From NCBI GenBank assembly GCA_963815455.1, contig CAWFGO010000001.1:608001-672000 (forward strand): a stretch of DNA of 64,000 nt, written 5' to 3'. Source of the stretch: an uncultured Verrucomicrobiae bacterium (GTDB taxonomy: Bacteria > Verrucomicrobiota > Verrucomicrobiia > Chthoniobacterales > UBA10450). The translations under genes were made by a program, and so were the position numbers. Each line of letters starts with the position of its first letter. Positions within the stretch are counted from its first letter, which is position 1. Under the pieces are notes generated by a model. The model saw only the letters and a program-made list of their open reading frames with translations. It had not been told where the DNA came from and ran no database searches. Shown here piece by piece: positions 1 through 64,000 of this stretch.

Positions 1-198
1 CCGGCCACCGCGACCCAGGTCGTTTACAACAAGCGCGATGAAGGCTTGCAATTTACCCGCGATTCCGAGCAACCGCGCCGGCGCCTGAGCTATCAGACGC
101 ACCAAACCCTGCAGTGGAATAATCCCTACACGGGCGCATCGCTCCGAGTCTCTTATCCAAGCGAGGAAGTCGTCCTCATTCCAGTTTCGGGCCAGTAA
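1..198 (+). CDS. 3' end of hypothetical protein (partial)
   Basis: Open frame 1 from the window edge (PATATQVVYNKRDEG...EEVVLIPVSGQ) to TAA 196-198, directly upstream of the PDZ gene. Confidence 0.7.
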   Translation, partial: PATATQVVYNKRDEGLQFTRDSEQPRRRLSYQTHQTLQWNNPYTGASLRVSYPSEEVVLIPVSGQ

Positions 199-215
199 AT
201 TAACCAAATAGAACC

Positions 216-1323
216 ATGAATACAAAATCCATCCTAACCATTACCATTATGGCGCTCCTGCCGATTGCTGGAGTTGCCCAAACTCCGCCCGCACCGCCGG
301 TCGCTCCTGCGCCGCCCGCGCCGCCGGAACATGTCGGATCGGCACGCCAATCGACATGAGAGAGGCCCTAAAGTGCCGGTGACATTCCTCGGCGTTGAAA
401 CTTCGCCCGTCCCCACGGTCGTCAGCGAGCAACTGGGCCTGGCCAAGGGTTTCGGCCTGGTCGTTGACTACGTCGTTCCGGACGGCCCGGCGGCAGCGGC
501 CGGGGTTCAGCAAAACGACATCCTCAAAATGCTGAACGACCAAATTCTAATGGAACCGAGCCAGCTTCGAAAACTCCTTCAGAGTTTTTCCGAAGGCACA
601 AACGTAACCCTTACCGTGTTGCGCAAAGGCCAGGAACAAAAGATCACAGTTAAACTGGCGAAAAAGGAAGTGCCGCAACGGCACTCCATGTTCGACGGTT
701 TTAACCACGACTGGAATTGGAATTTCGACGACATGGGCAACATGGGCGATCTCGGCGAGAAAATGCAGGATCTAAAGGAGCAGTTGAAAGATCAGTTGAA
801 AGATCAATTGGGCGACGCCGGCGGCGCGATTCGCGATGCCGTCATGAACGCTCGAGAAGAAGCCAGACGCGCCCGGGACGAAGCACGCGAGGAAGCCAGA
901 CAGGCCCGGGATGACGCCCGCAACGCAGCCCGCGACATTCGCGTCTTGAGCAGAGATAATGGCACTCTCAAGGCCACCAAGATCGACATCGGCAAAGCGC
1001 AGATCGTTTTCTCCGACGACAAAGGGGAGATGAAACTGGAGACGGTGGACGGGAAAAAAATGCTCACGGCCAAAGATCCGCAGGGCAAACTGCTGTTCAG
1101 CGGCCCGGTCGAAACAAAAGAAGAACTCGATAAAGTCCCGGCTGACGTCCGCGAGCGTTTCGACAAGCTGCAAAACAGCGACTTACCGGCTGTGGCGCCT
1201 CGGGCCGAGGACGGGGACGAAGATGCCGATGCCGACGACGAAGGTGAAGACGAAGCGCCCGAAGGGTCCTTCAACCAGGTATCGTCTCAAGCACTGGCGA
1301 CGGCCCGCGCAACGTTAATCTAA
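216..1323 (+). CDS. Secreted PDZ-domain protein with acidic tail (frameshift near 330)
   Basis: ATG216 gives signal peptide MNTKSILTITIMALLPIAGVAQ plus a Pro-rich linker. Downstream frame has PDZ motifs FLGVET, GLVVDYVVPDGPAAAAGVQQNDIL and VTLTVLRKG. Confidence 0.75.
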
Positions 1324-1472
1324 TGGAGGGACGCGCGGAGCCTGCCCTGAGCGAAGTCGAACGGGTCGCGTCCGGGTAGAAGGGGATGATCGGGCATGCC
1401 CATCCATTTTGCAGAGGGACTCCGCCGAGCGCCTTAACCTGGCCCGGCTCCGGCCGCTCGGCGGAGTTTTCC
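1324..1472. repeat. REP-like palindrome cluster with nested element
   Basis: ggagggacgcg...cgcgtcc interrupted by gcctgccctgagcgaagtcgaacggg; second hairpin actccgccgagcg...cgctcggcggagt. Confidence 0.6.
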
Positions 1473-1531
1473 GCACTATTCGTTAGTCGTTGTAGATCGC
1501 GAAGCGCAGGCCGCAGCGTAACGAGGGTGGC

Positions 1532-1879
1532 TCAAAACCCAGTCGTATGTCCGGGATGAAATTTAACCGGTACCAGAACAGTACACGTTCGACCGGGCGC
1601 GCTTTTCCAACGCCGCAGCGTTGAGATCGCCGCTTCGTCCAAGTCATAGTCGCCGGTCGAGCGAACCATTTTCACTTCCTTTACTTTTCCCGAAGCATCG
1701 AAGCTCACTGAAAAAGTGCCCTTCCCCTGGATTGGAAAATAAGCGCGGCGCAGAGCAGCCGGATACTGCGGCGTCGGGCTGTAGATCAGTTTGCAGTCGC
1801 CCGTCGGCCGACCGGGAGGCTCGGCAAAAGCAACCGCACCGCTCAAGAGCAGGCCCACTATGATAAGCAAGCGAACCAT
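1532..1879 (-). CDS. Secreted TonB C-terminal domain protein
   Basis: Signal peptide, then PxYP...GKGTFSVSFDASGKVKEVKMVRSTG..DLDEAAI..LRRWK..P, the TonB_C pattern. Confidence 0.75.
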   Translation of the reverse strand: MVRLLIIVGLLLSGAVAFAEPPGRPTGDCKLIYSPTPQYPAALRRAYFPIQGKGTFSVSFDASGKVKEVKMVRSTGDYDLDEAAISTLRRWKSAPGRTCTVLVPVKFHPGHTTGF

Positions 1880-1986
1880 ACGCCTCTTTTTACAGCATTT
1901 TTTTCGCACAGGCAACTCCTGTTAACAAAGTAACTTGCCGTCGCCAATTGCCACGCTGTAATAGAACCGTACCTCACAGGATCGAC

Positions 1987-3423
1987 ATGTTTATTCGCGC
2001 TTTGATATTTACGGCAATCATTTCCACCGCGGAAATGTCTTACGGACAAACGTCAGCCCCGTCCCCCTCACCCTCCCCGTCGCTCTCTCTAGAGCAACGC
2101 GTCGCCGATCTCGAAGCTTATATAAATAATTCCCAGCGCACGGGCGATGTTTCCAATGTCCCCGGACCCGGGCCAGGTCACAACGCCTGGCTGATGACCT
2201 GCGCTGCGCTGGTGCTGTTCATGACGCTTCCGGGACTCGCTCTGTTTTACGGCGGACTGGTCAGACGAAAAAACGTTCTGTCCGTCCTGGCCCAATGCCT
2301 GGGGATCGCCGGACTGGTGTCGATCCTTTGGTGGGCTGTTGGCTATTCGTTGGTCTTTTCGCACGGTTCGCCCGTGCTCGGTGGCTTGAGCTTCGCGTTT
2401 TTACACGGAGTCAATTCCCAGCCGAATGCCGATTATTCCTACTGGGTGTCGCAAAATGTTTTTGCGATGTACCAGCTCATGTTCGCGATCATCACGCCGG
2501 CGCTGATCATTGGCGCGGTGGCCGAGCGAATGAGATTCACGGCGGTGATCGTCTTTGTCGCCGTCTGGATGTGCGCAATTTACTTTCCCATCGCCCACAT
2601 GGTCTGGGGAATCGATGGCTGGATGAACGGTATCTGGAATCCGGCCGCCAAAATTCACGCGATCGATTTTGCCGGCGGCACCGTCGTGCACATGTCCTCC
2701 GGTTGGTCCGCTCTCGTGCTCTGCATTCTTCTCGGTCACCGGCTCGGTTTTCGTAAGGAAATCATGGCCCCGCACAGCATGGTCCTTTGCATGATCGGCA
2801 CCGGAATGCTTTGGGTCGGCTGGTACGGATTCAACGCCGGCAGCGCGCTGGGCGCGGATGGCAATTGCGGCCAACGCATTCACGACCACAACCCTTGCCA
2901 CCGCGGTCGCGTCGTTTACCTGGGCGTTGTTGGAATATCTCCTGCGCGGCAGACCGAGCGTGCTCGGGTTTTGCTCGGGCGCAGTCGGCGGCCTGGTCGT
3001 GATCACGCCGGCCTGCGGCTTTGTCGATCCCACTGGCGCGGTCATGATTGGCGTAGCCGCAGGCGTCGTTCCGTTTTTTGCCTGCACAAAACTGAAGTCG
3101 TGGTTCCATTACGACGACGCGCTCGATACTTTCGGCATTCACGCCGTCGGCGGAACACTCGGCGCGTTTCTCACCGGCATTTTTGCGACGGCCAGCGTGA
3201 ATCCCAACCTGACGAAGACTGGTCGGCCATTCTCTCTGGCTGGAGCAATTGAAAGCGATTGGCGTTACGATTGGACTGGCGGTTGTCGGTCACCGCCATC
3301 GTCGGATCTCTGGTGAACGTAACACTTGGCTTGCGTATTGCGCCGGATAAGGAGCGGCAGGGCCTCGACATCAATGAGCATGGCGAAGAGGCTTACACCC
3401 GTACTTCCGGCTCGCGGGGTTAG
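1987..3423 (+). CDS. amt: Ammonium transporter (Amt family), about 2 frameshifts (near 2860 and 3220-3300)
   Basis: PGLALFYGGLVRRKN, QLMFAIITPAL, DFAGGTVVH, WVGWYGFNAGS, DDALDTFGIH and C-terminal GLDINEHGEEAY ending at TAG 3421-3423. Confidence 0.9.
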
Positions 3424-3498
3424 CACCGATCTTCACTTCTTCGCCCCGCCGCAACGGGTACAGTTGCGAGATGCAACGGCGGTCGGTGAACCTGTTTC

Positions 3499-5319
3499 AT
3501 GAAAGGATTTTTCCTCACTGCAATATCGGGATTTATTTTCGGGCTGGTTTGCGCCTGCGCGGGCGGGGCCACACCCGAAGAAATCGCCGCCGAATCGAAA
3601 CGCGCCAACGAGTTCTTCGACAAATGCTGGGACGAAACGCTCTCTCGTCATCCGGTGGACGAATCGTTTTATGGCATCAAGACTCACTACGATCAGCTGG
3701 AGGATTTGTCGGATGCCAAAGCGATCGCGGACCATGCGGTGTGGCAAGAGCAGCTGGCCGCTCTGAAGCGCGATTTCAAATTCGATATGCTCGATGCGCA
3801 GGCGCAGCTCAGTTACAAACTCTTCGAGCGCGAAGCGGAGCGCGAGGCAGACGAGTTCCGTTATCGATCCGATGTTTATCCCGTCAGTCAGATGCGGGGC
3901 GTGCACGCGCAGGTTCCCGCGTTCCTGATCAATATCCACAAGATCGACAACGTAAGAGACGCCGAGGCCTACGTGGCGCGACTCAATGCGATTCCGAAAC
4001 TGTTCGACCGAGTCATTGTAAATCTCCGCGACCGGGAGAAGAAAAAAGTGGTCGCGCCGCGCTTCGTGTTTCCTCTCGTTCTCGATGCCTGCCGCAAAGT
4101 GATCCAGGGAGCCCCGTTCGACTCGACCGAGACGCCTAGCCCGTTACTAAACGATTTCGCGAAAAAAGTAAACGCGGTAAAGGAAATCGATGCTACCGCG
4201 CGCCATCGATTGCTCGATGCCGCAACAAAGGCGCTCAAAAGTTCGGTAAAGCCGGCCTACGAAAAATTGATCGCGTTCCTGGAAGATCAGTCGAAGCGCG
4301 CCAATGACGATGCCGGGGTCTGGAAATTCCCGGACGGCGCCGATTATTACAAGACGGCTATGCGTCACACCACCACCACGAACCTGAGCGCCGCGGAAAT
4401 TCACGAGATCGGATTGAAAGAAGTTTCCCGGATCCACGATGAAATGGTCAGGATCAAAGACAAGGTTGGATTCAAAGGTGATCTGCCCGCGTTCTTCAAA
4501 TTCATGCGCGAGGATCGACAATTCCATTTGCCGGACACGGATGAAGGCAGGGCCAAATATCTCGCGCAGGCGACCGATATTATTAGCGCGATGAAAAAGC
4601 GGCTCGACGAATTGTTCGTCACCAAGCCGAAGGCGGACATCGTGGTCAAGGCGGTGGAGAAATTCCGCGAAAAATCTACCGGCAAGGCGTTTTATCAACA
4701 ACCGGCGCCGGATGGATCCCGGCCCGGAACGTTTTACGTGAACTTGAAAGACATGAACGACAGCCCGACCTACTCGCTGGAGTCACTAGCCTACCACGAA
4801 GGGATTCCCGGCCATCACATGCAGATCGCAATCGCGCAGGAGCTGAGCGGGATTCCCAAGTTCCGAAAATTTTCGCACGCTTACACCGCCTACGTCGAGG
4901 GCTGGGGGCTCTACAGCGAGCTCACTCCGAAAGAAATCGGCTTCTATCGGGATCCCTATTCAGATTTTGGCCGGCTTTCGCTGGAACTTTGGAGAGCGGG
5001 CCGCCTCGTTACCGACACCGGATTGCATGCGAAAAAGTGGACACGCGAGCAAGCGATCAAGTATCTGGTCGATAATACTCCCAATACCGAAGCGGACCGC
5101 GTCGATGCAATCAATCGGTACATCGTCATGCCGAGCCAGGCGACCGCTTACAAGATCGGCATGCTAAAGATCTTGGAGCTGCGCGCAAAAGCGAAAAAGG
5201 AATTGGGAAACAAATTCGATATCCGGCAATTTCATGAAGTCGTCCTGACTGGCGGCGCGGTGCCCTTGGATATCCTGGAGAAGCTTGTCGATCGCTGGAT
5301 CAAATCAAAGCAAGGCTAG
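3499..5319 (+). CDS. DUF885 family exported protein
   Basis: 606 aa; AYHEGIPGHHMQ, YVEGWGLYSE and PSQATAYKIG motifs typical of DUF885. Confidence 0.9.
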   Translation: MKGFFLTAISGFIFGLVCACAGGATPEEIAAESKRANEFFDKCWDETLSRHPVDESFYGIKTHYDQLEDLSDAKAIADHAVWQEQLAALKRDFKFDMLDAQAQLSYKLFEREAEREADEFRYRSDVYPVSQMRGVHAQVPAFLINIHKIDNVRDAEAYVARLNAIPKLFDRVIVNLRDREKKKVVAPRFVFPLVLDACRKVIQGAPFDSTETPSPLLNDFAKKVNAVKEIDATARHRLLDAATKALKSSVKPAYEKLIAFLEDQSKRANDDAGVWKFPDGADYYKTAMRHTTTTNLSAAEIHEIGLKEVSRIHDEMVRIKDKVGFKGDLPAFFKFMREDRQFHLPDTDEGRAKYLAQATDIISAMKKRLDELFVTKPKADIVVKAVEKFREKSTGKAFYQQPAPDGSRPGTFYVNLKDMNDSPTYSLESLAYHEGIPGHHMQIAIAQELSGIPKFRKFSHAYTAYVEGWGLYSELTPKEIGFYRDPYSDFGRLSLELWRAGRLVTDTGLHAKKWTREQAIKYLVDNTPNTEADRVDAINRYIVMPSQATAYKIGMLKILELRAKAKKELGNKFDIRQFHEVVLTGGAVPLDILEKLVDRWIKSKQG

Positions 5320-5322
5320 CAG

Positions 5323-5751
5323 ATGAATCACGACGAAGAACACTTACGGCTTTTGTCGATCTTTCACTACGTCGTCGCGGGCTTGGCCGCGCTGTTTTCG
5401 TTGTTCCCGCTTCTGGACTGCGCCATCGGCGGATTCCTGCTTTACGCGGCTCACCACCCGGCGGGATTACAGAACAATCAGGAACCGCCGCCGGCCATCC
5501 TCGGCTGGATTTTTATCGTGATGGGCGCTCTGTTTTTCGTCGCCGGCCTGGCAATGGCGATCTGCATCATGATCGCCGGGCGATCGATCTCGTGCCGAAA
5601 GCGATACTGGTTCGCCTTCGTCGTAGCCTGTGTCGAATGTATTTTTATGCCGTTCGGCACAATTCTGGGCGTGTTCACCCTCATCGTGCTCACGCGCGAA
5701 TCAATCAAGCGGCTTTTTGCCGTAGCCGAGCAATCGAACGCAAGAAGTTAG
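5323..5751 (+). CDS. Membrane protein (3-4 TM), hypothetical
   Basis: EEHLRLLSIFHYV...CIFMPFGTILGVFTLIVL hydrophobic pattern; starts 3 nt after DUF885. Confidence 0.8.
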   Translation: MNHDEEHLRLLSIFHYVVAGLAALFSLFPLLDCAIGGFLLYAAHHPAGLQNNQEPPPAILGWIFIVMGALFFVAGLAMAICIMIAGRSISCRKRYWFAFVVACVECIFMPFGTILGVFTLIVLTRESIKRLFAVAEQSNARS

Positions 5752-6294
5752 AAGCCGCTGCCGCGCGAGCTACGCGTGGGGGTCCTGAGATTTCGCAGCG
5801 CCTGGCCGCTTACTTTGTCCAGATCATCCGATCTCGCGGTCCCGGAGCCGTCATCGTCAACCTCCACCCAGCGGCCGCCCAAATGACTGCCGGTCTCCGA
5901 CGGAACCCACACGAAATGCTTTGCCTTTTTCCCCTTGGTTACCGCTTTTGCTTCAGCCGCCGTGGACTTAATATCAAAGTCTACACGCGTGGCACCGATT
6001 GAACGCGATTTCACATTGCTGACTGATGTCGGCACCTTATTTACCCATGCCGTGACTTTGTACAGTTCCCACGGCAAGTCCTTCAAATAGGTATCGTCCT
6101 TTTTGATCGGCCTTCACGGTTTTGGCCGCTTGTTTCAAATCGTTTTGCTCGATCCGAATCTCAGCGCCACCAGCAGGTTTCCCATCCGGACCTTTGACCT
6201 CGCCTTGAATGGTGCCGGCCTGAACCCATGCGCCGCCAACCAGAAGAATCAAAAAAGACAAAATAACACCGAAACTGCGTGCACGATTATACAT
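5748..6294 (-). CDS. Secreted carboxypeptidase-regulatory-like domain protein (frameshift near 6080)
   Basis: Signal peptide, GTIQGEVKGPDGKPAGGAEIRI..ADQKGRYLF, continuing in the other frame as YKVTAWVN...WVPSETGSHLGGRWVEV. Confidence 0.7.
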
Positions 6295-6377
6295 AAGTTG
6301 CGGATTTTACCAAAGGAGGCGGGTTAACGCAAAGATTATTGTGCGAATTTGAGAAATGTCCGGCTTCTGATTGGCCG

Positions 6378-6461
6378 TGCCGGCGGAGGGGCTCGAACCC
6401 ACACGATCTTGCGATCACTGGATTTTGAGTCCAGCGCGTCTGCCAGTTCCGCCACGCCGGC
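6378..6461 (-). tRNA. tRNA-Leu(CAA)
   Basis: Reverse complement GCCGGCGTGGCGGAACTGGCAGACGCGCTGGACTCAAAATCCAG...GGTTCGAGCCCCTCCGCCGGCA; long variable arm, anticodon CAA. Confidence 0.95.
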
Positions 6462-6499
6462 GGGCGGGAAAATTGAAGCTACGAAGATGCGACCGAACC

Positions 6500-7150
6500 T
6501 CAAGCGCTTCCGATTACATCGAACGCCTGCAAACCGCGCGGCGCATTAAAGATTTCGCGGAGCACGACCATTTGCCGCAACCCTTGAGGCGACGCCAGCA
6601 GTGAGGCGATGTCGATGCTTGTATCGGTTGACGAAGCAGGTCCCTCAATCGCGGGTACTGAAATGTCCGAAGGCTTTTCCAATGAGTCGCTCTCGGACGA
6701 ACCAACTGCCGTCGGCCCGACCTCCGCGCGATAAGCGATCGCTGGCTCGACAGTTGTTTTGACGGGCGGCGAGACCGTTTGATTGCGTGGTCTGTCGCTG
6801 GCTGGTTTCCGAATTTTACCGGACAGGCGCCGGGGCGGAACTCCAGAGAACATTCCCGGGGGCGGCTGAACTGGTGCGATGGGTCGCGGCGGGATATCGC
6901 TGCGAGGAGCGACCGGCGCCGGCGGTCTGGACGATGTCGGCTGCCCGAGCGCCTCCAAAAAACGTCGAATCCGTTCTTCGTCGGTGTTCGCAGGCGGGCG
7001 TTCAGGCGGTTGATTTGTCGGCAAGGCAGATCTCGATCCTGCGTCTGTCTCGTTCGACTTCTTATTCGTTTTGTTTGCCGCTTTCGTCAGCAACTGGAAC
7101 AGGCCGGCGACCGCGATGAGCAGAATAAACAGCAGTTGATCGATATGCAT
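6500..7150 (-). CDS. Pro-rich single-TM hypothetical protein (resembles the gene usually downstream of floA)
   Basis: N-terminal TM, EEERIRRFLEALG and C-terminal LRQMVVLREIFNAPRGL motif. Confidence 0.7.
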   Translation of the reverse strand: MHIDQLLFILLIAVAGLFQLLTKAANKTNKKSNETDAGSRSALPTNQPPERPPANTDEERIRRFLEALGQPTSSRPPAPVAPRSDIPPRPIAPVQPPPGMFSGVPPRRLSGKIRKPASDRPRNQTVSPPVKTTVEPAIAYRAEVGPTAVGSSESDSLEKPSDISVPAIEGPASSTDTSIDIASLLASPQGLRQMVVLREIFNAPRGLQAFDVIGSA

Positions 7151-7161
7151 AGCAGAGGCGC

Positions 7162-7680
7162 TCACTCCCATTTTTCCCTGATCAGGGCCGATGGATTAGC
7201 ATACTCGGCAAACTGTTGACCATTCTGATAAATGCGAACCCAGAGGCCCACCAGAGTATCCTCGGCCTTTCTTCGGGCACCATTGTCAAACTCCCACTCC
7301 GAGGCCAACTGCGACTTATTCAATTCCACGGCGCTGGTGGTGAGAATTTTCTTCTCGCGTGGCTTGAGCAGCTCGAACGACGCGTTCCCGGCCAGGCGTT
7401 GCAGTTTCGCCGCCGCCTTGTCGCCCAATTTTTCACGATTGAAAAAGATGATGTACTTCACCTCGACGCCGGCAAGGTCCTTGAATGTTTTGTTTTCAAT
7501 CGTCACATCGTAAGCCCAGCGCTCTTTCGACTTGTTTACGTGCCCGCGCACGCTGGCCTTGCCGATCGCGTCCATCTGCTTCGGACTACAATGGATTTCC
7601 ATGTCGATGTTTCCGGCTCGCAGCAGGCCGATCAATGCCAGAGCCCCGAGTGGGATTAGAATCTTTCTAATCGATCTCAT
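7162..7680 (-). CDS. Secreted hypothetical protein
   Basis: 172-aa ORF with signal peptide and GGAGG RBS upstream. Confidence 0.75.
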   Translation of the reverse strand: MRSIRKILIPLGALALIGLLRAGNIDMEIHCSPKQMDAIGKASVRGHVNKSKERWAYDVTIENKTFKDLAGVEVKYIIFFNREKLGDKAAAKLQRLAGNASFELLKPREKKILTTSAVELNKSQLASEWEFDNGARRKAEDTLVGLWVRIYQNGQQFAEYANPSALIREKWE

Positions 7681-7782
7681 GAATTCCTCCGCTTCCGCCA
7701 GTATTACTTCATCCTAACCGATCCTGCCAAGATCACTTTTCAAGCATCCGGAAAAAGCGATATCCGACCTGCTGTTCGGTGC

Positions 7783-7812
7783 TTGATATAAACCAAGCCA
7801 CAAAGCTACGCT
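7783..7812 (+). promoter_or_regulatory. Putative sigma70 promoter, probably leaderless floA transcript
   Basis: TTGATA-18 nt-TACGCT, 6 nt before ATG7819; no SD visible. Confidence 0.35.
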
Positions 7813-7818
7813 CAGCTC

Positions 7819-8832
7819 ATGGATTCGCTCTATCTGGCCGGCGTCGCGGTCCTCGCCGTCATCGCTTTGGTTCTCACGATCGTTGTATCGAAATATTTTA
7901 TGACATGGCTCCGGGCTCGGGTCGCCAACGCCCCGGTCAGTATCGGGAAAATGATCGGGATGAGCCTGCGCCGCGTGCCAGTGGGAATGATTGTCGATAA
8001 TCGCATTACCGCCGTGAAAGCGGGGCTGGAAATTCCGAGCGATCCATTGGAAGCGCATTATCTCGCGGGCGGCGACGTGCAGCACGTGATCCTGGCTCTG
8101 ATCGCCGCCGACAAGGCCGGCATCGCGCTCGAGTTCAATCGCGCTTGCGCCATCGATTTGGCCACCAAAGGCACCGGCAAGACCGTCCTCGAAGCGGTGC
8201 GCACCAGCATCAATCCGAAAGTGATCGATGCGCCCAGCCCAAACATGGGGCGGACGACAATCGACGGCGTGGCCCAGGATGGCATCGGCGTTAAGGTGAA
8301 AGCCCGCGTAACGGTGCGCTCGCATCTCGATCGATTTGTCGGCGGCGCGACGGAAGAAACGATTATTGCCCGGGTCGGGGAAGGAATTGTGAGCGCGATC
8401 GGCTCGGCCCATTCCTACAAAGAGGTCCTGGAAAATCCGGATCGCATTTCCAAAATGGTTTTGGCCAAGGGCCTCGACAGCAACACCGCCTTCGAAATCC
8501 TTTCCATCGACATTGCTGATGTCGATGTGGGCGACAATATCGGCGCGAAATTGCAGACCGAGCAGGCCGATGCCGACAAGCGCGTGGCCCAGGCAAAAGC
8601 GGAAGTGCGCCGCGCAGCGGCCGTGGCAGTCGAACAGGAAATGAGGGCGAGAACACAGGAGATGCGCGCCAAGGTGGTCGAGGCCGAAGCGCTGGTACCT
8701 CAGGCAATGGCAGATGCCTTTCGCTCGGGCAATCTCGGCGTGATGGATTACGTCCGGATGAAAAATGTCCAGGCCGACACGTCGATGCGGGAATCCATCG
8801 CCGGTGGGGATAAACCCACGAAGGGAACCTAG
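7819..8832 (+). CDS. floA: Flotillin-like protein FloA (UPF0365/YqfA)
   Basis: [33 protein letters not shown] and [15 protein letters not shown] signature motifs. Confidence 0.92.
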
Positions 8833-8838
8833 TCACGC

Positions 8839-9303
8839 TCAGCGTCCGGAGATTCTTGGATCGAATCGGTATTCGATGGCCGGCCCGATTTTGATTTTCT
8901 TGAAGTCCGGGTGGTTGGGATTCAGCAGAAAATTCAGTTCGCTGGTGCTGAGCAAACTTGGAACCGCGAGCACGAGCGAACGCATTTGTTCGAGCCATTC
9001 ATCGCCCATTCTACGGGTAGCTGGGATCGGCGGCCGGGCGTTCCAGCCGGCAGGAAGCTTGTTCGCAGAAAGATATTCAGTCAGCTCATCGGGCCATTCG
9101 ACCTGGAATGCGAAATAGTGGTCTGTTGGCAATAGTGGGTGGGTATGGGCGAAAATTTCAAGGGCCGCAAGCGATTCGTGCTGGCTCAAATACACCACCG
9201 GCTTGCCGCGCGAATTCCACCGGCCCGGAGCAAAACGGCTACCTTCTCCGGTGAATGCGCTGGAAACACGCGCTGCGCGAACGATTCGCCACGCCGAAGC
9301 CAT
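8839..9303 (-). CDS. RES-domain toxin (MbcT/ParT-like)
   Basis: GEGSRFAPGRWN..G.PVVYLS.HESLAALE...VPS...E.NFLLNP.HPDF. Confidence 0.9.
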   Translation of the reverse strand: MASAWRIVRAARVSSAFTGEGSRFAPGRWNSRGKPVVYLSQHESLAALEIFAHTHPLLPTDHYFAFQVEWPDELTEYLSANKLPAGWNARPPIPATRRMGDEWLEQMRSLVLAVPSLLSTSELNFLLNPNHPDFKKIKIGPAIEYRFDPRISGR

Positions 9304-9305
9304 TA

Positions 9306-9574
9306 GAACCTATCTCCAAACCCTGAGGGGTTCCGTTGCTGACCGATTTTCTTGCTGGCCAAGGAGTGAGGAGGGAAAATATCCGCAGGGATCTGTGACC
9401 GACGAACAACGAAGGCCAGCGAGAAAAGCGGCGCAACCGGAAAGGCGAGAGTATTTTGAAATGTTCGGCGGTGCTTTTTCCCTATGGCAATCAAAGCTTT
9501 CGCTCCTGGCTCGTGCCTTGTAGTCCAGTCCAAAACAACTCTCGCGGAACCCATCAGAGTTTTGAGACAGGTTC
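9306..9574. mobile_element. 269-bp non-autonomous MITE with 30-bp TIRs and TTA target duplication
   Basis: TIRs 9306-9335 and 9545-9574 match 26/30; TTA at 9303-9305 and 9575-9577; no transposase. Confidence 0.85.
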
Positions 9575-10045
9575 TTAGGAATAGACACTGTAATCAATCC
9601 GACCGAGCAGATCTTCAACTTCTCGCGCGCCGAGCTCCGTTCTTGCAAACTCTAGCGGAACAGCGCCACCCAGTCCGAACTGCGGAAACTTGAGCCACTG
9701 TCGCGCGCGATCCACGGTCCCGAAAAGGTTCGTAGCGTATTCGACGATCCTCGAGAACCGCATTACACGCTCAGATTCTTCCGGAGAAAGACGGCGCTCC
9801 GCTTTTCGACGTTGCAATGTCGATCTGGAAATGGAGAGGTGGCGGGCCAGGGCTTCCATGGGTTCGTCAAGTTCGCTCCGCAAATGCTCCAGCTCACTAA
9901 ACGGCAATCCCTTGTTAATGCGCTCGATGAGTTTGGCCGGATGCAGATTCCTTTTCGATAGCGGAGTTTTCGATCCGTACGCCGTCACCGCTTGTTCCCG
10001 AACAACACTGCTGCGCGCATAGCGCCGCTTTGCTCGCTTGCCCAT
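9575..10045 (-). CDS. Xre/MbcA/ParS antitoxin
   Basis: HTH (LSISRSTLQRRK), LSPEESER, ARQWL..PQFGLGGAVPL..ARTELGAREVEDLLGRI. Confidence 0.92.
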   Translation of the reverse strand: MGKRAKRRYARSSVVREQAVTAYGSKTPLSKRNLHPAKLIERINKGLPFSELEHLRSELDEPMEALARHLSISRSTLQRRKAERRLSPEESERVMRFSRIVEYATNLFGTVDRARQWLKFPQFGLGGAVPLEFARTELGAREVEDLLGRIDYSVYS

Positions 10046-10353
10046 GTGAGCATTTTGAATGATTCAAATGGGCCAGTCAAGTCTTGACCTCTGACTTCTG
10101 ACCTATTTCTAACTCGCGCGCTGGCCGGTGCGAAATCAGCAGCCGCCTTTCACATCGAAAGTTTCGGAAAAGAAGCGTTTCGTCACCGAGTCTTCGCTGA
10201 CCATTTTCCGGCCAGATTTCCTCGAGCCATACCGGAACAGTTGAACCCCCTGCCCTCTGCTCGTTTGCAGTCGCCAATCGCCAATCCGCAGTCTAAAATC
10301 TGACCTCTGACTTCTGATTGAGCTTTGAGCGCGTTCTCGTATCTTTTTTGCAC

Positions 10354-10596
10354 ATGAGCACTGCGCGCGAGATTGAAGAGGCGATCCGTTCTCTTCCGGC
10401 ATCTGAACGCGATAAATTGTTGCATCACCTTCCGGGTCTGTTTCCAGAACTCGCCGGAGATGCAGAATGGGAACGCATTATCAAGGACGAGCGTCCGCGG
10501 CCCGCCCTGAGTCGAGTCCTCGACGAAGCAGAAAGCGCGTTTGGGCGTAATCCTGACTCATTTCCAAAGATGACGGATCAGGATCTCCTTGCGTGA
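10354..10596 (+). CDS. Putative antitoxin
   Basis: MSTAREIEEAIRSL...DAEWERII small acidic protein overlapping the toxin start (GTGA). Confidence 0.7.
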   Translation: MSTAREIEEAIRSLPASERDKLLHHLPGLFPELAGDAEWERIIKDERPRPALSRVLDEAESAFGRNPDSFPKMTDQDLLA

Positions 10597-10859
10597 CCTC
10601 GCGCGGCGCCGAGGAATTTTGGAGACTTTACCGCGGGTTGCCGTCAGAAGCTCGGACTGCGGCGCGCAAGGCATACCTGATATTTTCCCAGAATCCATCC
10701 CATCCAGGGTTGCGATTGGAGCGGCTGAAATCCGATCCGCGCGCGTGGTCGGTGCGAATCACGCGCGACTACCGGGCCGTTGCACTGCGCGTCGATGACG
10801 ATTGGATATGGTTATGGATTGGCACACACAAAGAGTTCGATCGCAGGTTCCCGGTCTAA
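10593..10859 (+). CDS. RelE/ParE-superfamily toxin
   Basis: F...Y..LP...R..A.KAY..F..NP.HPGL.L..L....WSVRITRDYRA...WLWIGTH.EFD. Confidence 0.8.
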   Translation: MTSRGAEEFWRLYRGLPSEARTAARKAYLIFSQNPSHPGLRLERLKSDPRAWSVRITRDYRAVALRVDDDWIWLWIGTHKEFDRRFPV

Positions 10860-10922
10860 TCGACTCCGAATCTCTTTAGGCTTAGAATCGGCAATCGAAA
10901 ATCGCAGATCGAAAATCTCATT

Positions 10923-10994
10923 GTCCCCGTAGTTCAACGGATAGAACAAGGGTTTCCTAAACCTTAGATGTGGGTTCGATTCCCGCCGGGGACG
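10923..10994 (+). tRNA. tRNA-Arg(CCT)
   Basis: GTCCCCGTAGTTCAACGGATAGAACAAGGGTTTCCTAAACCTTAGATGTGGGTTCGATTCCCGCCGGGGACG cloverleaf; anticodon loop TTCCTAA. Confidence 0.95.
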
Positions 10995-11064
10995 CTTCAA
11001 ACGTTCTCGTTGCATGAGACATTTCGGCGACGCTCCAAGCGCGGACTTCGACTGATTCGGCTTC

Positions 11065-11083
11065 ATTCCCGCCGGGGACGCCA
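11065..11083 (+). repeat. Direct repeat of the tRNA-Arg 3' end (att-like)
   Basis: attcccgccggggacgc at 11065-11081 is identical to 10979-10995 and ends in CCA. Confidence 0.8.
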
Positions 11084-11209
11084 GAACTGTTCCCGCCTAG
11101 TTTTTTTGGCTACCCCTTCTTTGGGCGATGCCAAAAAGGGGTTGACTGTTCGCGTCTGGAGCGGACTTTCCGAGATTATTCGTAAGCTATTTGTTTGGCC
11201 AAGGCGTCG

Positions 11210-12070
11210 ATGAGTGTCGCAATAGTAATCTCCGTCCATGACGGTCTCGTAATCGCCGCTGATAGCGCGTCTACGTTAACGATCAGTACGCCAGCTGGTG
11301 TCGGTGTTGCGAACGTCTACAACAACGCGAACAAAATATTCAATTTGATAAAAGGCTCGTCCATAGGCTGCGTAACGTTTGGCAGCGGAAGTATTGGAAA
11401 TGCGTCTATCGGTACGCTGATCAAAGATTTCCGCGAGATCCTAAGCGATGAGGTTGAGGCAAAAAAACAGCTGGGCTTTGAGCGGAAAAAATACACGATG
11501 GAGCAAGTCTCTAAACTCTTATCCGATTTTCTGGGTAAAGAGTGCGACAAGATCAAAGACACCAATCTACGTCAGACAATCAGCCTGGGGTTAATAGTTG
11601 GGGGATATTCAACTGGAGAAAACTTGGGCGAAGTGTGGTCGATAAAGATTGAAAAAGGCCTCGCCGGAGATCCGAAGAAGTTGCGGCAGGCTGATCAAGT
11701 GGGGATCAATTGGGGGGGCGAATCGGAGGCGATCAGCAGGCTTGTTTTGGGCTTCAGTCCGCGCGTCTTTGATGTGCTGGCACAAGTCATGAAGCCGCCA
11801 CAGCCGCCAGCGGACCTAATGGCAAAATTGCATCCCCTTCTCATAGCGCAGCTGAATGCGCCGTTAGTTTTCGCCCCCATGCCGGTACAAGACGCGATCG
11901 AACTCGGCGAGTTTCTTGTCAATTCGGCAATAATGTTTAGTCGGTTTCTCCCGGGCGCTCAAAGTGTTGGTGGGCCGATAGAAGTTGCCGTCATCACAAA
12001 GCATGAGGGATTTAAGTGGATACGGAGAAAATACTATTATAAAAGAGATATTAATCCCGAAGTCGCCTAA
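11210..12070 (+). CDS. Proteasome-beta/Ntn-hydrolase-like protein
   Basis: (M)SVAIVISVHDGLVIAADS, NANKIF, FGSG and C-terminal VGGPIEVAVIT parallel proteasome beta-subunit motifs. Confidence 0.65.
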   Translation: MSVAIVISVHDGLVIAADSASTLTISTPAGVGVANVYNNANKIFNLIKGSSIGCVTFGSGSIGNASIGTLIKDFREILSDEVEAKKQLGFERKKYTMEQVSKLLSDFLGKECDKIKDTNLRQTISLGLIVGGYSTGENLGEVWSIKIEKGLAGDPKKLRQADQVGINWGGESEAISRLVLGFSPRVFDVLAQVMKPPQPPADLMAKLHPLLIAQLNAPLVFAPMPVQDAIELGEFLVNSAIMFSRFLPGAQSVGGPIEVAVITKHEGFKWIRRKYYYKRDINPEVA

Positions 12071-12073
12071 CAT

Positions 12074-12349
12074 ATGTTCGCAATCGACATGTTCACAATT
12101 GATGAGGTAAAAGTTAAGAATCTGATGGACGCTGAGCCGGTTGAATATGGCGTTGCCGATAAGGCTTTGGAATTCCGGATTCCAAGCACGACCGTGTACA
12201 GCGTTGACTTCACTCCAGCAACGAATGCGATCGACGCGGAAAAATACATTTCAGACTTGCGCGAGCGAGTCATCGCGTCTGGCATAGCATTGAAGTCGCC
12301 GCAGGAGCTTGATCGCGAAATCGGCGAGATGCGACGGCGCGGGTTCTAA
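12074..12349 (+). CDS. Small acidic protein, putative antitoxin
   Basis: 91 aa between the Ntn gene and the PIN gene; C-terminal LKSPQELDREIGEMR resembles antitoxin tails. Confidence 0.6.
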   Translation: MFAIDMFTIDEVKVKNLMDAEPVEYGVADKALEFRIPSTTVYSVDFTPATNAIDAEKYISDLRERVIASGIALKSPQELDREIGEMRRRGF

Positions 12350-12366
12350 GGTGTCCAAGCGTCTCG

Positions 12367-12795
12367 TTGACGACAACGTATATTGATTCTGGAGTTCTGA
12401 TTTACGCCGCCAGAGGGACGGATAGTGCTGCAGAATTAGCGCTGCCTTTTCTCAAGTCGCGTGCTCGGCGGTTTGTTACGAGTGATTACGTCCGCTTGGA
12501 AGTCCTGCCAAAAGCAGTGTGGTACAAAAATACGGCAGAAGTGGCGTTCTACGAGGGGTTCTTCAAACTCAATTTCCGGGTCGTGCGGACAGGTCCTGAA
12601 TTGCTCGATCTGGCAATGGAAGAAGCGTGCCGGAATGGCATCGGGGGGATGGACGCGCTTCATGTTGCTGCAGCGGTGTTCGGGGGCGCTGAGGAATTAG
12701 TGACATCCGAACGTGTGACAAAGCCCATTCATCGGACAAAGCTTTTGCGCGTTGTATCAATCTTCGGCGTCGAGACGGAATCGCGAGAAACTTGA
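12367..12795 (+). CDS. PIN-domain (VapC-like) toxin
   Basis: YIDSGVLI, VRLEVL, MDALHVAAA and ELVTSE acidic PIN motifs. Confidence 0.85.
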   Translation: MTTTYIDSGVLIYAARGTDSAAELALPFLKSRARRFVTSDYVRLEVLPKAVWYKNTAEVAFYEGFFKLNFRVVRTGPELLDLAMEEACRNGIGGMDALHVAAAVFGGAEELVTSERVTKPIHRTKLLRVVSIFGVETESRET

Positions 12796-12863
12796 GTTGC
12801 GATATTGCTAAAGGGCCAAACTAGCCAGTTATGCCCCGCAGCTGCGGTCAAAATACGGATCAA

Positions 12864-13949
12864 CTATACAATCGCCGGTGGCTCCTGCTGCTCTTCCCCG
12901 TAGAATTGTGACCAAGGATAGCCTTGCTGGAAGATTCGTATCATCTGGTCGTTAACGAATCCAAAGTAGAAGGCCTTCCCGAAGCAGGCAGGATTGATAT
13001 CGATGTTCTTTTTCTGCCATGTCCGGGAATGAAATCGCGCAATTACGTAGCTGACGAAATCCGCCAGCTCGAGACACGGCTGAGAACCGGGTTGAACAAA
13101 CTGCGGGTCCGGAATGGTTATGCATCGCGAAAGGAATGCGAACTGAAATGTGTTTCGGTTCTCCAAGTAGAACCTGCTAGCAGTCTTGAACGAGTCGTCT
13201 TGATCAAAAACGAAATTCGGTTGCAGCCCCATGCTCGTGTTCTCGTCGATGAGTTTCATTATCAAGTGAACGAAAGAAAAAGCTCTTGCCGCCTCGAGTG
13301 TTCTTACTCCGAGTTGATGGGTCGCTGATAAGTTAAACACAAAAAGCTCGTTGTTTAATTCCAGCATGAGCTCGCCAAGTGCTTGAACAGCAGCCACGCG
13401 TTTATTCATGGCCCAATGAGCAAACACCGGGTGCCCCTGAGGCTTATTGACCAAATCTACCATGTGGAAGCGCCATTGTTCCGGCATCAGGCTGGGGCAA
13501 AGCCTAATCTTAAGTTCACGCACCGCTTGATTAGTTTTCTTTATAACTACCGGGGATGCTCCGACTAGGGTGTATGTCCAAATAAACGTGCCCGGTGGGA
13601 TTGAGTCCCGGTAGGCTTCATCACCGAAAAGCAATAATTTTCCTTTCACCCCCATGCGGGGAAAGTGAATCATCACGGTTTCCCCGCACGCGGAACATGG
13701 AATGCCTTCGCTAATCTGGACCCACATTTTTTTGTTATGAATTGGATCGAAATCTAGGGGCATTACAGGGTCGTTATGAACTCGTTGTGTAGTCCACGGG
13801 ATCGCAAGGGAAGCACCACAGGCTTGGCAGGCGACGGTCTTTCCGACGAGGTCTAAAGGTAGATATTCTAAATCGTGCAAAGAGTAATGAGCCTCCCCGT
13901 AATGTTGGCCAAACAATTGGCTGTGCCAAGGTCCCGACAGGTCCAGCAT
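12864..13949 (-). CDS. Zn-ribbon + DUF3800-like (RNase H fold) protein
   Basis: CQAC...CSAC N-terminal; FGDEA, FH, VFDQD and LELADFVSY motifs. Confidence 0.65.
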   Translation of the reverse strand: MLDLSGPWHSQLFGQHYGEAHYSLHDLEYLPLDLVGKTVACQACGASLAIPWTTQRVHNDPVMPLDFDPIHNKKMWVQISEGIPCSACGETVMIHFPRMGVKGKLLLFGDEAYRDSIPPGTFIWTYTLVGASPVVIKKTNQAVRELKIRLCPSLMPEQWRFHMVDLVNKPQGHPVFAHWAMNKRVAAVQALGELMLELNNELFVFNLSATHQLGVRTLEAARAFSFVHLIMKLIDENTSMGLQPNFVFDQDDSFKTASRFYLENRNTFQFAFLSRCITIPDPQFVQPGSQPCLELADFVSYVIARFHSRTWQKKNIDINPACFGKAFYFGFVNDQMIRIFQQGYPWSQFYGEEQQEPPAIV

Positions 13950-14029
13950 CGAGCTATTGCTTTTGTGTCACGCGGTTTAAGACAGGAGATGACGCCTAAC
14001 GATTCCTGCAAAAATCCCGTTTTCGTATC

Positions 14030-14065
14030 AGGAAACCTCCGTTCTATCCGTTGAACTACGGGGAC
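14030..14065 (-). pseudogene. 5' half of tRNA-Arg(CCT), truncated right after the anticodon
   Basis: Reverse complement GTCCCCGTAGTTCAACGGATAGAACGGAGGTTTCCT; first 25 nt identical to 10923-10947; no T-arm follows. Confidence 0.75.
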
Positions 14066-14400
14066 CTCCTCAGACGTCAGATGTCAGAAGTCCGAGGTCA
14101 GAATCTTAGATTGCTGATTTGCTATTCGGATTTGCCGGCGGACGACGGGCGTGGAACTGGAACGGCTAAAATGAGAGAGCGGCAGAGGCTTACGCCGCCT
14201 GCCGCTCCTGCTCTCGAACCCACGAGAGCTTCCCTTAACCCAAACCCTGCCTAAAATCTATGGCAATTCTGGTTTTAATGTAAATTATGACCCCGCGCAA
14301 CTGAAATCTTTGGCCGGCTCCTATTCACCAACCCGCGATTCCATTCTTGCCTAACCGAGCGATTATCCGCAGAATCCGCGCACTTGAGGCCGAGAATTAT

Positions 14401-14979
14401 ATGAAAAAGAACAAATTCAGCGACGTCTTGATCAATAAATTAACCGGACCTGCGATCGTGTGCGTCGCGCTGGCAGTGTCGCTGTTTCTTACCGCCTGCG
14501 GGTCAACCTCCAGTTTGCAGGGACCACAGGGAACTGTGATTACTCCGACCAGAAAGTTCTCCAAAGTAACCGTGCAGAATTTTACCTCCTCCGGTCCGGA
14601 AGTGGGAGAGAACCTCGATAAGGCGAAGACCTATTTTCCCGACCGCATCGCCACCGAGATCAGGAGGGGAGGCCGATTCGCGAGCGTGGCTCGCAACGCC
14701 AAGCCGGACGCGAACACCCTGGTCATCAGGGGCGTAATCACCAAATACGAAGAGGGCAACCCGATGATGCGTTTCTTCATCGGTATGGGAGCGGGCAGCT
14801 CCTTCCTTGAAGCCGACGTGGAATTTCGAAGCAACAAGGGAGCGACGGTCGGCCGAATCAAAGTCGACAAGAATAGTTGGGCGCTGGGTGGCGGCATCGC
14901 GGCCGGCCAGAATCCGCAATCGTTCATGAACGGCGCTTCGGATAAGATCGCCGAGGAAGCGGCCAAGCTGGCGAAGTAA
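14401..14979 (+). CDS. DUF4410 lipoprotein
   Basis: Lipobox LTAC; LVIRGVITKYEEGN..MRFFIGMGAGSS. Confidence 0.8.
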   Translation: MKKNKFSDVLINKLTGPAIVCVALAVSLFLTACGSTSSLQGPQGTVITPTRKFSKVTVQNFTSSGPEVGENLDKAKTYFPDRIATEIRRGGRFASVARNAKPDANTLVIRGVITKYEEGNPMMRFFIGMGAGSSFLEADVEFRSNKGATVGRIKVDKNSWALGGGIAAGQNPQSFMNGASDKIAEEAAKLAK

Positions 14980-14983
14980 CTCT

Positions 14984-15274
14984 CTACTTCAGCAAGCGCT
15001 GCCGAATGGCTTGCTCGGTCAACCCGTCGATCCGAAGCAGTTTGTCGCGCGATTTCTGACCACGCACGAGAGCGATCTGGCGTTCGGAGATGTTCAGTTC
15101 CCTAGCGAGAAAACTGCGCAGCGCGGCATTGGCTTTCCCTTCCACCGCCGGTGCTCGCAACTTGATCTTGATCGCGCCTCCGTGTCCGCCACGGGACGGA
15201 TTCGCCGTGGCGAGCTCGCCCACAACTTTGTCGATCTTGGCGTTGGGAACGATGTGAAATCGAAGCGTGGCCAT
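14984..15274 (-). CDS. DUF167 (YggU-like) protein with a 10-aa repeat-derived insertion
   Basis: VPNAK...IKIKLRAPAVEGKANAAL..FLA..L......I.LVRGQKSRDK. Confidence 0.88.
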   Translation of the reverse strand: MATLRFHIVPNAKIDKVVGELATANPSRGGHGGAIKIKLRAPAVEGKANAALRSFLARELNISERQIALVRGQKSRDKLLRIDGLTEQAIRQRLLK

Positions 15275-15385
15275 TCACCAACTGTAGCGGCGGTCTCTGA
15301 CCGTCGCATCAATTCCGATCAGCTACTTCGCGTCGGCGGCAAAACAAACCTCGGTTTCATGCGTGTCTTGAACTAACTTGGGAGC

Positions 15386-15916
15386 GTGATCCCAATCCGC
15401 ACCTACTTGAACGTAGCCCAGGCCGAGCTGGCAAAATCGCTCCTCGATGATCACGGAATTTTCTGCGCCGTCGCGCATGAAAACGCGCACCTTTACGGTG
15501 GGAGTCCATTTGCAATGCCGATTCAATTGCTGGTCGCCGAAGATCAGGCCAGGCAGGCGATCCAAATTCTCGATGGGCGGGTAGAAACGGCGACCGATGC
15601 CCAAGCGCCTGTTCCCGTCCCGCTTCCGGTTTCCGATCGGGAAACTCGCGGCCTAATCGCCAAGGATAACCCCTGGGAGCTACTGGTCATGGCCGCCCTT
15701 TTCCTTTTGCCGGGAATTTGGGGATTATGGGTGAAATATCCGGCGGTCAACGCCTTCGAACGGCAAACGCATGCCGCTGTCATCGCCGTCTCGGTGTTTC
15801 ACTTCTTCGCCTTGCTCGCTGTCGCCTTCGCGATGTGCCTCATCTTCGGTTACGTATATGCCCGGGCATCGATCGTCCGCGATAAGCGAGCCGCATCCCC
15901 GCAGACTCCAAGCTGA
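15386..15916 (+). CDS. DUF2007-domain membrane protein
   Basis: TY.NVAQAELAKSLLDDHGI...IQLLVAEDQA..AIQIL followed by two TM helices. Confidence 0.7.
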   Translation: MIPIRTYLNVAQAELAKSLLDDHGIFCAVAHENAHLYGGSPFAMPIQLLVAEDQARQAIQILDGRVETATDAQAPVPVPLPVSDRETRGLIAKDNPWELLVMAALFLLPGIWGLWVKYPAVNAFERQTHAAVIAVSVFHFFALLAVAFAMCLIFGYVYARASIVRDKRAASPQTPS

Positions 15917-16025
15917 CTGGAATCTGGCCTAACGGAGTGCTTTTCCTTTTATCCTTTTGGCGTCTGGGAAACCACCGCTGCTTGTTAACGTGGGGCGCGA
16001 GCAGACGCGTCGCCCGGCGAAGGGT

Positions 16026-16544
16026 CTAGACCTTGGGCGGCTCTTCCCCGAGGCCGCGAAAATGTTCCTCCAAGAACACGAGATCGTCGACATCTTTGGC
16101 GCGCCGGGTTGGCTTTTTTGTTCGCCAAAGCAAACGCGGCGAAGCGAACGGGATCGGAACCCCTTGCACGTTGCGAACGACGATTTCCTTCGCCGCTTCA
16201 GCGTACTCAATTCCACCTGCCGCTTTCATGAGATCGACCATGATCTCATCGCCCACGCGAACAACACCGTATTGCGAAATCTCGCCAGGCTTTAGTTCAC
16301 GGACCGCCTTGTCCGGCAGGATTTCGAGGGCTTCGAAGACAAGCGCCTCGTTTTCCATCGATGTCTCGATCAACAAATCGACGTCGGCGGTTGTCCTGGC
16401 AAACCCCGCGACGATGATCGCGAAGCCACCGATGACAATATACTTGGCGCCCAATTCATTCAATTTGCGGCAAACCGCAACGAGATCCGTCTCTTCGGGG
16501 ACACGCGTTGTCAGTTCTTCCGCGGGCGGCGGCGGCTCATCCAT
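16026..16544 (-). CDS. Nucleotidyltransferase-fold protein (DUF2204/DUF6036-like)
   Basis: YIVIGGFA...RTTADVDLL...VDL...L..TK...RAKD..D. Confidence 0.75.
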   Translation of the reverse strand: MDEPPPPAEELTTRVPEETDLVAVCRKLNELGAKYIVIGGFAIIVAGFARTTADVDLLIETSMENEALVFEALEILPDKAVRELKPGEISQYGVVRVGDEIMVDLMKAAGGIEYAEAAKEIVVRNVQGVPIPFASPRLLWRTKKPTRRAKDVDDLVFLEEHFRGLGEEPPKV

Positions 16545-16756
16545 TGCAACAACCATTCATCAGCTTCTTCATGCGTCTTAAACCGGAAAACACCGGTGGG
16601 ACAAATCCCCTCAAGATGATTTTGAAGGCAGTTGACTGTCTTCTGTAATTTCATCGCCACTGCGAAAGCGTCAGCGGCCGGCTTGCGTCGTCCGACGGTT
16701 CTGCCGATTTTTTCTCCAAAGTTAACGACCGGCTCCATGTTGTCTGAAGGTCGCAT
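16511..16756 (-). CDS. Small protein paired with the nucleotidyltransferase
   Basis: 81 aa with PTGVFRFKTHEEADEW motif; overlaps the NTase start. Confidence 0.65.
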   Translation of the reverse strand: MRPSDNMEPVVNFGEKIGRTVGRRKPAADAFAVAMKLQKTVNCLQNHLEGICPTGVFRFKTHEEADEWLLQWMSRRRPRKN

Positions 16757-16780
16757 ATTCCAAGCGTCGAGCCAAGCAAC

Positions 16781-17755
16781 TTAGAGGCCCACTGCATCGC
16801 GCACTCGTCGCATTACTTGATCAGCGACTTCGTTGGCCCGCTTGGCGCCGCGGGCGAGGACTTTGTCGATGTACGTTTTGTCGGCCAAAATTTCTTCCCG
16901 GCGTTTGCGCATGGGAGCGAAATATCCCCAGAGCTTTTCAAACAGCTCTTTCTTGAAATCGCCGTAACCAGTTCCCCCTTTTTGAAATCGCTCGCGCATA
17001 TTCGCGATTTCATCTTTCGATGCGAAGAGCGAATACAAATGAAGGATTGTCGATTTGGACGAATCCTTCGGAGCTTCCACCGGTGTGGAGTCGGTCACGA
17101 TGCTCATCACCCGTTTCCGCGTTTCCTTTTCGTCGCCGAAGATGTCGATGTTATTGTTGTAACTCTTGCTCATTTTCTGGCCATCAATTCCGGGAACAAC
17201 CTCGGTCGCAGCATGAATGCGCGGCTCGGGCAATTTGAAAATTCGCCCGTCCGGCTCGGACCCGTAGGTCTCGTTTATTTTCACGGCCAGATCGCGGGTC
17301 ATCTCGATGTGCTGTTTTTGATCTTTGCCGACCGGCACGACGTCGCTGTCGTAAATCAAAATATCGGCGGCCATGAGGACCGGGTAGCTGAACAGTCCAA
17401 CGGTCGGCGCGAGCCCGCGGGCCAGTTTATCTTTGTAAGAGTGTGCGCGCTCGAGCAGGCCCATTGGCGCGACGGTTGATAAAATCCAAGCCAGCTCTGT
17501 CACTTGCGGCACGTCCGACTGAAGAAAAAGCGCGCCTTTATTCGGATCGAGGCCGCAGGCTAGAAAATCGAGCGCCACGCGGTGGCTATTTTCGCGCAAT
17601 ACCTTCGGGTCGCGCACGCTGGTGAGCGCATGATACTCGGCGATGAAATAGAACGCTTCGCCTTCGGCCTGGAGCGCGATCGCCGGGCGCATCATGCCAA
17701 AGTAATTGCCGATGTGCAGCAGACCGCTGGGCTGAATACCGGATAGAATTCGCAT
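16781..17755 (-). CDS. trpS: Tryptophan--tRNA ligase
   Basis: SGIQPSG.LHIGNY (HIGH), VPVGKDQKQH and KMSKS. Confidence 0.97.
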   Translation of the reverse strand: MRILSGIQPSGLLHIGNYFGMMRPAIALQAEGEAFYFIAEYHALTSVRDPKVLRENSHRVALDFLACGLDPNKGALFLQSDVPQVTELAWILSTVAPMGLLERAHSYKDKLARGLAPTVGLFSYPVLMAADILIYDSDVVPVGKDQKQHIEMTRDLAVKINETYGSEPDGRIFKLPEPRIHAATEVVPGIDGQKMSKSYNNNIDIFGDEKETRKRVMSIVTDSTPVEAPKDSSKSTILHLYSLFASKDEIANMRERFQKGGTGYGDFKKELFEKLWGYFAPMRKRREEILADKTYIDKVLARGAKRANEVADQVMRRVRDAVGL

Positions 17756-17764
17756 CTTCTTAGC

Positions 17765-18528
17765 CTAATCTCGATCAACCAAAGGAAATTTGATCCATCC
17801 AACGGCGTCGCGTGGGAGCACAGGCTCGATTGCGTGATCGGTAATTCGAAAGTAGTAAAGCTTCATCGCACGATCATAGTAAGGATCTATAAGCCGTGGC
17901 GGAATCATACGGCCTTTTGCAAAGGTTACCCCAGACATGGTTTTCGCGAAGGCCGTCCCCCTACCAATCTTGCCTGCACAGACCACTTCACCGGGTCGCA
18001 CGCCTTCAGTAGACATCGCTTCGCGATCAAATTCTGTTTCGAATCTGATTGTTTCGGCCCGAGTCGTTTTTAAAGAATCCGAGAATCGCAATGAATTCGC
18101 GGACTCGGGGCCCAGGGAGCACTTCGAGTTTCTCAAGAATAATCGAGAAGGGATCACCACCAAGGTGTCCATGAATTCGTGTATCGAGTATTCCCGTGAC
18201 GCGCACCCAGCGTGCATTGACGTGATCGTACAAACCTCTTTTGGCACGTGCCGGAGTTTCGTACGGCACAAAAATCGCGCTGGTGTCGTCGCAGTCACGT
18301 TTGCGTGAATTAAGGCAATCTTTGACATCGCGCCACGCTTTTGCATCTCTCCAAACCCACAGGAGACCGCCATCTGCATCAGCAATTCCTCTGATCGTGA
18401 CACGCTTTCGGTCGTACTTTCCAGGATTACTGAAAAGCTCTTGGAAACGGACTTCAGTTGTAGAAGCGACAGCGCTCGCACGCATGGTGATCAATAATCG
18501 CGACGATCAGGGTAATCGAAATGCGCAT
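17765..18528 (-). CDS. Secreted hypothetical protein (2 frameshifts)
   Basis: MRISITLIVAII start; joins the 18027-18494 frame (ELFSNPGKYDRKRVTIRG, OB-fold-like) and the 17765 frame. Confidence 0.5.
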
Positions 18529-18731
18529 ATCGATTTCAGTTGAACCAACGAGAAATTCCTCGACTAGGTCGGGAATGACAAGCGATGTGCAGAATGCCGC
18601 TCGGTTGTATGCCAGGAATAGGATACGCATGCTGGTGCCAGTTAAGTCCGCAATCGGCGATCCGCAATCCGCAGCATATTTGCACTGTTTCTCGCTCGCA
18701 ATTTGCCCGTTAACCGCTAGATAAACCCGAA

Positions 18732-19686
<955 letters not shown>

Positions 19687-19694
<8 letters not shown>

Positions 19695-21766
19695 TGAAGC
19701 GCACGTGAAAAAAAAATTTCAGACACGCGCGGTTTTGGCGATGTCGATCTTGCTTATCGCTGTTGCGCTGATCGCCACAAACAAAGCTTTTGGAAAAAAG
19801 CCTCTGCGTTTTCAGCCGGAATGGGCTGCGTTATCACCAGTGCTGGGCAACTATCCGAACATATCCATCCCGCTCAGCGCAAATACAGCGGTTCCTCCTG
19901 ATGCCACGCCAATCAATGTGACAAGCATCAATGTCTCAACCTCGACCGGCTTCAAAGGCAGGCTTGAAGGCTATCCGGCAACGGGTGTGGTGCGCGTGAC
20001 GGACGCGCATCCGGCCGGAATTTTTACCGTAACCGTCAAAGCGTTCGACAGCGGTGGCGCGAGCACGACCAAGACATTTACGTTGACGGTAACAACGCCG
20101 GCAATGTGCTTCCCGGTGAGCTTCGCAGCGGGAGCCGTCAACGTTGGCAGAAGTCCCTATTCAATAGCAGTGGGTGATTTTAATGGCGATGGCAGGCAAG
20201 ATCTCGTCGTAGCGGACTTGAACATGTCGATCTTGTTGGGCGATGACATGGGCAATTTTAGCGTCTCTGCAAATTTCGGCGCCGGTAGTCGCCCTATCTC
20301 GGTAGCAGTGGGTGATTTTAACGGCGATGGAAAGCAAGATCTTGCGGTCGCCAACCATGGCTCGGGCAATGTGTCGATTCTGTTGGGCGATGGCGCAGGC
20401 CACTTTAGCACTGGTGACAAACCTTAGCACTGGCACTTATCCTTGGTCAGTGGCGGTGGGCGATTTCAACACCGACGGCAGGCAAGATCTTGCAGTGGTT
20501 AACTCTTCCTCAGGCACGGTGTCTATTCTGTTAGGCGACGGCGCGGGGAATTTCAGTGCCGCTGCGAATTTCACTCCAGGGAGTGCTCCTGTCTCAGTCG
20601 CGATCGGCGATTTCGACGGCGATGGGAAGCAAGACCTCGCGGTTGCCAACTTCAACTCAAGCAATGTATCGATTCTGTTGGGCGACGGCGCGGGCAGCTT
20701 CAGTCTCGCCAAAAACTTCCCAGTTGCCGCCGATCCTTTATCAGTGGCAGTGGGCGATTTCAACGGCGATGGCAGGCAAGATCTTGCGGTCGCCCACAAT
20801 GAATTCGCAGGCACGGTATCGATTCTCCTAGGCGATGGCACGGGCAATTTCAGCCCCGCCACAAAGTTCAGCGCTCATAGCTATCCCTGGTCGGTGGTCG
20901 TAGGCGATTTCAATGGCGACGGCATCCAGGATCTTGCTGTAGCGAACTCCGACTCCAACGATGTGTCGATCTTGCTTGGGGATGCCAAGGGTAATTTTGG
21001 CCCCCCCTTCGACTTCGGTCTTCCCTATGGTTCGGGTGGTGTTGTGTCAGTAGCGGTGGGCGATTTCAATGGCGATGGCAAGCAAGACCTCGCTGCTGCC
21101 AACACTTTATCGGACGAGGTATGGCTTTTCTTGCGCAACTGCGCCCTAACTCCGACAAGCGTTGCCTCGCGAAAGACACACGGAACGGCCGGACCGTTCG
21201 ACATAGATCTGCCTTTGACCGGTAACTCGGGAATTGAGTGTCGCACGGGCGGGGCGACGAATGACCATCAGTTAATGGTGACCTATGCCGGCAATGTTTT
21301 GATCACTGGAGATCCGCAAGCGGCGGTGACTTCGGGAACGGGCATGATCGGGAGCGGCGGTGTGAGCAATGGCGGCGTGGTGACAATCGCCGGAAATGTT
21401 GTGACGGTTCCGCTGACCAACGTTGCCAATGCGCAGACAATTAACGTCACGCTCTTCGGTCTGAACGGCGGTGGCAATCTCGTCATCCCGATGAGGACGC
21501 TTGCTGGCGACGCTAACGAAAGTGGCGTCGTAAACGCGTCTGATGTTTCATTGGTAAAGTCGCGAATGGGTCAGCCAGTTGATGCGACAAACTTCAGGTC
21601 TGATGTGAACGCCGATGGCGTCAACAACGCCACCGATGTGGCGATCATCAAGTTCAACCTCGGTACCAGCTTGTCCCTTGTGGAACGCAATTCGCCCAAC
21701 GGCCGCAACCGGCGCCTATCCTTGGCGGGATCAAGGAAACGATCGAATATTTCCGCAATTCATTGA
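19687..21766 (+). CDS. Secreted FG-GAP repeat protein with C-terminal dockerin-like module (frameshift near 20410)
   Basis: About 7 [16 protein letters not shown] repeats; [21 protein letters not shown] domain; [12 protein letters not shown] and DVNADG.NNATD EF-hand-like pair. Confidence 0.85.
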
Positions 21767-21853
21767 AACCTTAAGACCGCGCGCGGCGGGGTTCATTAAT
21801 CCGATGCGAGATTTCACTGGCATTTGCGGCGTTTGGGCTCACAATCCTCAGGT

Positions 21854-22399
21854 ATGAAACGGGCGTTTTGGGTCGGGCTTTGCGTTTTGGGACTTGGTTT
21901 TCCCGCGGGGGCCCAGCAAATCAACCCTTCGCTCGACGCCTCTTACGCGTTCGCCCTCTATCGACCGGAAATTTTTAATATGGTGGATGGGTCTACACTG
22001 ATCGAGCGCCTGCCCGTGCGCACCTTTTTGGATGGAACGCTTCTGCCGTTTTCAACCGCGCTTGGCCGGATGGGAACCGCGCCTCTGGAGTTACCCTCGC
22101 TGGCCTTCGTAAGCGTCACCAAAACCAAAAAGGCAAGCGCTTCGCCGGCACGCCGGACGGACGGAAAAGATTTTGAGACGGACGGGAAGGATTCACCCGA
22201 CGACGTGATGATTTCGCAATCGAACCCGCTCCATTACGGCGGGGAAGTCGGCGCGTTCTACGGCGCGTGGAGCGGGAAATACAGTGGCGACGCGATGGGG
22301 ACATATATGCAGGGCAGCGTGGGCAACGACAAATTCCAGATCAACGTCGGCGCTTCCTACCAGGAGTGGAACGTAAACAATCCGCGCGGACGCCACTGA
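21854..22399 (+). CDS. Secreted hypothetical protein
   Basis: Signal peptide MKRAFWVGLCVLGLGFPAGAQ; C-terminal beta-rich GGEVGAFYG...VGNDKFQINVGASY. Confidence 0.7.
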   Translation: MKRAFWVGLCVLGLGFPAGAQQINPSLDASYAFALYRPEIFNMVDGSTLIERLPVRTFLDGTLLPFSTALGRMGTAPLELPSLAFVSVTKTKKASASPARRTDGKDFETDGKDSPDDVMISQSNPLHYGGEVGAFYGAWSGKYSGDAMGTYMQGSVGNDKFQINVGASYQEWNVNNPRGRH

Positions 22400-22453
22400 T
22401 CGCTCCCAGTGCTTCCCGGATCTCGTTGCGTTGAGATCAAAGCGAGCTCGCGC

Positions 22454-22636
22454 ATGAGAGAAAACGAGACCGCTTCGCCAGGCAACCTGCCAAAATCCGC
22501 GAAATCCGCAGTTCATCGCACTGACTCCATCGTTTGTCCCGTATGCGGAGCGGCTGCGGTCCAGGAGAAATGCAAGATCATCTGCCGCAGCGAGATTTGC
22601 CGGGGACGCATCATCATGAATTGCTCCGAGTTTTGA
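22454..22636 (+). CDS. Small Cys-rich putative Zn-finger protein
   Basis: CPVC...KCKIICRSEICRG..MNCSEF. Confidence 0.55.
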   Translation: MRENETASPGNLPKSAKSAVHRTDSIVCPVCGAAAVQEKCKIICRSEICRGRIIMNCSEF

Positions 22637-22771
22637 GTCTCCCAAGCGGCTGACACAGCCGCCTCTACACGAAACTTTCGTCCGTTTCGGCTGGCGTCGA
22701 ATCGTGGAATTGTGGAATCTTGATGAGTCTCGAATAATTCCGCTCACTCATCGCAAGATCGACATCTCCTT

Positions 22772-23350
22772 ATGAAAACAAATCTTCGGCTTGTCCTGTT
22801 CGTCCTATTTCTGCTGCCGGCTGTATCATTTGGGCAAGGCCGCGCGCCCGCGGTCGAGTTTCAGATCTCGAAGATCACCAAGAACCTGATCTCGATGCCG
22901 CAATTCACTTATACAGGCGCCGAGCAATACGCGGTCAACCAGCGCGAAATGTGGCTGGAAGTGGAAGTCACCTTTTCCGCCGCGCCGGAATGGACCGACG
23001 AGCTGACTTTCAAGTATTACATTCTGTTCAATGGGAAACTGCTCACCGGTGAAGTGACGCACACAAACATTCCAGCCGGCCGCGATAATCGCTCGGTCAT
23101 GTACGTCGCGCCGCGCACACTCGATCGATTTGGGGGAAAACGCGTCGTGACCGCGAACATGATTCAGAACGTCGCGGTCCAGCTCATGCAACAGGGCGCG
23201 GTGAAAAGCGAATCGACCTTGCAGCGCGCCCCGCCGCAATGGTTCACCACCATTCCGCAGGTCGCCGGTTATGTTCTGAACAAGAACGAGACGCCGTTCG
23301 CCCCGCTTTACTGGGACCGCTACGAGCAAATCAAGAGCCCGGCCCGGTAA
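22772..23350 (+). CDS. Amuc_1102-like pilus-associated secreted protein
   Basis: Signal peptide; WLEVEVTF, LTFKYYIL and LNKNETPFAPLYWDRY; first gene of the cluster. Confidence 0.7.
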   Translation: MKTNLRLVLFVLFLLPAVSFGQGRAPAVEFQISKITKNLISMPQFTYTGAEQYAVNQREMWLEVEVTFSAAPEWTDELTFKYYILFNGKLLTGEVTHTNIPAGRDNRSVMYVAPRTLDRFGGKRVVTANMIQNVAVQLMQQGAVKSESTLQRAPPQWFTTIPQVAGYVLNKNETPFAPLYWDRYEQIKSPAR

Positions 23351-23395
23351 GGCCGGGAAATCCCAAATGCGTCAAAGCCGTCTCACTAATCACGC

Positions 23396-23489
23396 TGTCA
23401 TTCTGAGCGGAGCGAAGCGGAATCGAAGAATCCCGCGGCCAGATCCAAACGCGACCCCACGGGATCCCTCGACTGGGCTCGGGATGACA
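23396..23489. repeat. tgtcat...atgaca palindromic repeat
   Basis: tgtcattctgagcggagcgaagcgg...gctcgggatgaca; related copy at 62768-62907. Confidence 0.7.
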
Positions 23490-23528
23490 TGTGCATCAAG
23501 GGGTTTTGGAGCTTGGAGCCTCTAGCCT

Positions 23529-25292
23529 ATGGCGACGGCACCGCGCATCATCAGTCTTAACCTCGGGTCGCAGACGATCGGTCTGGCCGAATTTCAGGTC
23601 CAGCCGCACGGCGGCCTGGTGTTGCAGAACTATCGGCTGCGCGAAATCCTGGCCGACCCGGCGGGCGAAGGAATGCGGCAGCCGCAAATGGCGGCGGCGC
23701 TGCGCGAGATGATGAACGAGATGCAAATCAACGGCGGCGACGTCAATTTCGCCGTGGCCGGGCAATCGGTTTTCACCCGGTTCGTGAAATTGCCCGCGGT
23801 AGAAGAGGAAAAAATCGAGCGCATCATTTCGTTCGAGGCGCAGCAGAATGTTCCTTTCCCGATCGACGAGGTTGTTTGGGATTATCAACTCGTCGGGGGC
23901 GGCGCGGAGGAACAAATCCAGGTCGTGCTCGTGGCGATCAAGTCCGATTTGCTCGACGGAATCAACGAATCGGTCGAGGCCACCGGGTTGCGCACGACGG
24001 TTGTCGATGTTGCGCCGATGACGCTTTACAACGCGTTTCGGTATAGTTACAGCGACCTGACCGGCTGTTCGTTGCTGGTCGATATCGGCGCGCGGACGAC
24101 GAATCTTCTTTTCATAGAATCGGGTAAGATTTTCTCCCGCAGCGTTCCGATCGGCGGGAGTTCGATCACCGCTGCGATTGCCAAGGAATTCGGCGACGCG
24201 TTCACCGCGGCAGAATTCCGGAAGAAACGCGACGGCTTCGTCAGCCTGGGAGGCACGTACGCCGAGCCTTCCGATGTCGATGTCGCGCGGTCCTCCAAGA
24301 TTGTGCGGAGCACCATGACCCGGCTGCACGCGGAATTGATGCGGTCGATCAGCCATTACCGGGCGCAGCAGCAGGGCAATTCGCCGGACCGCGTGCTTCT
24401 GTGCGGCGGCAGCGCCAGCATGCCCTACATGCGCGAATTTTTTCACGAGAAATTGCAATTGCCGATCGAGTTTTTTAATCCGCTCCGGAATGTTGCGGTG
24501 GCCGATACGACGCGGGTGACCGAGCTGACGCGGTCGGCCCATTTGTTAGGCGAACTGGTGGGACTTGCCCTCCGCAGCGTCACGACCTGTCCGATGGAGT
24601 TGAACCTGCGCCCGGCCAAGGTGGCTCAGCGGCACGAGCTGGAAAAACGGCGGCCATTTTTTATCGCCGCGGCCGCCTGCCTTGTTCTGGGTCTGCTTGG
24701 CTGGAGCGGATATTACTGGCAGGCCGCGCATGCGACCAGCCACGGCACGGCGCAACTCCAGCAGAAACTCGATGTCATGCACGCTGCCGAGGCGCAGCTG
24801 GACACGCTCCGCAAACAGACAAACGCGCTCGACGGCACAGCCATGCCTCTTATCGAGGCGGTCAACGATCGCAGTTTTTGGCCGCAACTTCTCGAGGATT
24901 TGAATGCGCGTCTGCCAAAAGAGAACATCTGGATAACGGAACTGGTCGCGACTTCCGCCGGCAAACCGATTGGCGTGGATGCGGGGCGCGCGGCGGCGCT
25001 CGCCCCAAGCCCAACTCCGCGGCCCAGTGCCAGTCCGCGCGGTCGAATTGCCGCGGGAAAACCGGCGGCGCCGGCGATCGACGGGATACTGATTCGGGGC
25101 CTGTATTTGCTCAATCCCAAGCAGCAAGATGTGGTGGTCGATTATTTTCGCAACCTGGTGAAGTCGCCCTTTTTCAATGTCGATCCGAAAGATCAATCGC
25201 GCGTGATCAAGTCGACGATACCGAACAACAAACAGTGGGCATTCGACTACGAGCTGCATCTCGAACTGCGTAAACCGATGCCGTTGCCATGA
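23529..25292 (+). CDS. pilM: Type IV pilus assembly PilM with fused PilN-like domain (Amuc_1101-like)
   Basis: Actin-like fold SLNLGSQTI, EAQQNVPFPIDEVVWDY, VDIGARTT, LCGGSA; then LNLRP, TM and IWITEL (PilN-like). Confidence 0.85.
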   Translation: MATAPRIISLNLGSQTIGLAEFQVQPHGGLVLQNYRLREILADPAGEGMRQPQMAAALREMMNEMQINGGDVNFAVAGQSVFTRFVKLPAVEEEKIERIISFEAQQNVPFPIDEVVWDYQLVGGGAEEQIQVVLVAIKSDLLDGINESVEATGLRTTVVDVAPMTLYNAFRYSYSDLTGCSLLVDIGARTTNLLFIESGKIFSRSVPIGGSSITAAIAKEFGDAFTAAEFRKKRDGFVSLGGTYAEPSDVDVARSSKIVRSTMTRLHAELMRSISHYRAQQQGNSPDRVLLCGGSASMPYMREFFHEKLQLPIEFFNPLRNVAVADTTRVTELTRSAHLLGELVGLALRSVTTCPMELNLRPAKVAQRHELEKRRPFFIAAAACLVLGLLGWSGYYWQAAHATSHGTAQLQQKLDVMHAAEAQLDTLRKQTNALDGTAMPLIEAVNDRSFWPQLLEDLNARLPKENIWITELVATSAGKPIGVDAGRAAALAPSPTPRPSASPRGRIAAGKPAAPAIDGILIRGLYLLNPKQQDVVVDYFRNLVKSPFFNVDPKDQSRVIKSTIPNNKQWAFDYELHLELRKPMPLP

Positions 25293-26191
25293 AGGATTGG
25301 TTCCAGAAAAATCAATGGCTCGGCCGGTTCGTGATCGCGACGGGAGGCGCAACATTACTCGCGCTCGTTTTGCTTTTTCTGGCCAAGGGCAGGTACGAGG
25401 ACGCGTCGGCGCGCTTTAACGAAGCGTCGATGGAACGAAGCCGGCTGGAGCGTCTCGATCCGTTCCCAAGCGATGCCAACTACAACAAGATGAAGCAGTA
25501 CATCGAGAACTACGGCGCCGCGCTCGACAAATTCAAAACGGAACTGAAAACACACGTTCCGCCCGCGCCGGCGGAACTCGCGCCGAACGAATTTCAATCC
25601 CGCCTGCGCCAGGCGATGACCGCGACCGTTGACAAAGCACGGGCCAATAAGGTCGAGCTGCCGGAGAATTTTTTCCTCGGGTTCGACGAATTTACCGCGG
25701 CGCTGCCGAACACAGCCGTGGCGCCGCTTCTCGGCCAGGAACTTTCCCAAATCCAGTTGTTGATGAACATCGTGATCGACGCCCGGGTGGACCGCGTGAT
25801 CGCCTTCAAGCGAACGCCGTTGCCGTCGGAAGGAGCGGCCGCGCCAACACCAGCGGCGGGTCCGGGAAAAAAACCCGGGCCGACCACGGCCGGCAGCCGC
25901 GGCGAAAGCGCGAAGCTGATCGAGCGCGGCGTTGTCGATCTTACTTTTACGGGAACGCCAGGGGCAGCGCGGCGAGTGATCAATCAAATCGCCAGCGCGA
26001 ACGACCAGTTCTACATCATTCGCACGTTGCATGTGCGAAACGAAAATGACAAAGGTCCGCTACGAGAGGCAGCCGCCGCCCCTGCGCCCGACGGCACATC
26101 TTCGAGTCCGCAGAGCGCGCTCAATTTCATCGTGGGCAACGAACAGGTCGAAATCGCGGCCAAAATCGAGATCGTGCGATTTACGTACTAA
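25289..26191 (+). CDS. Amuc_1100-like pilus-associated protein
   Basis: N-terminal TM, PNEFQSRL, FFLGFDEF and FIVGNEQVE; ATGA overlap with pilM. Confidence 0.7.
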   Translation: MKDWFQKNQWLGRFVIATGGATLLALVLLFLAKGRYEDASARFNEASMERSRLERLDPFPSDANYNKMKQYIENYGAALDKFKTELKTHVPPAPAELAPNEFQSRLRQAMTATVDKARANKVELPENFFLGFDEFTAALPNTAVAPLLGQELSQIQLLMNIVIDARVDRVIAFKRTPLPSEGAAAPTPAAGPGKKPGPTTAGSRGESAKLIERGVVDLTFTGTPGAARRVINQIASANDQFYIIRTLHVRNENDKGPLREAAAAPAPDGTSSSPQSALNFIVGNEQVEIAAKIEIVRFTY

Positions 26192-26214
26192 TGATGAATG
26201 CTGTGAACACTGCG

Positions 26215-26517
26215 GGTAGCGGTCGCCGCGGCGACCTGGTCAGCGTCTCGCCGTCGCGTCGAAAAAAAGGACGCGCGGAAGCACGTCCCTCCGGAGGGAC
26301 ATGCTTCTGCATGTCCAGGAATCCCGTATAGTTCACGTACTAATATGAAGACGCACGAGATCGAATTTCTGGGGAGCGCACGCGCCCTCGCGTGCACGTT
26401 TCGGCGCCCTCGCCGAAACACATCCAACGCAGCCAGATCAACCGAGCTATGCAAACTTAAAAAATTCGCGATCGCGAGGGCGCGATCGCCGGCACGCGCG
26501 GGCGCGTGCGCTACCCA
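26215..26517. repeat. Cluster of REP/REPIN-like palindromes
   Basis: ggacgcgcggaagcacgtccctcc/ggagggacatgc...gcatgtcc; long inverted pair 26370-26517 (ggggagcgcacgcgcc...ggcgcgtgcgctaccc). Confidence 0.7.
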
Positions 26518-27479
26518 TGGACTGGATTAAAACCCATTACGATCGTGTCGCGGTCATTGCCGCGGCCGTCTTCCTTTTTCTGTGCGCGACATCGATCTGG
26601 CGCAGCGCGGCCCAGTTCGGTGAAAATTTCGCTTCACTGCAAGCGACGGCCCGCCCCAAACCGGCCACGCCACCGGCGATGGCGGTGGCGCTGGACGACG
26701 CGGCGAAAAATCTGAAACAGTCGCCGCAATGGACGTTCAGCGGACGCTCGGGGCTGTTCGTTCCGGAGAAACATTTCGTCGACGCCCAGGGTCAACTGGC
26801 CACGTTGAAATCGACGGAAGTGCATCCGCCGGTCCCTAACGAGTGGCTGGAGCAATTTGGCCTGCCCATTCAGGACGCGAACGTTCTCGAGCAGGATCCG
26901 GACGGCGATGGATTCGACAACGTGACCGAGTGGCGCGGGCATTCCGACCCGAACGACAAAAAATCGCATCCCGATTACGTCGTGGCGTTGAAATTGAAGT
27001 CGGTCCGCAACGAATCGTTCCGGCTGTTGTTCTCAGCCTGGAACCCGGAGACCGAGACGGCCCAGATCGAAACGATCGACTTCAAGGAACCGACCCAGTT
27101 CCTGAAAGTCGGCGATACCATCGGCGGGACCAGATTCAAGATCGTAAAGTTTACCGAGAAACATCAGCCCAACCCGGCGACCGGCGGAGACGAGGACGTT
27201 TCCGAATTGCTGCTCGAGCACGTGAACACGCAGGACCAGCTCACCCTGGTAAAGGAAAAAGTGGCCACCTCGCCCGAACCGGTCGCGACTTTCGTCTATA
27301 CATGGCCGGCGGGCCAGCCCCATCGGGAAATCCAGGTTCGAAAAGAACAGGAATTTTCATTGAAACCGAACGAGCAGATCAAATATAAGTTGGTGGAGGC
27401 CCAGCCGACAAAAGCAGTGATCGTAAACACCCAAAAACCGGATCAACGCATCGAGATCGCAGTCTGGGGCCATAAATAA
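26517..27479 (+). CDS. Amuc_1099-like pilus system protein
   Basis: MDWIK.HYDR, TM, HPPVPNEW and DPDGDGFDN..E....DPND. Confidence 0.7.
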   Translation: MDWIKTHYDRVAVIAAAVFLFLCATSIWRSAAQFGENFASLQATARPKPATPPAMAVALDDAAKNLKQSPQWTFSGRSGLFVPEKHFVDAQGQLATLKSTEVHPPVPNEWLEQFGLPIQDANVLEQDPDGDGFDNVTEWRGHSDPNDKKSHPDYVVALKLKSVRNESFRLLFSAWNPETETAQIETIDFKEPTQFLKVGDTIGGTRFKIVKFTEKHQPNPATGGDEDVSELLLEHVNTQDQLTLVKEKVATSPEPVATFVYTWPAGQPHREIQVRKEQEFSLKPNEQIKYKLVEAQPTKAVIVNTQKPDQRIEIAVWGHK

Positions 27480-27522
27480 TTCGAAATCGAAACTCGAATT
27501 TCGAAATCCGAAACAAATCCAA

Positions 27523-30257
27523 ATGAACAACATAGCCAAAACAGACATGGTTGCGGTTTTTTTCGTTTGGAGCATTTGAAATTTCGGATTTGTTTCGAGA
27601 TTCGGGATTCGGGATTCGGATTTTGCGGCCGGCAACGTTCGGCGATCTTCTTGTCGATCCTCTGCACCACCGGCACGGCGCAGAATGTGGAACGGATCTC
27701 GAAACGGGAAATCCAGCGGCGTCAGGCGGCGTTGACCCAGGGACAGGAAGCGCTCGCCCGGGCCCAGGCCGCGCTGGCGGAAAAGAACTTTGCCCTGGCC
27801 CACGATCAATTTCGCATTGCGATCAATTTTGTTCCCGATGGCGCGGTATCGGGCGATGCTTATACCGCGGCGGTCGATGGTTTTTGCAAGAGCGGGATCG
27901 ACCTGGCCGAACAACGAATCGCCGAAGGCAAGCACGACGAGGCGGAAATGATCGTGCGAGAGATTCTCGACCCGCGGTACAATCCAAATTATCGCCCGGC
28001 GTCGGAGCTGCTGGTTCATTTGCAGACGCCCGGTTATTTCAACCGGACAATGGGACCGAAGTTCATCGACAAGGTTGAGCAGGTAAAAAAACTGCTGACC
28101 GACGCCGACGGTTACTACAATTCCGGCCGGTACGATCTCGCCTTCAAGAAATACGAACAGGTCCTGGCGCTTGATCCCTACAACACGGCCGCCCGGCGCG
28201 GTCAGGAAAGACTCGATCTGACCAAGTACCAGTATAACGAGCAGGCCTACAATGAAACCCGGGCCCGCCAGCTTTGGCAGGTGGAAAAAGGCTGGGAGCA
28301 ACCGGTCCGCAAATACGGCGAAGCGAGCGGGGCGCTGACCGACGCGTTCCAGCGCGATGCGGCCGGGACGGCCCGGATTTCAAACAAGCTGAACACGATC
28401 ATTATTCCGCGGGTTGAATTTCGCGACGCCAGCATTCGGGAGGCGATCGATTTCCTTCGTCAACAAGCCGTGGCCAACGATCCCGCGACCGAGGGCCGCA
28501 AAGGACTCGACATCGTGCTGCGCCTGGCGCCGCTTGGCCAGATTGCCCCTGCCCCTGCGCCAGTAGAATCTGCGCCGCCGCCCGAGATGCCAGCCGGCGC
28601 GCCCGAAGGCGGAGCGCCGGAAGGGGCAGCTCCGATTGTTCAACCGGTGGCGCCGGCGATTTCGCCAGGCAGCGCGCGCATCACGATCACGCTCAACCAA
28701 ATCCCGTTGGGCGAAGCGCTGCGTTACATCGCCAGCCAGGCCGGGCTAAAAGTGAAAATTGAGCCCTACGCGGTGTTGGTCATTCCGATCAACGAACAAA
28801 GCGTCGATTTGATGACCAAAGAATATCGCGTGCCGCCCGGATTTATTTCCAGTTCGCTCAATGCCGGACCTTCTTCGTTAAGTCTCGGCGCCTACAAGAC
28901 CGCGCCCGGCACTGGCGGGACCGGGAAAGACACGCAGGAATCGACCGGGGGCCAGCAGCTCGTGACTCGGGAAGGGGCCAAAGAATTCCTGGAAAGCCAG
29001 GGCGTGCCGTTCCCGCCCGGGTCCAGCGCAAATTTTCTTCCGCAAAGCAGCCGTCTCATTGTGCGCAACACCGCCGACAATCTCGAACTGGTGGATGCGC
29101 TGGTCGAGCAAGCGGCCGTGTCCGGGCCGAAGCAGGTCGAGATCGAATCGAAGTTCATCGAGATTACCCAAAACAATCTCAAAGAACTTGGGTTCGACTG
29201 GTTGCTCGGGCAATTCAATGTCGGCAACCACAGAGTTTTTGGCGGTGGCGGCACATCCGGGTCGGGACCGGCGGTCAGTGGCCAGAATTTTCCGTTTGTC
29301 GATCCGACCACTGGAAATCCGGTCGGGCAATTCCCGATTACCGGCGGCAACCGCAGTGGCAATCTGGCCATCAGCGGCAATGCCATCGACGCTCTTTTGT
29401 TTGGCACTCCGGCAGGTCTCGCTCCGGGAATTTTTGGATTGAGCGGCGTTTTTACCGATCCGCAGTTTCAGGTCGTGGTTAGGGCGCTGAATCAGAAAAA
29501 GGGAATCGATCTTCTCTCCGCCCCGCGAGTGACGACCAAGAGCGGCCAGCGCGCCGTGATCGAAGTGGTGCGCGAGTTCCGGTATCCGACGCAATTTCAG
29601 CCGCCGCAAATTCCCCAAACGTTCCGGCAGGATGAGCTCAATTCGGCTCCGCAGGCCGGCGTGACGCTGATCGCCGTGAGCGGCGGAGGTTTCCCGGTTA
29701 CGCCGACAACCCCGATCGCGTTCGAGACCCGCAACACCGGAATCACCCTGGAAGTGGAACCGGTGGTGGGACCGGACGGAACGACCATCGACCTGAATTT
29801 GGTTCCGCAGGTGGTCGAGTTTGAAGGCTTCATCAACTATGGCAGCCCGATTCAGTCAACATCGTCGTCATTTCTGAATCAACTCACTGGAGGACTGGTT
29901 AGCTCGCCTCCGAGTGTGCTCACCGAGAATGTGATCAACCAGCCCATCTTCAGCTCCCGCAAGATCACCACCAGCATCAGCGTGTGGGACGGGCAGACGG
30001 TTGTGCTGGGCGGACTGATCCGCGAGGACGTCCAGAAGATCGAAGACCGGACGCCAATCGTGGGCGATCTGCCGCTGGTTGGGCGCCTGTTCCGCACCAA
30101 TGTCGATCAACACATCAAGCGCAACCTGATCATCTTCGTCACCGCGCGTCTGGTCACGCCCGGCGGCCAGCCGGTGAACTCGACCGAAGAGGAAGAAGAA
30201 ACGCCCGAACTGCTCCAGCCACCGGTGTTACCGGAAGTGCCGATGTATAAAAAATAG
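27523..30257 (+). CDS. Outer-membrane secretin with N-terminal TPR region (Amuc_1098/PilQ-GspD-like); probable frameshift near 27556-27562
   Basis: QVEIESKFIE, ELGFDW, LLSAPRVTT.SGQRA, GITLEVEP, DGQTVVLGGL and PIVGDLPLVGRLFR...NLIIFVTARL. Confidence 0.9.
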
Positions 30258-30462
30258 GGCAAGGGAAGTTGAGAGTTGATTGCTTTTTTGTTGAGAGACG
30301 ACCCCAAGCTCCTCGCCACGGCGAGTCCGTCCGAGGGCGGACAGGGAAATTTCAATATCCCAGGATTCCACAAAAGCTGATCCATCCGCGTTATCCGCGT
30401 AATCCGCGGTCGGTTTTCGGCCTTTCACCACGAAGGACACGAAGAAACACGAATTCTGTAGG

Positions 30463-30582
30463 GACTCGGATTTCTTACAGAAGATAACAATGGAGCGAGC
30501 GGGACGAGCGATAGAAGGTGAAGCCGCGAGGGTCGACGGCAAGCGATTTGGGCAATGTGCGAATTTCAAAAGGGAACGAAGG
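30463..30582 (+). repeat. Composite direct repeat, copy 1
   Basis: cagaagataacaatggagcgagcgggacgagcga..tagaaggtgaagccgcgagggt.gacggc.agcgatttggg. Confidence 0.85.
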
Positions 30583-30779
30583 TCTCAATTATTAGTTGAC
30601 TTTCAGTTCGGCGCTTTCCCTTGACCCGCGAACCAAGGAGAGACCCACGGATCACGCGAAGGACACGAATTTCCAACCCTGTGGTTCCTTCGGATACAAG
30701 ATGATCTTGCCTTCAAAACCCAAGACGGATTTGAACCTTTGCCCGGCGGATCGTCTAGTCTCGAAGCATGAGCTCGCGG

Positions 30780-31200
30780 AAATTAAGCACGCTGACGAGA
30801 TGCTCTCGCCTTTCGAGTTGCGGAATTGGCATCAACTATTCGGATCAACGCGACGACGCTGCACTGGGTCTCGACAGATCGAGACTGATTTGCCGGAAAG
30901 GCCGCCTGCGACCGTTATTGGAGTGAAATCGAGCATATGGACAAACCGCGTCGGCTGCTCCTTGATGAAACTTCCGTGATTGGCAAGACTGCAAAAGATC
31001 GCTCTCGGCAAACTCCTTCCAAACGATTTCAGTCATGCCCCCGTTTCAAGAGTCGCACGCGAAGCAATACCCAGTGAATGGAAACGCGGGTCGGCTTATC
31101 ATCGTTCATGCGATTTCGAAGAGCGTCACGACCGGATCTGCGTTGTTCGAATCGGGGACGACTATCGCGCGCTCGGCTCACGCGATGAAGCCACTTACCA
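30780..31200 (-). pseudogene. Degenerate RelE/ParE toxin plus antitoxin remnant
   Basis: MTEIVWKEFAESDLLQ start at 31036, continuing across frames (ADRFVHMLDF...); upstream short ORF overlaps the start; ends approximate. Confidence 0.5.
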
Positions 31201-31280
31201 TCGCGTCGAAAGTGCAAGGATTCGGGTAAACGTCACGAACAATACAATCGCTTTCGGTTCTAGCCTAGCCGACGCTCTTC

Positions 31281-31401
31281 GACTCAGATTTGTTATAGAA
31301 GATAACAATGGATCGAGCGGGACGAGCGACATAGAAGGTGAAGCCGCGAGGGTAGACGGCGAGCGATTTGGGAAATAGCGAAGTTGCAAAGGGAACAAAG
31401 G
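31281..31401 (+). repeat. Composite direct repeat, copy 2
   Basis: Same core as copy 1. Confidence 0.85.
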
Positions 31402-31498
31402 GTGGCGAATCGCTGCACATTGTAGGGCGTCTGTGTCAGACGGACACCATCAACAACAACCACGAATGAACACGAAGACACACGAATTTGCTGTAGGG

Positions 31499-31668
31499 CG
31501 GTCAGATTTTTTTACAGAAGATAACAATGGAGCGAGCGGGACGAGCGACATGGAAGGTGAAGCCGCGAGGGCAGACGGCGAGCGATTTGGAAATGAGCGA
31601 GTTTCAAAAGTTAACGAAGGCCCAGAGAACCGCGGATCACGCGGATGACACGGATTTCCAACCCTTCG
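31499..31668 (+). repeat. Composite direct repeat, copy 3
   Basis: Same core plus gagaaccgcggatcacgcggat tail shared with copy 4. Confidence 0.85.
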
Positions 31669-31702
31669 CTACCTTCGTTGCCTTCTGTTAAAAACGCTTT
31701 TC

Positions 31703-31801
31703 TGTAGCCGCCTCGCTCCGTCGAGGCGTTCCCAGCATCTTGTTCTTTCCCGATGCACGGCGACAGAGCGCCCCGCACACGGCGGGCAGGCTGTGGCTAC
31801 A
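31703..31801. repeat. REPIN-like unit (tgtag...ctaca)
   Basis: Related inverted copies at 37983-38081, 42958-43034 and 43114-43189. Confidence 0.8.
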
Positions 31802-31904
31802 ACGGATCTGACAACAGGTTTTTTTTCCTACAGAAGATAATCTCGAAAGCCTTCGCCTACCGCGGCGGGCGGGCAGAGCGGGCGAAGGGAAGAAACGAGA
31901 AGCA

Positions 31905-32420
31905 TCAGCGGGATTCCAGCCAGGCAACTTTGTCTTCGACTTCTCGAGAGCGTTTGGCCCCTATACTTCTGCCATTGGTCTTCACAGTGCTTAATGATGG
32001 CATCGCGCTGTCCTCGTGCTTGGGCTGGAGAATTCGGGTTTAGCAAACTTGGATACTGGGGCGCAGCTCGGTGCACGTATGCCTTTTCAGCTGCAAATTC
32101 CTGGCGGGTTGAAAATCAAGATATCGCACATATTAAATGGTTTTCTGCTCATCAGACGTCATCTGCGAACTTTGTCGTTTGTAATCCCACACATATTCGA
32201 AATCTGGAAACGCCTCGAAAAGCGATACAGGAAGTTTCGAGGCGTCTGCTCTTAAGGCACTAGCAACTTCGTGAAAATCTCGATGAACTGGAGGGGGCTC
32301 TGCTAGTTTAACCGGCTCTGGTTTGCGAAAAAAGCAGTCCCAAATCAACAACCCGACCGCGACAACGAAAACGACAAGCCAGAAGGCCCCTCCCCTATCG
32401 TTCGTGCTCATACGACTCAT
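31905..32420 (-). CDS. Hypothetical single-TM protein (frameshifted)
   Basis: MSRMSTNDRGGAFWLVVFVVAVGLLIW...; continues across frames to EDKVAWLESR-TGA; more AT-rich than flanks. Confidence 0.5.
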
Positions 32421-32540
32421 TCGCGCACATTATCGCTGTCCCGATTAATCGCATGGCCGTTTATGCAACATTCAAAAGAACCTTGCAATCCATTTTCGAT
32501 AGGCGTGGATTCACCACGAAGGACACGAATTTGCTGCAAG

Positions 32541-32711
32541 GACTCAGATTTCTTACAGAAGTATAACAATGGAGCGAGCGGGACGAGCGACATAGAAGGT
32601 GAAGCCGCGAGGGCAGACGGCGAGCGATTTGGGAAATGAGCGAGTTTCAAAAGTTAACAAAGACGGAGAGAACCGCGGATCACGCGGATAACACGGATTT
32701 CTAACCCTTCG
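32541..32711 (+). repeat. Composite direct repeat, copy 4
   Basis: Same core and tail as copy 3. Confidence 0.85.
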
Positions 32712-32777
32712 TTTCTTTTTCTCCGTGGTAAAACATCCGGCCTTGACCCTCGCCTCGATTCTTAATAAATCTTTCCC

Positions 32778-33368
32778 ATGAAAGCCCTCCTCGCCTGCCT
32801 GATGTGTCTTGTTCTGACTGTGTCGCAAGCCTTCGCCATTAGCGGCGGACCATTCGGCGGTGGGAAAAGGCATGTGCTCGTCACCGGAACATATGCGGGC
32901 GTGCTTATTCCGGCTGTCGATCCTGTAACCGGCACGGCCGATCCTAATTCGATGGCGCTCTTCACCGTTATGATTTTGAGTGGCGGAGAGGGCTCCGGCA
33001 CTATCGCGATCTTTCGAAACGGGTTTTTCTATCCCAACGGCGTAATGCAAGCCAACGCGAACCCTGCTTCTGGAGAACTCAACGCGATTATCAGTTCGAT
33101 GTTCCCCAAGACATATATTTCCGGCAGTATTACTAATACATTTAATTTTAACGCGAACGGCCATTTTGGAGCGAACCAGAGCGGAGTACAGCAACCGGTC
33201 AAGATCGTTGCCAAAGAGAATCCATTGAGTCTGGCCGATATTCGGATCCGAGGTCCGGCGTCAATCAGCTATACGACTGAGTTGAGCACGAACAATCCCG
33301 ATTACGCTGCGGGAAACAGCGGCGGAGCCATTCCCTACATCGTTAGGGGATTCAAGCAATCCTTTTGA
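32778..33368 (+). CDS. Secreted hypothetical protein
   Basis: Signal peptide MKALLACLMCLVLTVSQAFA; GTYAGVL; ends VRGFKQSF. Confidence 0.75.
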   Translation: MKALLACLMCLVLTVSQAFAISGGPFGGGKRHVLVTGTYAGVLIPAVDPVTGTADPNSMALFTVMILSGGEGSGTIAIFRNGFFYPNGVMQANANPASGELNAIISSMFPKTYISGSITNTFNFNANGHFGANQSGVQQPVKIVAKENPLSLADIRIRGPASISYTTELSTNNPDYAAGNSGGAIPYIVRGFKQSF

Positions 33369-33394
33369 ACCAACCGAGCTTGGCCGCGATCGAT

Positions 33395-33939
33395 GTGCGC
33401 GCTCTAGTTCGTCCCAATCAACGGCGTCCCTACCTGGGCTTTACGCTGCTCGAGATTCCTCGTTGTTTTCGTCATCATCGCGATTCTGGTCACCCTTTCG
33501 TTTCCGCTCGTCTCGGCGATGCGGGGCCGGGCTCAGCGGGTGCAATGCATGGCCAACCTGCGCAGTCTTTACACCGCCACCGAATTGTACATCCAGCAGA
33601 ATGGCAGTTGGCCGCAAATTGCCACCGATTCCGATGACGATACCGAATACGCCAATGCCTGGATCGCGGCGCTAAAGCCGTTCGGGCCAACCCAGCAGAC
33701 CTGGATTTGCCCCACCATCCAGGACCCTGATCGGCAACCCGGATCTTTCCAACCCGGCCAATGTCCGGCTCGATTATGTCGCCACCACGTTCGACGACAA
33801 ACCGGTCACGCCGCATCTCTGGCCGCGTCAGCCCTGGTTCGCCGAGATCGGCGACGTCCACGGCAACGGCAACCTCATCATCTTCACCGACGGTAGCATC
33901 AGCGATTTGAATACCGTAGCCAAAAAAGCGGGACACTAA
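33395..33939 (+). CDS. Prepilin-type N-methylation domain protein (2 frameshifts)
   Basis: GFTLLEI(L)VVFVIIAIL, AQRVQCMANLR, WICPT and H.NGNLIIFTDGS. Confidence 0.75.
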
Positions 33940-34068
33940 AATCGACCACTGACCACTGACAACCAGACAACTGACCAAAGTCCCGTCGCCCGTGGTCTCG
34001 TGGTCGTGTTGTCTTTTTTCCTAATCTTCTGTTCAACTTCCGCCTCTCGTGCTAAAAAGGCGGCGTAA

Positions 34069-37000
34069 ATGAATCGTTCCAGCCCCGATCGTGCGGAGAT
34101 TCGTCTTTCTCTGGCCGTTTTTGTCGCTCTTTCCTTCCTGACTGCCGGCCTTTTTGCCCTGACCGCAACGAGCGGCACTCCGCCAAATAATGGTGCCGTC
34201 ATCGCGTCGTCTGCGGCGCCGGAGGTTCGGGCCAACGCCGAGCGGCCGGAGCCTCGTGTAAGCACAACAATTGTAATCAGCCAGGTTTACGGTGGCGGGG
34301 GCAATAGTGGTGCGCCGTACACGAACGATTTCATCGGGCTTTTTAATCGCGGACAAACGCCGGTCAGCCTGAATGGTTGGTCCGTCCAGTATGCCTCGGC
34401 AACAGGCACGGGAGCTTGGACCGCGACCAATCTCACGAATGTTACGCTTCAACCCGGCCAATACTATCTGATCCAAGAGGCAGGGGGCTATGGGATCACC
34501 CCTGCCAACACCGGATGCCATTGGCACCATAAACATGTCTGCTACCGCGGGTAAGGTGGCCCTTGTCAATACCACGACGGCCTTGAGCGGTGCGTGTCCG
34601 ACAGGGGCGACCATTGTCGATCTTGTGGGTTTCGGGCACAACGGCCAACTGCTTTGAGGGATCCGGTCCGACTTCCGCACCAAGCAACACGAACGCCGTG
34701 TTACGCGATGACGCCGGTTGCACAGATACCGATAAGAGACGCAACCGATTTTACACCCGGAACGCCGACTCCCCGGAACACCAGCACGACTTTACAGCCG
34801 TGTGCCCTGGTACCCCGACGCCGACTCCTTCGCCGCCCACTGTGACAACGAACACGGCAACCAACGTGAGTCATATCAACGCGACGCTGAACGGAACGGT
34901 GAATCCTAACGGTGCCAACGCGACGGTCTACTTCGAATACGGTCTCACCACGAGCTACGGATCTCAGACATCAAACCAGATTCTTGCCGGGAGCACCGAC
35001 CAGGCCGTTTTGGCAAACGTCGGATCGCTGACACCTTCGACAACGTATCATTATCGCATCGTGGCAATGAACTCCGAGAGGGACGACGATGGGGAACGAT
35101 GTCACATTTATGACCACTCCCCCACCGAATCCATTTGCCGCATGCGACCTCGTTATCTATCGCGTAGGCGATGGAGGTGCGGCTTTGACCGCTAATGCCG
35201 CTCCGGTCTTCCTTGATGAATATACCACAGCCGGTGGGCTGGTACAATCGATCGCGATGCCAATCGGCGTCAGTGGTTCAAATAAGAGATTAACCGCCAG
35301 TGGTAATTCGACGAGCGAGGGTCTCATTACCCGCTCGACAAGCGGTTCGTACTTAATGGCTACCGGTTATGACGCAAACCCGGGAGACCTCGTGACCGTT
35401 GCTTCGACTACGGTTAAGCGAGTCATTGCCCGCGCGGACGCAAGCGCTGCGGTCGATACCACCACTGCGTTAACGGATGCCGCTTCCAGTGGCAACTTCC
35501 GCGGCGCGACAAGTACAAACGGCACGGACATCTGGGTGGATGGGTCAACGGGCGGGATTCGCTACGCGACCCTAGGATCGACAACGTCGCTGCAATTAAG
35601 CACGGCGGTTACGAACCTCCGTGCCGTTAACATCTTCGATGGCCAACTCTACGTTTCGTCCATGTCAGGGACGAATCGTTTAGCAACAGTTGGTACCGGC
35701 ACACCTACAACCGATAGCCAGACCATTACTAATTTGCCCGGAATCGACGACACCGCCGTTACTGACCCTTATGCGTTTTTCTTCGCTGATCTGGACGTGG
35801 GTGTCCCTGGGAATGATACATTGTACATTGCTGACGGGACAGGCGGAGGCATCAGGAAATTTTCGCTGGTCTCGGACACTTGGATCGCTAACGGAACGAT
35901 TACTGCCGCTGGCTTACGCGGCGTAACCGGCATTGTCGACGGTACGGTTGTTACATTGTATGCAACGGCTAGTGGTTCGTTGTTCGCGTTTACTGATCCA
36001 ACAGGCTACAATGGCTCGGTTGCAGGGACCACGGCCACAGTGATTGCAACCGCCGGCACAAATATGGCGTTCCGGGGAGTAGCGTTTACGCCTGTTCAAT
36101 GCGGAGGACCGACCCCAACGCCGACGCCGACCCCGACGCCCACACCGCCGACCGCCACCACGAACGCAGCGACCAATGTGACCGGGACTGGCGCCACGCT
36201 GAATGGTACGGTCAATCCCAATGGTGCAAGCACAACGGTGCATTTCGAGGACGGAACCACCACCAGCTACGGCTCAACGACCGCGAATCAGATCTTCACC
36301 GGAAGCGCCGACCAGGCAGTATCGGCAAACATCGGCTCGCTGATCCCTTCAACGACATATCATTACCGCATCGTGGCGGTAAACGGTGGCGGGACCGTTA
36401 TGGGGAAGGATATCACATTCATGACCGCGGCCCCGACGCCGACGCCCACGCCGAGCGCGACCACTAACGCCGCGACAAATGTGACCGGCAATAGCGCGAC
36501 GCTCAACGGGACGGTTAATCCGAACGGATCGATTACGACGGTTTACTTCCAGTACGGAACGGACACGAACTACGGGAATCAGACTTCGAATCAAGTCTTA
36601 ACGGGGAGCACGCCGCAAAGTGTATCCGCCGGCATTAGCGGGCTGAATCTTGGCACCACGTATCATTATCGCATCGTGGCGATGAACGGTGGCGGGACAG
36701 TTATGGGGAACGATGTAACATTCATGACTTTGGCACAGACGCCGCCAACTGTTACGACAAACGCGGCAACCAGTATCACGAACGCCGGGGCGACGCTCAA
36801 CGGTTCGGTTAATCCCAACGGTGCGACCACAACGGTCCATTTCGAGGACGGAACTACCACCAGTTACGGTACTTCGACATCTAATCAGATGTTCTCCGGT
36901 AGGACGTCCCAAAATGTGATGGCCAGTATCAGCGGTTTGGTTCCGGGGACACTTTATCATTTCCGACTGGTCGGCACGAACAGTGGCGGGACCGTGAATG

Positions 37001-37953
37001 GCAGCGACATGACTTTCACCACCGTGCAGCCGGCGCCCACCATCACGAGCAGCGCGGCGACAAACATAACCTTCGCGGCGGCAACATTGAATGGGATGGT
37101 CAATCCCAACGGTGCGATGACCACAACCGTTCACTTCGATTACGGGCTAACAACCGGCTACGGCTCGGTGACTTCGAATCAGATGTTCACGGGAACCACG
37201 AATCAGAACGTCACGGCCAACATCAGCGGGCTAACGCCGAGTACGGTCTATCACTTCCGTCTGGTAGGCGTGAACAGTGGCGGGACGACCAACGGAAACG
37301 ACCTCACATTCATGACCGCGGCTCCAACGCCGACCCCGACGCCAACTCCAATCGCTACAATAACAAGCCCGACTGCCGGGCATCTGTCTTCGTCCAGCCC
37401 GACATTTACCTGGAGCCCACGACCAGGGACCACACCGACGGCTTACTTGCTCACGATTGGCGACGATAAATCAAACTCGAATGCGTGCGGTGTGGGCAAG
37501 GCTGGGGGATCAAACGTCTTCAGCTCAGGCCAGACCAGCGGCCTTTCCTGGAACGTCACGAATCTTCCCACGGACGGGCGCACGCTCTACGTGCGATTGT
37601 GGGCAAAGGTCAACGGAGCTTGGTTCAATTTTCCACAGGACACCGTTTACCAGGCCGTGGGCACCAACCCGATCGCGCCGACTATTGCGCCCAGGGCGGC
37701 ACGTTCAAGAAAAAGGTGAAGGTTACCATTCGCCGACGTAACGCCATGCGTGACCCTCCGGTATACTATGAGTGTAGGCACGGGCGCAACGCCTCCTCCG
37801 GATCCTGTCCCACCTACATCCACGACGGGAACCGCCTACAGCGTGCCGTTTACGCTAACCGGAAAAGGCTACAAGGTGATCAGTACAAAAGCCTTCCGGA
37901 GTTCGGACAATACCCAGAGCCCGGTTACAACGGTCACGCTCAAGATAAAGTAA
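34069..37953 (+). CDS. Large secreted protein: lamin-tail domain, 5 FN3-like repeats, propeller-like domain, C-terminal Ig-like domain (several frameshifts)
   Basis: VISQVYGGGGNSGA.YTNDF..LFN (LTD); TTNAATN..ATLNG.VNPNG..YG..YHYR repeats; PT linkers. Confidence 0.75.
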
Positions 37954-37959
37954 ATCATC

Positions 37960-38330
37960 GGCCCGCGGAAGATTTTCTGCGTTGTAGCCACAGCCTGCCC
38001 GCCGTGTGGGGGGCGCTCTGTCGCCGTGCATCGGGAGGAACAGGACGCCAGGAACGCCTCGACTAGAGCGAGCCGGCTACAGAAAACCATTTTTACCACA
38101 GAAAGGAAGCGAAGAGAAGATCGAGACGGATCGGCCGCGGTGGACAGAACCCTACATTTGTGTTTTATCCACGAAGAGCACGAAGGACACGGAGAGAAGA
38201 AGAGGACCGCGGATTACGCGGATTTACGCGGATGGACAGAATCTTTACAGAAGGAAACCCGAGCGATGCTCCGGCTTGGTAAAATCCCTCACCAGAAATT
38301 CGTGTGTCTTCGTGTTCATTCGTGGTTGTC
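37960..38330. repeat. Dense cluster of REPIN-like and 9-mer repeats
   Basis: tgtagcc...ggctaca; cacgaagagcacgaagga and its inverted ttcgtgtgtcttcgtg; cgcggattacgcggat. Confidence 0.7.
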
Positions 38331-38386
38331 GTTAGATGGTGTGCAGGCTTGCCCAAACAGCTCGCGGGCCTTACACTTCCGTCCTG

Positions 38387-38605
38387 ATGCAAACAATTGA
38401 GGCAGTGATCGATGAGGCGGGCAAAGTTCGCTTGCTCGAAGATGTGCGTCTGCCCGCGGGGCGCCGCGCTGTCGTGACCATCCTTGAAGAGGACGCGAAT
38501 GGGCATCCGGCCGAACTGGCGCTTCTCAGTGAAAGCGCGCTTTCCGAAGATTGGAATCGTCCGGAGGAGGATGCAGCGTGGGCTCATTTGCAGCAGGATC
38601 GGTAG
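38387..38605 (+). CDS. Putative antitoxin
   Basis: MQTIEAVID..G.VRLLE.V.L...RRAVVTIL...WNRPEEDAAW; TTGCCC-17-TACACT promoter upstream. Confidence 0.75.
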   Translation: MQTIEAVIDEAGKVRLLEDVRLPAGRRAVVTILEEDANGHPAELALLSESALSEDWNRPEEDAAWAHLQQDR

Positions 38606-38917
38606 TCCTGGTTTCGCTTTCCTTTCTCCGATTTGTCGCAGGCCAAACTGCGACCTGCCATCGTGGTGAGCGAGTCCGGTCGCGGTGATTGGCTGCTCTG
38701 CCAGATTACAAGTAATCCGTACGCCGACTCGCGGACTGTCGAGATCGTCGACGCGGATTTCCAGACGGGATCGATTAGGCGCACCAGTTATGCCCGAGTC
38801 GCAAAACTGTTTACCGCGCATGAAAGTTTGATCTTTTCGGAAGTCGGAGTTCTTCGCGAGGAATCGTTGAAGCGGGTTATTGATGCCATTGTTCAGTTCC
38901 TTCATTCGAAGAACTGA
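38578..38917 (+). CDS. PemK/MazF family toxin (frameshift near 38612)
   Basis: GSVVLV(R)FPFSDLSQAKLRPAIVV...LCQITS. Confidence 0.85.
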
Positions 38918-38934
38918 ACTCGGACTGCCCACCG

Positions 38935-39215
38935 AAGATTCAACTGCGGATAACGCGGATGGGCAGAATGAACGGAAGGCAACGAAGGGAAGGAAGGAAG
39001 AGCGGACAGAATTAACAAAATTGTACAGAATCAAAGACCCGGGATTCCGTTCATTCGGTGCATTCCGTCGAACAATTGTCTGCTGTGGTCCTTTGTTCCC
39101 TTCGTTATCTTCTGTAAGAATCTGCCGCCCATTGTCTTTTCAGTGCATCTGCGCGGACATGCGGAAGCATGTCCCTCCGACATTTGACTTCTGACTTCTG
39201 ACCTCTGACTTCTGG
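38935..39215. repeat. Cluster of 7-9-mer and REP-like repeats
   Basis: gcggataacgcggat, gaaggcaacgaagg, ggacatgcggaagcatgtccctcc and (tctgact)n. Confidence 0.65.
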
Positions 39216-39219
39216 ACAT

Positions 39220-39924
39220 ATGCCTGCGATCGGGATTACCGGCGGAATTTCTACGGGGAAGAGCACGCTTTGCGCTTGCCTGCGTGAGCTGCTCCCAGAC
39301 GCGAAATTTTTCGATGCCGACCAGGCCGCGCGTGCGCTTGTCGATCTTGCCGAGGTCAAACAAGAGCTGGCCGCCGAATTTGGGACTGAGATTTTTCTAC
39401 CGAGCGGTCCGGACGACGCTCAGAGAGCGCCGCTACAGCAGGACTTGAACCGGAGCGCTCTTCGGACGATAGTCTTCCAGGACGCGGCGAAAAAACGCGC
39501 GCTCGAACAAATTCTTCATCCGCGGATTCGCCGTCAATGGAGTGTGCTCGCGGAAACGCATCGTAATTCTCCCGATTTTTTCCTGGCTGATATTCCCCTT
39601 CTTTATGAGACCGGCGGTGAAACTCTGTGCGATCGAGTGGTGGTGGTGGCGTGTTCGAGGAAGATCCAGTTGGCCAGATTGCGGGAGCGATTATCGTCGG
39701 GTAGGGTGCGCTCGCCGAGCGCGCCGGACGGCCCGGCGGTCCGTCCCTACCAGAACGGGACGCAGCGGCGGGCTGTTTCTACCGTGGACGCCGAGCAAAT
39801 AATTGAGTCACAAATGCCTCTCGGAGAAAAAATCAGACGGGCCGATCACGTTGTTTGGAACAACGGGGAGCGATCGGTGCTGGTGGAGCAGGCCAGGAGT
39901 CTGGTGGGGCTTTGGGGGAAGTAA
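39220..39924 (+). CDS. coaE: Dephospho-CoA kinase with repeat-derived insertions
   Basis: IGITGGISTGKST, DAD, LEQILHPRI, DIPLLYE and SQMP..EK..RADHVV.N. Confidence 0.92.
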   Translation: MPAIGITGGISTGKSTLCACLRELLPDAKFFDADQAARALVDLAEVKQELAAEFGTEIFLPSGPDDAQRAPLQQDLNRSALRTIVFQDAAKKRALEQILHPRIRRQWSVLAETHRNSPDFFLADIPLLYETGGETLCDRVVVVACSRKIQLARLRERLSSGRVRSPSAPDGPAVRPYQNGTQRRAVSTVDAEQIIESQMPLGEKIRRADHVVWNNGERSVLVEQARSLVGLWGK

Positions 39925-40058
39925 TTACGAATCGGGAAGGCAGAGAATTTTTGACCACGGATTGCACGGATGATGGGGGCAGAAAGCATGTCGACGATTT
40001 TGGACACGAATTACACGGATTTAAACGGATCACTTTTCACTGACGAAAATTTTTACGA

Positions 40059-41657
40059 ATGGATGAGAGCATATTAGGGATGGAAGAAGAAAACCCGCCT
40101 TCGGATGGCTCCGGCGCGGCAGGCGCTCAACGTCCAACGTCCAACGCCCAACCCGCCTCCGCCTCGGACGGGCTCCGCCGTGGCGAGCGCCCAATGGGGG
40201 AATCGGATTCGCAGGCATTGGACGTTGAACGTTCAGCGTTGAGCGTTGAGCGTTGTCAGGATAATCCGGATAAAGCCGGGGAGCCGGGGTCAACGACCCC
40301 GGCTACAACTCAGGATGTCGATCATGCGGCCGCGGCCGGCATGGCCGCCACTACACCGGGGTCGACGACCCCGGCTACAACTGCAGCTGCGCCGCCGCCG
40401 CGCGCGCTCGATCTTAACCAGCTGCAAAAGTCGTCGAGCGACGAGCTCAAAGCACTGGCTCGCGAACTCGATCTGCATCTGCATGCGACGCGCTCTGCGC
40501 ATCAGCAGATTCTCGATCTTGCGCGACACGCGTTGAGCCGCGGCGGGACAGTCACGGCGGAGGGTTGGTTCGATAAGACGAGCGAATCTCTCGGAATGTT
40601 GCGCTGGCCGGCCTTGAACTTTTTGCCAGTGCCCGAGGATGTATGCGTTCCCCGCGCGATTGTTCAGCAGTTTCATCTGCGCCCGGGTCATCTGCTGGCC
40701 GGCACGGTGCGGCTCCCGCGCGACCGCGAGAAAGGTCTCGTGCTCGATCAGGTTACCGCGATCGAAGGCGAGCCGGCGGAGAAATGGATCGAGCCGCCCG
40801 ATTTCGATAAGCTGACCCCGCAATTTCCGCAGGGCCGGATCATGCTGGAAAATCCGCAGACGAACTCGATCAGCGCACGCGCGGTCGATCTTCTGGCGCC
40901 GCTGGGGCGCGGGCAGCGTGGCTTGATCGTGGCGCCGCCGCGCGTGGGCAAAACGATCCTGCTCAAGGAAATCGCCAAAGCGATTCGGGCAAATTATCCG
41001 GAGATCGTGCTGATCATGTTGCTGGTGGACGAGCGCCCGGAGGAAGTGACCGATCTGGAGCGGGAGATCAACTGCCAGATTTATCATTCCAACTTCGACG
41101 AAACGGTGCATCGCCACGTGGAAGTGGCGGAGATGGTGCTGGAACGGGCGAAGCGCCTGGTGGAATTAAAAAAGGACGTGGTGATCCTGCTCGACAGCAT
41201 CACTCGATTGTCCCGCGGGTATAATAATCTGCAGCCCTCCAAGGGGCGGACCATGTCGGGCGGCGTGGAAGCCAAAGCGTTGACCAAACCGAAAAAGTTT
41301 TTCGGTTCGGCGCGCAATGTGGAAGAAGGCGGCAGTCTCACCGTGCTGGCCACGGCCCTGACCGAGACCGGCAGCCGGATGGACCAGTTGATTTTCGAAG
41401 AGTTCAAAGGCACGGGCAACATGGAACTGCATCTGGACCGGGGGTTGCAGGAGAAGCGATTGTATCCGGCGATTCATCCATTGATGTCGGCCACGCGGCG
41501 CGAGGAATTATTGTATCATCCCGACGAATGGGAGCGGGTGCTCCTGCTGCGCAAGACCATGGCGGACCTTCCCCCGCTCGAAGCGATGGAAAAATTGATC
41601 GAAAACCTGACAGTGACCAAGACGAATGCGGAATTGCTGCTGAGCGGATTGAAATGA
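40059..41657 (+). CDS. rho: Transcription termination factor Rho (repeat-built N-terminal extension)
   Basis: GRGQRGLIVAPPRVGKT, LVDERPEEVTD, LLDSITRL, EEFKGTGNME and TRREELL. Confidence 0.92.
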   Translation: MDESILGMEEENPPSDGSGAAGAQRPTSNAQPASASDGLRRGERPMGESDSQALDVERSALSVERCQDNPDKAGEPGSTTPATTQDVDHAAAAGMAATTPGSTTPATTAAAPPPRALDLNQLQKSSSDELKALARELDLHLHATRSAHQQILDLARHALSRGGTVTAEGWFDKTSESLGMLRWPALNFLPVPEDVCVPRAIVQQFHLRPGHLLAGTVRLPRDREKGLVLDQVTAIEGEPAEKWIEPPDFDKLTPQFPQGRIMLENPQTNSISARAVDLLAPLGRGQRGLIVAPPRVGKTILLKEIAKAIRANYPEIVLIMLLVDERPEEVTDLEREINCQIYHSNFDETVHRHVEVAEMVLERAKRLVELKKDVVILLDSITRLSRGYNNLQPSKGRTMSGGVEAKALTKPKKFFGSARNVEEGGSLTVLATALTETGSRMDQLIFEEFKGTGNMELHLDRGLQEKRLYPAIHPLMSATRREELLYHPDEWERVLLLRKTMADLPPLEAMEKLIENLTVTKTNAELLLSGLK

Positions 41658-41837
41658 TGTACGGAAATGACGAAGCTCGAATGACGAATGACGAAGGAAG
41701 GCACGAATTCTCAAATGACGAAGGAGCACGCGGGGCGTTCCCATCGTCATTCGGATTCCGTTAAAGGCAGTGTAGTGGCGGGCGTGTCGCCCGCACCGGC
41801 TATTACTGCGCGCCCGACACGGGCGCCTCTACACCAG

Positions 41838-42888
41838 GTGATCGCAAGTGGGTTAGAACTTCGCGAATTGCTGAGGCGAATCGAGCCGGCCGATCGCATC
41901 GCGGTCGATACCGAAGCGGACAGTCTCCATTGTTATCGGGAGAAACTTTGCTTGTTGCAGATCAGCGTTGCGGGCGGCGATTTTATTGTCGATCCGCTGG
42001 CCGATGTCGATCTTGCGCCGTTGCGGGACGGCGTTGGAACCGAAGGAAATCGTCTTGCAAGGCGCGGACTTCGATCTGCGGATGCTGCGCCGTGGTTTGA
42101 ATTTCAATGCCAGCAAAGTTTTCGACACCGTGATCGCGGCGCGGCTGCTTGGTATCCGCGAGTTCAGCCTGGCGGCGCTGGTGAAAAAATATTTCGATGT
42201 CGATCTTCCGAAAGGCTCGCAAAAGGCGAACTGGGCGCAACGGCCCCTGCCGGCGCGCATGGCGGAGTACGCGATGAACGACACGCGTTACCTCCTGCCA
42301 CTCGCTGAAAAATTGGAAGCGGAGCTGGATAGACATCGGCGTCTGGAATGGTTCCGGCAATCGTGCGAGCGCGCGATTGAGCAGGCAGCAGTAAAACGCG
42401 AACGGGATGAGGACGAAGCGTGGCGAGTTCGCGGCTCAGGCGCATTACGGGGCCGGGCGACACCGGTCTTGCGCGCGCTTTGGCAATGGCGGGAAAAAGA
42501 AGCGGAGGCGGCCGATCGTCCGGCGTTTCACATTTTGCAAAATCATGAGTTGTTGCACTCGGCGGAAAGTTTTGCCGCCGGCAAGGTGCCCGATTACCGG
42601 CATTTTTCCGAGCGACGCCGGCTCGCTTTTCGCCACGCGGCCGAGCGCGCGTTGGAATTGCCGGAGGACCGCTGGCCCGTCTCACGACGCCGTTTTGGAA
42701 CACGGCCCTCGGCGGAAACAGTGCGCCGGACCGAGCAACTGCGACAAAAGCGCGACCACGCGGCAAGGGAGTTGAAGGTGGAGCCGGCGTTTGTGGCGCC
42801 CCGGGCCGCGCTGGAAGCGATCGCAACGGACATTAAGAGCGCGGAAAAACTGCTGGTGCCGTGGCAGCGAGAGCTGCTCGGCCTGTAG
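41838..42888 (+). CDS. rnd: Ribonuclease D (3'-5' exonuclease + HRDC), frameshift near 42030
   Basis: AVDTEADS, LCLLQIS, FDLRML, FDT.IAARLLG, W..RPL...YA.ND..YL and WRE..A...DRP. Confidence 0.85.
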
Positions 42889-43379
42889 AATCCCCTGGCC
42901 GGAGTTTTCCACGAGCAAGGTCTAACAGAAGGAAACGAAGGGAAGGCAACGTTCTGTTGTAGCCACGGCGCTGCGCTGCCGTGCATCCGCGTAACAAGAC
43001 GCTGGGAACGCCTCGACGCAGCGAGGCGGCTACAGAAAAGCGTCTTTTACAGAAGGCAACGAAGGAATCGACCGCGGATTACGCGGATAGCGCGGATGCT
43101 TTGTTTTCTGTGTTGTAGTCACGGCGCTGCGTCGCCGTGCATCTGCTAACAAGACACTGGGAACGCCTCGACAGAGCGAGGCGGCTGCAGGCGAGGCCTT
43201 TACAGAAGGAAACGAAGGTAAGGGAGGAAGACGAAGACCGAGCGCGGATGACGCCGATGAGAGAGCGTCCGGTTATTCCCCTTGGTTATCCTCTGTATAA
43301 AATCCCGATAAAAGCTTGACCCGGCAGGGCCGATGCCTCAAAAAAGCGCCCGGAATTACGGGCCCGAGGGCCAGGCATC

Positions 43380-44201
43380 ATGAATCGTTATCTTTGTGTC
43401 TTTGCGTTGTCGTCGCTAGCGATCTCGCTTTTCGACGCGAAGGCCGGCTCTATGACGGAGGCCCGGGTGACGCAGACATCCAACGATGTGCAATTGATCG
43501 GTCCGGAGGCAGCGCCTCATCCGGTATCGGTGAACAACAAACTCGCCGCGAAAACAATCATTCGCACCGGCACCGATTCGCGGGCCGAAGTTACTTTCCC
43601 AGATCAAACCGTGGTGCGTCTCGCAGCCGATACCTCGTTCAATTTCGACAATGGCGGGCGCGATTTAAATTTGGAAAAAGGCGCGGTGCTGGTGCAGCTG
43701 CCAAAGCGCGCGCGCGGCACAAAGATGCACGCCGGCGCGGTGACGGCTGCAGGCGCGGGCACGACCGCGATGCTCGAGTATGCCCCGGGCGTTTGTAAAT
43801 TTCTGGTGTTGCAGGGAACCGGCCGGTTGTACCGCCCCAAACATCTGGGCGATTCTGTTCTGGTTAAGCCGGGCCAGATGATCATTGGCAACCCGGATAA
43901 TGCCTTGAGCGATCCGGTGGATTTCGATATCGACCGGTTCGTGAAAACGAGCCGGTTCATTGTCGATCTTCCTCCTTTGCGTAGCGAGCAGGCGATTGCT
44001 TCGGAAACCCGGAAGCAGGCCCGCGACAAATCGAAAAAAATCCTGATCGATACCAACCTGGTGATTTTCGGCGGCGGAACAATGGTCTCACTGGTTGACC
44101 CGACCAAGCTGGACTTGGGCGACGTCAGAACAGCCGAGTCCCCCACTCCAACTCCAAGCCCGAGTCCCGAAACGGTGGAACTTTTCTCAGCAGCGAAATG
44201 A
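43380..44201 (+). CDS. Exported FecR-domain protein 1
   Basis: Signal peptide; EARVT, RTGTDSRAEVTFPDQTVVRL, LEKGAVL and AGTT. Confidence 0.85.
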   Translation: MNRYLCVFALSSLAISLFDAKAGSMTEARVTQTSNDVQLIGPEAAPHPVSVNNKLAAKTIIRTGTDSRAEVTFPDQTVVRLAADTSFNFDNGGRDLNLEKGAVLVQLPKRARGTKMHAGAVTAAGAGTTAMLEYAPGVCKFLVLQGTGRLYRPKHLGDSVLVKPGQMIIGNPDNALSDPVDFDIDRFVKTSRFIVDLPPLRSEQAIASETRKQARDKSKKILIDTNLVIFGGGTMVSLVDPTKLDLGDVRTAESPTPTPSPSPETVELFSAAK

Positions 44202-47200
44202 AGATGAAAGGAACGTTTGCGAATTTCCGGACCGGCGTGCCGGTGACGCTCTGTTTTGTGGTGATGGCTTTGGGCGCCGGAAAACCGGTTGCGCTGGCCG
44301 CCCCGTTGGAAGAAGCGCGCGTCTCTCGAGTGATTCAGGATGTGCGCTTGCTGGGATCGAATGCCGCACCGCGACCGGCAGCGGTGAACGACGATGTCAA
44401 ACAGGGAACGGCCGTGCGCACTGGGGTCGATTCGCGCGCGGAATTGACCTTCACCGATCAAACGATCACCCGGCTGGGCCAAAATACTGTGTTCAGTATC
44501 AGGGGCGGCACTCGCGAAGTGACTCTGGATAGCGGGGCCATTCTTGTGCAGGTCCCCCACGGCGGCGAGCCCGCGCAAATTCGCACCGCGGCAGTCACGG
44601 CCTCCATCAGTGGCGGCACGGCCATGTTTTCATCGAACCCGAATTTTCCCAAGAAATTACTCGTGCTCGAAGGTCTTGGACATTTTTGCCGGGAACGTCC
44701 GCCGGGGGAAAGACAGCGGCCGGAAGACTGCGTCGATGTGCCCGCCGGGCAAATGGTGATGATGCTGCCCGATGGGAGCATTACCAAGCCCACAAAGTTC
44801 GATGCCAAGCTGGTTTTCACCACCGCGCATCTGCTGACCGATTTTCCGCCGCTGGCCAATGAGTATTTGATTCTGCAAGTGATCGACGAACAGGAGGGCG
44901 GCGCCGGGGCCGGGGCGACCCCAACGCCACCGCCGGATGACATCGATGACATCGACCAACGCGACGCCGCTTCGCCGACACCGAGCCCGACATCGACGGC
45001 AAGTTCAACACCTACTCCAACGCCAAGCTCGACTCCAACTCCGACACCAAGTTCGACGCCAACTCCTACACCGAGCTCGACTCCCACTCCGACACCGAGC
45101 GCGACTCCTACTCCGACACCGAGCGCGACTCCTACTCCGACGCCGAGCGCGACCCCAACACCGACAGCAACGCCAAGCGCAACCCCAACACCGACCGGCA
45201 CGCCGAGCAAGTACGGCACGCCCACTACAATTTCGTCGCCCGATCCTTACGTGATCGATTCCAACACCGTGATCTCGACCGATCCGGCGATTACGAACGG
45301 GGACCAAACCGATTATGGGAAGATTTATCGCGGCCGCGAAATCGACGGAGCGTTCTCGCTCTGGGCGTTTGGATCGACATCGGCGTTCGACACGTCCAGC
45401 GGATTCGACGATGAGATCGACAGTTCGGGCGCGGTTTTCAAGTTTAGCAATCTGATTCTGCAAGGCGACCCGGTTATCAACACGGAGGGCGGCGAAGTTA
45501 ATCTCGGGCTGGTCGCCGTGAATAGCATCATGATTGCGCCGGCCGGTGGCCTTCAAGGCAACCTTGTTCTCACTTTCGCCGGTCTGGATGGTCTGTTGTT
45601 CGCCACTGTAAACGGGCCGATCACAGTCGCGCCGAATGTCGATTTCACGGGGCTCCGGGACCTCATATTTTATGCGCGCGGAGCGACCAGCGATCTCACT
45701 CTGGATGGCAGCTTCGACACCATGCACAAGCTCAGCTTGTATGCCGAGCGCGACATTCTCGGCACCGGTTCGTTCCAATCCGAAAAGATCTACGCCGTCG
45801 CCGGCCGCGATATTTCGCTCGACACCGGTTACGCGATCGAAGGCATCACGATGTATTTCAGGGCCGGAAACAATCTCATACTCGACGGGTTCGACAGCTC
45901 TGACACGGTCGAAAACTCAAGCGGCAACGTCTCATTCATTGCCGGCAACGACATTAACATCCCGGGCGGTCTTTACCTCGATCGCTACAACGGCGGCATC
46001 GACAGCGGACTTAATTTCACGATGGATGCCGGCCACGATATCAACACGGCGAACATCGATGTTTACACCGATACCGGAAACATCGATGGCGGGAATCTTT
46101 TGGTCACCGCGGGTCACGACATCATGGTAGCCAAACGGAATTTCGCTGGAAACGAATGCTGTCAGCGGCAGTGGCGGCGGAAATGCCGGCCGCGCTGATG
46201 GCCCCGCGCTCAAACGGCGCGAACGTCACTCTTCATGCCGGCAACGATATCGTGACGTCGGATATTTATGCGGTCAACGAACCTTAACGAATTGTTCTTT
46301 GATCAAGGCGGAAACATTGCACGTTTCAGCTGACAGAAACATCCAAACGACCAGCGGAGGAATTTCCCTTGGCGTCCAATTTTACGACGGCGCTTCCATC
46401 GGCACAGGTGGCAACATCGGCCTGACCGCGGGCGGGGATATAAATATCGCGGGCGATTTCGATGCTGAAATTGACGGTTCCAATGACGGCCACATCACTG
46501 AAGGCGGCAATCTGAGCGTAATGATTGATGGCGGGCTGACCGCTACCGGCCGGATCTCGCCTGTGATCGACATCGACAGCGGCGGCAGCATTACCACCGG
46601 TGGAAATATCGATTTCCAGATCGGCACTGATTTGAATGCTGATTCATTCCTCCCTGTAATCGACACCGATTCCAGCGGCACGATCGGCACCGGCGGAAAC
46701 ATTTCGTTGAATGTCACCGGGAACGCACAAGTGGCTCAAATCTCGGCCGTGATTGATAACGACACGTTTGGGAACATCGGCATGGGCGGCAGTATCACGG
46801 GCATGGTTGGCGGAAATCTCACAAGTTCGACGGTCAATCTGGACATCGACAACAGCTTCGGCGGTCAAATTGGCACCGGCGGAAACATTTCGCTCACGGT
46901 GGGCGGCAATCTGACTACCGGCGGTGGAGCCGTCGACGCAGCTGGCCCGGTTCTCAGACCCGGCAGCGACGTCCTTGTCCCCAGTGGTTCGCAGCCAGAT
47001 CTCCAACTCACCCTGCAAAACACGAACGGCAACATCGACACCGGCGGCAATATCACCTTGATGGTGGGTGGCAAGGGGACCGGCGACGTTCATGCCAATG
47101 CCTTCGCCTTATATCTCCAGAACTACGATGAGACAGCTAATGCTGCCGGACATATCGGCACTGGAGGAAATATCAACGTCCAGATCGGGGGCAACCTAAC

Positions 47201-50200
47201 GACTGATTCCTATCTCGATGTTTTCCTGAACAATCGCGGCGGCGGAATGATCGATTCGGGCGGGAATTTGACCTTCAACATTGGCGGGGCCTTGACCGTT
47301 GGCGCCGATGAGACGGGGTTCAGCTCTGAGTTTATTGTCGGGAATCGATATGTTGACAGCGGGGGAAACACCAGCGGCTCAAGCATTGGCTCGAACGTAT
47401 CGGTCTATGTCCATGCGGCCAGCGTCAGCATGGACGGGATCATCTACGGTTGCGGCATCAGCAATCGCAGCAGCGTTATCAGCGGGAACGCTACCGTCAC
47501 CTGGGATGTTCCCGGTGACGTAACAATTCAGGGTACGGCCAATATATTTGGGAGTTCTGGAGCTGCCTGGTTCGTACTCAATGACATTCCGTCCGATTAT
47601 CAATTCACGCCGCCATCGGGCGGCACCATTCATGGAGACGCAACGGTAACCGTGAACACCGGTGGCGACTTGAGCGTTACCGGCAATGCCGCCGCTTACA
47701 TCGATCAGTTCCGCCGGAGCGGATTGCCCGATCTGAACGGCGGCACGATCGACGGCAATGCCGCGGTGAACATTACCGCCGCGAACATTTCGATCGGGGA
47801 CGATAAGACCACTTCGAATTTCGACGTTTACATCGGCAACCAGAGAAATGGTCCTGGCCCCGGCACGGCCGGAAGCATCGGCAGCGATGCCACGATTCAA
47901 CTCTCCGTCGCAAACAATCTTTCGACGACCGGTTATCTCGATACGGAGATCGACAACTACAACGGCGGGATAATTAATGGCAATGCAAGCGTCAGCGTGT
48001 CGGCAGGGATGGCCGCCCGCGGTCGCGGCGGATTGCTTACGCCTGGGATCTCGATCGGCTCCGATGCAATTTTCGGAATTTATAATTTTGGCGGCGGGAA
48101 CATTGATGGGACCGCCACGGTCACGGTCGATGCCGCGGATATTTCGGTGGGTGGAGATCTGTCCGCCGAAATCACGAACAGCGGCGGCACGATTGGCGAT
48201 GACGCCGAGATTAATTTCAATATCGCCGGCGATCTCGTAACCGAGAACAGTGCGAACTTTTTTCTCGTCAACTCCGACGGGGGCCATATTGCAGGTAACG
48301 CGACCGTCAATGCTCTTGCCTCCGGCGGAATAAACGGTGGCAATGGCGCCTTCTTCGCAATCATAAACGACGATTCTGACGGCAAGACGCTCGGTGGGAC
48401 AATAGTCGGTGATGCGCTGGTCCACGTCACTGCCGATCATCTCTCCACTGAAACCTTGGATGAGAATGACTTTAACTTGTTTGGGACCATCCATAACTCC
48501 GGTGGCAGCATTGGGGGGAATTCCAAGGTCATGTTTGATATTTCCGGCGCGATCACTACAGCCGGGCGCGCATCGTTCGATATTCTAAACTTCAACGATG
48601 GTGGTGAAAATGGCGGAGGTATGATTGGTGGAAATGCCACCGTGAATGTCAACGCTGGGGCTCTTTCAATCGACGGCGAGCTTCTTGCGAAGATCATCAA
48701 CAACGGCGGGACCATCGACGGGAACGCTGCCATCAGCATCAATGCCTTAAACTCCGGCGGGAAGAAGCGCAGGGCTTCTACGGGCAACATCGACATCCTC
48801 GATGCGGCAACAATCCAAATCTTGAACAGCGGCGAAGGAAGTCAGATCGGCGGCAACGCGTCTATTTCAGTCACAACTGGGGGAGACTTTCACGCGGGTT
48901 CGCTGGATGCGTTGATCGACAATACAAGCGGCGGATTGGTCAAGTCGGCGAGCATCAATTTCAACATTGGCGGCGCCCTAACGACCGACGGGGATGCCAG
49001 CTTCGTGATCGATGGCAGCACCCCAAAATCGAGTAAGCGGCCTGGAAAGGAACCTGTGCCGATGATTCTTGTCGACACCGGCTCGATCGATGTGGGTGGT
49101 TCGCTCACGGCAAACATCCGAGACGACGGCGGCAAGTTTATTTCAGAGGGGAACGTATCCGTTCATGCCGACACCGACATCATGGTCGGCGGCGATTTGA
49201 ACACGTGGGGCAGCGTCACTGCCGGTAACAACATTTCCGTGGGCGGCGTTGTCTATGTTCCAACCGAAGTTACAGCCACTAACGGATCGGTCTCGATCGT
49301 TGGCGGCGCGTTCGTATTTGAGATTTCGGCCGGAACCGACGTCAACATCGGCGGAGGAGCAGATTCGGCGTTCCTGCTTGTGAACGATCTGACTGCCGGG
49401 AATGCCCTGAACCTGATGGATGTTTCACTGATTCAGCCTGAAAGCGCAAGCAGTGACGGCAGCGTCGGGTTCACTCCCGATGATATGACCGTGACCGTGA
49501 ATTCGATCGTAACCACTGGGCCTACCATCCCGTTCCTTCCGTCTAACGGTTCCGATGCCGATTCGAATTTTGGAAACGATAATCCGGGCAACGGCGGCAA
49601 AGTCACTCTCAACATCAACGCCGGTGGCCTGACGATCGGGTCGGGCGGCCAGATAAACTACATCGCAGCCAACGGCGGTAATTACGCAACCGATTCCACC
49701 GCTGGTGGTGGTGGCGGCACGGTAAACATTAATGCCACGGGAGACGTTACGCTGAACGACGGCGACAATGAAACGCCCGCCATTACGACCTACACCGGCC
49801 TGATTCCCGACGGCGGGCCGTTCATCCTCGGCGATGGCGGTGCAGTAACCATCAACAGCGGCGGAACAGTGACGGTTAATTCCACTGTGATCGTTTCGTC
49901 TAACGATGTCTTTAAGGCCGCGCCAGACGAGACCCCGCCACCATATCGTGCCAGCTCGAACGGCGGAAACATCACGATCAATAGCACCAAGACCTCGGGC
50001 CAGGCGATCAACGTCACGAGCTCGGGCCAATTGCTCTCGTTATTGAACGGGGCTGCACCTGGACCGGGTGGAAAGATCTTGTTGCACGCAACCAATCCGA
50101 AAACGAAGCGGAACGGTCGCCCGAATGGTGGAAACAACAGCACCATCGACATCGACAATGGAAACGGCGAGCCCGGCGCGATCATTGCCGATCGCGGCAC

Positions 50201-50753
50201 GGTCGAAATTCGCCACGAAGGAATCGATGGCGCGATCAACATCAACAATGCCTACATTTTCGCCGATATCGTTAAGATCGGCGCGCTCGGCACGAACGGC
50301 ACCTTGACCATCGGCGGCGGTTTGATCTCGGCCGACAGCCAGTTGAAGCTCTATGCCGGCGGCAGCAACGGCACGATCCACTTCATTGCGAATGTGACCC
50401 TGTCCAGTCCGGTAAATATTCTCGCCGCTGATACGGTTCACATCGACATGGGTGTCACCGTCTTTATCGACAATCCGAACAAAACACCCGCCGACGTTTA
50501 CACCAACCATGCCGAATATGGCATCGCCGGAACGGGTGATTTCGGGGGTGCCGGGGCGAATACCCACTCTTTGACCGAGGCACCGCCATTTGACGACACA
50601 GTTGCTCGGGCAGGACGCCATCGTCACCGCGCGGCATCGCAGACGACGGCCGCGGCGCCGTTCCGCCAGCGCGTGGTGCCCTCAATTGAAAACGGCACGG
50701 TTACTCCGACTCGGATTCGTGAGTCCGTCTCCAACTCCATTCCACGGCGATGA
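44198..50753 (+). CDS. Giant FecR-domain + PT linker + beta-helix-like passenger protein (single-base shifts at 46130-46320)
   Basis: RTGVDSRAELTFTDQTITRLG; Gly/Asn/Ile repeats (IGTGGNI..VGGNL); ORFs 44198-46198 and 46299-50753 join after removing about 4 extra bases. Confidence 0.8.
44970..45210 (+). repeat. 24-bp coding tandem repeat (PSSTPTPT/PSATPTPT linker)
   Basis: ccgagcgcgactcctactccgaca-like units. Confidence 0.85.
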
Positions 50754-51772
50754 ATAGTAACAGCTTGACCCAGAAAATGAATAGCCTCAAAAAGAGGACC
50801 CCGCGTATGAGCCGTCGCTGTCCATTTCCCCGGTTGGTCCTCGCGATGACGCTGTATATGTCGATCTTGCTGGGTCTAGCCGGCCGAGGTTTTGGCCAGG
50901 AAGTCGAGGCCGATCAGGCCGCCCTGACCCGCAGCCAGGCCCCGTCGCAATTCGGCACCAATGCGCCGCCGACCGGTGTTATCGACGGGCATGCCGTGCC
51001 GACTCCGAACGATTCCGACCTTGGCGAACAGCAAATTCTCAAACGAGCAGAAGGATATCAGCCGTTCACCGTGTCGGCGGGCACGCCTTTCTATTGGACG
51101 TCCAACGTTGCCCTCAGCAACAGCGGCGAAATGGACGATTTCATCATCGCGCCGACAGCTTCTGTGTTCTACGAGCCGCGTTTTACTCCCACGTTTTACG
51201 GTCTGGTCGGCGTCCGTGAGCAGTTGTTTTATTACGATCGATTCGACGGCTTCGATTTTGGAAGCTTCGATTTCGAAATCGGATTCCGATATCTGCTGCC
51301 TCAGTGTCATAATCTGCTTCTCCGCTTCGAGTACGATTACAATCGCCTGACCAAGAAGGACAGCTTCGACGATTTCTATTCGAACCACGTCTTTATCGCC
51401 AGCGCGGACATTCCTTTCCGCTTCGGGCGGGCCCAGCAGGTTTCAATCGGCGCAGATGCGAATATCAGTGCCACGGCCTGGCCGGAAGCTCCCCGCCGCA
51501 ACGATTACGAAGTTTACCTCAGTTATTCGGCGAACCTTACCCGCGCATTTTCGATCAACGCCTCGGGCCGTATTGCCGTGCGTGATTATTATCATCAAGA
51601 CTCGCGCGTCGATGTAAGTGAGATCCTCGCGCTGAGCGCAAATTACCGCATAACCAACTTTCTTAGCGCCGGGGCGATCGGCACTCTTGCGGCCAGCCAG
51701 TCTAACCACGGTGTTTTTGATTACGAAGTAGCGAACGTAGGCGGGGTCGTGTCGCTATGGATAAAGTTCTAA
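50750..51772 (+). CDS. Outer-membrane beta-barrel protein
   Basis: Signal peptide (possible start 50808), alternating aromatic beta strands, C-terminal VSLWIKF beta-signal. Confidence 0.8.
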   Translation: MNSNSLTQKMNSLKKRTPRMSRRCPFPRLVLAMTLYMSILLGLAGRGFGQEVEADQAALTRSQAPSQFGTNAPPTGVIDGHAVPTPNDSDLGEQQILKRAEGYQPFTVSAGTPFYWTSNVALSNSGEMDDFIIAPTASVFYEPRFTPTFYGLVGVREQLFYYDRFDGFDFGSFDFEIGFRYLLPQCHNLLLRFEYDYNRLTKKDSFDDFYSNHVFIASADIPFRFGRAQQVSIGADANISATAWPEAPRRNDYEVYLSYSANLTRAFSINASGRIAVRDYYHQDSRVDVSEILALSANYRITNFLSAGAIGTLAASQSNHGVFDYEVANVGGVVSLWIKF

Positions 51773-54700
51773 AGAACTGCTCGGTAGGCCCGGGCTTCGC
51801 CCGATTCCGGGCGCGGAGGGAGTTTCTGTGGCTGCTGGTCGCTTTGTCGCTGGGTACGCCCAGCAGACCGGTTTTGGCCGAGCAACTGAGCGAGGCCCAG
51901 ATCACTCGAATCATCAAGAAAGTAGAAATGCTTCCCGAGCAGGCCGCGGCGCGTCCGGCCCTTCTGAAGGATACTGTCCGCGGCGGAACGGCCGTGCGTA
52001 CCGGGACGGAGTCACGCACCGAGCTTACCTTTACCGATCAAACGCTCACCCGTCTGGGTGCGAACACGACCTTCACTTTCAATGAAGGGAGTCGCAATAT
52101 CGATCTCGGCGTCGGCGCAATGCTTTTGTACGTGCCCAAGAATAGCGGCGGCGCCAAAATTTCAACCGCAGCCGTGACCGCGGCGATTACCGGCACGACC
52201 GTTCTGATTGAGGCGCATGCCGGCGGGGGGGGGAAGAACCGATCGCCGTTCGGCGCAAGACGAAGAGGCAGAGCATGTCCAGTTTGGGTTGGTGACCCGC
52301 AATCCGACGCCGGCCAACCCGAAGGAGCGAAATGACTATTTCAAATTCATCAGCCTGGAAGGCATCGCCAGCGTCTTTCTCAATAGTCAGCCCGGCGAAA
52401 CGGTCGCTATTCATCCCGGGGAAATGCTCATTGTTCCGGCGAACGCCACGAGGCTGCCAAAACCGGTTACGATCGATCTAAAAAAACTGGTCGAGACCAG
52501 CCTGCTGTTCACGGATTTTGAGCCGCTCGCAAGCGAGCCGTTGATCGCGGAAGAAATTCGAAAGCAGCAGGGCGAAGGCGTCGAAGAGGAGGTTACCGTC
52601 GATAACGATCCCACATCAGGCGACGTGATCGACCAGGCTTTTTCAGCGTTTCCGCCGGTCCCACTTCCACCTGGCCCGACCGGTACGACGATTACCTATC
52701 TTGGCCTTCCCGGTGGAATCTGGAGTTCTCCGGCCAGTTGGACTCCGGCCATCGTGCCCAATAATAGCGGTGGCAAAGCTTACACCGCCATCATCAACAG
52801 CGGAATGCTCACCCAGGACATCGTGGCCGGCGTAATCATTCAACAGTTGCAAATGAACGGCGGAACACTGGTGTTGACCAATCCGCTCACGTTGAACACC
52901 GGGCTGCAATTTACCGGGGGAACCTTTATCGGCGGCAATCTCTTTATTGCCGGAACCAGCACGCAGGCCACGACGATGACCCTTCAGAACGTGATGCTGA
53001 ACAACAGCGGGGCCTACAATATTACAATCAACTCGGGCTTTGCCTTCAATGGAGCGGGATCCAATTTCATCAACTCTGGCACGCTGAGAAAAGCCGACGG
53101 CGGGATGGAGGAGGTGTTTTTCGATATCCCGATCACGAATACGGGCACCGTGTCCGTGCCAACTGGCGCTTTTACATTTAGCGGCGGGGGAACGAACTCC
53201 GGTACGTTCTCAGCCGCGGCGGGCGGATTTCTGCGGATTGATGGCAACTTTACGTTCGACGCGACTTCCAATGTGACCGGCGCCGGTACCATCAACTTCC
53301 TCTCCGGCACGACCAATATCGCGGGCGGCTACAATGTCACCGGCCAAACCAACTTTTCCGGCGCCACCGTCAACTTTAACAGCCCTATCACCAGCCTCGG
53401 TGCGGTTATGATCGACAGTGGCGCGGTGAACTTTAATTCTACCGATGTCACCGCGTCATCGATCACCTTCCTCGGCGGCACTATGGGCGGGACCGCCCCA
53501 AACGTGAACTCGACAGGTCTGTTCACCTGGACGAGCGGCACCTTCAGCGGCGCAGGAGCGATCAATGGCAATGGCGGGATTCTCCTAAACAACGCGCAGG
53601 TCTTCCTGAATCAGCGCACTCTCAACAACGCTCTCGGCCAGACGGCCACCATGAGCAATTTTTCGCAGATCCTTTTCCAAAACGGCGCCGTGATAAACAA
53701 CAACGGCCTGTTCCTCGTCCAAACCAACACCGCCGCCGATGGATTCTTTTATAATAGTGGCGCCGATGGCACTTTTAATAACAACGGCACCTTCACCCGT
53801 AACACCGGGGCGACCTCTTTCGTCGTCACGCCGCAAGTGGCCTTTAACAACGCCGGCACGGTCAACGCCAATAGCGGCACCCTGGTTTTCAACGGTGGCT
53901 ACACCCAAACGGCTGGCACGACGCAGTTGGGCGGCGGCGATATCTCGTCCACTAGCGCGCTGCAAATTCAGGGTGGGCTGCTCACCGGGTCCGGTAATAT
54001 CTTCGCCTCGATTAACAGCAGCGCCACCATCAGGCCGAGCCTCGGCGGCAGCGGTCTCGTCGTCAACGGCAACGTCGCATTAATGACCGGTTCAGATCTC
54101 AGCTTTCAGATCGGCGGACTGACCCAGGGAAGCCAATATAGCTTTCTCAATGTGAGCGGAATGGTCGGCCTCGACGGTAATCTCGTTCTTTCCTTCGCCA
54201 ACGGTTTTCAGAATTCCGTGGCTCCCGGCGATGCGTTCACCATCGCGACGGCCACGGGCGGCGTGACCGGAATCTTTGCCAACGTCGCTTCCGGGGCCCG
54301 GCTCGATACCACCGACGGATTCGGCTCGTTCCAGGTTGATTACACCGGCAACAACATCGTGCTCTCCAATTTCATGCCGCCCGCGGTCGTGATCACCGAA
54401 GCAACGTGGACCGGCGGGGCCGGCAACTGGAGCACCCCGCCCAATTGGGACATCGATCCGAACTTTCCTAACAACGGCCAGCCCAACCCGGGCGATCTCT
54501 ACAATGCGACGCTGAACAATGGCGGCACGATCACGCTCGACATTCCAATCACGATCCAAAATTTCACGCTTGGTGCCGGCACGGTTACCGGCGCCAATTC
54601 GTTAACGATCAATCAGGTTTTTACCTGGAACGGGGGGACGCTGGCCGGCGGAGGCGTTTTCAACGCTAACGGCGGGATCAGTATGGCTGGCGGCAGCCAG

Positions 54701-56884
54701 TTGAATCTGAATGCAGCCACTCTGAACAACGCAGCCGGTCAGACCGCGACCGATAGCGGGTTTCACGACTTCGGTCTGCAGAGTGGCGGCATCATTAACA
54801 ACGCCGGCATATGGCTCGCCCAAAATGATCTTGGAGTTGATTTCGGTAGCGGCGGAACTTTCAACAATTCGGGCACCTTCACGCGCAACGTTGGCGCGGG
54901 CACTTATCAGGTCGCCTTTCCCTTTAACAACACCGGCACGGTTAATGTCGATACCGGCACGCTGGGTCTCAACGGCGGCGGCACCAGCACCGGAGGCTTC
55001 GTGGCTAACGTCGGCGCGATATTAAGTTTCAATGGCGGCACGCATAATCTGAACGGCGCGATGGTCAGCGGAGCGGGTACGGTGCAGCTCGGCAACAGCA
55101 CTTGGAACCTCAATGCCGGCAGCAGCTACAACGTGACCGGCGCCACCACCGTCAGCGGCTCCGCGAATTTTAATGTGAACGCCAACACTAATCTGCTTAA
55201 TGTCACTGCTGGCAGCCTTGGCACCGGCGCAACTTTCACGATAAGCGGCCTGTTCAACTGGGCCGGCGGAACATTGACTGGCGGCGGAATCTTCGACGCC
55301 AATGGCGGAATCAACATGGCTGGCGGATCGCAACTCAATCTCGCTGGCGCCACTCTGAACAACGCAGCCGGTCAGACCGCGACCGATAGCGGGTTCCACG
55401 ACTTCGGTCTGCAGAGTGGCGGCATCATTAACAACGCCGGCATATGGCTCGCCCAAAATAATCTTGGAATTGATTTCGGTAGCGGCGGAACTTTCAACAA
55501 TTCGGGCACCTTCACGCGCAACGTTGGCGCGGGCACCTACCAGATGGCGTTCCCCTTTGACAATATGGGTTCGGTCAACGTCCAGACCGGCACGCTCGCG
55601 TTCCCTTCCACGACGACTTCATCGGGACCAATCAGTGTTAGCGGCGGCGCGACCCTGAGTCTCGGAGGAACGTTTACCCAAACCGCGGGCGCGATCACTC
55701 TCTCCTCGGGTAATTTGGCGATCGGCGGCAATAGCATGGCGAATCTGATCACCGGCACTTCCGGGATGATCAATGTGACCGCGGCTGGTTCTCTCACGGC
55801 TGCGAATGGATTCGACTTTCGCGGCGTAAACAACCTGGGGACTCCCGGCGGCACACTCACGCTCACCGCACCGTCGGTGACGTTCGGAGCCGCCGCGATA
55901 AATGGTGCGCTCTTCACCGGCGGAGACGCGGCCGGCGGTTCGGGGGTAGCCGGCGGAAATGGCGGCAGCTTCACTGGCACCGCAACGACCGGTGATATCC
56001 TGGTGGGAACCAATATCGATGCTTCGAGCGGCGGCAATGATGCCGTCCCGAACGGCGGAAACGGCGGTACCGTTAGTCTTACCGCCAATCTGGGGACCGT
56101 GACCGTAAACAACCGCATTCAGGTTTCGGATACTGTTGCCGGGCGACAAAGCGCAGCTGGCGGCAACATCAACCTCAGCAGCGGCAAAAATTCCGGCGTA
56201 GCCATTAACGTCGCCAACAGCGCGCAATTATTGGCCTTGCTCGACGGAGCCGCGCCCGGACCGGGCGGTCTGATCGCAATCAACGCCACTTCCGTCACGG
56301 GGAACAGTCAGGTTAATGTGGCCGGAGCAATTCGAGCAGACCGCGGCGGCATTGACATTCGAAATGCCAACGCCGGCGGGCAAATTACTCTCACCAATGC
56401 AATAATGATGGCTGACGTTATCAAAGTGGCCACGCTGGGAGATAACAGTACGCTCAACATCAATGGCGGCTTGATCTCGGCGACGACTTTGTTGCGGCTT
56501 TATGCCGGTTCCATTTCGGGAAGCAACAACAGCACGATCAATTTCACGGGCACTGTCAATCTTACCGGCGCCCAAATCGACATCGCCGCGAATACCGTGA
56601 CGATTGGCGTTGGCTCCACCGTAATGACCAGTTCGCAGGCCCACGTCTATGCGACGGTTCGTAACTATGATCTGGGATCGGGCGGAAATGGGACTGGAGG
56701 AATGTTTGGCGGAGCAGGAGCGATCTCGTTCCCGCTTTTGATGGCGCCGCCGCTTGGGCCGCCCGGCGGAACCGGGGCTGGAACGCGTCCAACCGCGTTG
56801 CCGAATCATCGGTCCCATATCCGCGCGCTCGAAAGAACGATCGACAAACAAAATTCTCAACAAAATCGACAACTACGACCATGA
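51757..56884 (+). CDS. Giant FecR-domain + autotransporter-like passenger protein (frameshift at or near G9 tract 52225-52233)
   Basis: RTGTESRTELTFTDQTLTRLG, AAITGTT; FNN.GTF.R..G repeats; C-terminal domain shared with 44198-50753. Confidence 0.8.
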
Positions 56885-57675
56885 ACAAACTACTACGCGC
56901 TCCTATTCGTCTCATCGGAATCCTCTTCATCGCCACGATCGGGGTCGGCCTCACCCACCTGGCTATTGCCGCTCCGAAAAAAGAGGCGCGCGTCACCGAA
57001 GTTGTTCGCGACGTGAACTTGCTTACTTCCCGTGCCGCGCCGCGCCCAGCCGCGGTAAACGACAGCGTCCAGGAAGGAACAGCGGTGCGCACCGGCAGCG
57101 ATTCCCGCGCCGAGATCACTTTCACCGATCAAACTCTCACCCGGCTCGGCGCCAATACCGTTTTCAGTTTCGGCCGGGCCACAAAGACCTACGACTTGGG
57201 CAGCGGCGCTATCTTAATGTATGCGCCCCAAAAAGCCGGCGAAGTAAAAATTCATACCTCTGTCGCAACCGCCGCCATCGCTGGCTTCACCGCCATGTTC
57301 GAGCATCATCCCAAAGGCTGGAGCAAACTCATTCTCCTCCACGGCAAGGGCAGAGTTTCGTTCAAAGGAGTTCCCGGCGACCCTTGCCGGCTCCACGACG
57401 CCCAAATGATTGTCTGGCCTGCTCATCCGACAACATGTCCACAAGTGCACGATATCGATCTCTCCAAATTACTCCGCGGCAAACTGGTCAAGGGGTTCAA
57501 AAGAAAGTTGCCGGAACTCGATATCATTTTGGCTGAAATAAAAAAACAGGAAGCCGAGCCGCCGACCGGCGGACTAATTGATCCCACATCCCTAGACACG
57601 CTCGATCAGCGCTCCGCCACCGAGCCGTTGCCTACGCCCCCGCCGCATCATTCACCGCCGGGCAAGGGCCTTTAA
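56881..57675 (+). CDS. Exported FecR-domain protein 4
   Basis: Signal peptide; RTGSDSRAEITFTDQTLTRLGANTVFSF; ATGA overlap. Confidence 0.85.
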   Translation: MNKLLRAPIRLIGILFIATIGVGLTHLAIAAPKKEARVTEVVRDVNLLTSRAAPRPAAVNDSVQEGTAVRTGSDSRAEITFTDQTLTRLGANTVFSFGRATKTYDLGSGAILMYAPQKAGEVKIHTSVATAAIAGFTAMFEHHPKGWSKLILLHGKGRVSFKGVPGDPCRLHDAQMIVWPAHPTTCPQVHDIDLSKLLRGKLVKGFKRKLPELDIILAEIKKQEAEPPTGGLIDPTSLDTLDQRSATEPLPTPPPHHSPPGKGL

Positions 57676-57699
57676 AACGTTGCGAGAATTGAATGCCGT

Positions 57700-58611
57700 T
57701 CACCGCCGCTTCTCGTCATTGAGATAGCCCGCGCCGAGCGCTGCTCCCACCAGGACCAGCGATGCAACCGTAGCCAGCGGCACCGGATCGAATGGCGCCG
57801 GCGGAAGATCGACAATTCCATTTTCATCGGTCCGCGCAGGTCTTCGCACGTAACGGCCGTGTCTGGGCGATCGAAATTTTGCAGCGAACGCCTCCATCCG
57901 GTTGGGCAAATCAGTATCGGAAATTGGAATCCCGTGACCGCAACCAGCCACGTTCGGCCGCAACGCGGCCAATTGCTGGATCGATGAGCGAGTCGCCGCC
58001 CAGTCGGCTGTAAAAGGTGCCAGCGATCGCGATAATTGTTGCCTGCCCGTGAGTAGTCCACTCCAGGAATCCATGTTCATCGTGGCAAATGCATCGCCGG
58101 CAAGCAGCACCCGGTCCGAGGGCCGAAAAAAAGAGACATGACCAGGCGAATGTCCGGGAGTTGCCAACCATTGCCAGCCGGTTAGGCCGGGAACCTTGCC
58201 GGATGGCAACGGGTGAATTCGCTTCCCCAAATTGTGCGAATGCGATGGAAAGAAACGCGAGAGAAAACCAATCGCACCGCCAACGGTCGGATCTGCCGGA
58301 GGATAGGGCGATTTGCCGGTGAGATATGGCAGCTCGAGATGATGGGCACAAACGGCCACGTCCCATTGTTCGGCCAGGGCCAGGGCGGAACCGGCATGGT
58401 CGGCGTGCCCATGCGTCAACAGAATCGCCTCCGGCCGCGAATCTTCGCCGAAGCGCGCGTTGGCCGCTTCCATAATGTCGCGTCCTCGACCCGGCAGCCC
58501 GGCATCGACCAGCACCCATTTTCCACCGGGGCGCCCGATAAAATAGACGTTGGCAAAGCTTATCGGCAGCCAGCCCACATCGGGAGCAATTCGCGTAATC
58601 GTTCTTGTCAT
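57700..58611 (-). CDS. MBL-fold metallo-hydrolase
   Basis: LVDAG, THGHADHAG, TPGHSPGH and AGDA. Confidence 0.9.
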   Translation of the reverse strand: MTRTITRIAPDVGWLPISFANVYFIGRPGGKWVLVDAGLPGRGRDIMEAANARFGEDSRPEAILLTHGHADHAGSALALAEQWDVAVCAHHLELPYLTGKSPYPPADPTVGGAIGFLSRFFPSHSHNLGKRIHPLPSGKVPGLTGWQWLATPGHSPGHVSFFRPSDRVLLAGDAFATMNMDSWSGLLTGRQQLSRSLAPFTADWAATRSSIQQLAALRPNVAGCGHGIPISDTDLPNRMEAFAAKFRSPRHGRYVRRPARTDENGIVDLPPAPFDPVPLATVASLVLVGAALGAGYLNDEKRR

Positions 58612-58733
58612 TTCAGGTGCATTTTCGATTGTCGATGTTCGGACGATCTCGCCTACCATCGCTGAACCAGCCGCGCCGAGTCGCTAATATACGAACTAAC
58701 CAGGGCCGGTCACAAATTCTATCTCACTCGCCA

Positions 58734-59945
58734 ATGCCCCAGGCCGTTCCAACACCCGGTGCCCAACGCCTCGATCTTCTCGATGCTCTGCGCGGTTTCG
58801 CTCTGGCCGGCGTGTTACTCGTGAATTTACGGGACCTGTCGCTGTTTGGTTTCCTTAGTGAAGAAGCTCGGATAGCGCTGGCTACCTCTCGATGGGACCA
58901 CTTCTTGGAGATCGGGATCGCGGCATTGGTGGAAAAAAAGGCGATCACAATTTTTACGTTATTGTTTGGGATCGGCTTCGCCATGCAGGCGCAACGGGCT
59001 GCCGAGTCCGGAGAAGGACTGCACCGGTACGTGCGGAGGCTGCTGATTCTGCTGGCGATCGGGATTGGGCACAGCGTTTTTTGGTATGGTGATATCCTGC
59101 GCTTTTATGCGGTGATGGGCCTTGTCCTTGTGCCCATGGCACGATTGCGCACCCGAGCGCTGGTTTGGCTAGGATTGGCGATCTCACTATTTTCCTGGCC
59201 GCTCTTGCGACCATTAGGTGATTCGCTGGGACAAGGTGCCGCTCGGCCAAACGAGATCCTCGCATCGACCTTTGCGGCCTTCAGTGACTCGAGCATGTTA
59301 GGCATGCTGAAAGCGAATCTGTCGTATGATTTGTGGTCGAGAGTCAACCAGTGGAACCTGCCATTCGCGCTCCTTGGCCGATTCCTCATCGGAGCGGCTT
59401 TCGGTCGAAGCGATGTCGTGCGCGGCGCTCAAACACACCCCCGTTTTTGGGCGCGCCTGCTGGTTCTTTCCCTGCCTCTCGGCGCTGCGCTCACCACTTT
59501 TGGCACGCTGCACGATTATGGCGCTTTGAGATCACGCGACTGGTGGAACACAGAACTTTTAATCCGGCCAGTACAGGGCGCCGCTTCGTTGTCCTTGGGG
59601 CTGGCTTACATGGCGGCCTTCGTGCTCCTGTTCCAACGGCCAGCCTGGCATCGCTGGTTGAATTTGCTGTCGCCGGTTGGCCGAATGGCCCTGACCAATT
59701 ACTTGCTGCAAACTTTAATAGGCCTCGCTCTGTTTTACGGGATCGGGCTCGGTCTCGGCCCGCGTTTCGGTCTCGCCGGCGTGTCCTTTCTTTTTTTCCC
59801 AATAATTTTCTGCGCCCAAATTGCGTTCAGTCACTGGTGGCTCTCTCGCTTCAACTTCGGACCAATCGAGTGGATCTGGCGCTGCCTCACTTATGGTTGC
59901 CGGTTACCGATGCGCCAGCGGCGGACGATACCGTTCACGGAATAG
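58734..59945 (+). CDS. DUF418 membrane protein
   Basis: LDALRGFALAGVLLVN, LFGIGF, GRMALTNYL.Q and GPIEWIWR.LTY. Confidence 0.9.
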   Translation: MPQAVPTPGAQRLDLLDALRGFALAGVLLVNLRDLSLFGFLSEEARIALATSRWDHFLEIGIAALVEKKAITIFTLLFGIGFAMQAQRAAESGEGLHRYVRRLLILLAIGIGHSVFWYGDILRFYAVMGLVLVPMARLRTRALVWLGLAISLFSWPLLRPLGDSLGQGAARPNEILASTFAAFSDSSMLGMLKANLSYDLWSRVNQWNLPFALLGRFLIGAAFGRSDVVRGAQTHPRFWARLLVLSLPLGAALTTFGTLHDYGALRSRDWWNTELLIRPVQGAASLSLGLAYMAAFVLLFQRPAWHRWLNLLSPVGRMALTNYLLQTLIGLALFYGIGLGLGPRFGLAGVSFLFFPIIFCAQIAFSHWWLSRFNFGPIEWIWRCLTYGCRLPMRQRRTIPFTE

Positions 59946-60621
59946 TCAAAGTCAGCCCGATCTTCAATTTCTGTGGATCGTCGATGCTTTTCTTGTTTGC
60001 ATCGAGAATCTCTTTCCAGCGGGCTGGCGTCTTGTAGAATTTCCGCGAGATCGATACCAGGGTGTCCCCCGAGCGGACCGCGTAGGTTCGGCCCCCTGCC
60101 TTTCTCGGCGCACTTTTGGACGACTCGCGGGCCTGCGGTTTGTCCGGAACGCTTCGCGTGCCGGCCGAGCGCTCCTCAATTTCTTTGCGCAGACTAAGGT
60201 TTTCATTTCGGAGCCGGGCCGCCTCCGCCCGCGTCACCACTGAATCACCCGACAAACTGGTTACCAGGGCGATTTCGTCATGCTTCATGAAATTCCGCAC
60301 GTCGTTCGCGTGAGCGCCATTCGGACTGAGGATAAGATAGCGCTTGAAATGATGGAGCGCGTTCAACGGATCTTTCATCTTGTCGTCATAGACCAGGCCG
60401 AGTTTGTAATGGACCTCGGCGCAATGCGGGCTGTCGTCCAGCGCCGCCTCATACAGATTGATTGCCCGCAAAAAATCGCCCTGCGCGGCCTTCGCATCGG
60501 CGTCCTTAACAAGTTGGGCATGGCGCGATGTCATCATTCGATCGCACGCTGCCAGAGTAAATGCGGCCAATAAGCACAGAAGTGCGCACTTCAGGATCGA
60601 CAACTTGCCAGGACCTTTCAT
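59935..60621 (-). CDS. TPR + LysM lipoprotein
   Basis: Lipobox LAAC; TPR helices; YAVRSGDTLVSISRKFY...I.DAN...LKIG..L.IP. Confidence 0.88.
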   Translation of the reverse strand: MKGPGKLSILKCALLCLLAAFTLAACDRMMTSRHAQLVKDADAKAAQGDFLRAINLYEAALDDSPHCAEVHYKLGLVYDDKMKDPLNALHHFKRYLILSPNGAHANDVRNFMKHDEIALVTSLSGDSVVTRAEAARLRNENLSLRKEIEERSAGTRSVPDKPQARESSKSAPRKAGGRTYAVRSGDTLVSISRKFYKTPARWKEILDANKKSIDDPQKLKIGLTLTIP

Positions 60622-60643
60622 CTCGCCAACGTCCTTACTCGTG

Positions 60644-61195
60644 ATGCGGCGCGCGCTTCCATTTGTTTTCTCAGCGACAATTCTTCTTTCATCGATCCAA
60701 ACGTTAAAGGCAGATCTTTCGATCGGCCAGACCTACCCGCTCAAGTTTGCCGACGTGGAAGGCAACACCCTGCTTACCGCCGATGGACACGTCACCATCG
60801 TCGTTTTGATCACGCCTTCAAATCTGTCGAAGCCGCAGGTCGTTGGCGATCGCGTTCCCGATCGCTGCCTCGGCAATCCGATCTACAGGATGATAACAGT
60901 GGTCAGGTTTGCCAAACATAGCCGGCCCGTGCGCGCCTTGCTGGCCGCCGGAGCGCGCCACCGTCTCAACGTCGAGGCAAAACGCGTTCAACCCCGATAT
61001 GACGCCAGAAAAATCGCGCGTAATCCCAGGAGCGACATTTTCGCCGTAGCCGACTTCGACGGAAGCGCCGTCGCACAGCTCGGCATCGAAGCAGGCACCG
61101 TATTTCGCCTTTTCGTCTTCGGACGAGCCGGCGAGCTAATGGCTCAATGGAACGATGTCCCGAGTACCGAAGAGCTGGCCGCAGTCCTAAAATAA
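60644..61195 (+). CDS. Secreted hypothetical protein (thioredoxin-like, no CxxC)
   Basis: Signal peptide; FADVEGNTL, VADFDG and FVFGR.G...QW..VP. Confidence 0.65.
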   Translation: MRRALPFVFSATILLSSIQTLKADLSIGQTYPLKFADVEGNTLLTADGHVTIVVLITPSNLSKPQVVGDRVPDRCLGNPIYRMITVVRFAKHSRPVRALLAAGARHRLNVEAKRVQPRYDARKIARNPRSDIFAVADFDGSAVAQLGIEAGTVFRLFVFGRAGELMAQWNDVPSTEELAAVLK

Positions 61196-62320
61196 CTAAT
61201 ACTTCGGCACGCTCGGATCGATCTCGTCCGACCACGCGTCGATCCCGCCTTCGAGATTGTAAACATTGGCAAGACCGCGCTCTCGCAGCAATCTCACCGC
61301 ATCCGCGCTTCGCCGGCCACTATGACAATGCACAATGATTGGTTTCTGATTCTGCAATTCACCTGTGCGATCGGCGATTTCCCTCAGCGGAATTAGCTTC
61401 GCACCGTCGATCCGGGCAATCTCGTATTCGAAAATCTCCCGCACGTCGATCAACTCAAACGGCTCGCCCGCGTCCATCTTTCGTTTCAGTTCGCGCACGG
61501 AGATCGCCGGAATCGTGTCGCCAGCCTCCGCACCGCAAAACATTTCGTAATCGATCGGCTCAAAAATAGACGGATGCTCTCCGCAAACCGGGCATTGCGG
61601 ATCGCGCCGCAAGTTCAGTTCGCGAAACTTCATTTTCCACGCATCGAAATGCAACAGGCGTCCCACCAGGGATTCGCCGGCGCCCAGGATCAGCTTGATC
61701 GCTTCAATCGCCTGGATCGTCCCGATGATTCCGGGCAGTACGCCCAGGACTCCCGCTTCCGCACAGTTCGGGATCGTTCCCGGTTCCGGCGGTTCCGGAA
61801 ACAGACACCGATAGCATGGCCCGCCCAAATGCGGCGCGAAAACCGTGGCCTGACCTTCAAATCGAAAAACGGAGCCGTAAACGTTCGGCTTACGCGCCCA
61901 GACACAAACATCACTCGATAAATAACGGGTCGGAAAATTATCGGACCCGTCCACGATCACGTCATAGCGTTGGACCAGCCCGGCGGCATTCTCGCTGGAG
62001 AAACGGACCTCGTGCAGTTCGATGTCGATCTTCGGATTCAGGTCGTGCAGTCGATCCCGGGCGGATTCCAATTTGCTGCGGCCAACGTCCTTCGTTCCGT
62101 GAAGAATTTGCCGCTGCAAATTGGAAAGATCGACATCGTCGAAATCGACCAGGCCAAGAGTGCCCACGCCCGCCGCCGCCAGATAAAGCGCGGCCGGCGA
62201 GCCAAGCCCGCCCGCGCCAATGCAAAGGATCCGAGCATCCTTGAGTCGTTTTTGTCCCTCCGCGCCCACTTCCGGCATGATGAGATGGCGCGAGTATCGA
62301 ACGCGTTCGTCGTCGATCAT
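61196..62320 (-). CDS. moeB: Molybdopterin-synthase adenylyltransferase MoeB with rhodanese domain
   Basis: RYSRHL, GAGGLGS, SNLQRQ, DNFPTRY, CYRC, CPVC; rhodanese CHSGRRS. Confidence 0.93.
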   Translation of the reverse strand: MIDDERVRYSRHLIMPEVGAEGQKRLKDARILCIGAGGLGSPAALYLAAAGVGTLGLVDFDDVDLSNLQRQILHGTKDVGRSKLESARDRLHDLNPKIDIELHEVRFSSENAAGLVQRYDVIVDGSDNFPTRYLSSDVCVWARKPNVYGSVFRFEGQATVFAPHLGGPCYRCLFPEPPEPGTIPNCAEAGVLGVLPGIIGTIQAIEAIKLILGAGESLVGRLLHFDAWKMKFRELNLRRDPQCPVCGEHPSIFEPIDYEMFCGAEAGDTIPAISVRELKRKMDAGEPFELIDVREIFEYEIARIDGAKLIPLREIADRTGELQNQKPIIVHCHSGRRSADAVRLLRERGLANVYNLEGGIDAWSDEIDPSVPKY

Positions 62321-62586
62321 TGTGTGCGGTCCCACTTGATCCCCACGATCCGCTGATTCTCGAATCGCTTCAACGATTTTGGAAAAATGAGATAACGCGC
62401 GCCTTTGCTTTCCTTGAAACCAATTATCCCAAACTCACTTCCGGCATTGCTTTTCTGGACGGTCATCACCCGATTGTTTTTGATCTCCGATTGGAGATGT
62501 CGATCCTGCGCCGGCTTTTGCCAAAGCGTGTAGACTTCCGGCTTCCCGCATTTTTCCACCACTTGGGCAAAACGCGCCGTTTTCAC
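62317..62586 (-). CDS. Hypothetical protein
   Basis: VKTARFAQVVEKCGKPEVYTLW...FPKSLKRF...IVGIKW; overlaps the moeB start. Confidence 0.6.
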   Translation of the reverse strand: MKTARFAQVVEKCGKPEVYTLWQKPAQDRHLQSEIKNNRVMTVQKSNAGSEFGIIGFKESKGARYLIFPKSLKRFENQRIVGIKWDRTQ

Positions 62587-62627
62587 ATTAAGTAATTTCA
62601 CCGCCGGTTTCCGTGTTAGAGAGAAGG

Positions 62628-62723
62628 TCCGCCAGGGAGCCACGGCAAGGAGGATCAGACTACCGTTGCTGCATTCCTGCCCTGGCGGGGTTCGTAAGTC
62701 CTCAATCCATAGCCCCTGACGGA
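62628..62723 (-). ncRNA. ffs: Signal recognition particle RNA (small SRP)
   Basis: Reverse complement TCCGTCAGGGGC...GAACCCCGCCAGGGCAGGAATGCAGCAACGGTAG...GCTCCCTGGCGGA; long hairpin with CAGG..GGAA..AGCA domain IV motif. Confidence 0.85.
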
Positions 62724-62767
62724 AAAGAAGAGTGCGCGCAGGATCGACCTCGCGCAAATCCTCAGAT

Positions 62768-62907
62768 TGTCATCCCGAGCGGAGCGAGGGACCTCACACA
62801 CGAACCGAAGAGGATCTAACAACACTGAACCGTAACCGCTTGGTTGATCGCGAGCGTTGCCATTAATCGCGGGATCCTTCGGTCGCCGTGGCGACCTCAG
62901 GATGACA
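62768..62907. repeat. tgtcat...atgaca palindromic repeat
   Basis: tgtcatcccgagcggagcgagggacct...cctcaggatgaca. Confidence 0.7.
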
Positions 62908-62984
62908 GAGCTTTTTATGAGACGATTTCCCATTATTTTTGATCCGCGTTGACACCCTGCCGCGCTTCTGGTTGCATCGGCGCT

Positions 62985-63191
62985 GTGAAATGGCTGGCGC
63001 TTCTTTTACTGGTGGCTCTGGAATGTTCCTGCACAACCCTGGCGAATCGGCGCGACCTTTACAGCCCGGAACCGGCGCCAGATTCTAGAGAAATGGCGAA
63101 ACGCATGTCCGCCACCTCGACCACGACCACAACGTCAACCACGACCACGGCGCCTCCGAGCGAGGTTAACCCGCCGGAATTTCGGTATTAG
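62985..63191 (+). CDS. Small lipoprotein
   Basis: VKWLALLLLVALECSCTTLANRRDLYSP with Thr-rich tail. Confidence 0.6.
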   Translation: MKWLALLLLVALECSCTTLANRRDLYSPEPAPDSREMAKRMSATSTTTTTSTTTTAPPSEVNPPEFRY

Positions 63192-63219
63192 CTCGACAGT
63201 CAGAGACCGCCGCTACAGC

Positions 63220-63429
63220 CTATCCGAACGGCAGGTTCGCCTTCACCCGCGCCTCGTCGGTCTTGTGCACCAAGGCCGACTTGCTGAGATGCCGCTTACG
63301 CTTCGCGTTCTTGGACGACATTAAATGCCGGCGGGATGCTTGTGCCCGCAAAACCCTGCCGCGGCCGGTAATCTTGAACCGTTTTGCGACGGCTTTTTTC
63401 GTCTTGCTCCGAGAGATCGGTTTCGGCAT
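63220..63429 (-). CDS. rpmI: 50S ribosomal protein L35
   Basis: KTKKAVAKRFKITGRG.V.R..A.RRH..SSK..KRKR.L. Confidence 0.95.
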   Translation of the reverse strand: MPKPISRSKTKKAVAKRFKITGRGRVLRAQASRRHLMSSKNAKRKRHLSKSALVHKTDEARVKANLPFG

Positions 63430-63551
63430 AGGGCGCGAAAGATAGAGGAAATCGCCGCACCGGCAACTGGTTTCCATTGAGCGTTGGACGTTGGGCGCCT
63501 GCCACGCCGTAGCCTTGCGAAGGCGGGTTGAGCGTTGGACGTTGTCTATGA

Positions 63552-64000
63552 ATGAACGCCGGGAAGAACCAACCGCATGTCGTAATCGTTGGCGGCGGTT
63601 TCGGCGGGCTTCAGGCGGCCAAGCAATTAGCCTGCGAAAACGTTCAGATCACGGTCATCGATCGGGCCAATTATCATCTCTTTCAACCCCTGCTCTATCA
63701 GGTCGCGACGGCCGCGCTTTCGCCCGCCGATATCGCGGCGCCCATCCGGGCCGTCCTGAGCAAATGCAGTAACGTGGAAGTGATCCTGGCCGAAGTGCAA
63801 TCGGTCGATGTCGATGCCAGAAAAATCAAAACGGCCGATATCGAGATCGATTACGATTTTCTCATTCTCGCGACCGGCGCTCGCCATTCCTATTTCGGCC
63901 ATGACGAATGGGAAAAACTGGCGCCCGGATTGAAAAGTCTCGAAGACGCCATTGAAGTTCGCCGTCGGTTGCTTATGGCTTTCGAGTACGCGGAAAAGAC
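63552..64000 (+). CDS. ndh: NADH dehydrogenase type II-like FAD oxidoreductase (partial)
   Basis: VVIVGGGFGGL, NYHLFQPLLYQVAT, YDFLILATGA.HSYFG and APGLKSLEDA. Confidence 0.85.
   Translation, partial: MNAGKNQPHVVIVGGGFGGLQAAKQLACENVQITVIDRANYHLFQPLLYQVATAALSPADIAAPIRAVLSKCSNVEVILAEVQSVDVDARKIKTADIEIDYDFLILATGARHSYFGHDEWEKLAPGLKSLEDAIEVRRRLLMAFEYAEK

What the first reader, a model, noticed from the sequence alone, without database searches (positions are those of the whole stretch)
11210..12795. Three-gene operon: proteasome-beta-like Ntn hydrolase + small protein + PIN nuclease in a tRNA island (candidate defence system)
Seen: three tightly packed co-oriented genes (3-nt and 17-nt gaps) in visibly AT-richer DNA right after tRNA-Arg. 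The first begins (M)SVAIVISVHDGLVIAADS, has NANKIF and ends VGGPIEVAVIT. Known: proteasome beta/HslV Ntn hydrolases start TT..G....DGVV.AADS with an N-terminal Thr nucleophile, and PIN/VapC proteins are toxic RNases. Here Met removal would expose Ser1. Inference: a Ser-nucleophile Ntn protease may control a PIN toxin by cleaving its antitoxin, giving a protease-gated TA or anti-phage module I do not recognise as a named system.
Basis: partly seen in the sequence, partly recalled or inferred. Interest (0 to 1): 0.75.

Follow-up and report, generated by a model that had tools for sequence, protein, structure and literature searches.

The report
Proteasome-like protease gating toxin-antitoxin pairs
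A bacterial relative of proteasome subunits with no known function is almost always followed by a small partner protein whose front end is likely a handle for the enzyme and whose back end, in about half of the loci, is predicted to neutralise one of at least five unrelated toxin types, so it likely forms an undescribed protease-controlled toxin switch that may defend against viruses.

Summary
The operon is real. Gene 1 is PMI-2, a proteasome-beta homolog of unknown function named by Fuchs et al. 2021: 40% identical to their representative, Foldseek 5e-9, catalytic residues conserved. Serine is not special; 103 of 133 homologs use Thr.

The new result is the context. 137 of 150 non-redundant PMI-2 genes have a coupled small ORF, against 67 of 466 control genes. 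In 79 of 150 a PIN, RelE, MazF, Doc or GNAT toxin follows; 59 have the peptide alone. Toxin type changes at least 18 times on the tree. The small protein is modular: its leader follows the PMI-2 subclade, while its tail matches PIN antitoxin tails of plain TA pairs and of a parallel TIGR04255 trio.

It works like a toxin-antitoxin-chaperone system but is not one (no SecB, N-terminal extension). Best model, untested: the leader restrains the protease, and a trigger frees it to destroy the antitoxin. Binding, cleavage and phage defence are unshown; defence-island linkage is weak (3 of 58). My 6 look-ups of earlier scan notes found no report of this module.

The parts
11210..12070 (+). PMI-2 proteasome-beta-like Ntn hydrolase, 286 aa. 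Ser2 (mature Ser1), D18, K42 and G58 correspond to proteasome T1, D17, K33 and G47. Helical insertion at about residues 173-225; no propeptide.
12074..12229 (+). Gene 2 leader (residues 1-52): PMI-2-specific segment with three short hydrophobic motifs and no DNA-binding domain; predicted PMI-2 docking site. The start may be the second ATG at 12089.
12236..12349 (+). Gene 2 tail (residues 55-91): helical module found directly before this PIN family in PMI-2-free loci as well; predicted toxin-neutralising domain
12367..12795 (+). PIN (VapC-like) nuclease, 142 aa, acidic tetrad D7/E45/D96/E115; predicted RNase toxin
10923..10995 (+). tRNA-Arg(CCT), left border of the variable segment (context, not part of the module)
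11065..11081 (+). 17-bp direct repeat of the tRNA 3' end (att-like scar; context)
14041..14065 (-). Inverted copy of the tRNA-Arg 5' part (25 bp identical), right border of the variable segment (context)
12864..13949 (-). Convergent 361-aa Zn-ribbon/DUF3800-like gene; co-passenger, not found in the 80 other genome loci, so not part of the module
   Evidence: (DUF3800 E 0.039, weak)

Best explanation
This is a three-gene module of a proteasome-like enzyme (PMI-2), a two-part small protein and a PIN nuclease, in which the small protein's leader likely binds and restrains PMI-2 while its tail likely neutralises the PIN toxin, so that a trigger, probably a phage protein, would displace the leader and let the protease destroy the antitoxin and release the toxin. 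SHOWN: the fold and intact catalytic residues of PMI-2; family-wide translational coupling of a small ORF; purifying selection on that ORF; its split into a leader that follows the PMI-2 lineage and a tail that follows the toxin; repeated exchange of toxin types; absence of DNA-binding domains in the PMI-2-linked antitoxins examined; location in mobile and prophage accessory sites. INFERRED: leader-PMI-2 binding; neutralisation by the tail; proteolysis rather than mere holding (from the invariant active site); that in the toxin-free two-gene form PMI-2 is itself the effector held by its peptide; phage as the trigger.
For: Catalytic set: T/S at mature position 1 in 132 of 133, D18 133/133, K42 132/133, G58 130/133; register against the genome's own proteasome beta for T1/D17/K33. 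Coupling: 137 of 150 (111 with SD) against 67 of 466 (18) other long ORFs in the same loci and 211 of 1914 (23) in the own genome. Third-position excess in gene 2, e.g. 25/13/50 differences window vs L082. Third genes: PIN 56, RelE/ParE 10, MazF 6, Doc 4, GNAT 3, small 2-TM protein 6, unknown 4, none 59, too short 2; at least 18 type changes. The leader profile hits gene 2 of small-TM loci (L011 1e-13, L009 2e-13; three small-TM gene 2s were among its seeds) but not TIGR04255 antitoxins. The tail profile hits TIGR04255-linked antitoxins (L202 3e-9, L199 5e-6, L201 1e-4) and PMI-2-free TA antitoxins (L254 3e-9, L255 1e-3, L257 0.015, RHH-type L200 0.028). [YF]x[YF]Q occurs in 23 of 56 solo peptides against a shuffled mean of 0.4, max 4 (kin not independent). 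Prophage copies lie beside endolysin or integrase genes (L162, L165, L176, L181, L182, L183, L190; L042, L046, L056, L078). Precedent: TAC systems sense phage by displacement of an antitoxin extension (passages).
Against: No experiment exists. The residues matching proteasome S129 and S169 appear not conserved (G169 and V253 positions; register by eye), so catalysis may differ from plain proteolysis. No PADLOC match for the genes; only 3 of 58 large neighbours scanned are known defence genes. The window region is rich in ordinary TA pairs (RES-Xre, ParE-like), which fits selfish addiction equally well. 59 of 150 loci have no toxin. A constitutively active protease beside its own antitoxin would be lethal, so the model needs an unshown latency step. 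Leaders of distant subclades do not align with each other.
Confidence: 0.45

Rival explanations
1. Holdase version (true TAC analogue): PMI-2 binds and stabilises an aggregation- or degradation-prone leader. A phage protein outcompetes the leader, host proteases remove the antitoxin, and catalysis by PMI-2 is secondary.
For: The same antitoxin tail and PIN occur behind TIGR04255, a protein unrelated to PMI-2 (hhalign prob 0.1), in the same gene order with a similar extension. This suggests the slot needs a binder, not an enzyme. Spaced hydrophobic or aromatic motifs in a polar leader resemble ChAD logic (passages).
Against: The invariant catalytic triad in both toxin-bearing and toxin-free members; a pure holdase has no job in the 59 peptide-only loci.
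Confidence: 0.25
2. Addiction or stabilisation module for mobile elements with no phage sensing: loss of the element or of PMI-2 synthesis frees the toxin.
For: Neighbours include integrases, transposases and prophage ends; patchy spread (7 of 151 relatives have any match); weak defence-island signal.
Against: A plain two-gene TA does this already (L200, L255, L257). A 286-aa third gene kept across many toxin swaps and in toxin-free form implies added sensing. Antitoxins lack autoregulatory domains.
Confidence: 0.14
3. Connectase-like transpeptidase or peptide-maturation enzyme: PMI-2 forms a covalent intermediate with the leader or ligates it to another protein (tagging), and the toxin link exploits this.
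For: Connectase is a proteasome homolog with Thr1 or Ser1 that recognises a short motif and ligates rather than hydrolyses (PMC7980362 passages). Solo peptides are low-complexity with one conserved motif. Auxiliary S129/S169-type residues appear absent.
Against: PMI-2's insertion lies between H3 and H4, not at connectase's S3/S4 site (PMC8665760). No conserved acceptor gene is near.
Confidence: 0.13
4. Chance juxtaposition of an orphan Ntn gene and an ordinary vapBC.
For: The region is a TA hotspot. This PIN family also occurs without PMI-2: 10 of 11 hits in 800 sampled genomes, excluding the two centre genomes, had no PMI-2 within the 1.5 kb flanks held.
Against: 56 loci with the same order; PMI-2-linked PINs cluster (2 label changes for 46 rows); the leader is PMI-2-specific; coupling is 91% against 14%.
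Confidence: 0.02

Closest known systems
PMI-2 (Proteasome homolog with Multiple Insertions 2; Fuchs, Alva, Lupas 2021, PMC8665760)
   Same: Same family: L077's protein is their representative WP_137109689.1, 40% identical over 285 columns, E 2e-65. Catalytic T/S1-D17-K33-G47, H3/H4 insertion, broad bacterial and archaeal spread.
   Different: They state that they found no genomic context suggestive of function. The coupled small ORF (often unannotated) and the toxin linkage are not in their main text; their supplement was not read.
Toxin-antitoxin-chaperone systems (M. tuberculosis HigBA-SecB, E. coli HigBAC, CmdTAC, MqsRAC; 10.1101/2024.02.24.581848, PMC11618068)
   Same: A third dedicated gene, an antitoxin with a low-complexity extension lying next to that gene, exchangeable toxin warheads, prophage accessory location.
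   Different: The third partner is a proteasome-fold enzyme with an intact active site, not SecB. The extension is N-terminal and the order is partner-antitoxin-toxin. A toxin-free two-gene form is common. TACs rely on host ClpXP or aggregation.
Type II vapBC (PIN toxin plus antitoxin)
   Same: PIN toxin with an acidic tetrad; upstream small gene ending in a tail shared with plain pairs (L200, L254, L255, L257).
   Different: The DNA-binding domain is replaced by a PMI-2-specific leader, and the gene is coupled to a protease gene.
TIGR04255 three-gene operons (NCBIfam, function unknown)
   Same: Same order and, in L199, L201 and L202, the same antitoxin tail and PIN family; other TIGR04255 loci also have a coupled extended ORF and a toxin-like third gene (read by eye).
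   Different: Unrelated fold: the predicted eight-stranded sheet has no convincing PDB match. My recollection that it is SecB-like was not supported.
Connectase, Anbu, BPH, HslV, 20S proteasome beta
   Same: Ntn fold and N-terminal nucleophile.
   Different: None is described with a coupled peptide or toxin; no propeptide and no AAA+ partner near PMI-2.

Membership tests
Proteasome-like Ntn family | beta-sandwich Ntn fold | tested here: met
   AF2 pLDDT 95.8; Foldseek prob 1.0, E 5e-9, TM 0.65 by target
Proteasome-like Ntn family | Thr/Ser1, Asp17, Lys33, Gly47 | tested here: met
   S2, D18, K42, G58 at 130-133 of 133; T1/D17/K33 register; G47 register by position only
Proteasome-like Ntn family | peptide-bond hydrolysis; ring assembly | not testable with these tools
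   no assay; no oligomer model obtained
PMI-2 | full-length homology to the family representative WP_137109689.1 | tested here: met
PMI-2 | insertion between helices H3 and H4 | tested here: met
   extra helices at 186-193 and 200-215 in the model, compared with the paper's description
TAC | SecB-like chaperone as third component | tested here: not met
   Ntn fold; PMI-2 vs SecB hhalign prob 0.2; no PF02556 match in G000, 90% complete
TAC | C-terminal ChAD extension on the antitoxin | tested here: not met
   the extension is N-terminal and the toxin-linked module is C-terminal
TAC | antitoxin depends on the third gene for toxin neutralisation | not testable with these tools
   needs genetics
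Type II TA (vapBC) | PIN toxin with conserved acidic residues | tested here: met
Type II TA (vapBC) | upstream small protein carrying a cognate antitoxin module | tested here: met
   tail homologous to upstream genes of the same PIN family in PMI-2-free pairs; neutralisation itself untested
Type II TA (vapBC) | antitoxin DNA-binding domain and two-gene autoregulated operon | tested here: not met
   no Pfam/NCBIfam/PHROG match for gene 2; leader unlike the RHH of L200
Named anti-phage systems (PADLOC 2.0) | match to a system HMM | tested here: not met
   0 families for 8 proteins at E 0.1
Connectase | lacks H1/H2, S3/S4 two-helix insertion, ligase activity | tested here: not met
   the model has H1/H2 (67-88, 97-113) and no helical S3/S4 insertion; activity not testable

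The most novel reading that the evidence does not exclude
PMI-2 plus its coupled peptide is a new kind of immune switch: a proteasome-type protease held shut by an inhibitor peptide encoded in trans (a detached, downstream 'propeptide'), acting alone as sensor and effector in two-gene prophage cassettes. The switch has been grafted many times onto antitoxins of at least five known toxin folds, plus a new small membrane toxin, to give protease-gated toxin-antitoxin systems in bacteria and archaea. It would be the first immune function for a prokaryotic proteasome homolog, and a plug-in sensor platform parallel to SecB-type TAC and to TIGR04255.
Probability: 0.35. Interest if true: 0.92.

Novelty: new variant of a known kind. 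Interest (0 to 1): 0.8.

Why it matters
It gives a testable function, substrate and readout to one of 22 orphan prokaryotic proteasome homologs for which the describing paper found no functional clue. It shows that the logic of a third gene controlling an extended antitoxin is not limited to SecB: it appears with a proteasome-fold enzyme, and separately with TIGR04255. It predicts new antitoxin-toxin pairs (small 2-TM protein, QGD-motif proteins) and a motif-bearing peptide that could be a natural inhibitor or substrate of an Ntn protease. The system is three small genes with clear point mutants, so a few weeks of standard E. coli genetics can decide it.

Tried and rejected
Complex prediction of PMI-2 with the leader was not available, so binding is untested either way. 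VIA-align structure searches never ran. RNA runs: no RNA holder was listed. TIGR04255 as SecB-like (my recollection): not supported by Foldseek top 50, profile vs PDB or hhalign with 14 housekeeping SecB sequences (prob 0.1); this is weak evidence, since divergent SecBs could be missed. Ser1 as an adaptation to toxin control: all 56 Ser loci have a third gene, but only 1-2 independent pairs exist, so not claimed. A fourth conserved gene: none among 115 nearest neighbours scanned. DUF3800-like neighbour as a component: absent from 80 other loci. Defence-island enrichment: 3 of 58 (one largest ORF per locus, 58 of 91 ORFs of at least 520 aa, E 1e-60), no control set, not supportive. Promoter and terminator scan at chance level. 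QGD-motif third genes shared between PMI-2 and TIGR04255 loci: only E 0.0045-0.6, left as a lead. Direct Pfam, NCBIfam, PADLOC and PDB sequence searches of P0001 were uninformative; 6 of 133 homologs hit PF00227. Literature: 10 searches found no paper linking PMI or proteasome-like proteins to TA systems and none mentioning TIGR04255 in main text; the library lacks most subscription papers, and bioRxiv supplements were closed.

Full report
OBSERVATION. The three ORFs, gaps and motifs are as described, apart from the quoted C-terminal motif lying 23 residues before the end. The operon (GC 50.6% against 56.6% genome) sits in a segment of about 3 kb between tRNA-Arg(CCT) with a 17-bp 3' repeat and an inverted tRNA 5' fragment at 14041-14065. 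The one same-genus genome searched has the flanks but no match to the segment. No integrase is in the segment. RES-Xre and ParE-type pairs lie just upstream.

GENE 1. It has no Pfam, NCBIfam or PADLOC assignment; PHROG 5990 hits at 2.6e-21. The family is large: 1911 proteins and 4114 50%-clusters at E 0.001 or better. An AF2 model from 133 homologs (pLDDT 95.8) matches proteasome beta subunits and Anbu. An earlier scan note pointed me to Fuchs et al. 2021 (PMC8665760; I read parts 1-5 of 6, i.e. the whole main text, not the supplement). The homolog in L077 is exactly their PMI-2 representative WP_137109689.1 and aligns to our protein at 40% over full length. They report no informative gene context. 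Nucleophile Thr 103, Ser 29 of 133; D18 133, K42 132, G58 130. Positions that by eye correspond to proteasome S129 and S169 are not conserved.

THE CORE IS PMI-2 PLUS A COUPLED SMALL ORF. I held 197 loci: the best 80 of 144 genome hits, the best 80 of 310 metagenome hits, all 36 viral loci and the window. The first two sets are biased toward close, Ser-type relatives. 174 had enough downstream DNA and score and collapsed to 150 at 90% identity. An ATG ORF of 44-140 aa starts within -35 to +25 nt of the PMI-2 stop in 137 of 150 (111 with an SD word), against 67 of 466 (18) for other long ORFs in the same loci, 581 of 2980 (96) random positions and 211 of 1914 (23) long ORFs of the own genome. 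Several of the 13 misses have TTG/GTG or more distant starts. Codon-position bias shows the ORFs are coding in all 7 comparisons made. More distant PMI relatives also show such ORFs in several cases (L192, L194; L209; L212, L213), but none was found for L193 and L195-L197.

EXCHANGEABLE TOXINS. Third genes were identified with Pfam (77 and 68 ORFs) and then by tblastn with confirmed seeds: PIN 56, RelE/ParE 10, MazF 6, Fic/Doc 4, GNAT 3, a protein of about 55 aa with two hydrophobic segments 6, unknown 4, none 59, too short 2. In the genome collection alone 34 of 78 have a known toxin fold and 37 have none. Toxin-bearing loci come from Acidobacteriota, Methanobacteriota, Actinomycetota, Planctomycetota, Armatimonadota and the window's genome. 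On a FastTree of 137 PMI-2 proteins (13 incomplete rows left out) toxin type needs at least 18 changes, toxin presence 12 and Ser/Thr 2; a clade of 37 (support 97), mostly Pseudomonadota, Actinomycetota and prophages, is peptide-only. Gene 2 is longer where a toxin follows (medians 78-98 aa for the five known folds) than alone (60 aa). By my recall, several tails resemble known neutralising ends (L039 MazE-like, L047 Phd-like); this was not tested.

GENE 2 IS TWO MODULES. An alignment of 34 close homologs shows a leader with three short motifs and a helical tail. Three of them keep the leader but carry a different tail and precede the small membrane protein instead of PIN. Profile searches over 75,307 segments and over PIN loci show the leader only behind PMI-2, and the tail in front of this PIN family wherever it occurs. 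Sampling 400 genomes each of two phyla with the PIN gave 11 further hits: 1 with PMI-2 (L253), 3 behind a TIGR04255 gene with an extended antitoxin (L199, L201, L202), and plain or other forms (RHH-type L200, L254, L255, L257; tail fused to a macro-domain-like protein in L256, named by eye; L203 and L258 unresolved). So the tail is a PIN antitoxin module onto which different N-termini are grafted, and here the N-terminus is PMI-2-specific. Solo peptides are polar with a recurring [YF]x[YF]Q motif (23 of 56; shuffled mean 0.4).

CONTEXT. There is no fourth conserved gene. Neighbours include integrases, transposases and endolysins; at least 7 of the 21 viral loci scanned and 4 Bacillota genome loci lie beside lysis or integration genes, the usual slot for prophage accessory genes (established knowledge). 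Against defence: 3 of 58 large neighbours match PADLOC. The DefensePredictor supplements (PMC13092281, rows seen) list TIGR04255 proteins and a 427-aa PF00227-like E. coli protein as predicted, unvalidated defence genes; I did not test whether the latter is a PMI.

MECHANISM. TAC systems (passages of 10.1101/2024.02.24.581848 and PMC11618068) work by a dedicated partner binding an antitoxin extension that a phage protein displaces. This module has the same anatomy mirrored, with an enzyme as partner. Two facts favour catalysis over holding: the invariant active site, and the many loci with no toxin, where a holdase would protect nothing. I therefore commit to a leader-restrained protease that, once triggered, removes the antitoxin (0.45), with holdase (0.25), addiction only (0.14) and connectase-like ligation (0.13; PMC7980362 passages) as rivals. 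The architecture itself (a real, modular PMI-2/leader system recruited by several toxins) I put at about 0.9.

NOVELTY. The protein family is known; the system was not found in 10 literature searches (listed under Tried and rejected; PMC11980606 and PMC13586616 checked by term search only), in PADLOC 2.0, or in 6 look-ups of earlier scan notes. It works like a TAC but fails TAC membership on two tested features. Verdict: new variant of three-component toxin-antitoxin systems, with a 0.35 chance that the two-gene core is a new kind of protease switch. Interest 0.8.

Noticed in passing
L199, L201, L202, L216-L225: TIGR04255 genes head three-gene operons with a coupled, N-terminally extended second gene and a toxin-like third gene (PIN confirmed; HEPN-like, RES-like and QGD-motif proteins by eye). 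A second undescribed third-partner family for TA systems; predicted fold is a two-repeat eight-stranded sheet with no clear PDB match.
   Followed up: partly
L007, L009, L011, L049, L103, L106, L206: A protein of about 55 aa with two hydrophobic segments (ending GLVxGYWLR) always follows a gene 2 tail of the type FGTH[IV]REA; a candidate new membrane toxin and antitoxin pair without Pfam match.
   Followed up: partly
L206 (G300) 947-2573 and window 11085-11143, 14000-14065: A same-family genome has the same frame (a hairpin and an inverted tRNA-Arg 5' fragment, 85-88% identical) around a different, more distant Ser-type PMI cassette in the opposite orientation, next to a Rep-like gene (named by eye). 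The window segment may be a remnant of such an element.
   Followed up: partly
L256: The PIN antitoxin tail is fused to the C-terminus of a long macro-domain (DarG-like, by eye) ORF directly upstream of a PIN gene.
   Followed up: no
L030, L085, L086 and L217, L218, L221: Third genes of 175-240 aa with QGD[IV] and CD[LI] motifs, no Pfam match where scanned, occur in both PMI-2 and TIGR04255 operons (profile E 0.0045-0.6).
   Followed up: partly
window 8839-10859: TA cluster upstream of the tRNA: RES-Xre pair (8839-9303, 9575-10045; a 270-nt gap separates them) and a ParE-like toxin with a small partner (about 10357-10859).
   Followed up: no
window 12864-13949 (-): 361-aa protein with two CxxC pairs and a weak DUF3800 match; unassigned island passenger.
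   Followed up: no
G000:C1:about 958.8-960.4 kb (L214): The genome encodes a bacterial 20S proteasome beta and alpha pair, so PMI-2 is not its housekeeping proteasome.
   Followed up: partly
L212 (phage LESphi2), L192-L197, L209, L210, L213: Longer or more distant PMI relatives occur in temperate phages and plasmids, several followed by an unannotated 60-70 aa ORF; the peptide coupling may extend to other PMI subfamilies.
   Followed up: partly
L205 (G483): A frameshifted PMI-2 directly downstream of a restriction-like gene in a same-family genome.
   Followed up: no
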